A stretch of 64,000 nt of DNA from Ylistrum balloti (taxonomy: Eukaryota), in NCBI RefSeq assembly GCF_031769215.1, contig NW_026782237.1:310001-374000 (forward strand), read 5' to 3'. The translations under genes and the position numbers were made by a program. Below are positions 1 to 64,000 of this stretch, one piece after another. Numbering within the stretch: the stretch's first letter is position 1; each line of letters starts with the position of its first letter. Under the pieces are notes generated by a model. It saw nothing but the letters and a program-made list of their open reading frames with translations, ran no database searches and was not told the DNA's origin.

Positions 1-80
1 TCTTGCTCAAAAATATTTTTTCTATTCCTTTACATGTCTTCAGTGCCTTTCTCATTGATATTTTTTACTCTCTCTAACAG

Positions 81-161
81 GTGTTCCGTGCCTTGCCAAA
101 GGAGCTCTTCCTGACCAGACATGTGCTAGAGATGTACATGACTATGTTATGCGATGATATG
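81..161 (+). CDS. POLR3C: POLR3C (RPC3/RPC62) internal coding exon; gene begins upstream of the window
   Basis: Acceptor ctctctaacag| and donor |gtatgg. Encodes VFRALPKELFLTRHVLEMYMTMLCDDM, which resembles the RPC3 segment IFRSLP...VLDQYLTLLADD and joins in frame to the next exon. Confidence 0.85.
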
Positions 162-1286
162 GTATGGTCCCATGAGCTCTTTAAATTTGGTCCTTTGGAC
201 ATTGGTCTGTAGGACTGTCTCTGTGTTTTCCAGCTGTTAATGGCTATTTGAACTTACTTCCATGTATTAGTGGAAGGAAGGCTGTTCAGACTATTTTGTT
301 CTTTGGTTGTACCTGGGGGCGAAATTTTAAAACAGTTGTAAGAGATGAATTACTTACATCAAAATCTTTCAGTGGATACGGTAGAAGAATTGAATGTTTC
401 AGTCCAAAGCAAGATCTTTGTAAACTATTTATTGCAGATACTTGTATGAGAATGCCTGAAATATAGGGCCAGGAATGGGATGATTATTGTTTGGTTAAAA
501 TTATTGTAAAGCACCTAAATTTCACAAATACTTTATTTCACAAAATCACCTCTGCAGACATATTTGTGAATACATGATTTTGCAAATGCTGATCTAGAAA
601 TGACTTTGAATTTGCGAAGGATGTGTTATTAGAGATATGGACACTCCTATATCACGGCCAATAGTTTCATTTTGGAGGCCATTTTCCTTACGGGAGTCAT
701 GTGACTATACCTAAAAAATATTCAGTCATTAGGTGCTTTGTCCATTCTGATTTGTATTTACTTCTTTTCACATTAATACTTAGACATTAAAAAAAACAAG
801 AACACTCCACATGCTTTTTTTTGAAGAGATAATTAGTTATTTTCAAGGTAAGATGACAGGTCAGACAAGTTTGTTCTGTGTTTGTCATTACAAGTGTGTT
901 TATACATATTATACAGAGGTCGTCCCTATGGTAAGATCTTTGAAGGTTTTACTATTGTTAATTTTGTAATTAATATAATAGATATTTTTCATGCTATAAA
1001 CTCTGTTATTGTAAATATTTCAGCATTTTTATGAATTTTGAAGTAATATTTGGTGTAACAGATTTGTTTTTGATAATATAAGGCGTGTATAATTTCAGAA
1101 CAAATGTAAACAAAATTAAAAGCAAGTTATAACAATGGAATAGATGTCATCAAGAGTACAGTACAAATAATTACAAGACATTGAATTTGTGATTGGCTCC
1201 CCTCGTATATTAATTTAGAAATGTAAGTGTTATACAGTGATAAGTAAAGTTTATCGCAGCTCTTGTCAATTTGTATTGTATTACAG

Positions 1287-1338
1287 AATGGAATGTTCAC
1301 CAAGGTTGATGAGATGTCTGGTGGTTTGTATGTTGTCA
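1287..1338 (+). CDS. POLR3C: POLR3C coding exon
   Basis: Acceptor ttacag| and donor |gtatcc. Encodes NGMFTKVDEMSGGLYVV(N), matching the RPC3 GDSGGGMYVIN motif. Confidence 0.85.
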
Positions 1339-1529
1339 GTATCCTTTTGGGCTCGGGGAAATGTTCCGAAACTCTTGTCAGAACTCTGTTGATCGGCACA
1401 TTTGGAACTGTGAAAATACTAGACTTTACCAATAATAGGTCTGAAATTACTTTTGATTTTAGAATTTCTTTGAGAAAAAGTTTTTCTAATTTATTCAATC
1501 TCACATGTGAATTCCTTGACTGTGCTGAG

Positions 1530-1590
1530 ATTTCTATAAAGGTTTACAAGAGATCGCCAAGGCTCACTTGGAGTCTGCGGTACAGGAACG
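1530..1590 (+). CDS. POLR3C: POLR3C coding exon with an apparent GAG acceptor
   Basis: Encodes (N)FYKGLQEIAKAHLESAVQE(R), colinear with RPC3 NLHKALASLATATLESVVQER. Donor is |gtgagt. The gap-free alignment needs the acceptor gctgag| at 1527-1529. Confidence 0.8.
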
Positions 1591-1917
1591 GTGAGTTATA
1601 ACTGCAGTTTTGTCTCAACCATTTTTGTCTAACAGATCAGAAACCTTAATCTGTCACTTCTTCAGTGATTGTCATTTCATTTGATGTCTCAATTTTCTTT
1701 TGCAAAATGATGGAGAATTAAATAAAATGTGCTAACACACAACCAAATATTATAATGGTTTATGTATTTTGTTAATACTTTTAGGACTTTGTCTTCTTCT
1801 ATGTGAAGATGATTGACTTGTTACAGGTAATATGTAGGTAACAATGTGTTTCATTTGATTAGAATTGCAGCTTTCTTCTTGCTCTTTCTCTCATGAAAAA
1901 CAATTTATTTTGAACAG

Positions 1918-1984
1918 ATTTGGATCCAAGTGCCTAAGAATTTTCAGAGTTTTGTTGTTAAAGCAGCATTCAAAACAAAAACAG
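1918..1984 (+). CDS. POLR3C: POLR3C coding exon
   Basis: Acceptor ttgaacag| and donor |gtaacc. Encodes (R)FGSKCLRIFRVLLLKQHSKQKQ, matching RPC3 RFGSRCARIFRLVLQKKHIEQKQ. Confidence 0.9.
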
Positions 1985-2074
1985 GTAACCTTAAAAAGTT
2001 AAACAGAACTTATTATCAAAAACCATGTTTATTTGTTTATCACTCTTTCCTATTGATGTTATATTTAACATACT

Positions 2075-2941
2075 TGTGTTATGTATTACAGATTGAGGAC
2101 TGTGTTATGTATTACAGATTGAGGACTGTGTTATGTATTACAGATTGAGGACTGTGTTATGTATTACAGACTGAGGACTGTGTTATGTATTACAGACTGA
2201 GGACTGTGTTATGTATTACAGATTGAGGACTGTGTTATGTGTTACAGATTGAGGACTGTGTTATGTATTACAGATTGAGGACTGTGTTATGTATTACAGA
2301 TTGAGGACTGTGTTATGTATTACAGATTGAGGACTGTGTTATGTATTACAGATTGAGGACTGTGTTATGTATTACAGATTGAGGACTGTGTTATGTATTA
2401 CAGATTGAGGACTATGTTATGTATTACAGATAAAGGACTGTGTTATGTATAACAGATTGAGGACTGTGTTATGTATTACAGATAAAGGACTGTGTTATGT
2501 ATTACAGATAAAGGACTGTGTTATGTATTACAGATTGAGGACTGTGTTATGTATTACAGATTGAGGACTATGTTATGTATTACAGATTGAGGACTGTGTT
2601 ATGTATTACAGATTGAGGACTGTGTTATGTATTACAGATTGAGGACTGTGTTATGTATTACAGATAAAGGACTGTGTTATGTATAACAGATAAAGGACTG
2701 TGTTATGTATTACAGATTGAGGACTGTGTTATGTATTACAGATTGAGGACTGTGTTATGTATTACAGACTGAGGACTGTGTTATGTGTTACAGATAGAGG
2801 ACTGTGTTATGTATTACAGATTGAGGACTGTGTTATGTATTACAGATTGAGGACTGTGTTATGTATTACAGATTGAGGACTGTGTTATGTATTACAGATT
2901 GAGGACTGTGTTATGTATTACAGATTGAGGACTATGCTATG
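2075..2941 (+). repeat. 26-bp minisatellite, 33 units, spanning a POLR3C splice acceptor
   Basis: Unit is tgtgttatgtattacagattgaggac. The first and last acceptor G are at 2091 and 2923, which is 32 x 26 bp apart. Confidence 0.97.
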
Positions 2942-3007
2942 ATATCTGCCAAGGAAGCTAAGGAACTGTTATACAACATGTTTTCTGAAAACTTCATCAC
3001 TCTAACA
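2924..3007 (+). CDS. POLR3C: POLR3C coding exon at the end of the 26-bp array
   Basis: Acceptor tattacag| and donor |gtaagt. Encodes IEDYAMISAKEAKELLYNMFSENFITLT, matching RPC3 VEDFAMIPAKEAKDMLYKMLSENFMSLQ. Confidence 0.92.
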
Positions 3008-3329
3008 GTAAGTGTAATGAACAGAGATATCAAATTGTAGTTATTTAACTCCACCACACTATTGTAGACACCGCAAATAAATTGTTATAAAGGTGAAAGT
3101 AATTTCTTTTCTAACATCAAAGAAGCAACAAGAAATTGATGATTGACATTTTGGCAGCTACCGTATTGACAATGCATATAGATATTAGGTGTTGCATTAT
3201 CTTGTTGTGTACATGTTCCAAAATTGTACTCACATTTATAGAAAGGTTGCTTTATTTACAAATATGACTTTAATTGGACATCATTTATTGCTGTTTAATG
3301 TACAACGTTTTATGTGTTCCATCTTTATT

Positions 3330-4206
3330 AAATTAAAAACAGGAAATGTCTATAACTCCTGACCATGTCCCCTCTCATACATTCTACCTGTTTATTGTAG
3401 ACATATATATTACAATTATTTTATGTCACAGGAAGTGTCTAAAACTCCTGACCATGCCCCCTCTCATACATTCTACCTGTTTATTGTGGACATCTATATT
3501 ACATTTATTTATTATTACAGGAAGTGTCTAAAACTCCTGACCATGCCCCCTCTCATACATTCTACCTGTTTATTGTGGACATCTATATTACATTTATTTA
3601 TTATTACAGGAAGCGTGTAAAACTCCTGACCATGCCCCCTCTCATACATTCTACCTGTTTATTGTGGACATCTATATTACATTTATTTATTATTACAGGA
3701 AGCGTGTAAAACTCCTGACCATGCCCCCTCTCATACATTCTACCTGTTTATTGTGGACATCTATATTACATTTGTTTATTATTACAGGAAGTGTCTAAAA
3801 CTCCTGACCATGCCCCCTCTCATACATTCTACCTGTTTATTGTGGACATCTATATTACATTTGTTTATTATTACAGGAAGTGTCTAAAACTCCTGACCAT
3901 GCCCCCTCTCATACATTCTACCTGTTTATTGTGGACATCTATATTACATTTATTTATTATTACAGGAAGTGTCTAAAACTCCTGACCATGCCCCCTCTCA
4001 TACATTCTACCTGTTTATTGTGGACATCTATATTACATTTATTTATTATTACAGGAAGTGTCTAAAACTCCTGACCATGTCCCCTCTCATACATTCTACC
4101 TGTTTATTGTGGACATCTATATTACATTTATTTATTATTACAGGAAGTGTCTAAAACTCCTGACCATGCCCCCTCTCGTACATTCTACCTGTTCAACGTA
4201 GACATC
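3330..4206 (+). repeat. 89-bp tandem repeat, 10 units, spanning a POLR3C splice acceptor
   Basis: cag|gaa recurs at 3342, 3431, 3520 and so on to 4143, every 89 bp. The unit is about 62 nt of exon start plus about 27 nt of intron end. Confidence 0.97.
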
Positions 4207-4245
4207 CCTCAGGTAGCCAGAATTGTTCAACAGAGATGTTTCAAG
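4144..4245 (+). CDS. POLR3C: POLR3C coding exon at the end of the 89-bp array
   Basis: Acceptor attacag| and donor |gtaaac. Encodes EVSKTPDHAPSRTFYLFNVDIPQVARIVQQRCFK, which contains the conserved RPC3 motif KTPDHAPSRTFYL. Confidence 0.95.
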
Positions 4246-5006
4246 GTAAACACAGTGTTCTGTCATCTCAATGTACATGTACAGGAACATGCCATATTCT
4301 AATATGGAGCAAAAAAATAAATAAATAATAAAACAAACAAATAGACCAAAATGTTATTCCAGGAAGGAATTTCTAGGCTACTTATTTGTCTAGCAGTATT
4401 ACGTAACACTGTACCAATTATCTCGAGGTGATTTACAAGCAACCATATATCTTATTTTGTCTTCCAAAGTATCAGGTAAATTACTGGTAATGAAGGTTAT
4501 TACCCAGAGCACATAACACCCAATGAAAAGTATCCTGCTTTTTTTATTATGTGTCATATGTTGTATACACGAAGACGCCATATTATTTTGAGACCTTATA
4601 ATGATAACTGATAATATATTGTTTCACTAATGTTAAGGAAGAAAAGAATTGTGAAAATTACATAAATTTAATTGTAACTAAGATAGAATGGATTATCTTA
4701 GTGTCAGACTAAGATTTAAACTCAAAACTGAATCACCTAGATTGGGAATCTGTATCGGAAGACTAACCCATGACACAGATACCTATAATAATTCTCATTC
4801 CAGTTCATAACAAGGTTGTTGATGACACTGTCATGGAGAAAAATGATTAAAGCTAATAAGGTTTCCGTTCTAACCATTAGTAGTGACTTACTATCCTAGA
4901 ATTATAGCTAAACATAATTTTCTATCAAGAAGTATTAGCTAAACATTTATACAGTTCCATTTGTTTTGTAAGCAATGTCATACATCAAACTTTGTTTTTT
5001 CCTCAG

Positions 5007-5056
5007 GCGGTGAAGAATGCCATGATACGACGTGAGGCTGAGGTGGCGGAACACAA
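5007..5056 (+). CDS. POLR3C: POLR3C coding exon
   Basis: Acceptor ttttttcctcag| and donor |gtaata. Encodes AVKNAMIRREAEVAEH(K); the phase fits both neighbouring exons. Confidence 0.85.
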
Positions 5057-5237
5057 GTAATACTCCAAATTATTCTTAATAAAACACTTCTATAGATTGT
5101 GACTTTTAAGCATGTCTGTTAACTGGTTCCTAAAATTTCCCACTTATCAACATGAATTATCAAAATACTGTTGTAAACAGGAAAATGGCATTACTCATGA
5201 CAGCTTTAGAGACAAACCAACTGACTCTGTTTTGTAG

Positions 5238-5375
5238 ACGAGTTCTAGACAAGAAGGAGAGAGTAGATGCCATTGTGGCAACACTGGCAGACTCCGAACA
5301 GAAGGAGGAGATTGTGCAAACTATCAGTCCCCCGGAACAGGAGCAGATTCTCAAGGTCAAACATACCGTGCGAAT
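5238..5375 (+). CDS. POLR3C: POLR3C coding exon
   Basis: Acceptor tttgtag| and donor |gtaagt. Encodes RVLDKKERVDAIVATLADSEQKEEIVQTISPPEQEQILKVKHTVR(M), matching RPC3 RLLEKSQRVEAIIASM...EMITAPERQQL. Confidence 0.9.
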
Positions 5376-5470
5376 GTAAGTCACTCAAAGTCAAACCCGT
5401 GGTAGGAATGAGTTGCCGAAGGTCAAACATGCTGAATGACTAAGTCATAAAAGGTCAAACATACGGTACA
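5353..5470 (+). repeat. Decayed 32-34-bp tandem repeat (4 units) spanning a POLR3C splice donor
   Basis: aa(g/a)gtcaaac occurs at 5353 (exonic), 5387, 5419 and 5451; taagtca is also repeated. Confidence 0.7.
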
Positions 5471-5699
5471 AAATTAAACAAATTAAAGTAAAAAAAAGTA
5501 TAAATGGAGCATTATAAAAGGATAGGTCCACTGTTTGAACTTGTATGACAATAGCTCCAATACACTGTAGAGTGTACCCTCATTATGAGTTCAAAGCAAA
5601 AATGCACATAAAAACAAGTTTACAACAGGAGTTATCTTTCTTGATGTCTCTTCAAAACAAACTGACAGCAATCAATGAAAAAGCTTTTCTTGTATTGGT

Positions 5700-5895
5700 G
5701 CAAGTTAGGCATACCCAGTTATACAACACTTTTTCTGTATTTTGACTAAGTCCAGTTATATGACACTGCTCTGCTTGGTAGGTTAAATCTAAAGGAGATT
5801 AAGTTACACAACCTTTTTCTATAATAATATAACACTATGTTCTCTATTGTAGGTTAGACCTAAGCGAGACCCAGATAGACGACACCCTCTTTGTT
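5700..5895 (+). repeat. Decayed copies of the last-exon acceptor region of POLR3C
   Basis: gtaggttaaatctaaaggagattaagttacacaacc (about 5778) aligns with the real gtaggttagacctaagcgagacccagatagacgacacc (about 5849). A weaker copy, gttaggcatacccagttatacaacac, lies near 5704. Confidence 0.6.
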
Positions 5896-5964
5896 CTCCA
5901 GTCCTATCTACAGTTGTCTACACAACACAACCTAGAGAATATTGCTGTCAAAAAGAAGCGCTGA
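5853..5964 (+). CDS. POLR3C: POLR3C last coding exon
   Basis: Acceptor ctattgtag|. Encodes LDLSETQIDDTLFVLQSYLQLSTQHNLENIAVKKKR*, matching RPC3 LDASEIQVDETIFLLESY. AATAAA follows at 5970-5975. Confidence 0.9.
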
Positions 5965-7002
5965 CAAAAAATAAATTTCTTAAACAATATAACATTGATT
6001 TTTCCATGTTTTATTTGGAAACATTGAATGCATGCCAGTAACAATGTTAAATACTATTAAATAATCATAGGTTAGTTTGTTAATAACTTGAAATCACGCC
6101 TTATTTGTAATTATATAATACGACAGATCGTGTGTGCTAGTTCAGCAATGTTCTGATTGGTTAAAAATGAACGAATCATAGAATTTGAATGCCACACAGT
6201 AGGTATGATTTACTACTTTTGTGATCAGTTACTTGGATTACTTGGATAGTGGTTATTACTATTACACATCGGAGGCATCCCGATTAAAAATGTAAACATT
6301 TTAGATCATACTTGGGACACCAAATATTTAATCCCGCAAACACCTATGGATGTGATAAGTGACAATGTACACAAAAGTTGGTTACCGTGGTTGTTGAATG
6401 ACAACAGATATCATGAGAATGGAGTTATTCCCAAGTGACAAGTCTTAGGGGTCTGCATGTTCATGCAAGCAACCTGGATTGACAACTGAATTCAAGTACT
6501 AAAAATATGAAGTACAGAATACATGATTAAAGCATGGAATGATGTCAAATAAGAAATGTATCAGCATTGTATTAAAGAGTACTGTTGTATAATATGTATT
6601 CCTGTAATCGGAATAAAAGCAACTCTGATATTGTCTGTCCACTTCAGAGACAGAATGCTGTACAAGTAGAAATTATCTCCACCTCTGGTTAAATTGCTTG
6701 TCATGCCTTTCTTGGAGACCTGTAATTTTAAATCAATTTTTTGTGTAAGAGTTATGGGCCTTCGTACACATGCAGTCCTTCGCCTTTCCCTATGTGTTTT
6801 TTTTAGGTTTTGATATGTTCTGTTACGATTAAAAATAATCTTGTCAAGTTCTCTTACCTCTGATTGACACTTATCACAGTTTGAATAATCAATGTCTTGT
6901 TCTCACTTAATTAGATTTAATATCTGATTAACAATATCTGATTAATAATACATAATCAGGGTTTTATGTTTAACACCTTGATCCACTACAACCCTGATGT
7001 TA

Positions 7003-7065
7003 TCAAGAAGTCCATGCACACTCTTTGTTTTCCTTCCAGGCTGAGCTTTCATCACCATATATCTC
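7003..7065 (-). CDS. MOCS2: MOCS2B last coding exon
   Basis: Acceptor ttattttgcag|. Encodes EIYGDESSAWKENKECAWTS*, matching the MOCS2B C-terminus WKGNKEC. The joined ORF is 144 aa. Confidence 0.92.
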   Translation of the reverse strand, partial: EIYGDESSAWKENKECAWTS

Positions 7066-7434
7066 CTGCAAAATAATAAAATATTTTAAGAAATAGAACA
7101 AGGAATGCAATACCTTATTCCTATAGCCCACAAATGATCACATCTGTCACCTAACATGTGTTATTTCTGCTATTACAACCTTTCAGTAAGTAAGTACAAG
7201 ATCAGTGATGGTCAAATGTTAAATAATGCTTTGAGTTAAACTCTGAATTTTGATAATTATAAATTTTATTTCTAAAATTCATGCATTTTTTAAACTATAA
7301 CTATGAGCTCCTTTCCACTAGTTAATAGTTGGAGCATATAACTGAAAATATGCCGATTCACAGATGATTGATTTAAAAGCCAACAAGCAAATGGCTATGT
7401 ACATTAGTTTAAAATATAAGTCATCCTACACTAC

Positions 7435-7558
7435 CTTTTTCCATATAGGTACCACTGCTTTGACTGTATCAATAGCAAAGCTGACTGCTTCTAGACTTTC
7501 TTTCCTGTGTGGTGATGACACAGCTATTATAATGCTAGCCTCTTCCACTGGTACAACA
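7435..7558 (-). CDS. MOCS2: MOCS2B exon
   Basis: Acceptor ctattgcag| and donor |gtagtg. Encodes [41 protein letters not shown], containing the MoaE motifs SSxHR and PIWKKE. Confidence 0.95.
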
Positions 7559-8029
7559 CTGCAATAGTAAGCACGGAGTTAATGAAATATGACTATCTCA
7601 TACCCTCAATTTGCCAATGATTCACAGTCGAAACAATCAGCATGTAAATCTGCAAACTAACATGCCACATAAAAATTATAACTACATATATATGCAGTTC
7701 TCACCAGATCTGTTATCTGTATGCCACTTTCTAGTGTATAATAGTCAATTTGTTGGTACAATATTGTATTGGATGAGGAGGATGTCATATTGAGATTCTC
7801 ACCAGTCATATCTCTAGAATATATACTAGATTTACAATGCATTTTTCACCAATGCAGGTTTTGCTCTCCTCATGGGATCACAGACTTTGTTGAAAAGGCA
7901 AACATGCTTCTGGTACAGGGCCATGTTATGGGTCCAGAAGCATGCAGAGATGAAAGACTACTATTTGTTATTGACCGACTTCAAAGGTTACTGGAGTCAA
8001 ATGTTTAAAAGAAGCTGATTTGTGGTACA

Positions 8030-8334
8030 TATATGGGGTCTGTAGCATGCTGGGATGAAGGACTACCAAAACTGGTTTGAAAAATTACCTTAACCAACTT
8101 TCAACGTCACATCAGTCAAATGTGTTAAAATCTATGAACAATTTTTCAATAACAAATCTTCAAATTGATATGGTTTATGAACCAAGAGCCCCCTGACTTT
8201 CATTATTTTACCAACAACATGTATAAAGTGAAAGAAGGGGTATTTTGTTTAGAAACAACATGGATTAACAAATAATATTGTGTCTTTAAAAGCTGTAGAG
8301 CAGGTGAGCAATACAGGCCTAATGGGCCACCTGT
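8030..8334 (-). mobile_element. Fragment of a Helentron-associated/pearl-like non-autonomous element
   Basis: The reverse complement begins acaggtggcccattaggcctgtattgctcacctg. It contains the inverse of the ggtagtccttcatcccagcatgctacag core found at 14570-14600. Confidence 0.5.
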
Positions 8335-9392
8335 CACAATGTTCAGTCCCTTTGGTCCAACAATGTTCCAATTTACCATTCTGAACTAGTAGCATTTTAA
8401 AGGAAACTTTACAGAACAGTAAACCTTAGGTTACAATGAGTGCATTTTATAAACCTTAACTATTTCCTGTGTGTTTGTAAAACCATGTGTGTGCCTACTG
8501 AGTCCCAATGAATAATTCATTACACAGGTGGGAGTACAAATTTACCTATTACTTCCCCTGGGAATTAAACTGCCAATATATGTGCTTTAGTATATGAATT
8601 TGAGAGACACCTAATTGATTAACTTACTGACTTAGTGTTTCTTTCTGAAAACTAATAATTCAAACTTCAAGCACAACTGAAATTATCAGGGCATCAAATA
8701 TGAAACCTAAATGACTAATATATTTGAAACCAATAGCTTGTGTCTTCAATTGAAGACCATTGCCTAGGATTTATGCTCCATCTCATTAAAACCTATATTT
8801 GCTACTATGTATGACCCTCCATTTGACAATCATTGTCACACCAGATATCCTCAAACTTGCTCCAGTTACAATTGAAGTCAGAGAAAGGCCTAAGATGTAC
8901 CAAGAATGTAAATGATGAATAATAGGGAACTTTACAAGTATTGATATTGGGTCTGTTGTCAGGGTCAAAGTCACAGAAATTAATTGTAATATTCAGAGTC
9001 CAGGAGATCACTTTCTACTCACTGTAGAAAGTTATTGGTCAATTACAGTTTAAAGTACATATTGGAAGTAAAGAGGGTGTGTGGTTTATAATTTTTTAGT
9101 TTATGCTCAAGTTGAAGGTCAAATTGAGATAAAAAAATGTATGACCAATAGATGAATAGAGGATGTCAATGTGATATCTAGAGTGCCCAAGGTCAAGATC
9201 ACATTGAGGTCAACGTTCAAGTCCACTGCCGCGATTGATAATATCTTACTCTTGGAAGGTATGTTTGTTGGTGATGTACAATTTGTATGTAGAATGTTGA
9301 AGCAGTGTGTCATGTACAGTTGTACCACTATCTCATTTATATACTTGTGTCAAATTGAGGTAAATGTTGAATTAAAGTTCCTTTCACGTATC

Positions 9393-9656
9393 ATATCATC
9401 CTCGATATTCCAGGGGCTACAATCACTTTCGCTCTCTTCACCACTGGATATGTAATGGTAAAATTGAAGGTTCAATGTGTAACACCCAAGTGGACAAGAC
9501 GAAAAGCCTTTGTAGTTGGGTGTCGCTCCTTTGTAATCTTCCAAAAGAGCATATCAGCCTGTAGTTGGTCAGTTTTTTTCTCTTGGAACCAATCAAATTA
9601 CTTTGTTTGTGCCTTCAATTTTGACATGATAACCCCTGGAGTATCGAGGATGATAT
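9393..9656. mobile_element. MITE/foldback-like element
   Basis: 24-bp inverted repeats with 23/24 identity at 9393-9416 and 9633-9656. A nested perfect 11-bp inverted pair lies at 9460-9470 and 9612-9622. No clear target-site duplication. Confidence 0.55.
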
Positions 9657-10853
9657 TACGCATATCAAGTTTCATAAATTCTGAGAAATGGATGAAAGCC
9701 AATTCTACTTTCTCTGCAATATCTATACCAAGCCAACCAGATGATGTTATGGCACCCTTTTCCCCTTGCAATGAGTTAATGAAAAATTGTTTTTTGAAAT
9801 GAAAACAAATATAGACTTATCATGTTATCAACCAATGTTAGATCACAGATGATTTCAATGGCCCAAGTTGTCGAAATACCTTGCGTGACACCCCTAATGA
9901 GCTACTTCTAGCAGTTATCCCAACTTCAAGCAAACAGTAGAAGAAAGAGCTGCAATCAATTACATCTACTGGGATGTTCCACTTCATATGTTCCCTAATG
10001 TTACAGGACTGGTGATAATTAGTAGGTCACATGAATTATTTACACCTTTTAAGTACACCACTTCACAAACAAACCTATCAATGATTTATATTCAACCTTT
10101 AACTTCCATGAAGTTAAAACTCTACATTTTTATACCATAAACATTTGTGTGCATTTAATTAATTTGCTTCTCTTTCTGATGAATTCGTTGTTGTAATCTT
10201 TTTTCTCGGCATGAACACTTTTGTATTCAACAGAGGAGTAAATGGAAGTGTGAACTGTCCTCACATGTAAGTCTGTCTTGAAACATATCACAGGTAGTGA
10301 GTAGACTTAATGAGTATTGTGTTACCACAGGATCAATAGGTACTTGTATATGGATGCAGACTTCAAGACTTCCTCAAAGGAAATTAACAAAATGGCCAGC
10401 ATCACTCATCTGCTGTCCAGCTACTGAGGAGATAACTTTGATCAGGAAACTTTCATGGTTTTATCAAACTTTTAACCTTTTCTTTTCAGTTTGTTACACT
10501 GTAATCCTTCATCTCCTGGTTATAATCAGAAGACAGTGTTCCAAAGAGGTAGAAAACGGTCATTCCTTCAATAAACTTGATAGTCTTTCATCCTAACATA
10601 ATCAAATATCATGTCCATAGTTTGAAGTTGTTACAAGATTTTAACAAATATTACCCCCATTACCTTGAAAATTGGTCAAGGTCATTTATTTAAATGAGCA
10701 TGATGTCTTCCAACCATTATGGGATTGGTCTAAACGTTATCCAGAAGGAGTTAATGTTTGAAATTTTTGGCATCGGACCACCATGCAATACAAAGCATGC
10801 TTGCCCTTTGTGTAAGTGAACAAATTATTCAGAAATAACCAATGGAATTTTTG

Positions 10854-11029
10854 AGAAATCCTCAGAAATTTGAAGCACCAGTAGTTACTGTAAAAAAACT
10901 GCTTCCTGTTAGAAATCCTCACACATTTGAAGCACCAGTAGTTACTGTAAAAAAACTGCTTCCTGTTAGAAATCCTCAGACATTTGAAGCACCAGTAGTT
11001 ACTGTAAAAAAACTGCTTCCTGATAGAAA
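10854..11029 (+). repeat. 57-bp tandem repeat x3
   Basis: agaaatcctc occurs at 10854, 10911 and 10968. Confidence 0.95.
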
Positions 11030-11067
11030 GTCTGACAGGTTTGATATACTCTACCACTGAATGGATA

Positions 11068-11166
11068 CAGAAAAACAAGGGAAGAAATGGGGAGACAAGG
11101 CAGAAAAACAAGGGAAGAAATGGGGAGACAAGGCAGAAAAACAAGGGAAGAAACGGGGAGACAGGG
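11068..11166 (+). repeat. 33-bp purine-rich tandem repeat x3
   Basis: cagaaaaacaagggaagaaatggggagacaagg occurs at 11068, 11101 and 11134. Confidence 0.95.
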
Positions 11167-11649
11167 CACAAGAGATAAACTGGTTCAATAAACTCCTTCA
11201 TGTGATCAGATGAAAGTGTAGAGGCAAGCATAAGGTACACACTTTAACATAAGTGTACATGTAGGTGAAGGTATTCAGCGATCAGAAAACACTCGTCTAC
11301 TTCCTCCTTGAGAGAGTATTTTAATGTGTAAAGGTGAGCTCTTATGTTTCTATTTCCTGGTAATGATGACAAATAGAAATCAATTGCTGAACAGATCAAA
11401 GAAAAAATGTATTGGATCCACTGAAACAAATCATTACCATGAAAAATCGAAACAGGACATAATCAAATTATCATTATAATGGCTAACAACAGTAGTTCCA
11501 ATGGGTAATTGATGTAAACAGACAGACACCTTTCTCCCTCATGGACTGGAACCAAAATTGTAAAGACAGAAATGCTTTTAATACACTTCAGTTTTATGGG
11601 TCCATTGATTGGTTGAATAACAATACAGACCTGTACTTACAATTACACT

Positions 11650-12397
11650 CCTAACCATATCATCCTAACACCAGACCAGTAAAGAATATAGAATATTATG
11701 TTGGTAACCATTTCATCCTAATACCAGACCAATATATAAAATAGGATATTATGTTGGTAATCATTTCATCCTAATACCAGACCAATATAGAATATTATGT
11801 TGGTAACCATTTCATCCTAATACCAGACCAATATAGAATATAGAATATTATGTTGGTAACCATATCATCCTAATACCAGACCAATATAGAATATAGAATA
11901 TTATGTTGGTAACCATTTCATCCTAATACCAGACCAATATAGAATATTATCCCAGTAACAATTTCATCCTAACAACAGACCTACAGAGAATATTATCCCA
12001 GTAACAATTTCATCCTAACAACAGACCTACAGAGAATATTATCCCAGTAACAATTTCATCCTAACAACAGACCTACAGAGAATATTATCCCAGTAACAAT
12101 TTCATCCTAACAACAGACCTATAGAGAATTTTATCCCAGTAACAATTTCATCCTAGCAACAGACCTACAGAGAATATCATCCCAGTAACAATTTCATCCT
12201 AACAACAGACCTATAGAGAATATTATCCCAGTAACAATTTCATCCTAACAACAGACCTACAGAGAATATCATCCCAGTAACAATTTCATCATTACAACAG
12301 ACCTACAGAGAATATTATCCCAGTAACAATTTCATCCTAACAACAGACCTATAGAGAATATCATCCCAGTAACAATTTCATCTTTACAACAGACCTA
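11650..12397 (+). repeat. Approximately 46-bp minisatellite with two sequential subtypes
   Basis: Units of type catttcatcctaataccagaccaatatagaatattatgttggtaac run to about 11940. Units of type tattatcccagtaacaatttcatcctaacaacagacctacagagaa follow, with a 46-bp period. Confidence 0.92.
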
Positions 12398-13526
12398 AAC
12401 TGACGATCACCGTGATAACGAATTAACCTAACAAACATGATCACAACCACAGATGGTGTGGATGAGGATCCCTGACAGCTATGTTGTTATATTCCTCACT
12501 CAAAAACTTTTAAAAGAAATTGAGATCACTTTTCTCTTGTTTTGATAAGGAAATCAATACCTTCTTAACATAAGCCTTCTATACAAACGCTTGGTCAATC
12601 TTTTACCAACTTGTACCATCAATGGTGATATATACATGTAGTAAAATTGTCTATGATAATTGTATCAAATTTTCAACCATTTGTAATGTTAAAACACCTA
12701 CAGTAAAAACGGACCAATTAATCAGAATGATCCTGAAAGAGAAGACGTCCACATCAAAATCAATGAATGAAACAGTACCATACCATATAATACATTGAAT
12801 AGCTATAAAGAGAATAGATAATGCCAAGTCCCGCCTTGTTATCATAAGAGCATCGGTCACAGGGTACACACAAACAAATGAGCCATGTTGGAAAAACTAC
12901 TCAAATTTGTTTTAAATATTTATCACATCATACCTCCCCTAGTAGGTAATTATACTTTCATTGGTGTTCTATAACAATGAGAAGACCTTATATTGTAAAA
13001 TCAACCTCATGAATCGTAAAACTCTGTAGACTCAAAAAATATTGCGGAAAAACTGATATAGATAATGTAAGACTGGACATGTGTCGGTATAGTGGCTTCC
13101 ATGTATGATATTTTATATTGTAAAAAGTGACAGATCAGGCGTCATTATCTTCACAACACTGTGTCACTGATATATCTATAAGTACATATATTATCCTGTG
13201 TACAGATCTAAATTATTCATCACTGTTGTATCAATCGAAACAAGTAGAGAATCACACCAAGTCTGTAGTGCCATTTACTAAACTGTTTTTCCTCTTAGAC
13301 AATCAGATTGATGATAGCCTTCTAAAACTCTCTCCAAATGCAGAAAATTTAACAAGTAATTTGTGTATTTCAGTTTAATGTATTTATGACCCTGTGAATT
13401 AAAGCCAGTGTCATTTCAAAGCAGGGTCTCCTTGTAGTAGCTATCTCAGTGAACAACATGGGAAGGCTGTCCAAAGCAACTGGAGTAATGTGGCCCCAAG
13501 GCACAAAGATTCATAATCTCAGTAAC

Positions 13527-14740
13527 AACAAGAGACCCATGGGCCTTAACATTAACAGCTTATATATAGAAGTTTGCCAGTTCATAAACTTAAAATCCTA
13601 TTCCTCAAGTATGTTACAACACAAATATCATGATCTAGGACCAATGGCTTGTTCAAAGAACATTTCTTATGTTATCGACATATTAGACCAAAATGACTTT
13701 GAAAATGGGTCAAGGCCAATCATTTAAATTAATTTGGTAGCCCTTAATCAAACTATATCACAGAACCGATTTCCATAGCTTTGATCTTTTTATAAAGAAG
13801 TTGCTTGCAGAATTTAACACAATTGATCGCACTGATATTCAAAGTAGGTCTAGCTCATTTATTGAAACAAAGTTGGTAGCCCTTCATCCTGGTATGCTAC
13901 AGGCCCAATATCAGCATCCTGGGTCTTTTGAATTTTTGAAAAGAAATGGCTTCAATATTTCAGCATGTGTGACCCCTATGACCTTGAAAATGGGTTGAGG
14001 CCATTTATTTTAACAAACCTGGTAGCCCATTATCCCAGTATGCTACAGGCCTAATATCAGCAGTCTGGACCTTTTGGCTATTGAGAATAAGTTGTTTAAA
14101 TAATTTTAACACATTTGCCACCAATGACCTTGAAAGTGGGTCCAGGCCATTCACTTTATAAAACATAATAGCCCATTATTCATGCATGCTATGGGTCCAA
14201 TATTAGCACCCTAACCTTTTGGTTACTAAGAAGTTGTATAAAGATTTTAACACATTTAACCCCTGGTACCTTGAAAATGGGGTCAATATAAGTTATTTGA
14301 ATAAACGTGAAAACCCTTTATCCCAGCATGCAACAGGCTCAACAGCCTTAGTCTGGGGTTTCTGGTTAATGGCTAAGGATTTAACATATTTGACCCCTGT
14401 GAATGTGAAAAAATGGTCAAGGTTATTCAACTGAACAAACTTAATAGTCCTCCATCCAAGCATGATTCTGGCACAATATCAGCAAACTGGGCATTTTCAA
14501 ATCAAAGATTTTAACATACTTTTACCCCTGCTACCTTGAAGTAGACCAAGGTAATTTATTTTAATAAGTTGGTAGTCCTTCATCCCAGCATGCTACAGGC
14601 TAAATATAAGAACCCTAGGCTTTTCAGCAACTGAGAAGAAGTCGCTTGAATGGAAAAATTACATATGGCAGACAGTGCCGAACAATGAGTGAAATATAAT
14701 GGCAATAGGTCATCCTGGCCTAATAATGGAAGTAAGGGTT
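13527..14740 (+). mobile_element. Degenerate Helentron-associated/pearl-like element with an internal array of about 140-bp period
   Basis: Starts aacaagagacccatgggcc. The motif ccttgaaaatgggtcaagg recurs near 13700, 13840, 13983, 14128, 14270, 14404 and 14534. Confidence 0.6.
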
Positions 14741-15045
14741 TAATCAACATTTTAGTAAATACACCTACTAGATTAACCACAAGTAGAAGGTGGTAACTTA
14801 CTTTAATCTTTGACTAACAACAGCCAACCATAACCCATCTAAATTTAAAACGAATCTTCTAAAACATTATCACATCAGCTTCATCAGTTAGTACATGTAG
14901 TAGATGTTTTGTAACCTTCCATCAGCAAAGAAGGTAGAAGATATGGATAATATAATACTTCATAATTATAAACTGATTGATCACTTCTATAATGAATAAC
15001 AAATATTTTGTCAGTAGTCTACAGGTATAACACACTGATCCTTAC

Positions 15046-15196
15046 CCAATACGGTGTACCATTGCTATTTTGTGTATGTCCCACTTATCACGTATCTGAT
15101 GACAAATTTCCATCATCTTTTTCTTGGCCATTGGAATATAGGCCTCATACTCCAAACGTAAGACTTTCTTCCCGCCAAAGTTATCTCTTGTCGTAC
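15046..15196 (-). CDS. MOCS2: MOCS2B exon
   Basis: Acceptor ttttttacag| and donor |gtaagg. Encodes (G)[49 protein letters not shown](G), containing the MoaE motifs GTTR and LEYEAY. Confidence 0.95.
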
Positions 15197-15264
15197 CTGT
15201 AAAAAAAGATTCAATAGCCTTAATAAGTCTTAATATCAACTGGTTAGTAATAATAAACTTCACA

Positions 15265-16336
15265 TTAACCTGATGTTAACTTTCACCTTTTCAATTGACC
15301 TGATGATAACTTTCAAGTTTCTACTAACCTGATGATAACCTTCAACTTTTCTACAAACCTGATTATAACCTACATCTTTCTACTAACCTGATGATAACCT
15401 CAATATTTTCTATTAACCTGATGATAACCTACATCTTTCTACCAACCTGATGATAACCTACATCTTTCTACTAACTTGATGATAACCTACATCTTTCTAC
15501 TAACCTGATGATAACCTACACCTTTCTACTAACCTGATGATAACCTACATCTTTCTTCTAACCTGATGATAACCTACATCTTTCTATTAACCTGATGATA
15601 ACCTACATCTTTCTACTAACCTGATGATAACCTACATCTTTCTACTAACCTGATGATAACCTACATCTTTCTACTAACCTGATGATAACCTACATCTTTC
15701 TACTAACCTGATGATAACCTACATCTTTCTACTAACCTGATGATAACCTACATCTTTCTACTAACCTGATGATAACCTACATCTTTCTACTAACCTGATG
15801 ATAACCTACGTCTTTCTAACCTGATGATAACCTACACCTTTCTACTAACCTGATGATAACCTACATCTTTCTACTAACCTGATGATAACCTACGTCTTTC
15901 TACTAACCTGATGATAACCTACGTCTTTCTACTAACCTGATGATAACCTACATCTTTCTACTAACCTGATGATAACCTACATCTTTCTACTAACCTGATG
16001 ATAACCTACATCTTTCTACTAACCTGATGATAACCTACATCTTTCTACTAACCTGATGATAACCTACATCTTTCTACTAACCTGATGATAACCTACATCT
16101 TTCTACTAACCTGATGATAACCTACATCTTTCTACTAACCTGATGATAACCTACATCTTTCTACTAACCTGATGATAACCTACATCTTTCTGCTAACCTG
16201 ATGATAACCTACATCTTTCAACTAACCTGATGATAACCTACATCTTTCTACTAACCTGATGATAACCTACATCTTCCTACTAACCTGATGATAACCTACA
16301 TCTTTCTACTAACCTGATGATAACCTACATCTTTCT
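15265..16336 (+). repeat. 29-bp minisatellite (about 37 units) in a MOCS2B intron
   Basis: Unit is ctaacctgatgataacctacatctttcta. The array is homogeneous and degrades towards the exon at 15196. Confidence 0.97.
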
Positions 16337-17196
16337 GCTAACCTGATGATAACCTTTACCTTATTAATTACTCCAGAAAGGCCTTTATTTTCATTCTCAG
16401 TGATAGTCTATCATTTTTCTGCTGGCTTTAAGAAATTTTCCAGGACCTTGTAGTACTTTTCCACAACAAACAAACATCTATACAGTAAATTCCAGATAGG
16501 ATTTACATTGTTAATGACAGTTATGATTACACTATAGTAATGTCTGCCTTTGGAAACACAACAATACACAATTATGTCAAGTTCATACACTCAATAAAAG
16601 GTTTTTGTCTGTCTGAAGTAACTTTTTCCTGGAGAATTTTTAAATTATGCATAAGAACTACAAAGAACTCAACTTACACATAATCAGCATCAGAAAAAAG
16701 AAAAACCACATACAATCTATTTTATTATTGGCAATGAAATGTGAATTTTTACTGATGTAATTTGAAATTAATTTTTCTCTTTGATCAAAGTGAAGTTCCT
16801 TCAAGTTAATCCACAGTAAGTTTTTCTCGAGTGTGATGGAGAGATTATACCTATACTATATATAACCATGACTTATCTGTGGGCTATCTACAAGAGATCT
16901 GAGAGCAGTGGGAAAACAATAGGAATTCTACAGTCATACAACATTAAACCCCTACATATTTGGTTCAGGATGAAGTTGACTGGGTTTGATGATTGGTCAT
17001 TGATTTGATATCAAAGTGAAATCTTCCCTGAGATTTTAATGATTTTTTTTTTAGTACCAAATAATACATACTTGTCTTAAAACCTACATTGTATTGTAGT
17101 GAAACTCTGTTTAATGAAGGAAGGAAAGTAACATGATGCACAGGCTATATATATATAGGAAATGGCATGATTGAATGATAACAGGGAACATATACA

Positions 17197-17431
17197 ATAA
17201 CAGCATATGTTTATGATAACAGGGTATGTTTATGATAACAATGTATGTTTATGATAACAGTGTATGTTAATGATAACAGCATATGTTTATGATAACAGGG
17301 TATGTTTATGATAACAGCATATGTTTATGATAACAGCATATGTTTATGATAACAGGGTATGTTTATGATAACAGCGTATGTTTATGATAACAGTGTATGT
17401 TTATGATAACAACATATGTTTATGATAACAG
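17197..17431 (+). repeat. 19-bp minisatellite (about 12 units)
   Basis: Unit is tatgtttatgataacag(c/g/t)(a/g). Confidence 0.93.
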
Positions 17432-17566
17432 AGTACCATTACATACACCATCAGAGTATGTATTAAAAGTACATATAGATGATAGGGCTTTTATCACTCA
17501 CCTTAATCTTTAACCCAGCAGTGTTATTTCCAAATTAAAGCTCAGTTATTTAACCTCTTTGAAGCC

Positions 17567-18485
17567 ACAAGACCAACGGGTAAAATTCCTATATCATTAC
17601 TGTCTTTCTCTCTTGATTCTCATTAAGAGTTTATATGGTATATGGGTTGGTATCTCAACTATATAAAAAAACATGCCATACCCAAGGGTCATTTCTTGAA
17701 TAACAAATATGTTAATCTCTTGTTGCCAAACAATTCTATAAATCAAGGGCCAGTTCTTACATTGTGAATGTTTTTATCTCTTGATGCCCATTGCTATGTA
17801 AGATTTAGGGTTCGGGATCTCAACTGTTTCAAAGATATTAATTACCATGAAACTGAGTCCCTAGGAATGGGATCAGACCCCAAGGCCAATTCCTACATCA
17901 CGAGTGTGCCCAGGAATTTCAAGAATTTGCCCTATTTCTTCCCCCTCCCAAGGTGCTGAGATCCACCTTTTATAGAAAATTGATTTCCCTTTGCCCAAAG
18001 TTGCTTCTGACCAAATTCCTCTATTACCCATATTTGACCATGCCCTTTCCCCCTCAGGGGGGCAAGATCTACTGTTAATATACAAAATTGATTACCCTTC
18101 TTCCAAAGATCCTTCAAACAAAATTTGTGCCAAGTACAATCATTCTTACAGGAGGAGTAGGATTTTTAAAAATGTTTGTTCTATTACCCCTATTTGGCCC
18201 CATCCTCCTGCCCCAGAGGGTCGTGAGATCAACCATTTTTCTGACCAAAAATAGGCAAAATTTACAAATCATACAAAAATGTTCCCTTTCCTGTAAGGAT
18301 GCTTTTGGTTAAATATGGTCAAAATCCCCTCAGTCGTTCATGATTATGTAGAAAAGTTAACAGACACTACATGATGGATGGACAACTGATGATGGATGCC
18401 GCAATGTCTGAAGACAGATGCCAGAAAAGAGATGCCGCAGTATCCCTACAGTTCACTCGACCCTTTGAGTCTGGCAGACTAAAAA
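17567..18485 (+). mobile_element. Old degenerate Helentron-associated element
   Basis: Has decayed internal C-rich repeats (ccccaagg, cccctcagggg, gccccagaggg), a gatgga-type microsatellite remnant, and a 3' end agttcactcgaccctttgagtctggcagactaaaaa resembling the hairpin-plus-A-run end of this class. Confidence 0.45.
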
Positions 18486-18949
18486 TAAGACCACCTCCCC
18501 ATCCCATCTTACACCAACAAATATCATTTCATTACTTTTTTATTAACCCATTCTAAACATCAAGTCATCTTTTTAACATTTTGAAGAATCAATCTACGTT
18601 CAATGAAAACAGGTTATAAGAAAAATCCATTGAAAGGATGATGTTAGTATGAAATAATCATACACTGCTTCCTGGTATTATATTTAGATGGCAAACCTCC
18701 TGTCAGTTTGGTTAGATGGGTAGTTCACTGATACACAAGCAGAATTGTGCTTTTTACAGCCTGGTTTATTCATCACAGTATCCAAAGTTATGAAGATCAA
18801 AATGAAACCTGTGATTTCTTAACAGTCGACTTACAGGTATTGGAGACATCTATATCCCAGAAAAAGAACTTACATCACAAGTAACTACAATCATATAATA
18901 TCTCAATCTGATACAAGTGGGCCACACTTTCTAAGGTCTATATACATAC

Positions 18950-19046
18950 CTATGAAGACAGATATGGCTCCACATGCTGGAGAAGATACAAGTTTAGAAG
19001 TAACGTCTGCATTGATCCTGTCTTCAGTTATGTCCACATGGTCCAT
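18950..19046 (-). CDS. MOCS2: MOCS2B (molybdopterin synthase catalytic subunit) first coding exon
   Basis: Acceptor ttatattcag|G-ATG and donor |gtatgt. Encodes MDHVDITEDRINADVTSKLVSSPACGAISVFI(G), matching MoaE/MOCS2B SPLCGAISLFVG. Confidence 0.9.
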
Positions 19047-19104
19047 CCTGAATATAACACATAAAACATCAATAAAAGCATCAAAGTCAACATCACAACC
19101 TGTA

Positions 19105-19800
19105 CTATAGTATTACCCTGTTAATATCATGTTCATCAACATCATTCCCGTTCTATAGTATACTATCACCCTGTTAATATCATGTTCATCAACATCATTC
19201 CCGTTCTATAGTATACTATCACCCTGTTAATATCATGTTCATCAACATCATACTCATGATGTATATCACCCTGTTAATATCATGCTCATCAACACCATAC
19301 CTATGATGTAGTATCACCCTGTTAATATCATACTCATCAACATCATAGCACATTCTATAGTATTACCCTATTAATGTCATGCTCATCAACATCATACCCA
19401 TTCTGTAGTATCACCCTATTAATATCACACTCACCAACTTTATAACCCATTCTGTAGTATTGCCCTGTTAACAACCAACTAACCAACATCCTAATCTGTG
19501 TTGTAGTATCCGATGTTAATATAATACTAACCAATATCATATCCTGTGAAGTAGCATCACCCATCTAACTTACCAACATTATACCCCATGATGAAGTATC
19601 ACTCTGTTAATATTACACTAACCAATATCATTACTGGTGTTGTAATATCATCATTATAACATCATGCTCAGCAATATCATAGCCCTTGTTGTAGGATTAT
19701 TGTTAATAACCTGCTGACTAACAATTATAATCTGTGATGTAATATCTCCCTGTTAATATCCTGCTGTTTATATCTCATTAACCAACATCATAAACTATGT
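19105..19800 (+). repeat. 47-53-bp minisatellite decaying away from MOCS2B exon 1
   Basis: accctgttaatatcat occurs at 19115, 19168, 19221, 19268 and 19316, then progressively diverges. Confidence 0.88.
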
Positions 19801-20407
19801 TGACTGTATGATATCATGCTGTCTTTATCTTGTTAACTAATATTGTAAACTATGTTGACTATAAAATATCACCATCATTAGTCAAGCTGACTCTCTCCAC
19901 TCGCAATAAGAATGGAATATAAGAATCATTGAGGGAAGTAAGCCCTAATTCTGATTTCATTCTGTAAACTTTTAAGAATTTTGATGAATGATTTTCATCA
20001 AGAAAATGTTAAAAAAAAAAAAAATGCAAAGGAAACGAAATTGACAGTTGAATATTGCAAAGTGTGGATTTAAAATTCCACTGGAAATTGAATATCCGTA
20101 ATTTTCATTTGAATTTTTAATTACTACCACCCTATACTATACCCTGGTGTTTCCTATGTCTTGAGCAATTTTTTTTTACTTTCACCAAAGCACATTGCAT
20201 ATTTACTTTCTTCCAAGTACAACCTGTAAATTTGTTTGTGAATATACTTGTACATGTGTCGCTTTGTGTATCTAATTTTTTGTGAGTTTTACCTATACAT
20301 TTGGTGCTGGTGTATCAATTTGGTACACCTGTTTATCCAACTCTATATTAAGTGCCTGTTTATTTACTTTTTTACCTGTGTATGTGGTACTTTTACAACA
20401 CACCTGT

Positions 20408-20531
20408 CTATCCTCCACTGATCGGTGGGATCACAGCTACCTCATCACCCGGATTCAGGTGTACTTCTTGTCCTGCCTCTAGATAGTCCTCGTTAACAGA
20501 CACCACTAAATTATCAGCTAACACCTGTAAA
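20408..20531 (-). CDS. MOCS2: MOCS2A exon 3 with C-terminal Gly-Gly and stop
   Basis: Acceptor gttgtgtag|. Encodes (S)LQVLADNLVVSVNEDYLEAGQEVHLNPGDEVAVIPPISGG*, ending in the diagnostic MoaD/MOCS2A PPISGG terminus. The joined ORF is 86 aa. Confidence 0.95.
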
Positions 20532-20652
20532 CTACACAACAGGAATAACAATGTTAAATATAGAGAAGAAAAATGCTATTACACCAAACAATTACATAAA
20601 TATTGTTATTAACAATTAGAAAGTGTGCCCAAAAATGTCATGGTAAATATAG

Positions 20653-21476
20653 ACAAGAGATCCCAGAGGGATCTTGGCGCCCACCATTTGAGGATCTGTT
20701 TTCAGTTCTTGAAGATTTGTTTATTTTTTTTTTTGTTTGTGACAGGTGTTGTAAATGTTCATGAACTGGTCTTCATTGAATGTACTCAATGATGGCACAA
20801 GATATTTTTCTTAAGCACCTATTAGCAAATATCATTTGAAAAAGATCCCAAAGTATTATTAGTTAGCAGTCAGTTAAAGGTGGATAATGGACAATATGCT
20901 TGTGCTGTATTACTGTCGACATCCAAGATGGCTGCCTGTGGGCCACCTTGATTTCAAATCAGTCCAAAAAAGGTACAATGCATAACTAGGGACCAAGGGA
21001 AACCCAATATCTATGAAATATCAGAAGGCTCCATCCAGTACTTCCTCAGATATAGCAGTAACAAACTTTTACATCCAAAATCCAAGATGGCCACCTGTCG
21101 GCCATCTTGAATTCGAATCAGTCCAAAAAAGGTACAATGCACAACTAGGGACTAAGGGGAAACTGCATATGAAATTTGAGAAAGATCCATCCCGTACTTT
21201 CCAAGAAATAGAAGTAACAAACTTTTACTTCCAAAATCCAAGATGGCCTCCTGTCGGCCATCTTGAATTCGAATCAGTCCAAAAAAGATACAATGCACAA
21301 CTAGGGACCAAGGGGAAACTGCATATGAAATTTGAGAAAGATCCATCCAGTACTTTTCCAGAAATAGCGGTAACAAGAATTGTTTACGGACGGACGGACC
21401 ACGGACCACGGACAACGGACCACGGACGCAGGGCGATTTGAATAACCCACCATCTATTAGATGGTGGGCTAAAAAA
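20653..21476 (+). mobile_element. Helentron-associated (HINE/pearl/DINE-1-type) non-autonomous element, near intact
   Basis: 5' end acaagagatcccagagggatcttggcgcccacca; about three internal 156-159-bp repeats (tccaagatgg at 20922, 21081, 21237); (ggac/acgg)n microsatellite; 3' hairpin cccaccatcta-t-tagatggtggg whose arm matches the 5' cccacca; ends in an A-run. Confidence 0.8.
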
Positions 21477-22266
21477 CCAAATCTTATTACACTGTACCTT
21501 TACGTGTATTTAATTATTAACCATTTAACAGTGCATCAAAACTGGTCATCTGTGATGTATCATTCTTATGCTCTACTCTATCTAATTCTAAATTGTTTTA
21601 AAAGGTGCAATTAACTTGTCTTTTGTACAAGCAAGGGCCATAACTCTAGAAATAAGAAACCAATCCAGTGAATTACAGTCAAATACCAAATGTTGAATGA
21701 TATGCCAAGAATAAAGTGATGATGAGTTGATGCAGGAACTAATTCTAGACACTGAATGATTGAGAGATCCACTTTGATCAATAAGGATTGTAAATGAATC
21801 TGCTGGATGTATACCGGTAAGTTGTGCCATTTTGCTATCAAATTTCATCTGGTGACACCATGTATTATATATATTGTTACTTTACAATTGCATTTAATTG
21901 TATTTGGTGGTTTCAGTGTGAATGAATGAATTCAAATCACTAATTTCATAAAGCACTATCTGAAGTCCCAAACAAATAGTGGTATCACCAACAATGTATT
22001 CTAGGAAGGTATGGCACTAATTTAAATTGATGGCATCGGCCATATCTAATTCAGGTCAAAAGTACAAACACTGCCTCACCTTGGTCAACCCATGATCTTA
22101 GTATTAAGTTCCAGTGATTGGTAGAGTTGGAAAGAGAGCCCAAACAACCTTTTTCTTTGTAGATCAATGGTCAAAATGTAGATCAAACTGAACTTCTAGT
22201 ACATAACACACCATTTCACTCAGGTGATCTCCATGCCAAAAGTATGTTCAAGTGAAAGTAGTGAAG

Positions 22267-24445
22267 GAGACAGAGCCTGGACAAGATAATGTGTTGAAAG
22301 ACAGATGGACAGACAGACAGATGGATAGTAGATGGACAAAACACAACACTACAGTTCTCTCAGTTCTAAGTGGCAGACTACTTGGTAGACTTGAATGAAA
22401 TATTAACTGAACCTATATTTTTTCATAAGACAACAAAACCTCCAATTGCTGTTCCCTTCTAGCACTGACAAAATGACCACTTACTGAGAACAAGTTTATT
22501 TCTTTTAATTAAAAGGCCACAACTCTGAAAAAGGAGTTGAAAGGAACCAGAAAAAAAAAATTGACCTGCATCTTTGCAGTATTCAACAATACATCATTTG
22601 CTGCTCAATATTTCCACCTATCAAACAGTGATTAAGTGGAAACTGAATTAGCACAGAATGACAGGTAGAGACAACATTATTAATATTTCTTCTAAAATGA
22701 GGAGAACTCATTTTTTATACCGATCTCTTGCTGTAAATGTTGAGTATACTATGAAAAATTATAATCACCAAGTGCTAAACTCTGACCTACAAAATTAGTT
22801 ATTGCACAAATAACTTCTATTTATGTCTTAATACGCACTGCTGCACTCAGTATTTTCAAGGTTAATCGCAATATTGTGTCATAAACAGGACAGTCTACTA
22901 CATCATTTTGTAGATAATATTTCCAGGGTCATTGGTTTGGTAACAAAGAATTAAAGTATTGATATCAGGCCAATATGATATCATCTTTTTAATTTGTTAT
23001 TCAATTCTTGGTAAATTAATTAAAAATGAACGATTTTTAATTTAGTTATTTTTGTTTATTTTTCACCTGACCAATATTTCATTAACATATTATACAATGT
23101 AATGACATGAAATCATTGTTTGTTTTAAATGCTATTAAACATAACCAACTAAGTCTGCCATGGGTGATAATTATCTCCCTTTTAATGCAGACAGACATTC
23201 TCTTTTTAAAAAAAACACCAACAAGACATACTGGCCAGAAAACTGGTACACTATGTTACAAAAATACCCAGCTTTCCTCCTACTGACACGAAATCATCAT
23301 GCACTGCTGCATTCACAGGTTTTTGTTTTTTTTTTTTACTTTACTGCCAAAAGACTTCCAGAGACAGAGTCTGGACAAGATAATGTGTTGAAAGACAGAT
23401 GGACAGACAGACAAACAGATGGATAGTAGATGGACAAAACACAACACTATAGTTCTCTCAGTTCTAAGTGGCAGACTTCTTGGTAGACTTGAACCAAATA
23501 TTAACTGGACCTATATTTTTTCATAAAACAACAAAACCTCCAATTGCTGTTCCCCTCTAGCACTGACAAAATGACCACTTACTGAGAACAAGTTTATTTC
23601 TTTTAATTAAAAGGCCACAACTCTGAAAAAGGAGTTGATAGGAACCAGAAAAAAAATTGACCTGCATCTTTGCAGTATTCAACAATACATCATTTGCTGC
23701 TCAATATTTCCACCTATCAAACAGTGATTAAGTGGAAACTGAATTAGCACAGAATGACAGGTAGAGACAACATTATTAATATTTCTTCTAAAATGAGGAG
23801 AACTCATTTTTTATACCGATCTCTTGCTGTAAATGTTGAGTATACTATGAAAAATTATAATCACCAAGTGCTAAACTCTGACCTACAAAATTAGTTATTG
23901 CACAAATAACTTCTATTTATGTCTTAATACGCACTGCTGCACTCAGTATTTTCAAGGTTAATCGCAATATTGTGTCATAAACAGGACAGTCTACTACATC
24001 ATTTTGTAGATAATATTTCTAGGGTCATTGGTTTGGTAACAAAGAATTAATGTATTGATATCAGGCCAATATATCATCTTTTTAATTTGTTATTCAATTC
24101 TTGGTAAATTAATTAAAAATGAACGATTTTTAATTTAGTTATTTTTGTTTATTTTTCACCTGACCAATATTTCATTAACATATTATACAATGTAATGACA
24201 TGAAATCATTGTTTGTTTTAAATGCTATTAAACATAACCAACTAAGTCTGCCATGGGTGATAATTATCTCCCTTTTAATGCAGACAGACATACTCTTTTT
24301 AAAAAAAAACACCAACAAGACATACTGGCCAGAAAACTGGTACACTATGTTACAAAAATACCCAGCTTTCCTCCTACTGACACGAAATCATCATGCACTG
24401 CTGCATTCACAGGTTTTTTTTTACCTTACAGCCAAAAGACTTCCA
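22267..24445 (+). repeat. Tandem duplication of about 1.09 kb in a MOCS2 intron
   Basis: Copy 1 is 22267-23360 and copy 2 is 23361-24445. They are nearly identical by eye, with scattered substitutions and homopolymer length differences. Confidence 0.95.
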
Positions 24446-26169
24446 GTAATCATGTTACCAAATTGCTTAATCAAATTTTAAAATTTAGCTTTATTGTCAA
24501 GTTTATAAAAAATTATTTTGTCAAACGATTTGAACATCTTCCAATAAGCCTTCAGAAAGATATCTAACTTAATCACCATGTTATAAATGCCTGCATTAGC
24601 CTGCCAATTTTTATGGCCCCCTGCTAATGGTTACCTGATCCATGACAATGACGTAGGTAACAGCCACAAAACAATAACTCAATCAGGTCAAATTAACACA
24701 CCGCTTTTATATGCTGTCTCTCAAAAATAGGCACGAGAAACCTAAATATAAAAAACCATCATTATAAACATATTACACATTTGATCACTTACAACTACTG
24801 GACAAATAAATGGCACTCTTCATTAAGTGATTTATTTAAATTGTGAAAATCAGTATTTTCTGGAAATACAAAATTAGGCATAGATATTTTACATCTAAGT
24901 AACTTTTCCTTGAACATTTTTTCAGCTGAAAGTGACATCAGGCTTGAAAGATATTACACACTGTTTCTAAAGCTGAAGGCACACTCTTTTGGTAATACTG
25001 GTCAAATCTATTTAAAAAAAAAAAAGACTCCAAATACAGCAGCCTTCCTTTATCGTAATAGTATCACTAATTATTATTATGTTAGTGTACATGTACCCGT
25101 TACTAATTAAGTAAATGTTTAATTAGTTATTTCTTGAATAATACATTAAGGTGTATGAAATGACCTGTTATTTGAAAACACAAATTTAAGCAGGTGCTGA
25201 TGTATTAAATTGGTAAACATATTAAACGGAAGAAAATTAAAGACAACGACTTTGATCTTAATGATGGTTTTGGTCTGTTTCTCTGCAATGGTGTTATCTG
25301 TTCTGTTCTCCTACTTGTCGACCCCTATATATATATATATAAGCTGACATGAACATGTTGGAGAACTCTGTTTGAAGATTTAAATTAATGAAACATGATT
25401 TATATACCTTACAAATTATCTACACAAATGACCATGATGAAAACTGGCATGCAGATCAGTTATAAGGACAAAACAAATTAGTTTTAGTACATTTTCTTTT
25501 TCCAGGGTTTGTAGGGTTGGAGGCATAATCTGTCACAATTTCACAGAAATAACTTTTTCTAACATAACATACACATATTAATTTGATGGAAAATAAAAGA
25601 ACATACATCAAAACCTGATTTAAAACCCATCTGGATGTATGTTTAGATCAAATTCAAACTTCAGAAACACAACATTAAATGTGCCTGTTCTTGTTCCTTT
25701 TATTGTTGAGGTTACGAAGCCTAGGCATGCAGTGACCCCTATACTTTGATGTACTAAGATGTTCTCAACAAAACAATCTCTAATTAAATGGTTTTTAAAA
25801 TCTAAAGGACATATTCTTCCGCTAAACTGATTTTCTTTGTTGTATGCAGGAGTTAGTGTGAACCTGCTCATTGGACTGACACAGATCATAATAGACCCAA
25901 CGCCAAGATCTCGTCATACATACATATCGTCTTTACTTGTAAATGAACATCCCACTGGATCCATTATCATCTCTACTCATAATCATAGCAAGGTTGATTC
26001 TGGTATACAATTATTGTATTAGTGCATTATATGTACCATTGCTTAATTATCATAGATTCAAAGAGTGCAGTCATAAGCAGTAAAGGGCCGATAAGCAAAA
26101 ATAATTAAAAAATGGGGCAAAGCCACAATTGGCCAGGTTGTGGGATGAGTGCAATGTTACATGGTATTT

Positions 26170-26531
26170 ATAAGACAGTTAAGGGTGTTTCATTTGTTGA
26201 GTATGAAGAATATTTGTAATAAGAGAGAAAGTTTGGTTGTATTTTATAAAATGGTGCAGTTTGTAGTAGTTTCTGAGAAACTGTGATAACAAGAAAAGTT
26301 TCAGAAAGTGACTAAGTTCCAAAGCCCGGAAAATCAAGAAAAATGTCCGGAATGACTCCATAATAGGAGGTGCACATCTTCAACATATATATAAACATCC
26401 TACAAAGTTTCAAGCTTCTACATCAAAAACTCTAGAAGTTGATTCTACAAAACTGGTACCCTTCTTCCCCGCCTGCCCGACATTCACCATACTATAACCC
26501 GGATTTGTACTATGTGCAACCCGGCCAAAAA
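26170..26531 (+). mobile_element. Partial Helentron-associated element
   Basis: The 3' end ccatactataacccggatttgtactatgtgcaacccggccaaaaa is an imperfect hairpin plus A-run; the body is typical of these elements. Confidence 0.4.
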
Positions 26532-26703
26532 TTAAACAATAAAGGAAAGCAATTTATTGATATAAAAATGGCAAAGATGATCAACATCGATGGAGTTCAG
26601 GAATGACTGGTTTGAATTTCCTAAGTATATTTGCTCATTTTAAAGTAATTTAAAACTAGGAGGACTGAAATGTTTATATCAATCAGTAGTATTAAGTAAG
26701 AAG

Positions 26704-27572
26704 ACAAGAGATGCCAGATGCTCTTTGAAAGTTCGATCTTTTCCCTTCTTTTCTCTTCTCTTCCCTGTTTTTGCTCTTAATGATAATAAATTTGAACATT
26801 CCTTTGCAGAAATAGTGTTGATAAGGTATATACCTGTCACATCCAAGATGGTCACCTGGAAGTCATTTTATATTTTAATCAAGTCTCAAAATCAAATGGG
26901 CACAATGGAACATACGTATGAAATTTAAGAGAGATCCATTCAGGGCTTCTTAAGAATTAGGTATGATAATCTTTACAAGGTGAAATCCAAGATGGCTTCC
27001 TATCGGCCATTTTCTTTTTCTGATCAGTCCTAAACTCAAACAGACACAACTAGGAGCAAAAAGACCTATACCTGGATTCTGATAAATATCTGCAATATTG
27101 CTCAAGAAATTGCAATAACAAACTTTCAAAATCAAAATCCAAGATGGCCTTCTGTTGCCCATTTTCATTTCCTGACACAGTACAAAAATCAACAGGCTCA
27201 ACAAGGGATACACAAAATTAGAGAAAAATCTAACCTGTAGTCGTCAAGAAATAGTGATAATAAACTTTCTAAGACAAAATCCATGATGGCTGCCTGTTGG
27301 CCATTAAGTTTTTCTGATCAGACCCAAAATCAAACAAGAGCAACCACAGACCAAGGGGCCCCTACACTTGAAATTTGAGAAAAGATCAACACATTAATTC
27401 TCTAGAAATAGTGATGACAAACTTTCAAAGTGAAAATCCTGTCCTGTCAGGAAACCTATAAATGAAATTAGAGAGTTCCGTACAGGACTTCTTTAGAAAA
27501 AGGGATAACAAACATTACTAGGTGTAATCCAAGATGGCTGCTTGTCTGCCATCCAATGACGGTGGGCTAAAA
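26704..27572 (+). mobile_element. Older copy of the 20653-21476 element family
   Basis: Starts acaagag, contains several diverged tccaagatggc repeats, and ends ccatccaatgacggtgggctaaaa. Confidence 0.7.
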
Positions 27573-28639
27573 TTGCAAATAGTAACTGATTCACAGCTTC
27601 CAAAACTCAAAATTCACAAAATTTTCAACTTAAGGTACAAAGAACTCAAAAATTCAAATCTCAGAACCATACCAAAGTTTTATTTCAATTTTCATCTGAG
27701 ACATGTACAGGATGGTGTATTGTGGTGTGTATGACCTTAATAAGCCAACTTTAACAATAAAAACACTCAGTCTCTATAACCATTATAGTAAACATTAACG
27801 ATCAACCTCATAATCACTGGTAAACACTGATGATTAACCTCTACAACCGTTACAGTAAACAGTACTGAGATATATATACATGAATAATTGTTTGTGCTCA
27901 CACTGATGTCACAGTAAAATATAAGGCAATTCCATACAGATATTAAATTGTCCTAGTACTGGGCCAGTGAAGACAGCATTAAATAAATATATATGAAAAC
28001 CATCTTTTATCATAAAAGAACTTTAACAAAAGCTGGTTGAACAATTTTATATGAGTGTGACTTTATACTTTGACATGACAAGGATCAAACATGTATTGTA
28101 TTTCATTCAAGCCAGGGTTCTGTTTCAGATCAGTAACTATATTCTTACACAATTCAAATAAATATAATTTTTTCCAAGTTAATAATAGGAAATGTCAGAT
28201 GTTGTCTATTCTTCTCTTGGATAATCACAGTAGAATTGTCAAGCCATTAAATTTAGGTTGAATGAATTCTGACCTCTATTAATTTCCTTCTATATGGTTC
28301 ACAGCATATGTCAATTCTCAAAATTGTATATTTTTAGTTTTTATGACTCACATATTCTTATAAAACATTTCAACGAGAATGTCATGTATTGGAACAATAT
28401 TTGTCCTCAGCTCCCATGCAAAAGTGGCTTACATTGTTGTACGATCATGAAACAATCAAACTGTCACTACAAAATATATATCAGACTCTGTCGCTGCGGT
28501 CAAAATCTCAAAGAGATTATCCAAAAACAGGTGAGGGTAGATTTGAGGAGAGGAATAACCAAATTACTTAAATTACAGAAAGGTTAATGTATTGATACTA
28601 TATATTCAAAACTTTGAATGAGAGACACAATCAATTGCA

Positions 28640-30245
28640 TGCAAAATGAAGATCCCCAAGGGGCCTGCATCGTTCACCTGGCTAATTCAGTTACTCACTC
28701 AACAAAGAGTTTCAAATAGGATAAATAAATTCTGAAATGATTTCCCTAATGGGTCCAAGTGAAGTATGATATGAAGCCCATGGAAGAGTGAACTACAATT
28801 CAATTAACCCTGTAAGCCAGGTGGCTTCTGTTTCTAGAACAAAGCAAAACCTGTATTTTGTTCAACATTGGTGTCATTGTGTTCTTTACCTGTAGTCATG
28901 CTCCAGACCAAATGTTCAAATTTGTTATCCAAGCCAAAAGAGCAGAACTTTTTACAGGTTTTATTCCCTAATATATGCCCTTTATCCCTAGAAGCAGACC
29001 ATCTGAAAAAGCATAACCAGTCACATTTATCCTCCCCAATTACAGTTTATTCTGTCTTAACAGCTGTACTGTGGAGTAGAATAATATTTGCCTGTACCAT
29101 GCCAAAGAAATATTCAGGATTTGTTGTATTAAAAAGAATTCAAAACTGGAAATGGAAATAACGAGTCAAAATGTCAAGAGGGATAATAGTGCTAATTCTT
29201 TTTGGTGGTAATTAAATCAAAGCATACTAAATTTTAAAGAAATTGGTGGTAAACTGAAAGAAAAAGACATATCACTGCACAAGATTAAAATGATGAAAAG
29301 AACAAAGAACAAAAACGTTTTGAAATATTGTTAAATCAAAATATCATTTATGAGAATAATCTCATATTGTGGATTTCAAGCCTAACAATCCTAAAAAAAA
29401 TAAATAACACAAAATGGTTGAAAACTGAGGGAAGGGATATCTGGATGTGATAAAAAGTTGATAAAAAAGGGGCAATAACGCTTTCAAAAATTGTGAAATC
29501 ACAATGCAAGTAAGGACACATCATTTCATATAATGGTTATAAATCCTACCAAATTTTAGAGAAATTGGTGACCAACTGAGAGAGGGAAAAACTCCAACCA
29601 AATGAATTGCTAAAGAACAAAGGGCAATAAATCCTTCAAAAATATCTTAATCAAAATGCCGTGTGGAAAACTAACTTCATGTCATGGTGGTTTTAAGCTA
29701 ACATTATGAAAACAATAACGGGCAATATCTCTTCTAAATACAGTCAAGTCAACCTGCTGTGAAGGAAAACACAACTTCACGTTATGGTTACATCTGCATA
29801 TCATGCTTGAAAGAAACCCATTGAAATTAAGAGGTGAGCTTCGGACAAGATCGACATTATGAAATTAATAAGGGGAAGTAGCTAATTCCAATACAGCCAT
29901 ACCAAAACACCACTTAATGTCATAGTGATTAAGCCCCCCAAAATTGAAAGAAATTTGTTAAAAAAGCAAATAGAGATGATCTCCAAAAAAAAATTAATGT
30001 TATGAAAACAAAAAGGAGTAGTAACTTTTTCATGACAATTATGTCAAATCAATCTCCCATTCAGGAAAACACAACTTCATATCATGATGATTAAGTCTAC
30101 CAAGTTTGGAAAAGATGGGTAGAAAACTGGGAAAAAATCTCCTAAAAATTAAAAGTTTACAACAAATGGATGGATGGAATGACAACACCTTACATAGAGA
30201 ATATTTGACATATGTCCCATCAAAGTTTTGATAGGTGTATAAAAA
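28640..30245 (+). mobile_element. Highly decayed repeat-bearing element(s)
   Basis: Start-like ggggcctgcatcgttcacctg, recurring aagggcaataa motifs, and an end-like cccatcaaagttttgataggtgtataaaaa. Confidence 0.3.
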
Positions 30246-30621
30246 TCATAGAGTAGTAAAAATTTATATATATATATATATAAAGCATGTCATAATTCTG
30301 TTGTGCCCTAAATCACATCCTGTGATACAGGTAAATATTGACCTTTCAAAACAACATTTGTTGAGAATAATCCTGGAACCCGTTGCATGAACCTTTTGAA
30401 AATGGTCTGGTGACACTGGGGATCAAAACTATCTGAATATCAACATAACTGAAGACATACACTGTTATTCTAGACTTCAAACAAATAAAGTTTGGTTATA
30501 ATATTGACAGAATTCCACTGGCAATCAGAGTAAAGGATATGTGTAATTGATTGTTAATTGAAATCAAGTAAATAATTTTTGCATTTACAGTTTTGACAAG
30601 TTTCTTTTTTTTTTACTTTAC

Positions 30622-30743
30622 CTGGGAAATTGGCTCACAATATTGTTGATCAGTTGTTGAAGATTGGTTGGATTTTCTACCTTGATTCTGGTGGTTTTCA
30701 GACCAGACAACTCACGGCTTTTAGCAAAGAACAGTACTTCCAC
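30622..30743 (-). CDS. MOCS2: MOCS2A (molybdopterin synthase sulfur carrier subunit) exon 2
   Basis: Acceptor tattcacag| and donor |gtaaag. Encodes VEVLFFAKSRELSGLKTTRIKVENPTNLQQLINNIVSQFP, matching the MOCS2A/MoaD N-terminus VEVLYFAKS. Confidence 0.92.
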
Positions 30744-32635
30744 CTGTGAATACAAACAAATGTTGATGCTAGAGACAAAAATTGTTATCTTAGGATGACC
30801 TCATCTTATCAATGCTTGTATACATTTCAACTGGCTTTGTCTTTTGGTACATTTTGAAAATTTAAATAGTGAAAATATCCTGCCCCTACATTGGGGCTTG
30901 AATTAAGAAATTCAAATCTCTGACAAGGCCATCAGATGCTCCTGTTATTGAAAATGTTCTGACAATATAAAACTATAAATATGTATGTAGTTTTTTGATG
31001 CACATTTACTCTCCACCTCAGACTAGTCACTCTCCTTCACAAAGTCCTTGTCCCACAACCTATGTTAAATCTTCAGCTCTAATGAAGCTTCCTGATCTTC
31101 TATACACTACATACAAATGTATTGTGATCAGTGCATCAACTCTGTAATTGGGAAGATTAATGAAGAATGAAAAATATGTTACTCCCACTGGAGTTCAAAC
31201 TCACTAGGAAGATGCCTTACACAAGACAAAGATTACACAAGCTATTTTACCTAAACTAAGTTGCATTATTGCCTTAATTCATTTGAGAACAGGACAGGAT
31301 CATCAGTAAATAAATGAATGAAGACTTTTAAAATTATACTGTCAGCATCAAAATATCTTTCAATTTAGCAAAATTGGTAGAAATACCACCTGCCAATATA
31401 AAAATAAAATCTGACTGTCTAAATATAGTACATTGGAGAATCTGGAACTCTAGTCATTAATTGGAGAAAAAATTTCAAGCAAAGTATTGGTTATAAATTG
31501 AGGTTCATATATTTTTGTTACTTTTACTAAATAACTTCTGCTGGGATTGGAATTCTGTTCCTTTATATGGCTTATTTCTTGTTGATTTTCAAATATACAC
31601 CAATATTTCATATGGTTTATCTGATAAAAAACAAAAGTTTGTGGCTCAATCATGATTGAGCTATGTTTATAAATCAATCTAGCTAAAACTTTATAGTTTC
31701 CACAAATTAAATATTATTTGTCTCTACAATTGTTTGGTGAATTGAGGTATACATTTTCCATTAAAAATACAAGTAGGCCAGGCCCTTTTGTGAATTTTTT
31801 TACAAAAAGAATTATTTGAAATCCTCACTTGGGCTAAATATCCCTTCAAGTGGAAAATATCCTTTACTACACATATATGTGTGTGTGCATGTGAAAGACA
31901 AGCTATAACATATCAACTTTATAATCTTGATCAGTGTAATGCCCCATATTTATATATCACTGTACCTTTCATATGCATAGCTACCTTTACACCGATGTAG
32001 ATTTATTTCCTCCCAGCTTTTGGGGGCTTTGAATCTCAAATCCCCTACCTGGGAGGGCTTCACACCTGGACCCTTAGCAAGAGTGACTCCCTGCACCCAA
32101 ATTCATTTCCGTATACACATCAAAATTGTTTGGCTATTCATCTGCCTTTAAACCCAGATAATCAGTTTAATGTTACAAAAGTATACGGTGATTTTCTGTT
32201 GGTCACTTCTGAATACCAAATTGACATGCATGTCTTCCCAAATCCATTTCATCTTCAATATCAAAGATACAAGAACCTTTATTTTACGTAGTGTTTTAAA
32301 ACAATTTAACTTTAGCTCTGTAAAGCTATTCTTACGACAAAAAGAAAAAAATATAAACACGGACGAAAGTGCGCTAAAATGTTCTCGATACCACTTGGAT
32401 CTAAATTATCTAAATTTTTCAACGACTCAAACAGAAAGTGATATCTACATGTACATGAACGAATGTCAACCTAGCCGAAGCGAGTTTTCATTATTTGAAA
32501 CAAAGATTGACGTTACTTGTTGTAACCTCATCTGCATTAGTAAATTATTATGTTTGTTAGATCGCAGGTGTGCCCTGACAATTATTTTTAATAGCAATAT
32601 ATCCATCATTTCTATCCTGGCGGTTCATATCTCAC

Positions 32636-32650
32636 CTCTACACCAGCCAT
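32636..32650 (-). CDS. MOCS2: MOCS2A first coding exon (MAGVE)
   Basis: ATGGCTGGTGTAGAG|gtgaga has a strong phase-0 donor that joins VEVLFFAK. It lies in a CpG-containing promoter-like region. The exon is short, and an alternative (MQMRLQQ near 32530) cannot be fully excluded. Confidence 0.65.
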
Positions 32651-32950
32651 ATGTACGAATCAGTGTAGATGGACGCTTAGTGTACATCCGCCTTCCCTAC
32701 TGCCCCTTTCAAACATTCCAACGACTCCAAGTTCGTTTTTACTGCGCATGTATGGGATAAAGAAAGCAGTCGACATTTCGAAATAGCAGAAGAAAACACA
32801 GCTACAAGCTCAGAAAATGTTAAGAAGAGTTTGGAAGAACTTGAAAGTGTCAGTATGTTTGGGTAAATTGGTCTATCAATTTTATAATATTCAACAACAA
32901 GCAATCCCAATCGGTGGATTGTTGAGAACTGACACATGGCGGGAAATTCA
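32651..32950. promoter_or_regulatory. Putative MOCS2 promoter, possibly bidirectional
   Basis: Local CpG enrichment just upstream of the MOCS2A ATG. Motifs seen: NRF1-like TGCGCATG (32743-32750), CCAAT (32907-32911) and overlapping YY1/E2F-like ATGGCGGGAAA (32936-32946). These are motif matches only. Confidence 0.5.
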
Positions 32951-34849
32951 ATTTTCTTAAATTCTTATGACTTTGTAAACAACCATTTAAATTCTATTGG
33001 ACATGCTATCGATATACTGATATATAATTACATATATAATATTCATACTCATAAAAGGCGGCTACATCCCTATATTTGTAAATGCCCACTCTCATTATCA
33101 ATAATTTGCTTGATATATTTATTCAGAGACATATATAACACTGTGTTATATATGTCTCTGATTTATTCTACAAAAGGCAAAAGAAAAAAATAGTATAAAT
33201 GTCGCGTGTTTCTGGTCTCTGCATGTAAAAAAGTTTTTTTTGTATATTCATTGATCTTTGAAATGGTTTGCTTGCTTTTGTCACTGACTTCTCAAATACT
33301 GAATATTGATAAGGTAATTAAAGTTTATAACTAAGTTTTGGGTAGGCATAAAATGTCCCATGCATGTATTTTTCATATGATGTTAATTAAGTTGTAACGG
33401 CCTTGACTATTTGTCAACGATTTTATTTGTGTTAGGGCTCAATTGATATTCAGAATTCTTCCCTTTAAAAGCATATTTATAAAGGCTGCCACCATGCAGA
33501 TTATCTCTAGACTTTTCCTTTTAAACCTACCTTTTTTGCTAACCTCCAAGGTTTTTTTTTTATCTTCAGAGAGATTTCATATGAGGGGAGGGGGAGGGGC
33601 ATTGTAAATGTTAGTTTAGAACATTTTAATTGCTTTGATGTATATCTGATAAGTTAGTAGAATTTTTTTTTATTCAGTTGCAAAAATATTGGTACAATCA
33701 AGAAAGTAGAATCACTGATTATTTATTTAATTGCCTAAATATTAGAAATGAAATGCAAAATAAGATACATTATGTAGCAGGTATTTAAGTCTAAAACAAA
33801 GGAAACAACAATATAAGCACAGAATGCCTTATTACGTACATGTACATTTCCTTTTTTTATTTCAGAGTTGATAGTCAGGACTGACATAGATTTTGAAATG
33901 TTATATTTGTGGAATGTTCAATTCTTGAAGCGTTTTTTGGAACTTGTACAGTACCATCTTGAATTTATTAATGGTAGCCCTTTATTTACTAACTTAGGAT
34001 ATCTATTAGATAACTAAATAATGTTTATTATTCTTTATGCTTTAAGCCATTCCCTTTTTGGCCCTTGAAAGTTTTTCTTTCTCGTACAATTCATGATGAA
34101 AAATACACCTTGTGTGTATGTTGTAAATGCTTTTTCAAGAAAGAAGGAGTGCTTGTATTAAAAAGTGCCTGGTAAAAGCTGCCTTTTGATTTAGCCAATT
34201 TTTAAGTTGGTTTTTTTTATTAGTTTCGACCTTTGGAAACTTTGTCAGCCCAACCTACTTCTGGTCTATAAACATGTGTTTAGTCCATGACTAACAAATT
34301 TTTACATCTCTACTATAGTTTCAGCTTATTAGATTGACACATTAAAAGAATTCTTAAGTATAAAATATCATGTCACATGGTTAAAACTGAATCTTGAATG
34401 GATGGACCTCTGAGTTGACGGACTATTCGGTTACACTACTGAAAGATTTTTTCAATATTAGGTGTTTGAAATAAAAGAAACTTACTTGGGTATTTGGTGG
34501 CATCTTTTCTGTTTATTTTATCTTTACAGCATCCATCCACACTAGAATAATGCATTGATACCTAAAATTCCCTTGCTGCTTACTATCAATTGCAAAGAGT
34601 GGAAATAACTAAGTCACATGACTGAAATGAAGAAATGTCAAGAAAACTTTAATTTTTAATCTAACTCGAAAGGCAGCAATTGAAAAATAGTATATTTTTT
34701 TTTATTTCACATAGGATTTTTAATGTAAATGATGAAGCGGGGGCGATAACTGGTTCCCTGTGATCCTTGAGATACCAGCATCATGATAGCTGCATGTGAC
34801 ATACCAATCCTGAGTGACTCAATAAATAATTGGTATTAGAATATTACCA

Positions 34850-35400
34850 ATGATGTTAGACATTTTTAATAAATACAATACAAGGCTATTTACATCGACA
34901 AATCAGTAGCTAATGGAACTCAATGTTGAAAAGTATAAACACCTCAAAATTCACCCAGGACATGCCAAAGATAACGCAAACTTTACTATAACACAAAATA
35001 GTACTACAACTCCAGTTGAAGAAGTAAACAATAAGAGAAATCTAGGAATAACTGAAGACAAAAATCTGATATTTAGTGATCATATTTGATCAGCTTTGAC
35101 AAAGTAAATTGTAACCTGGGTGGCATATAATATTCAAACCTTGACATGTATCAATTAAGAATTGTTTTGACACTACAAACCCCTAGTTCATCCCTATTTA
35201 TAAACAGCAATTATGGTATGGTTCCCTTTACTAAATAATGAGCAAGGTACAGGTCTCGATAAAATACAGAGAAGGCAGCTAAACTAGTATGAAATTTAAG
35301 GGATCTACCACATCAAGCTAGGTTAAAGAAATTGGGGCTATCATCCTAAACAGTATAGAGGGTTTTGATTAGAAATGTTACAAGTCTTTAAAAGCTTAAA
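34850..35400 (+). mobile_element. Decayed CR1-clade LINE, C-terminal reverse transcriptase region
   Basis: Conceptual translation with stops gives LMELNVEKYKHL...RNLGITEDKNLIFSDHI...HYKPLVHPY...IQRRAAKLV.NLRDLPHQARLKKLGL. This matches the CR1/L2 ORF2 motifs KDLGV.D..L.F..HI, YK.LVRP and VQRRATK...RL..LGL. Confidence 0.8.
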
Positions 35401-36719
35401 CAATATAGATTATGCACTGGTGATGCACCATTTAAGGACAACAATGAAAAATTAGCTAAATATAGATTCAATACCATAGAATAGAAGATCTTGAAACAGA
35501 TTCATTACCAGTATCAGAGGTTATGCATTTGGCAACAGGGTGGTCAACAACACCTAGAACATCCTTCCCATTTAAGTTGTGAACTCTTCTTTTAAGTAAA
35601 GACTTAACAAGCACTAGTACAAGTTCAAGCTGAAGTATTACAACCAATTAATTGAGTATTATTCTGTAGTCCCTAGATAGATGCCAATGTCCCAGAGTTC
35701 ATTATTTTATTATGATGCCTCTACTAGGATTTGACCCAGGGATCTTTGGGCATAATAGTCTTACGCTCAACCAATTGAGCTAAAGAGAAGTTGAGCAGTG
35801 ATAATGCTGCTAGTATTTATGAGTGTTACAATCGCTTACATTTTTTTTCTCTTTAAAGCATAACTCCTTTGAGTCCCTTTTTTTAGGTTCCTCCACAAAG
35901 TTTGCTAAAGTTTATCCATGAAACTATAAAATCAAACAAGGAAAGGTATTGTTCTAAAGTGGTTAATGGATTTTGTCAGATATGATTATATTTGTGATTT
36001 TAGCTTACCAAATACTTCTCAAAAAGAGCTTGAATTCATAAGTATATAATCAAAATTTAGCATTAAGTACCATATATGGTCATGAAGAGGGGGAAAGCAA
36101 AAGTTGTACAAATGAATATAAATGAATAAATTGTCATTCCAAGGGATAAGAGATAGGGTTAAACACTGCAAAAAATCATTATAGACATATAACTTAAAAC
36201 CTACTTTTCTTCTATGGCTGAGCATATTGTCATCAAATAGAAAATTATATACTTACATGTACATCATAGGTGCACAGTGTGTGAAAGATGTATGTATAAG
36301 CTGGGACCAGAACAACAATTAAGCATAAGATATATGCAGTCTTTATTGTATTGTCAAAAGCCTATATTCTTTATGGATGGCAAGACATACTGATATTTGA
36401 AAACCATTGTCTATAACTAGGTAAAACTCATAAGATGTAATGATTAGTGCTTGTATCACAAGAAATTTTAAATGCAGTGTGGAGCTTCTATTAAGGAATT
36501 TTGGTAGGAGAAGGAAAATGTACAGATTATCTTAATTCTACTTCAAATGGTCTCTAATGTTTAGTCCTAGTTTTATGTATTACATACATATGTGGTGTAA
36601 GTAGTACCTGGAATCTTCGTTCTTTCCTGAGTATATTGTGATAAATGTAGGAATGACCAACTACATGTATATAGAAATATGATGTGTAAGGTAAAGGAGT
36701 GAACAACTATAGAGAAATT

Positions 36720-39700
36720 TAGAGATATGATGTTTATGATGTAGGATTGACCAGCTATATAGAGATTTAGATATGTAATGTGTAGGAGTGACCAGCTATA
36801 TAGAGATTTAGATATGTAAGGTGTAGGAGTGACCAGTTGTATAGAGATTTAGATATGTAATGTGTAGGAGTGACCAGCTATATAGAGATTTAGATATGTA
36901 AGGTGTAGGAGTGACCAGCTGTATAGAGATTTAGATATGTAATGTGTAGGAGTGACCAGCTGTATAGAGATTTAGATATGTAATGTGTAGGAGTGACCAG
37001 CTATATAGAGATTTAGATATGTAATGTGTAGGAGTGACCAGCTATATAGAGATTTAGGTATATGATGTGTAGGACTGACCAGCTGTATAGAGATTTAGAG
37101 ATATGTGTAGGAGTGACCAGCTGTATAGAGATTTAGGTATATGATGTATAGAAGTGACCAGCTGTATAGAAATTTAGAGATATGTGTAGGAGTGACCAGC
37201 TATATAGAGATTAAGGTATATGATGTGTAGGAGTGACCAGCTATATAGAGATTTAGGTATATGATGTGTAGGAGTGACCAGCTGTATAGAGATTTAGAGA
37301 TATGTGTAGGAGTGACCAGCTGTATAGAGATTTAGGTATATGATGTATAGGAGTGACCAGCTGTATAGAAATTTAGAGATATGTGTAGGAGTGACCAGCT
37401 ATATAGAGATTAAGGTATTTGATGTGTAGGAGTGACCAGCTATATAGAGATTAAGGTATATGATGTGTAGGAGTGACCAGCTATATAGAGATTAAGGTAT
37501 ATGATGTGTAGGAGTGACCAGCTGTATAGAGATTTAGAGATATGTGTAGGAGTGACCAGCTGTATAGAGATTTAGGTATATGATGTATAGGAGTGACCAG
37601 CTGTATAGAAATTTAGAGATATGTGTAGGAGTGACCAGCTATATAGAGATTAAGGTATATGATGTGTAGGAGTGACCAGCTATATAGAGATTTAGGTATA
37701 TGATGTGTAGGAGTGACCAGCTATATAGAGATTTAGGTATATGATGTGTAGGAGTGACCAGCTATATAGAGATTTAGATATATGATGTGTAGGAGTGACC
37801 AGCTATATAGAGATTTAGGTATATGATGTGTAGGAGTGACCAGCTGTATAGATATTTAGGTATATGATGTGTAGAAGTGACCAGCTGTATAGATATTTAG
37901 GTATCTGATGTGTAGGAGTGACCAGCTATATAGAGATTTAGGTATATGATGTGTAGGAGTGACCAGCTATATAGAGATTTTGAGATACAGTGTGTAAGGT
38001 ATAGGGGTGACCAGCTTTATAGAGATACTTAGAGGTTTTTGTAGACTGTATGAGTGACCATCAGTTAATTATTCAGAGATATGATTTGCAGCATGTAGGA
38101 GTGACAAGCACTGTAGAGCTACAATGTGTAAGGTGGAGGAGTGACAAACTATATAGAGATTTAGAGATATGATGTGTAGGAGTTACCAGCTACATAGAGA
38201 TTAAGGTATATGATGTGTAGGAGTGACCAGCTGTATAGATATTTAGGTATATGATGTGTAGAAGTGACCAGCTATATAGAGATTTTGAGATACAATGTGT
38301 AAGGTATAAAAGTGACCAACTATAAAGAGATTATTACAGATCTGATGTTTAAAGTGTAGGAGTGACCAGCTGTTAAAAGGCTCAGAGATATGATTTGCAG
38401 CATGTAGGAGTGACAATCACTATAGAGCTTCAATTGTAGGAGTGACAAGCTATATAGAGATTTAGGTATATGATGTGTAGGAGTGACCAGCTGTATAGAT
38501 ATTTAGGTATATGATGTGTAGGAGTGACCAGCTATATAGAGATTAAGAGATATTATGTGTATGATGTAGGGATGAACACTTATATAGAAATTTAGAGATT
38601 TAATGTGTATGATGTGGGAGTAACTAGCTATATAAAGATTTTGAGATACAATGTGTAAGATATAGGAGTGAACAGCTAAATAGAGATATTAAGAGGTGTG
38701 TGTAGACCGTAGGAGTGACTAGCAGTTAAGGAATTCAGAGATATGATTTGCAGCATGTAGGAGTGACAAGCTATATAAAGATTTAGAGATATGATGTATA
38801 GACTGTAGGAGTGACCAGCTGTTAAGGGATTCAGAGATATGATTTGCAGCAAGTAGGAGTGACAAGCACTGTAGAGCTACAATGTGTAAGGTGGAGGAGT
38901 GACAAACTATATAGAGGTTTAGAGATATGAGTGTAGAAGTGACCAGCTTTTAAAAGATTTAAAGATATATGTAGGATTAAGGGGAGATCAGCGATATAAA
39001 GATTTAGAGATATAATGGAGAGACCAGCTGCTTTAAAATATGATGTATAGGGTGTAAGTGTGACCAACTAAATAGAGATTTTGAGAGATGAGGTGTGACC
39101 AGCTAATTAGAGATATGATGTTCAGCATGTAGGAGTGACCAGCAATTAAGAAATTTAGGGATATGATGTGAATTGTGCAGGAGTGACCTGCTGTTTAGAT
39201 ACGATGGGTAGGATTTAGGATGATCGGCTATATAGAAATTATAGATGTGCTGCATTCAGGAGTGACCAGCTGTTTAAATGTACGATGTGTAGGATGTAGG
39301 AGGGATTAGCTATTTAGAGAAATGATGTGTAGGGTGTAAATGTGACCAGCTGTTTAGAGGATTGTACAGAGAACACACAATTTAGATAGGACATTTTGAT
39401 ACAACTTTAGATTTAGAGACAGTAGAGCCAAACAACGAATTAAACTGCATCACACATTTATTTGGTCCTTCCAGGGCTCGCCGGTGATCACACCGACTTA
39501 AATTTCGAACCGTAGGAGGCCACTGAGGTGAATCAAAAGAAAATTCTAAATGGAGGGGTGCATTGGAAATAAGATGCATGTAGAATATGGAAGTGACCAG
39601 CTTTTTAGAGACATGATATACGGATGAAGATTTGAATAGCAGTGTAGAGATATGTGTACGATTGGATAGAAATAACCAACTGTTTAGATATACCATTTTT

Positions 39701-39780
39701 GGGATGTAGGAGTGACCACCTGTTTAGAAATATTTTGTGGGATGCAGCATTTAACATCTGTTTAAAATATCTCGTGTAGG
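36720..39780 (+). repeat. 38-41-bp satellite with a homogeneous core (about 36750-38000) and diverged flanks
   Basis: Unit is gtgtaggagtgaccagctatatagagatttaggtatatgat (41-bp period in the core). Confidence 0.95.
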
Positions 39781-42700
39781 ATGTAGAAGAGACAGCTGTT
39801 AAGAATGAAGTATGGAATGCTAAATTAATCAGCGGTCTGGACCATGTCATCAGAACACTGACGTTCTTCGATGAGACGATACCCGGCAACAGTGTAGTCA
39901 CGGAGACGGAAAAGGTCTAGAATTCCGATCTGCACCGACTGCAGGAGTGATCGCTATTTAAAGAGGTGAACGGTGTGATTTGCCTTGGTCAGGAAATTTG
40001 ACACACTGTCCTGTCAACGTGGTCTGTGATGCGGAGCGAAGAGACAGGGGTCTTTTAGGTTTGAGCTGAACTCTGCTGGACGAAAATGCATGTTTGCAAT
40101 GTCCAGGTTGTGCACCGTCTCTGTGCTACAGCTGTGATATTTTTGCTCAACTGTATCTAATTCTAAATCTGTATTAAAAGGTTCTATTCATTTGTATGTC
40201 TTTGATATAATTTTCAATTGTTTAATCGGCCGCATGCTCGTAGTATTCAAGGTGACCTGCTTGGGGCTCCATGTGTTGCCGCTGAGAATGTGTGTGTTAG
40301 CTAGAACGGTCCTACTTTGGTAACAGCCTTAATTGGTATCAAATTCCTGCAGCAACTTCTCATATTTTGGTTATCTCCCCAGTTCCCTTTTTCCTGTACT
40401 AACATATCTATACGATCACATTTCAATATTAATCACTTGTGAATCAAGCATTGGATATACTTATTTACTTTGTTGTTAGGTCCAAGCTATCATGGTGATA
40501 TGATATGAATGAAATCGCGTGTTGATACCATTGCAAATATGTTACACATATATGGTTAACACTATTTGTTGTTGGTTTCTATTGTTGAATGTCATGCTTG
40601 GGTTATCAAACTCGATAGCAAATGGTTACCAGATAAAGTTGACATTGACATGGTATGTACACATCTATTATAAGAATGTTTAATAATGTAGTGCAGTGTA
40701 TATGTGTATAATGCCATGTTCATGCATAATCACTTTCAGACTTGTAGAGCACGGATATCGTCAACATAGAGGGACACACTATTCCTATGTTAATTTGACA
40801 TCGTGTTGGATCTATAACATTTAACCGTGGATTTGTTTTTGTTCTGCGATATAGCCGCTTAAAAGGAAAAGACTTGAATATTAAATTGGTTTATAAAAGA
40901 ACTAATAGGTTAATTCTGGGTGTTTAAAAGTCCAAAGCCATTATGTGGGGCGCAAGTTTGGATTGAATAAACTCGAGTGACGCGTTATGTTCAGGGTCTG
41001 CTATGACAATGAATAGAACACAGCATATATTTTTATGATTGAGACTTATACACCGACCAAATGAACCAATGCTTGGAGTTGTAATTCCTTGTGTACTGGC
41101 TCGTTGGTATTGTGAAAAGTTTACCTTCATTGTCAATGGTGTGACTGGACGAGTACCAAGTTATCCCGTTCAGAATAAGCATTGAAAGTGAATCACCTCA
41201 GAATATTTGTATATCTCAACGTATTTTGTTTGCTGTCTGGTGAAATTCGTTTGAAAGAAAAATTGTCAGCTGTGACTGCAGTTGGGTGTTCAAAACATTG
41301 ATATTAGACGCAGGCATTTGTAACAAGGAGAGGATTTCTCTGCTCACAGTGATATTTCAAGTAAGTAAACATACCAGTACAATTATATGTATGGGTAAAC
41401 ACATCGAACTTCCCGAGCACAATAAATACTTCACTTTTTCCATTTCCATTTCGCCGAAAATGCTTTATGTTTATATGCTGTTTTGGTTACAAATGCTGAT
41501 GGTATCAAAGTCATACTTGGCAGACCTATCGTCGTTATTTTGGAAATTTTTAAATACGTTTGCATGATGACAGTGTTTACTTGTCTTGTGCCTTGCGATA
41601 TGTATTTTCAGAGCAGCTATATTGAAGAATTATTCGGTACAAGTTAATGTAATGCATGGGTTGACAAAGTATGATTTGAGACCAGTATGCGTAACCAATG
41701 AATTCGCGAATGCTATTAAAGTAGGATGTCTTTAAAAATATTCTGTAGCTGTTTTAATACGAAATGAATATTTTATGGATACAAACGATAAATTCCATAA
41801 TGATCTGTTAATATTAAAAAAAGGTTGAATTAATATTAAAAGTATTGACTATGTTGTGTCTGACAACAGGGACGTGGTAATCAATCGATGTGATAAAGGA
41901 AGTTGTTAATATTCATGTGAGACTTGTGATATTTTAATCTTTAAAATCAAATTTCCTCTTATTAAACAGACAACCCATATGATAAAGTAGTAGTGCAGTA
42001 TACACCACAGCTCATCATACAACCATTAGATAAATGTATAAATTCCATCAGGTAACTGAATTATTGGGATATAACGTGGTTCTTTTTTCGGTATTCAATA
42101 ATCATTGATTTATTCATCTACCCTTGATCTTTGTTTAATTACCTTTCTAAAGCATTTTCCTTAATTTGTCGTATTCTAACTAATACTTGTAGCATTTCTA
42201 AGACCTGCTCTTCGTATGGTTACCAGGTAAGGTGTGCATTATTCCATGTAAATTTCATTTCAGTACTGCCTTGTCAAGTGCACCCCATTCGTGTCAAGTG
42301 TACCATTTTTATGGCAACGATACCATTTGTATATCAGTTCTACAATTTAATAAGTTTATAAGTTTCTCAAAGTTTTAAGCTTCTAGTATTGAGTAATGTA
42401 GGTTGATGAAGGCTAAGGTAAGATGGTCGCCATTATGATCTCCACAAAGGCGTTGTTTTTTTGCGCGATATACTTACGTGGGTCGGTGCTTGCTAGTACT
42501 TGTAATGTTTCTATTCCGGTTCTTACTTTCAGAAAAACTCGTAAATTTCACATGATTTTACAAAAACCAAAAGCAAAAGCAAAATAAAATAGAACAATCA
42601 AAAAAGAATGAGGAAATCGATGAATCAGAAGACGCTACCTTATGCGGAGCACATGGTGTTGTTTTTGTGCTTTCTTGAGTTTTCTCTGTTGTTCTTAATG

Positions 42701-44619
42701 CTCTGTTGTGTTTACACTCCGTGATTTTTCATGATGTTCATACAAGGTAAATGTCATTCATGAAGTGAAATATGCTCCTACTGTATATAAACTTCATTTT
42801 CAATATTTATTGTAATATCCAACCAATGTTAAGTTTACCATATTCAGTGCGATTTCATGTTCCTTTATTGATTATTGTATTCTCTATTCTGATTGCAAAG
42901 ACGTCAAGTGTCGTTCCACATACAAAATCCGTTCCGTACTTTTATACAGATATACTTTTTATAAAGAATATAGGTCACTGTACCGTCCCCTATACATCGT
43001 ATGCCATTACATTGTACAGTTTACCGTATTATTCTCAAAGTCCTAGTTTACCAACACTGTATCACAATATAACACTCATTTGTCAACTTTAAGCGTCGTA
43101 AATCACCTACTCAGTAACCTTTTTCTCAATGTCGAGTGTGTATCACTCAAACCAAGTACTCGATTTATTAAGTCAGGTGTGCATTCTCCTATTTCAAGTG
43201 TAATAAATATAATGCTAAGCATACTTTTATCCGAGGTTTGCTGTAACTTGCTAGCTACGTTTACATTCACTCGAGTAGTTGCTCAGCTCAGAAAATACAT
43301 ACGTACGCTATTCTAGAATTATCTGATGTATGAAAATCAGGAAATTTATCTAATTGTGGGTCTGCTGCACTCTCCCGTCTAAATTTCGACTTTTCTTCTG
43401 AACCCTTGGGGTTTTCGTTGTTGCCACAACGCTTCAAATTTTAGGCTTTTTAATTGTTTGGCTCTGCTGTATCTCACTCTAAATTATGAAATTGTGCTAT
43501 TCACTTGTGTTATTTTTGTACAATCTTTCATCCGGTTATACGTTGAACTTGATATCGGATTGAATTTTCCATTGCAACGAGGAAATTTCATTCAATGTTA
43601 TCGCATGATATGGTCAAAGAAATTGATTTCGAGTATACTGAGAATGGTCTTCTCTCTAAGATTCATTTTTTAAAATTGTGATAGTGGGCATGTAGTCATT
43701 CATTATGTATGTTAATTGTTACAATAACAGCTGTAGGAACCCATGTTATCATGGGCATTATGAAGGGATAGGAACACTGTCTGTTATCGAAAGAATTTTT
43801 TAAAGTGTGAATCGGTGACTTGGAAGGGACATAGGTAAATTAGAAAGTGTATTAAATCTCTCCTAAGGAGGAACGCAGTAATAGTGCTCCCTGGAGTTAT
43901 TAAAGGTGTCATACTGTCCAGGTTTACGACTGTACTTTGTTCGTCTGTACATTAAAATCAAATAAAATGTCTACACTGGACAAAGACTTCACACATAGTT
44001 AACGGTATACAGGCCCAATCTCCAATAACTAAGTTTGTATTTCACATGGATAGTGAACTGGGAAGGTGGATCTCAACAAATAGATTTGTATTGATCGTTA
44101 TTCTTCACTGCACTGAGAATGTAGTAAATTTTCACTCGCGTTTACCCTATATACCCTCTAGAGCAAGTTGATAGGGTGTGATGTGAATGGCCATGGAAAA
44201 ATAATTCATCGGCATCACAGTTAAACAGAGATACCTATGCCTAAGTAAATTGAAAGGTAGGACTTTCTGCGTGAGTGTAGAATATAATGTAGTATATGTA
44301 AGTAATATATTTACGTCTCGGTGTCTCCATTACCGCATTAAGATTGTTGTATGTGAACAAGTATAGAGATGCATTAATTAGTTTTTAAAGTACGAGGGAC
44401 AGAAGACAGTTTGCAGAAGAAATCTAAAACGTGCTCGCAGGTTATGCAATTATATATCATCCCTAATTTGTATTCCCACTAAAGATTTCTAGTGTTAGAA
44501 TGGTACCAGATGTCCACATTGCATGGTAGTGATAGATGACTAAATGCCCTTTTCCGTGTTTTTTTTTAAAAGATCCATTTCCTATAGCCTCCCTTTACAC
44601 TTACCCACTTTTGGCATTT

Positions 44620-44700
44620 AGTTAAGCTTTCACCTCTGTCAGAAGGCATTGGGTTCTGTCCCCTAGCTGGGACATACCAGCCTATAAAACGTTCATCATT
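44620..44700 (+). mobile_element. Possible decayed tRNA-derived SINE head
   Basis: agttaagctttcacctctgtcagaaggcattgggttctgtccc has A-box-like and B-box-like spacing; the similarity is weak. Confidence 0.25.
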
Positions 44701-47700
44701 CTGGTGGTATTGCATGTGACCGCTTGGATTGTCCTGTGTAACAGCACGATTGGTTCGGTTTCAGTCACGCTCTATTACAAGGAGTTGTTTGCAACCATAT
44801 TGCAGTCTCCAAAATACACACGCACCCAATACACGCACTCACCTGGCATACACATTGTAACTTAAGTATATGCTGCTTTTTATACCTCCATGATTTTATT
44901 CTCTAAAATTACAAACATTGATAATAACTGACAGTGTGCAGATGTACAAATTCTTTAATATTGAAAAATAACACAAAGCTTCTTAACATACCAAACGATG
45001 TTTGCAGCCATGGATACCACATCGTACAATAAATCGTACTCAAACTGAATAAATCAAGGATTACATTGAAAGAAGATACGAAGACTAAGAGTCCTCTGAT
45101 TTACTCACATACAGTCGTATCGTGTGTTTTTTATTTCATCAAGTTCAAGCTTTCATTATGAAATGTTTTTTGGACCCAGTTTTAGCGTAAGAGAGGTTAC
45201 TGCGAGAAGTTATATTCCGATGAATTTAGGATTATACAAAATTTTGCGTTTATTTTGCCATAGAAACATTGAATATGCAAATATCCGCATTTCATAATTA
45301 ATCCTTTTCACTTTACCGGCCTTAGTTATGATAGAGTAAATAAAAATACTGCGTCCGTAATTAGAGTAAATAAATATACTGTGTCCGTAATTTTCTGTGA
45401 GTCCTAAGTAACATGCCGATCATTATGCAGATCATTGATAAAAGATTATATTATATTCATAAGCATATAATTAAACATGTTATTCGAGTTACTATGTGAA
45501 CTGAATCGATATATTGAATGTCGTTTGCTTAATATATACAGTTGCACAAGACACCAAGAGGCCACTGTTGTATACCAGTTGTTACACACGTATTCCTTTT
45601 TAATAATACATAGCGATTGATTATCGAGCCCAAGAACTGAGGCTGCTTCAGTGACAGAGTATCGGTGTGCATAGGGGAATAACGATTTTTATAGACGCTA
45701 TTTACCTACTTGTTATATGGATTCAATTTAAAACTTTTTTCCATTATGTTTAATTTTGATTTTGAACTAACACTTTTTGTTGATGTATGGTAGCATAAAA
45801 ACACATACTATGGGACAAACACGATTGCTTTCATATAAAATTTCAGATTCAATTTATAAATGCATACCTCTTCAGGATAATAAATACGAGTTCCGACGTC
45901 ATCGCAAACATCCTACATTGATCATAAGAAAGTCACCAACTGTTTTTTGTTATTGTATCTGATATTACTTGGTCTACTTTCCAACAATGGTTGTCATGTA
46001 CATTGCATAACATCTAATGTTTAGTGGATCCATGTGAAATAGATACATTGATTATATACTGTCAGCGTCTGTTACACGACGAATAGAAGGTATTTTTTCT
46101 ACTTTCTTCTATTGATTTATGTGGCTTGTGTACATCCACATCCAGATTTGAAATGGTTTTTGTAATAATTTAGATTTTCTTCTCTCGCCGCACATGTTTC
46201 AACATTTACTTCAAACTGACGATTTCTAGGACGAAATAATGTATAATGCATTTTAACTCATTGTTTGGCTCTACTCTGTCTAAATTTATTTCAAAAAGTG
46301 GTATTCTTTTATGTGTCTTGTCCAATCTTGAACATGTAATTACTGAAAGGCAGAAATCCAAATTTAAGTGTTTTTCAATTACCTAAGAAGTTTCAAAGTA
46401 AATGAATTGGGAATGTTGAAAACATACAAGGATGAAAGCTTGCTTCCGCGAACATCGTATCGTATTAGCTACCACATGAAAACACTGTAGTTTGGCATTC
46501 ACGATGGTCTGAAAGACTGATTATAAAGGATGGCAAAACAATGAATTCCTTTGCATACAAAACATAAGTACGCATGCACAAATTATGACTTGACTAGTGT
46601 TAAAATGTTATGAACAAAATGGCTTCTGCCTATTCAGTTTGATTCATGATTAAAATGTGTTTGAATGACCTCCGAAGACGACAAGTTTACATTTACGAAG
46701 GTTATTAATTGAATTTGATATTATCGTTTTAGTTGACAAGCAAGAAGTCGCTAGAAGGTAATATCCAAGTCAGAAGTTCCCAGACTATTAAATGTATCTG
46801 GATTCTTAACTAGCAGTATCAGGGCTGTACGAACGTTTCTGTCATGCAGCAGCACGGTTCCATCTGTATAAAGATTGAACATGGTTGAATGGTTGCAAAT
46901 TTTACGGCTAAAGCAGTATCATTATTGAAGCATTGATGAAAAATTGCACGAAAGCTGTATTTTGCGTCAAGGAAAGAAGCTACCCTATTGTTAATGTCAG
47001 ATTCATAATGAAGTGTTACATGTACCATGGTTGGAAGCTGTCTCGGGGATTTAAGTTGATTTGACAATACACTGATATTTTTACTTGGTATAGTATAGCA
47101 TCATTGTTATAATCTCCCAGTTGTATGGTTAAAATTTGTTTAGTCTAGTCATTCAATGACTTAGATTTTCCCCGTATTATTCTATGTGAAAATGATTCAC
47201 CAGTTCCCTGCAGATTCGGTGGTGCCTTAATTGAATTTCGAATAATGGCTACAAAAAGATGAGCATAGGTAATTAGATCTCGGTTGCATTGGCTTCACCA
47301 TCAGCAAAACTTCTACATAATAATATTAATGAGTCAGTTGTGATGAATATGTGACTGCTTTCCTCTTCTTTATTGATTTACTCTTGTGTATTGACATCCG
47401 TATTGGTACTGCTATATAGTATATTTCATATTATTGATTCGGTTCCTTCCAAGTCATACTAATTATTCTATTATTTAGAATGTTAGAGCTGTGGGGTAGA
47501 TCACCTTCATCGATACAATTACTCTTTGTGGAAATAAGATAATGTCTTGCTGTAAATTTCTCGTGTTTTGTATTGTTAACCGATGTCTTGCCTTAAAAGC
47601 TATCGTAAAATTAGCTTGATATTAAGATTGTTACAAATCAATGTTTTGATTTGAACTGTTAATATTTCTTGATTATATGATTGTGGCATGGTAGTCACAC

Positions 47701-50214
47701 CTTTAATATGACCAAAATCAAGGATGTGAAATATGCTTGTGGTTTTTACCAACAGTACACTGTACTTTTAAATGTTTTCGTGAAACTTAATACGCTATGT
47801 CATTGCATTCGACGTTATGGCGTTATTTGTGTATTTCATAATAATTATATATTTGAACAGCTTTATACGTGTTTTCCTATGCTTTCTTTAACAAATGATT
47901 GCATTTTAAATATTTTTTTTTAACATTGCGCGAAAACTTTTCAAGACAGGAGTTTAAACCTTTATAAGCGAAGATAATATCCCTTTATATAAATCTGTGG
48001 TACAAAATGCCCCTGTTTACTTTATTCATAATATTTTACGTATTCAGGGTAGTTTTATATCTTTAGAAATGTCACGATTTGCTTATATCTACATAGTTTG
48101 TTGATATTGATTATTTCTTATCTACTATACACAAGGACAAGTCATATACACCCTGTATGAACATATACCGATTTTGTCTGCCAACCTTGGTAATGGAGGT
48201 GAATCAAGAGAACAGAAAAAAGCAATACGAAATGACGTTTGCCATTCGGATGTACTTATCATTGAACGAGTCTTCAGGCTATAAAATCGTTGTATATTAG
48301 AAAACAACATATGAAATTCTTCACTGTTATTGAAATTATTGAAATGTTATTTCTTAAAAGATTTTGTCGCCCTTGCGTTCCGATATTGTCCCTTTGATGA
48401 TTCTTGATAATGTGTTACATTTACCAGGAAATTTCTGATCAGTTGTGTCAATATCAGGTAAACGCCCTTGTTCATCTTAGCTCATATATATTCTTTTCGT
48501 GTGTAAAAAAATGCCAGTTCAAAAAACGAATAAGCCAATAAATAACTACAGATACGGGATGATTGGGATTATTGATGGTCCCGCATTGAGATGCGGTAGT
48601 CCTGTAATAGTCGAATTTCTATTCTTATCATTTAAAATTCAAAACCATTTTTTGCGTTTCCTGCGTAATGTTGATAAAAGGATCCAAATTTTTACATTAA
48701 CGGTTGCCTTTGGTTTTTTTAGGAAGTCTTTTCTTAGTCAATTGATTGGACATCAACGAGGCAGCTGATCAATTTAATGGTCAATGGGTCATTGTCTTGA
48801 TATTTATCTTTTATCTGGTAAACATTTAGTATATGAGGAAGCAAAATGTTAAATAATCAAAGAAGTGGTCAAATGTCAGTATCATCGGGTCAATGAGGAA
48901 GTTCCAATATTGTGTCTCGTAAATGGTAAAAATTGTTCTCTGTATGTAGTGGAATATATCGGAATTTAATCAAGGGTTAGCTAACCAAATATCTGCCGTG
49001 CGGTTACATTATCGAAGAATCAAAACGGCCTTATCATGGATTAATACACTTCAACCATGTACTTCACAATTAGACTCAGAAATTGTGGAACCCTCTTCTG
49101 ATGTATCAGTGATCTCGTTATTTTGGTTATATACAGGTGATTCTATTTAATCTACTTCTCAAAAGCACGTTTGCGATGCTGCGTACACCACCTTCTGCTA
49201 TTCTGAAAGTGAACACGAATCATCAAAATCGGGTGGAGAAAGAACCATGCATTTTACATGGACTAACGACTGCTCACCTTATGTTGAATGGACTGCGTAC
49301 TATAGCACCAAATACTAAGTTCAGTTTTATTTCTATAACCAAGAACAGAAATATCAGAAACGCTTCAATGCTAATGTCTTTATTCAAACAGCACATGTGG
49401 TTTGAATAAGTGTTGATCCTCAACCTAACCAAACAAACGTAAACGAATAATCTTAAAAATAAACTGAATTATGTTTCATACAATCAGGTACAATGTACAC
49501 TGTACATGCTTGCCATCTTTGATTTTACCACTGCAAATCTGTCGTTGATTTTTCCTGGAGAAATACTAGATTAATGTTTCTCAAATTTGATATGTAGGTT
49601 TATTGTTTGTTGATGTTACCTTGTGACGAATTCACTTGTCAATAGAACATGTTACCAACAAATAAGAGAAATGGAAAGAGAAGGTAAACATTCCACAAAT
49701 AAAGAACCAACTAAGATCATACATTTTAGGTGTCAAGATCCGTTTGGGATCTCTTGAATATATACACTTTGTGTAGGGCACTTGTATATTACCGTCGTTA
49801 TAAGATTTTTTTTGCAATATGGACATTTTTAAAGTCGAACTCGTGTATTGTTATGGCGGATCCATGTTGATAATTCCACTTGTTTTCCTGTTTAAGAACG
49901 ATTTCAGCACTACCCTAACAGTTACACTAAATGTGTCATGAACATACAGACAGAATGGGTTAAGGAATATTTATGAGGACAATAATGGTCGTTCGTGCAT
50001 CTTCACTAAAGGTCCAACAGAATTATAATATGCAGTTTTATCTAATGAATTTGAGTATTTATGAAAGTAAAACACTCTTTCATTATTCTTTCTCGTTTCC
50101 TATTCATTGAAAAATTCTAAGAAAAAGTTCAAGTGCAAGCATTATTAGTCTTTTAAAAATCGATAAAAGTGTGAATGTTTAATCTACCGTAGAGCATCAT
50201 TCGTGCGCTTGTCT

Positions 50215-50710
50215 GATCGATATATGATAGATAAGCCAGTCTTGCGCTTCTCTAATTTATAAATCTATAAGTGATTAAGGTTAACCTTGTGCTTCTTTTA
50301 GTTATATATGATCGGTCAGTCGCGAGATTCTCTCACCTATAATCATATATGATAGGTCAGTTGTGCCTCTCTTTAATATATAAATCTTTATATGATTGGT
50401 CGATTGTATGTTTCTCTAATTTATATTTAGGACGTCAGTCGTGCGCCTATCTTATCTATATAATAGGTCAATCGTGCGCGTACGTTACATATGATAGGTC
50501 AGATATGCGATTCTCTCATCTATAAATCTACATAGGATAAGTCAACCTTGCGCTTCTCTGATTTATAAATCTATATATGAAATGTCAGGCGTGCGCCTGC
50601 ATAATCTGTTCATAATAGGTCAGTTGTGCGCCCATCTTACAGTGTGATAGGTCAACTTTGCGCTTCTCTAATTTACATATGATATATCAGTCATGCGCTC
50701 CTTTTATTAG
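50215..50710 (+). repeat. Degenerate tandem repeat of roughly 40 bp
   Basis: Recurring atatgataggtcagt(c/t)gtgcgc(t/c)tctct...ataaatct motifs. Confidence 0.75.
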
Positions 50711-51889
50711 TATAATAAATCAATCGTGCGATCCTGGAAAAAAACTAATGCAACTATGATCAAGGAAACTTTATGGTTTAGCACTTTAATAATCTAGTGC
50801 GATAATATAGCAAGAAAAGAGTTGAGATAAGAGTATTTTAACTAATTAAGAATTTCCGTTAACATTGTAGTTTTTAGGTCGAGCTGAAATTTCGCGCAGT
50901 CACAAAAGATAAAAAAGACACAATTGCTTAATGTGTAGATTTTAACTGCCTTTGCTATATTCTTTTTTATATGTTACGAGATAAGTCACTTGAGTATGAT
51001 TGCCTGTTCGCTGTAATGACAGACATCCACCAGGACATATTGTTCTGATAATGAAGTCATTTTTCATTACAAAGAAGAATATTAAAATTGCAATTTATTA
51101 ATGATGATGTATATCATGTGCAGCTTGCGATACATGAATTATTTTTACAATTCGATTGATATTTCTTTCATGTCAGCTGAACCAAAAGTTCATGTGAGCA
51201 ATGAATATTACCTTACATTAGATTGTCGCTAGTTATTATATCATTGTACTTCAGTCGTTTGTGTACAGAGAAACATTTTACGGTGTTAGCATGGACGTTG
51301 TTCTTAAACAGTGAAATACTATAATGAGCTGTTAGAGGCATACTTCGAAGTAAGGTTTTCCTCGACGAAATGATGATTCATTCCGTATTATTCATTACAG
51401 AGTGATATAACGCTATATCCTATACTTACTACCCTTTAATGTGAAATGCCAATCGATAGATTTACGAAGTAAAATTAAATATAACTTTGGGAAAATTGTT
51501 GATATACATATTTTTTTTTTTTTATCAATTTCGGATACTCGTGGTCCACTGGTTCGATTTACAAAGTCGTTATCCATTATTCTACTACGTCCAGACTATG
51601 AGTAGCGACGTTTTTGGCCGTACTAAACCGTGCCTATATCCACCATTCTATTACCCTCAGCCCGGATGAGTGTCGATGCTTGTTGCCTTGCTCAACCATG
51701 CCTATATATATATCCATCATAAGCATAATACCAGGTGAATTGCGACGATTATTCCCTTGCTCAACCGTGCTTATAAACATCAGACAAGACGAGCAGCGAT
51801 TTTGGTTGCCTTGCTCAATATATATTCATCAGTTTGTAAACATAAGGTGGGATATTAAGCGACGTTTGCTTCTTTGCTCAATCATGTGT

Positions 51890-52650
51890 ATAGCAACCAT
51901 TCTATTACCACCAGACAGCATGGGTAGTGACACTTGTCGCCTTACTCAACCATGCGTATAACCGTCATTCTATTATCACCCGACAGCATGGGTAGTGGCG
52001 CTTGTTGCCTTGCTCAACCATGCGTACAACCGTCATTCTATTTCCACCAGACAGCATGGGTAGTGGCGCTTGTTGCCTTGCTCAACCATGCGTACAACCG
52101 TCATTCTATTTCCACCAGACAGCATGGGTAGTGACGCTTGTCGCCTTGCTCATCCATGCGTATAGCAATCGTTATATTACCACCGGACAGCATGGGTAGT
52201 GACGCTTGTCGCCTTGCTCATCCATGCGTATAGCAATCGTTATATTACCACCGGACAGCAGGGTAGTGACGCTTGTTGCCTTGCTCAACCATGCGTATAA
52301 TCGTCATTCTATTACCACCGGATAGCATGGGTAGTGACGCTTGTCGCCTTGCTCATCCATGCGGATAGCAATCGTTATATTACCACCGGACAGCATGGGT
52401 AGTGACGCTTGTTGCCTTGCTCAACCATGCGTATAATCGTCATTCTATTACCACCGAATAGCATGTGTAGTGACGCTTGTCGCCTTGCTCATTCATACAT
52501 ATAGCAATCGTTATATTACCACCGGACAGCATGGGTAGTGACGCTTGTTGCCTTGCTCAACCATGCGTACAGCCGTCATTCTATTACAACCAGACGGCAT
52601 CGGTAGTGACGCTTGTTTTATTGCTCAACCATGCATACAACTGTCATTCT
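51890..52650 (+). repeat. 68-bp minisatellite (about 11 units) with an alternating dimer pattern
   Basis: cagcatggg occurs at 51984, 52052, 52120, 52188 and onward. Decayed units extend back to about 51690. Confidence 0.93.
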
Positions 52651-55600
52651 ATTACTATAAGATAGAGCGAGTAGCTACGCTTATACTTTCCAAAGCAAGT
52701 AACTGTCATCTGAAATTATCAATTACATAGACAAACTAACAGAATATAAGATGTATTTATGACGAATGCCAAAAAACACGTCATTCGTTTTTATCTCAGT
52801 TAATATTCTGATACAGTCTTGACCTTATGTTGTTATCCTTATATTATGCTATATCGCCAATGGTTGTTACGATACATTGAAGCCATCACTTTTTTGTTCA
52901 ATTCAAATTGGTTCGGATTTATCCATATTTCAAATATATAATGGCGCGTTTTATGAGCAATGTGTTTAAATATCTATTTAAAGCATACATCTCAGATTTT
53001 GTGGCGTACTTAAATGCAATGATTGCATACCTATTCCTTCAAACTTTCAAAGACATTTACATGCTTGGCGGTTAGTTGGTCTTGGCATTTGACATTAGGG
53101 TTTAGAATTCCTATGCATCTTGCGTCACAAGCACAGGTAATCTTCATTTCAACACGGTGACTGCCTTATTAGAAACAATGTTACTGAGCCAAAGGAAGAA
53201 TCTCGATAACTGGCCGTAAATGATGCATGCTTAATTTGTCAATACTATGGCACACCACAACCAAGCAATTTCTCAATAATTGATGTGTGACTATAGCAAA
53301 ACAACAATATAGTTGCCGATAAAGGTAATTCATATCAATACTTGTGTATATCCATATGACTCGAGACCATGACGAGATGTAATGAGTTTTCATCATATGT
53401 ATTGTTTTATTGATAAAATACTCCATTGTTAAGCTATAGATTTGCTAGGTACACGTCATTTCCTGTATTGCTGTTGTGTCGGTATCCAGTTTAGCAAGCT
53501 TTGCACTTAGCTAGTTTGATAATTGAAGAAGGCGTTTACGTCATTATTTCTATTCATTCTCCAAGAATATCCTGTAGAGATTAACTGACGGATGTATACC
53601 ATCCAAATTGCAGACGCCAACAATTTACTCTATGACAACTATTAAAGCACAATTTGTGAGTGAGCTTCGCCGCCAGTGCGTCTATTAGCAGAAGCGGTAT
53701 ACTTCAACTGGGTGATCGATGGTTTCTACTGGCAGGTATATACCTGTAGACTTGTCACCTGCCATTGTTTGAGCTCCTGATATGAATATGTAGGACTGAT
53801 ATCTAAGCAAAGATCGATATCTCTTTTTATTTTGTTTTACATACATCTATGTTTCTGCATCACTATGCTTCCAGTGCGTGGCAAATAACTCAATGGGACC
53901 TTCATCAAGCCAGAGTCAGTATGGCCGATTTAGTCCCACCTGGAAACCATGTTTTTGCCTGCTGTTGACAGCGTGTCACGAAAAAACAGACATTTTGGAA
54001 CAAATCTATTGCGAAATTATGAATCGGTACTTAAAAGTGTGAAATCTGGTTCCATTCCGTCGGTTGTACGACAGTACTGGTGGAAGATTCTTTATTCAAA
54101 GGTAGTGTTGCTATAGTACTTCACGAAACATCTTTGCAGTTCTATATCATTATAACACGTTTGAGATTTTGGTATTTGCGAAAAAAAGAAAGATGGATAT
54201 ATGATCACATATCAATCTGTCCTCAGTTTTGTTATCTTTATTTCTATTTTATTCCTGTTATTGAAACAGATGAAAGATATCATCTTTTTTTAATTTATAT
54301 TCCTACACATTTCTCATTTGTTGATAGTATGTTTTAGATTTATTTTTAAGATAAATACAATTCTGTCGGTTTGTAAGTTTTTCTCTTTTCACTGATATGA
54401 TAAATCAATACTTTTGGCATACATTTGTGACAAATTAACGCAGGACTTTATAGGTTTTTTAGTGCTATCAAATATTATGTATCCCTCGTTGGTATGTACG
54501 GTAGTCATGGATGATAAAAAATTCTTTGTCCCTCCCCTCCATACCGATGCGAATACCTAGCGTTACAGCAGTGTGATCATCGTAATGGTGCTTGGCGATC
54601 GGCTGGGCAAATCAATGAACAAATGAGTTCCTTTTTATTGACAGGTCTAACATTCTATTGCTTTTATCCAGGATGTAATTATGTATAGCCCTTAGTCGTC
54701 TAGTCACTTATATCTACCATGATACCGGTCAATAATGACTTCTAAAAGAAATACTGTCAATCTGATTGGAAAAATTTTCACATGTGCTCAGTAATTTCAT
54801 TGTAAGTCATCTTTCATTTTCTAACAGTATGATCATCATGTATTTGCAGTAGAGTTGCAAGTGTAAAATTTTAAGATAATTGCTAAGAAATTCATGTTTA
54901 GATTTTAGGCGATCTTTAAATTATATCACGACATCATGGTGATTTGCAATAGCATTATGATCCTTTTAGTCGATAAGCTTTTAATGTTTAGCTAGCACGG
55001 GACTTAAGTAAGATTTCATGTGACAATATGAGGGTTTGATAACTAACCGTGATAACGTCTGACTGAGTGTTACACTTTTGCTTTGAATCAGAATGATATT
55101 TGATTTGTTACTGTTACTTGCCGGATACATATTTGGTCAACAGAAATTTGCATGACTTTAAATATTTATCATCAGACTAGTTTTCTGATCGGATATCAGG
55201 CAACAATTATTGGATTACGATCAAGTAACATACATAAGTCTATGACAAGGCTTGTTTTATGTATCATTGGATAATGAGGTATAAATTTAATGTTTAGCAG
55301 GACGAAAAAAATGGCACCAATAAGGAAATTGCCTTCAAAGGTGGGCTGATAAGTCATTCTGTCTTGCTTACTTGGTGGATATACAGCGTTTTGAAAAGGA
55401 AAGCACAGAGTAAGAGGGAACGCTTTAGTGGAATAAGGATTGCTAAGTGTTTGATTTTGTGACGACTCGTATAATGTTCATATTTTTTTCGTTGTTTTTC
55501 AAAAGCTATTGACTCTCTCTTCAGGACTTTGTATTCTAATGTTTTGCCGAGAATCTTCTTGTATTTTTGTTTGTTAGAATTCAATCATTTATTTAGAGAC

Positions 55601-57197
55601 GTTCACTTAACTTTCTACTTGGTCATTTGATCGGTGCATACAACAAATTGTCGTCTAACATAAAGTGATAAAATATAAATGTTATCAATCTATATTTGGA
55701 ATATGGCTTGAACTTCGACTATTTAAATAACTATTAAATGGAAACATATATAATAAATTTAAATTAATTTTTTCCTAGACAACTATACATGTGTAATATA
55801 TTTCTTCATACGTAAATTTTATTAAAAACATGCAGCATTAATCGACACCTTGTATTCAATGTTCTGCTGTTTCACTATAAAACCGATAGCTTGAGTTGAC
55901 ATGAGAACATTGAAGAGTAGTTCAGGCATGACCTAGGTAGAATAGGTAAACGAATGTTTTTTTTTAAATCCATATCATTATAGTTTACTTGTTTTACTTT
56001 TTTCGAAAGATCCTTTGAAATACTGTGATGTTCTTAAATCTGCCTGCCTCAATTAAGGGCAGTCCTACTCACACATTCATGGTTGGTTGGCCCTGATATT
56101 ATACCTTTAACCCCAGTCAACTCTCACTGGTCGGAACATATTCGACGCGCAGATGGATACGCGACATATTATGGATTGTTTACCTTAGAAGCCAGTTCAA
56201 GTAGTAGCACTTGTGGGCGACGTATGTACATTTATTAAAACACGATTTTAACAGTCTTGACACTATATACGGGCTTATTCTCGCCTCAGATTGTGTTGTG
56301 TATTTGTCTAACAAAATAGCATTTAATTATTAACAAGAAAATGTGAGAGAATGTTGTTAAGTGAATGATGTCGTGTATTCACATGTGTATAACCACATAA
56401 CTGTCAGCTCATTGTTGGATCGTTACCCAAATATCGCTTTTGGCAAAATGTTATGTCCGTTTAGTAGTTCTCCGTAAAACACAATAACCAAAGTTGGAGA
56501 GTGTGGCTCGTCCTGATTTCAAATTTTCCTTGTCTTAAGTAGCAGATATACAGTAAAAGAAAGATGGTTATTGTGCTGATATGAGACGTTAAGTATATCT
56601 CAATCTAGTTAGCTTTTGCAAAATGAAAAAATATCTTAAATGCTTAATTGTCTTTGGCGAATTCTTTTTGTTATGATTGGTTCAGCATTGGTTACAGACA
56701 CAAACACGCACGCACGCATGCACGTACATGCAACATCTGGCTACGGCCTATTTGATATTAATTTGACTATGGTTCTGCTATTTTGACTTCAGCTAGGCAT
56801 CTTTATCATAAACTATGTTGACATGCTATATTTTTATAAGATCAGCATTACATTGTATAGGAAAGTATCCAACTGCGATCACATTTTCATGGTTCTTAGA
56901 CTTTGGCAAGTCTGCAATAGGTATGGTTCATTAAAAAGACATATGAAAACTACATACGATGTTATGGTAGGTAACTTTGAAAAATCTGTGTAAACGTTTA
57001 CGCATGTGTTGTATAACTTGTGGTCAACGTTTGACATTCTTTTTCATTTAAAATAAAACTTCATCGAATGGTAATAATGACATTATGTTATTTTATTTGC
57101 GATTAAGTGAAAGCATTGTGTAATTACTTTAATAATAATATTTTTCGTATGTACACTCATCAAAATGTATATATCCAACATGGTCGCTGAAATTTAC

Positions 57198-57601
57198 TTT
57201 TTATACGTCGCCGGAGGCGGTCGTATATTGGCGTCATCTTCGTCTGTCCGTCCGTATGTCCGTACGCACGTCTGTTTCTTGTGAACGCAATTCCTCCAAA
57301 ACTGATCATCAGATTTTCACGAAACTTGCTCAATGTCGCTACTACAATGGGTAAATGTGCATGGAGGGAGGATTTTTCGGCTCGTTGATTTTTGTAAGAT
57401 TTATGTCATTTTCAACTTTGTATCTGTAGCTTGCTCATAGTGGAGTCTTATGAACGCAACTCCTCCTAAACTGATCATCAGATTTTCACGAAACTTGCTC
57501 AATGTCACTACTACACTATTGATTTTTGTAAGATTTATGCCATTTTATCTTGATCTTTATATTTTGTTTGCGGCGTATATTGTGTCCACGGCACTCTTGT
57601 T
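57198..57601 (-). mobile_element. Helentron-associated (HINE/pearl-type) element in reverse orientation
   Basis: T-run plus hairpin tatacg-tcgccggaggcgg-tcgtata, gtccgtccgt microsatellite, two internal repeats about 171 bp apart (tgaacgcaa at 57281 and 57452), subterminal gcggcgtata, and end ctcttgtt (reverse complement aacaagag). Confidence 0.82.
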
Positions 57602-60325
57602 CACTATACGAACGGCAACCTTATCCTTGTCGTTTTCGATCGCATAATGTAACGCTTCAATCAGGAAAAACTGGTTAAATATGTGCTTTTATTGCTGCCC
57701 AAGACATTATCGACAGTAATTCTGGATGTAATCTTCAATCCTGATTAGTTGTCTTCGTATTGATTCATCATTTCACGATTTAGTTTCATTCTTTACGCAC
57801 TGTATTCATCTTTAATTCAGCAGGATGGTTACGTCGAATATCTAGTTTTGTAACATGATGTAACTTTATGCAATATACTCTAATGTAGACGGCCTAAAAA
57901 TGAGCATGCTGCAAAGTTTTCGTGTGGATTCAATGAATTAGTTCTCATCAATTTCGTGGTTTTAACTCGAAGTTAAAACCGCTCTAGACGAGAAATTTAT
58001 GATAAGTAAATTGTTGTGTTGGCAGACAAAGAATCCAATATCTTCAACCTTGTCTATTGGATTCCCTGCTTGCAAATCGATTGGTTTTACTTGTCAACCA
58101 AAGAAATCTTACCAATACATTTCCAACCTTTTGGGAGATAAAATTTGTTTGTCACGCTAATGTATCACAGTCTTTCAGAATAACGATAACGATAAAAACC
58201 TGGAGCTTTCGCTCTTGTATTGGATGCTGAAATCACAACCATCCGCCTATATTAGTGACTGTACTGGCCCGTTATCCAAATCTTTCGCTACAGTTATGGC
58301 AAAACGTACATCTCACTTTCTATGTTTTTAAATTAATGTAAGGTCAAATTTGGATTTTCTCTAATATCCTAATTTCCACACTTTTAAGCCAAACGTCACT
58401 TATCTTCGTTGATGGTCTGTTCCTCCAGCTAAACGTATAGGTAATACACGTGTGTAGTTGACAATCACAAGTTGGTATCGTAATAAAATGTCTGCCTTGA
58501 AGAATGCATTATTTATCGTCTTTTCCAATGATATACATTGGATTAAGATACTCTTACCAGAACCAGATTGTAATCCTGATTCGAATTTCGTTGATTTAAG
58601 GGAACAAATTAATGGATACCCGTCGTTATTAGATTTTTTCAGGCTATGATCATACTGGGGCAGTAGTGAGCACGGTCAAATTTATTTAAATTTTTCAAGA
58701 AAATGACACAACCTTAATTAGATATATCAGACAGTTATGTAAAACGAACAGCAATTCTTAACTACCATACGGTCGGTATGATGTCATTCTCCGTTTACTA
58801 TATTGGTCATTTTGTGCAGCACACCTTCTCTGCACGTGGATAAAACGTTACTCAATAAATATTTGACATTGATTGTGATAGGTATGTCAAAGTAATGCGG
58901 GAGTTTACGTGTGCATGTTTTAATGCTTTCATCATACTTGTTTTTCATTGATCAGACGTATATGAACGGGCCAGAGTAGCATTACCTCTTACAATATAAA
59001 GAGATGAGCATACATAATTCATCGCTCGAAAGAATCAATCATCTTTCTCCATTATAACACGACTTAATGTTCTCGTATTGTCTAGCATCGTTCAATTTAC
59101 ATTGACCTAACGCTATTGGGCACATACAATGTATATTACGAAATAACTCACGTTTCGCTCTAACACTGATTCAGATGAAATAACTCGTCTAGTCTATTAG
59201 GTCAGAATGGGATTATTGTGGTCAACGGTTATTTTGTTGTCATTATTTAGTTCGTCCACTTATTCTTCACATAGCTTTTGGTAGCAGTTGCCTTACTTCT
59301 TAAGTTCTTATTCTATACGAATACAGGTAGTGCCTTCCGGTTTAGAATACATTTATTTGACCTTGATGAGGATGAAGTCACGTTCAATACTGACTCTTTA
59401 AGAAGTAGTTCCTTCTCTGTTGTAATAGACTGACATCATGGTATGTAGTCTTTCGGTTTTACTCACTCAGAACACAACATTAATATTATTAGATTACTAC
59501 TATTACAGCACTAGTTCTTATAGATCTCACAAATTCACATACCAATTCAATGTCACGATAACGTTCATCACAATATGTTTGGTTCAAAAGATTCAATTAA
59601 AAGAATCATTGTACTAAATTGATTTTCGTTTTATGGCTTAAATATGAAATCTAGATCGTGGAAGATTCATGTGAGTCAGTGTCACGATTCGGTTGTAGAT
59701 AATGGGTCTTTGTTTTTCGTACATATGATCCATCGTCCTGCAGTCTGTGTAGAAATATAAATTTGGGTTTGGCGAGATAACTTTTTGAATGGTTTTGAAT
59801 CAGGTTGGCTTATCAAACATACATAATACCAATCTCGCACACTTCATGATTCTATCTATATTTCTTTGTGACCAGTAGGCGTATATACTCGTGGAACAGC
59901 GTGACGATGACAAATTTAATTAAAACGTCCAGGTTCAGGTGATTGATCATAACGTATATACCTACTGAACGGTATCTCTATCGCTTATTGTAGTCATGGT
60001 TGTAAGTATCAACTAGGTATGACGTCAGTAGACAAGAGAATCAAGGGCGATGTAATATTGGTTTTTGAAAATGTTATTTTACATAAAGGTATGATTCAAA
60101 ACTCGGTACGTTCGACTTTCTGATCAATTTCATAATGTCATGACATTTGTTTCGTTCCTTCTTTCATTTACTCCCACCCCCACCCGACTCCCCCAACAAA
60201 TCTCCTTCCCCACCCATGTTATTATATCTTACGAGACGAGAAATAACCTGGGTACGCGTTCGGTTTTTAGGTTAGTTTTTTGTTTTGTTTTTTTAAGGTT
60301 TTTTTAATTTTTATTTTATTTATTT

Positions 60326-60335
<10 letters not shown>

Positions 60336-60370
<35 letters not shown>
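60336..60370 (+). repeat. Poly-G tract (35 nt) following a poly-T tract
   Basis: Seen directly in the sequence. Confidence 0.9.
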
Positions 60371-60371
<1 letters not shown>

Positions 60372-60630
60372 GGTGGAGGCTCGTTTTAAATGCTCATTTT
60401 AAAAAATTAGTGTTTTAGTTACGGGTCTCTGATTTCTCTATAATACAACCATATAAGAGGTAATCCATTGTTGTAGTACGTTTAAATTGGTGTCATTGTC
60501 CTGTAATCAGTAGATAATATTCACGGCAGGTAGAATTACCAATCACCTCATGCATGGCGTGAAACGAATTCGGTAAATATAAATTATATTGGCTACTTCA
60601 CAAAATATAAATCGTTTATCAGAAACACAT

Positions 60631-63600
60631 GACTAAGTTATCATTTCTCCGTGATAATTGGTTACTGAGTTGTCCTTAATTGACTAAGTTATCATTTCTC
60701 CGTGATGATTGGTTACTGAGTTGTTGTTTATTGACTAAGTTATCATTTCTCCGTGATTATTGGTTACTAAGTTGTTGTTAATTGACTAAGTTATCATTTC
60801 TCCGTGATGATTGGTTACTAAGTTGTTGTTAATTGACTAAGTTATCATTTCTCCGTGATGATTGGTTGCTAAGTTGTTGTTAATTGTCTAAGTTATCATT
60901 TCTCCGTGATGATTGGTTACTAAGTTGTCCTTAATTGACTAAGTTATCATTTCTCCGTGATGATTGGTTACTAAGTTGTCCTTAATTGACTAAGTTATCA
61001 TTTCTCCGTGATGATTGGTTACTAAGTTGTCCTTAATTGACTAAGTTATCATTTCTCCGTGATGATTGGTTGCTAAGTTGTTGTTAATTGTCTAAGTTAT
61101 CATTTCTCCGTGATGATTGGTTACTAAGTTGTTGTTAATTGACTAAGTTATCATTTCTCCGTGATGATTGGTTACTAAGTTGTTGTTAATTGACTAAGTT
61201 ATCATTTCTCCGTGATGATTGGTTACTAAGTTGTCCTTAATTGACTAAGTTATCATTTCTCCGTGATGATTGGTTACTAAGTTGTTGTTAATTGACTAAG
61301 TTATCATTTCTCCGTGATGATTGGTTACTAAGTTGTTGTTAATTGACTAAGTTATCATTTCTCCGTGATGATTGGTTTCTAAGTTGTCGTTAATTGACTA
61401 AGTTATCATTTCTCCGTGATGATTGGTTACTCAGTTGTCCTTAATTGACTAAGTTATCATTTCTCCGTGTTGATTGGATTCTACTTTTTTGCTATTTGTC
61501 TAAGTTATCATTTCTCCGTGATGATTGGTTACTAAGTTGTTGTTAATTGACTAAGTTATCATTTCTCCGTGATGATTGGTTACTAAGTTGTTGTTAATTG
61601 ACTAAGTTATCATTTCTCCGTGATGATTGGTTACTAAGTTGTTGTTAATTGACTAAGTTATCATTTCTCCGTGATGATTGGTTACTAAGTTGTTGTTAAT
61701 TGACTAAGTTATCATTTCTCCGTGATGATTGGTTACTAAGTTGTTGTTAATTGACTAAGTTATCATTTCTCCGTGATGATTGGTTACTAAGTTGTTGTTA
61801 ATTGACTAAGTTATCATTTCTCCGTGATGATTGGTTACTAAGTTGTTGTTAATTGACTAAGTTATCATTTCTCCGTGATGATTGGTTACTAAGTTGTTGT
61901 TAATTGACTAAGTTATCATTTCTCCGTGATGATTGGTTACTAAGTTGTTGTTAATTGACTAAGTTATCATTTCTCCGTGATGATTGGTTACTGAGTTGTT
62001 GTTAATTGACTAAGTTATCATTTATCCGTGATTATTGGTTACTTAGTTGTTGTTAATTGACTGTTATCATTTCTCCGTGATTATTGGTTACTAAGTTGTT
62101 GTTAATTGACTAAGTTATCATTTCTCCGTGATGATTGGTTACTAAGTTGTTGTTAATTGACTAAGTTATCATTTCTCCGTGATGATTGGTTACTAAGTTG
62201 TTGTTAATTGACTAAGTTATCATTTCTCCGTGATGATTGGTTACTAAGTTGTTGTTAATTGACTAAGTTATCATTTCTCCGTGATTATTGGTTACTAAGT
62301 TGTTGTTAATTGACTAAGTTATCATTTCTCCGTGATGGTTGGTTACTAAGTTGTTGTTAATTGACTAAGTTATCATTTCTCCGTGATTATTGGTTACTAA
62401 GTTGTTGTTAATTGACTAAGTTATCATTTCTCCGTGATGATTGGTTACTAAGTTGTTGTTAATTGTCTAAGTTATCATTTCTCCGTGATGATTGGTTACT
62501 AAGTTGTTGTTAATTGACTAAGTTATCATTTCTCCGTGATGATTGGTTACTAAGTTGTTGTTAATTGACTAAGTTATCATTTCTCCGTGATGATTGGTTA
62601 CTAAGTTGTTGTTAATTGACTAAGTTATCATTTCTCCGTGATGATTGGTTACTAAGTTGTTGTTAATTGACTAAGTTATCATTTCTCCGTGATGATTGGT
62701 TACTAAGTTGTTGTTAATTGACTAAGTTATCATTTCTCCGTGATGATTGGTTACTAAGTTGTTGTTAATTGACTAAGTTATCATTTCTCCGTGATTGGTT
62801 GAGTTGGTTAATTGACTAAGTTATCATTTCTCCGTGATGATTGGTTACTAAGTTGTTGTTAATTGACTAAGTTATCATTTCTCCGTGATGATTGGTTACT
62901 AAGTTGTTGTTAATTGACTAAGTTATCATTTCTCCGTGATGATTGGTTACTAAGTTGTTGTTAATTGACTAAGTTATCATTTCTCCGTGATGATTGGTTA
63001 CTAAGTTGTTGTTAATTGTCTAAGTTATCATTTCTCCGTGATGATTGGTTACTAAGTTGTTGTTAATTGTCTAAGTTATCATTTCTCCGTGATGATTGGT
63101 TACTAAGTTGTTGTTAATTGACTAAGTTATCATTTCTCCGTGATGATTGGTTACTAAGTTGTCCTTAATTGACTAAGTTATCATTTCTCCGTGATGATTG
63201 GTTACTAAGTTGTTGTTAATTGACTAAGTTATCATTTCTCCGTGATGATTGGTTACTAAGTTGTAGTTAATTGACTAAGTTATCATTTCTCCGTGATGAT
63301 TGGTTACTAAGTTGTTGTTAATTGACTAAGTTATCATTTCTCCGTGATGATTGGTTACTAAGTTGTTGTTAATTGACTAAGTTATCATTTCTCCGTGATG
63401 ATTGGTTAGTTGTTGTTAATTGACTAAGTTAAGTTGTTGTTAATTGACTAAGTTATCATTTCTCCGTGATAATTGGTTACTAAGTTGTTGTTAATTGACT
63501 AAGTTATCATTTCTCCGTGATGATTGGTTACTAAGTTGTTGTTAATTGTCTAAGTTATCATTTCTCCGTGATGATTGGTTACTAAGTTGTTGTTAATTGA

Positions 63601-64000
63601 CTAAGTTATCATTTCTCCGTGATGATTGGTTACTAAGTTGTTAATTTGTTATCATTTCTCCGTGATGATTGGTTACTAAGTTGTTGTTAATTGACTAAGT
63701 TATCATTTCTCCGTGATGATTGGTTACTAAGTTGTTGTTAATTGACTAAGTTATCATTTCTCCGTGATGATTGGTTACTGAGTTGTTGTTAATTGACTAA
63801 GTTATCATTTCTCCGTGATGATTGGTTACTAAGTTGTTGTTAATTGACTAAGTTATCATTTCTCCGTGATGATTGGTTACTAAGTTGTCCTTAATTGACT
63901 AAGTTATCATTTCTCCGTGATGATTGGTTACTGAGTTGTCCTTAATTGACTAAGTTATCATTTCTCCGTGATGATTGGTTACTGAGTTGTCCTTAATTGA
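60631..64000 (+). repeat. 51-bp satellite, about 66 units, truncated by the window end
   Basis: Unit is gactaagttatcatttctccgtgatgattggttactaagttgttgttaatt; all six frames contain stops. Confidence 0.98.

What the first reader, a model, noticed from the sequence alone, without database searches (positions are those of the whole stretch)
18950..20531. Bicistronic MOCS2 with non-overlapping ORFs joined by a 5-nt spacer assembled by splicing
Seen: the MOCS2A stop is followed by ACAG|gt, and the next exon begins G-ATG, so the predicted mRNA reads GGA GGA TAG ACAG|G ATG GAC. Established: human MOCS2 encodes both molybdopterin synthase subunits from one locus in overlapping frames, and human MOCS2B has an N-terminal extension of about 40 aa. 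Inference: here MOCS2B lacks the extension, the frames do not overlap, and the strong Kozak context (A at -3, G at +4) is created only by the splice. This is an operon-like arrangement suited to termination-reinitiation or leaky scanning. The MOCS2A stop lies upstream of four introns, so the mRNA must escape NMD.
Basis: partly seen in the sequence, partly recalled or inferred. Interest (0 to 1): 0.72.

Follow-up and report, generated by a model that had tools for sequence, protein, structure and literature searches.

The report
Scallop MOCS2 two-protein gene locus
This is the scallop copy of MOCS2, a gene already known in humans and flies to encode both subunits of molybdopterin synthase; here the two reading frames do not overlap and an intron sits in the short gap between them, which other invertebrates show is an ordinary variant.

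Summary
The sequence observation is correct. On the minus strand a MoaD/ThiS-type ORF (MOCS2A, 86 aa, ending IPPISGG) stops at TAG 20410-20408. It is followed by ACAG and a GT donor (20403-20402). The next exon (acceptor AG 19049-19048) starts G-ATG and opens a 144-aa MoaE-type ORF (MOCS2B) in four exons, ending at 7003. The predicted spacer is 5 nt.

No RNA data could be obtained, so the junction is predicted, not seen. Comparison supports it. The closest relative found has TAA, 17 nt, then ATG|gt: its MOCS2B start codon is the last three bases of the MOCS2A exon. Two other invertebrate-like contigs have spacers of 7 and 23 nt. Published work already treats Drosophila MOCS2A as an upstream ORF of a MOCS2B that starts MDHV..., without an N-terminal extension.

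The Kozak context is not made only by the splice, because the unspliced acceptor also gives A at -3. The NMD puzzle is the same in human MOCS2.

The mechanism is untested. Leaky scanning is most likely (about 0.45). Termination-reinitiation and separate isoforms remain open.

Verdict: a new member of a known kind, of modest interest.

The parts
32201..32800 (.). Only CpG-undepleted patch inside the MOCS2 transcription unit; candidate promoter/TSS region lying over exon 1
   Evidence: CpG o/e is 1.06-1.17 here against 0.1-0.4 in the rest of 1-39600. CCAAT/ATTGG motifs lie further upstream, outside this patch, at 33000-32996, 32911-32907 and 32871-32867. The promoter role is inferred.
32636..32650 (-). 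MOCS2A exon 1, coding part: ATG GCT GGT GTA GAG (MAGVE), then donor gtgaga. The AUG context cat ATG G has C at -3, which is weak.
   Evidence: Assigned because exon 2 has no in-frame ATG. Only 5 aa, so homology cannot confirm it: inferred.
30622..30743 (-). MOCS2A exon 2 (VEVLFFAKSRELSG...SQFP), ends in phase 2
   Evidence: Pfam ThiS profile 1-35, E 0.003, below Pfam's gathering score on this exon alone.
20404..20531 (-). Shared exon 3: C-terminal half of MOCS2A (...PGDEVAVIPPISGG), stop TAG 20410-20408, then ACAG before the donor
   Evidence: Pfam ThiS profile 41-76, E 1.8e-8. Human MOCS2A 5mpo_A, E 8e-7.
20437..20445 (-). The only ATG between the two start codons: out-of-frame mini-ORF ATG AGG TAG inside the GDEVA codons
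   Evidence: Equivalent ATG-N3-TAG mini-ORFs are in L001 and L002.
19048..20403 (-). Intron 3, which splits the intercistronic spacer. It carries AATAAA at 20364-20359 and a 53/97-nt minisatellite at 19105-19541.
   Evidence: CpG o/e 0.11-0.34. There are 14 ATGs in its last 200 nt.
18950..19047 (-). Exon 4: G, then the MOCS2B start ATG 19046-19044 (context ACAGG ATG G), MDHVDITEDRINADVTSKLVSSPACGAISVFI
   Evidence: Pfam MoaE profile 1-27. Human MOCS2B 4ap8_A residues 8-38. N-terminal alignment A2.
15046..15196 (-). MOCS2B exon 5 ([19 protein letters not shown]...HRI)
   Evidence: Pfam MoaE E 3.3e-15. 5mpo_C E 1.1e-14.
7435..7558 (-). MOCS2B exon 6 ([20 protein letters not shown]...PIWKK)
   Evidence: Pfam MoaE E 2.3e-9.
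7003..7065 (-). MOCS2B last coding exon (EIYGDESSAWKENKECAWTS, stop TGA 7005-7003). A possible poly(A) signal ATTAAA lies at 6921-6916.

Best explanation
This is the scallop orthologue of the metazoan MOCS2 locus. It looks like one transcription unit of seven exons on the minus strand, about 25.7 kb from 32650 to 7003. Exons 1-3 encode the small sulfur-carrier subunit MOCS2A and exons 4-7 the catalytic subunit MOCS2B of molybdopterin synthase. An old intron sits directly after the MOCS2A stop. After splicing, the stop and the MOCS2B AUG lie 5 nt apart without overlap. What is shown is the gene structure and its conservation. What is inferred is that both proteins come from one spliced mRNA made from a single promoter at exon 1. 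I also infer that MOCS2B is reached mainly by leaky scanning, as reported for human MOCS2. On this view some 40S subunits pass the weak MOCS2A AUG (C at -3), cross a 263-nt stretch that holds only one other AUG (a 2-codon mini-ORF), and start at the strong MOCS2B AUG (A at -3, G at +4). Ribosomes translating MOCS2B would then clear the downstream exon junctions. The 0.5 confidence combines two parts: about 0.85 for the gene structure and about 0.45 for leaky scanning.
For: Structure:
- ThiS and MoaE domains are collinear on canonical GT-AG exons.
- The in-script model gives 86 aa, a 5-nt spacer and 144 aa.

Use of the exon 3 to exon 4 splice:
- In the closest relative (L002-L009, 78% identical in exon 5) the MOCS2A exon ends TAA + 17 nt + ATG|gt.
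- The next exon there (also in its congener L012) has no in-frame ATG, so its MOCS2B start codon lies in the MOCS2A exon.

Conserved start:
- The N-termini of seven sequences from six taxa align at the same Met.
- Drosophila MOCS2B starts MDHVKL.

Single promoter:
- The only CpG-normal patch in the unit is at 32201-32800, over exon 1. Intron 3 is as CpG-depleted as the rest of the gene body.
- The last 200 nt of intron 3 hold 14 ATGs, and four of them open ORFs that run across the MOCS2B AUG.

Leaky scanning:
- The pair shows a weak AUG followed by a strong AUG.
- There is 1 ATG in 263 nt where 5.2 are expected from base composition (P 0.02). L011 shows 2 against 6.2 and L001 shows 1 against 4.5.
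- No relative has an internal Met in MOCS2A.
- Leaky scanning is the published mechanism for human MOCS2 (PMC9607355, PMC3923131).
Against: - There is no RNA evidence at all.
- The shortage of ATGs disappears when the protein sequence is held fixed and only synonymous codons are resampled (expected 1.1-1.3, P 0.6-0.7). It reflects amino-acid content, not codon choice.
- The closest relative has four out-of-frame ATGs in exon 3 alone, with no depletion.
- L011's MOCS2A AUG has a purine at -3.
- Short spacers in all four taxa (5, 7, 17, 23 nt) are what reinitiation would favour.
- An AATAAA 44 nt after the stop could make a MOCS2A-only mRNA.
- Exon 1 and the TSS are inferred. If transcription starts upstream of 32776, a 38-codon uORF precedes MOCS2A.
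Confidence: 0.5

Rival explanations
1. Termination-reinitiation: ribosomes translate MOCS2A, terminate at UAG, and a fraction of 40S subunits stay on the mRNA and restart at the AUG 5 nt downstream.
For: The stop-to-start distance is short in every non-overlapping relative found: 5, 7, 17 and 23 nt. Out-of-frame AUGs inside ORF1, as in L002, do not matter for this route. It would give coupled, roughly fixed subunit ratios.
Against: ORF1 is 86 codons, and by general knowledge reinitiation after long ORFs is inefficient without a special element. No UGGGA (TURBS motif 1) occurs in the last 120 nt of ORF1 in any of the four taxa. In human MOCS2 the MOCS2B AUG lies 77 nt upstream of the MOCS2A stop and leaky scanning is reported. 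A shared mechanism would therefore not be reinitiation.
Confidence: 0.2
2. Separate mRNA isoforms: MOCS2A comes from transcripts that keep exon 1 (or end at the intronic AATAAA). MOCS2B comes from transcripts with an alternative first exon or start site lacking the MOCS2A AUG. Each mRNA would then be functionally monocistronic.
For: FlyBase curators note that dicistronic loci often also make monocistronic isoforms through alternative promoters, poly(A) sites or splices (PMC4528330). AATAAA lies 44 nt after the MOCS2A stop. The CpG-normal patch runs about 430 nt past the exon 1 donor, which leaves room for a second first exon. From my own memory, unverified here, RefSeq describes human MOCS2 this way.
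Against: There is no promoter-like CpG patch in intron 3. That intron is full of ATGs just before exon 4. In the closest relative the MOCS2B start codon sits in the MOCS2A exon, so exon 3 must be part of the MOCS2B mRNA. Even such isoforms must scan through exons 2-3.
Confidence: 0.25
3. Independent MOCS2B promoter in intron 3 (19050-20400).
For: In the scallop the ATG lies inside exon 4. An intron-initiated transcript would still find 19046 as its first in-frame ATG.
Against: CpG o/e there is 0.11-0.34, like the gene body. The intron is mostly minisatellite. ATGs at 19093, 19081, 19069 and 19062 open ORFs that overlap the MOCS2B start. The relative's start codon lies in exon 3.
Confidence: 0.05

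Closest known systems
Human MOCS2 (bicistronic, overlapping frames; Stallmeyer et al. 1999 as cited in PMC9607355 and PMC3923131)
   Same: It has the same two proteins in the same order. MOCS2A is in exons 1-3 and MOCS2B in the later exons of a 7-exon gene. The MOCS2A stop is at the end of exon 3, upstream of four introns. The C-terminus ...AVIPPISGG is identical.
   Different: In human the last 77 bp of exon 3 code in both frames, and MOCS2B has an N-terminal extension. In the scallop there is no overlap, the spacer is 5 nt, the MOCS2B AUG is at bases 2-4 of exon 4, and the protein is 144 aa with no extension.
Drosophila Mocs2 / CG42503 dicistronic locus and arthropod ESTs (Hayden and Bosco 2008, PMC2276209; Crosby et al. 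2015, PMC4528330)
   Same: MOCS2A is an upstream ORF on the MOCS2B transcript. MOCS2B starts MDHVKL..., homologous to scallop MDHVDI..., without an extension. The authors describe the arrangement as highly conserved.
   Different: Drosophila MOCS2B carries a C-terminal MBIP domain (PMC9228816), which the scallop protein lacks. The parts of those papers I read did not say whether an intron splits the fly spacer.
Bacterial moaD-moaE operons
   Same: The gene order is the same, with close spacing or overlap. In 56 of 80 metagenome loci fetched with the MoaD C-terminus, MoaE follows directly.
   Different: Those are prokaryotic coupled translation units without introns. Here there are eukaryotic exons, a cap-dependent mRNA and an intron inside the spacer.
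Calicivirus/influenza B type termination-reinitiation (TURBS)
   Same: The stop and restart codons lie within a few nucleotides.
   Different: No UGGGA motif precedes the stop. This is a cellular gene, and the mechanism is not shown.
MOCS1 (bicistronic; MOCS1B made by splice-mediated fusion; PMC9607355, bioRxiv 10.1101/429183)
   Same: It belongs to the same pathway and has a two-ORF locus in which splicing decides what is made.
   Different: In MOCS1 the second ORF is expressed as a fusion. Here, skipping exon 3 would by arithmetic fuse MOCS2A residues 1-45 in frame to MOCS2B (exon 3 is 128 nt; plus my own arithmetic). This does not hold in L002, where exon 3 is 144 nt, so I do not propose it.

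Membership tests
Metazoan bicistronic MOCS2 locus | Upstream ORF is a MoaD/ThiS-fold sulfur carrier ending in Gly-Gly | tested here: met
   Pfam ThiS on exons 2 and 3. The ORF ends IPPISGG and matches human MOCS2A 5mpo_A at E 8e-7.
Metazoan bicistronic MOCS2 locus | Downstream ORF is a MoaE catalytic subunit | tested here: met
   Pfam MoaE is collinear over exons 4-6. Human MOCS2B 5mpo_C matches at E 1.1e-14.
Metazoan bicistronic MOCS2 locus | Both ORFs lie on one mature mRNA | not testable with these tools
   No RNA run was found and read laying laid nothing. Indirect support: the relative's MOCS2B ATG lies in the MOCS2A exon, and there is a single CpG-normal patch.
Human-type overlapping MOCS2 | MOCS2B start lies inside the MOCS2A coding sequence (77-nt overlap, N-terminal extension) | tested here: not met
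   The spacer is 5 nt. An in-frame TGA lies 42 nt upstream of the MOCS2B ATG, with no in-frame ATG between them.
Leaky-scanning bicistronic mRNA | Weak context at the first AUG and strong context at the second | tested here: met
   The contexts are cgtacat ATG G (C at -3) and agacagg ATG G (A at -3, G at +4).
Leaky-scanning bicistronic mRNA | No AUG between the two starts | tested here: inconclusive
   There is one AUG, a 2-codon mini-ORF. It is depleted against composition (P 0.02) but not against synonymous resampling (P 0.6). L002 has four.
Termination-reinitiation (TURBS type) | Stop and restart codons overlap or lie within a few nt | tested here: met
   The distance is 5 nt, and 7, 17 and 23 nt in relatives.
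Termination-reinitiation (TURBS type) | UGGGA motif complementary to 18S rRNA within about 100 nt upstream of the stop | tested here: not met
   No TGGGA occurs in the last 120 nt of ORF1 plus spacer in the window, L001, L002 or L011.

The most novel reading that the evidence does not exclude
In bivalves the MOCS2B start codon is held within 1-3 nt of the exon 3/exon 4 junction (ATG|gt in one lineage, ag|G ATG in the scallop). MOCS2B translation would then depend strictly on that splice. The exon-junction complex, deposited over the MOCS2A stop region, might promote ribosome retention and restart. That would be a splice-coupled form of termination-reinitiation not described for cellular genes.
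Probability: 0.1. Interest if true: 0.6.

Novelty: new member of a known kind. Interest (0 to 1): 0.3.

Why it matters
MOCS2 is one of the few deeply conserved two-protein genes of animals. The scallop copy and its relatives show the likely older layout: two frames that do not overlap, a short spacer, and an intron right after the MOCS2A stop. The human overlap can be derived from this layout by moving the MOCS2B start upstream into exon 3. This gives a simple comparative series for testing how the second ORF is reached: start codon in exon 4, at the last three bases of exon 3, or 77 nt inside exon 3. It does not reveal a new kind of system.

Tried and rejected
**RNA evidence**
- The look-up of sequencing runs on 14900-20600 returned only one DNA-like holder, X1, and no RNA run. 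The long stretch may have hidden exon-only holders.

**Protein and locus searches**
- A word search with the MOCS2A exon-3 ORF found nothing.
- P0002, P0004, P0012 and P0013 came back without DNA.
- The metagenome scan with the MoaD C-terminus returned mostly bacterial operons.

**Tests that gave nothing**
- Codon-level ATG avoidance: synonymous resampling shows none.
- TURBS motif: absent.
- I asked whether the minisatellite before exon 4 is a copy of the acceptor region, following earlier notes on POLR3C. The alignment score of 18 lies within the shuffles (14 +/- 2.4, max 26), so this is rejected.
- An in-frame MOCS2A-MOCS2B fusion by exon-3 skipping works arithmetically in the scallop but not in L002, so I rejected it as chance.

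- Stallmeyer 1999 (PMC1377786) is not held.
- Joining was done only inside scripts.
- I did not use the big representative search: the proteins' identity was not open.

Full report
**What is there**

The gene lies on the minus strand. Reading with a stop-to-stop ORF list gives seven exons with canonical GT-AG borders.

| Exon | Window coordinates | Content |
|---|---|---|
| 1 | ATG 32650-32648, ends 32636 | MAGVE, then donor gtgaga |
| 2 | 30743-30622 | MOCS2A |
| 3 | 20531-20404 | MOCS2A C-terminus, stop, ACAG |
| 4 | 19047-18950 | G, then the MOCS2B start |
| 5 | 15196-15046 | MOCS2B |
| 6 | 7558-7435 | MOCS2B |
| 7 | 7065-7003 | MOCS2B, stop TGA |

- Pfam scans of the single exons, by reference, put ThiS on exons 2 and 3. 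They put MoaE on exons 4, 5 and 6 in profile order 1-27, 29-78 and 81-113.
- The exons match the human MOCS2A and MOCS2B chains of PDB 5MPO and 4AP8.
- Joined inside a script only, the model gives an 86-aa MOCS2A ending IPPISGG and a stop TAG at 20410-20408. The spacer is ACAG|G, 5 nt, and MOCS2B is 144 aa.
- The acceptor at 20531 is the only one that keeps the MOCS2A frame. Using cag|G at 20524 would run into TAG.
- A second donor, cacag|gtaaaa with exon end at 20376, cannot be excluded. It would give a 33-nt spacer, still without an ATG or an overlap.

**No RNA evidence**

- Use of the 20404|19047 junction is therefore a prediction.

**Comparative evidence**

A word search with the exon-5 ORF gave 14 MoaE fragments. 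Their contigs were fetched and mapped with the scallop exon peptides.

- The closest relative is L002-L009, 78% identical in exon 5. It has the same exon layout.
  - Its MOCS2A exon ends GGA GGA TAA + 17 nt + ATG|gtaatt.
  - Its next exon begins acag|ACT GAT ATA CAT GTG and has no in-frame ATG.
  - A congener, L012, has the same exon 4.
  - In that lineage the MOCS2B start codon is the last three bases of the MOCS2A exon. The exon 3 to exon 4 splice must therefore be used to make MOCS2B.
- L011 is a compact genomic contig with TAA + AATTAAT + ATG, a 7-nt spacer and no intron.
- L001 has TAA + 23 nt + ATG.
- L017 shows TAG AACTG|gtacta, but the MOCS2B exon is not on the contig.
- L010 has ATG 10 nt into exon 4. 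No MOCS2A C-terminal motif (PP-x-S-G-G-stop) is seen within 7.2 kb upstream of exon 4.
- L015 has no MOCS2A within 10 kb.
- The MOCS2B N-termini align at the same Met.
- The crystal constructs of the human protein begin at about the same point. The absent extension therefore removes nothing from the fold.

**What is already published**

- Human MOCS2 has exons 1-3 for MOCS2A and exons 3-7 for MOCS2B. The last 77 bp of exon 3 are dual-coding, and leaky scanning is reported (PMC9607355, PMC3923131).
- Hayden and Bosco (PMC2276209) list Drosophila CG10238 as a bicistronic transcript. It has a 90-aa MOCS2A uORF and a MOCS2B that starts MDHVKLVND. They align ESTs of crab, butterfly, mosquitoes and a finch.
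- FlyBase curators call the pair a highly conserved dicistronic example (PMC4528330).
- The scallop locus is thus a new member of a known kind. Its one particular trait is that the intron falls inside the spacer.

- The A at -3 is not made only by the splice. The unspliced acceptor ttcag|GATGG gives the same -3 A and -2 G.
- A MOCS2A stop upstream of four introns is also the human condition. By general knowledge, NMD in flies and worms does not depend on exon junctions, and for molluscs this is unknown.

**Mechanism**

For leaky scanning:
- The first AUG has C at -3 and the second has A at -3 and G at +4.
- Between them is one ATG (20445-20443, ATG AGG TAG), where base composition predicts 5.2 (P 0.02).
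- L011 (2 against 6.2) and L001 (1 against 4.5) are similar.
- None of the MOCS2A sequences has an internal Met.

Against leaky scanning:
- With the protein held fixed, synonymous resampling predicts 1.1-1.3 ATGs. There is therefore no codon-level avoidance.
- L002 has four out-of-frame ATGs in exon 3.

For reinitiation:
- All four spacers are short.

Against reinitiation:
- ORF1 has 86 codons.
- No UGGGA motif is present.
- The human layout excludes it.

Against a separate promoter in intron 3:
- CpG o/e is 0.11-0.34 there, like the gene body. The only CpG-normal patch of the unit is 32201-32800, over exon 1.
- The last 200 nt of the intron hold 14 ATGs, and four of them open ORFs that run over the MOCS2B AUG.

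Alternative first exons within the CpG patch cannot be excluded. Nor can a MOCS2A-only mRNA ending after the AATAAA at 20364-20359.

My odds are leaky scanning 0.45, separate isoforms 0.25, reinitiation 0.2 and other 0.1.

**Verdict**

- This is an ordinary invertebrate form of a known bicistronic gene, with a neat series of start-codon positions around one old intron.
- An earlier follow-up note says the assembly is a scallop's.

Noticed in passing
L010:7263-8191: In another relative, MOCS2B exon 4 together with its gtaagg donor is tandemly repeated nine times with a period of 104 nt. Only the first copy keeps the ATG. This is a run of decoy exons inside the intron.
   Followed up: partly
window 15266-16355: A 29-nt unit repeated 37.6 times (94% matches) ends about 70 nt upstream of the exon 5 acceptor. 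On the gene strand each unit carries CAGGTTA, which resembles a donor, and an ATG.
   Followed up: no
window 19105-19541: A 53/97-nt minisatellite lies 58 nt upstream of exon 4. It has seven ATTAAYAG|GGT acceptor-like motifs with poor pyrimidine tracts. It is not significantly similar to the real acceptor region (score 18 against shuffles of 14 +/- 2.4).
   Followed up: yes
window 1-64000: The CpG landscape changes sharply. Positions 1-39600 are CpG-depleted (o/e mostly 0.1-0.4), apart from patches at 32201-32800 and, marginally, 21201-21600. From 39600 to the end there is almost no depletion. This suggests methylated gene bodies next to an unmethylated region.
   Followed up: partly
window 32663-32776: An ATG at 32776 opens a 38-codon ORF in the MOCS2A frame. 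It stops at TGA 32665-32663, 12 nt before the MOCS2A ATG. It would be a uORF if transcription starts upstream of it.
   Followed up: no
window 20359-20364: AATAAA lies 44 nt after the MOCS2A stop, inside intron 3. It could be a poly(A) signal for a MOCS2A-only transcript. Chance expectation is about one per 850 nt.
   Followed up: no
window 20900-21500 and 26950-27320: Repeated ORF-like peptides (motifs such as GRQ.AILDFG and RRPSWIL) recur in introns 2. They probably belong to an interspersed or tandem repeat family, and one copy coincides with the marginal CpG patch at 21201-21600.
   Followed up: no
L015:1-10400: A relative with small introns has MOCS2B but no GG-ending ThiS-like ORF within 10 kb upstream. 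A reverse-transcriptase ORF lies nearby. The adjacent arrangement is therefore not universal.
   Followed up: partly
L016, L018, L039, L060: GC-rich eukaryote-like metagenome contigs carry MOCS2A-like exons ending PPISGG or PPLSGG with no MoaE nearby. These look like stand-alone small-subunit genes.
   Followed up: no
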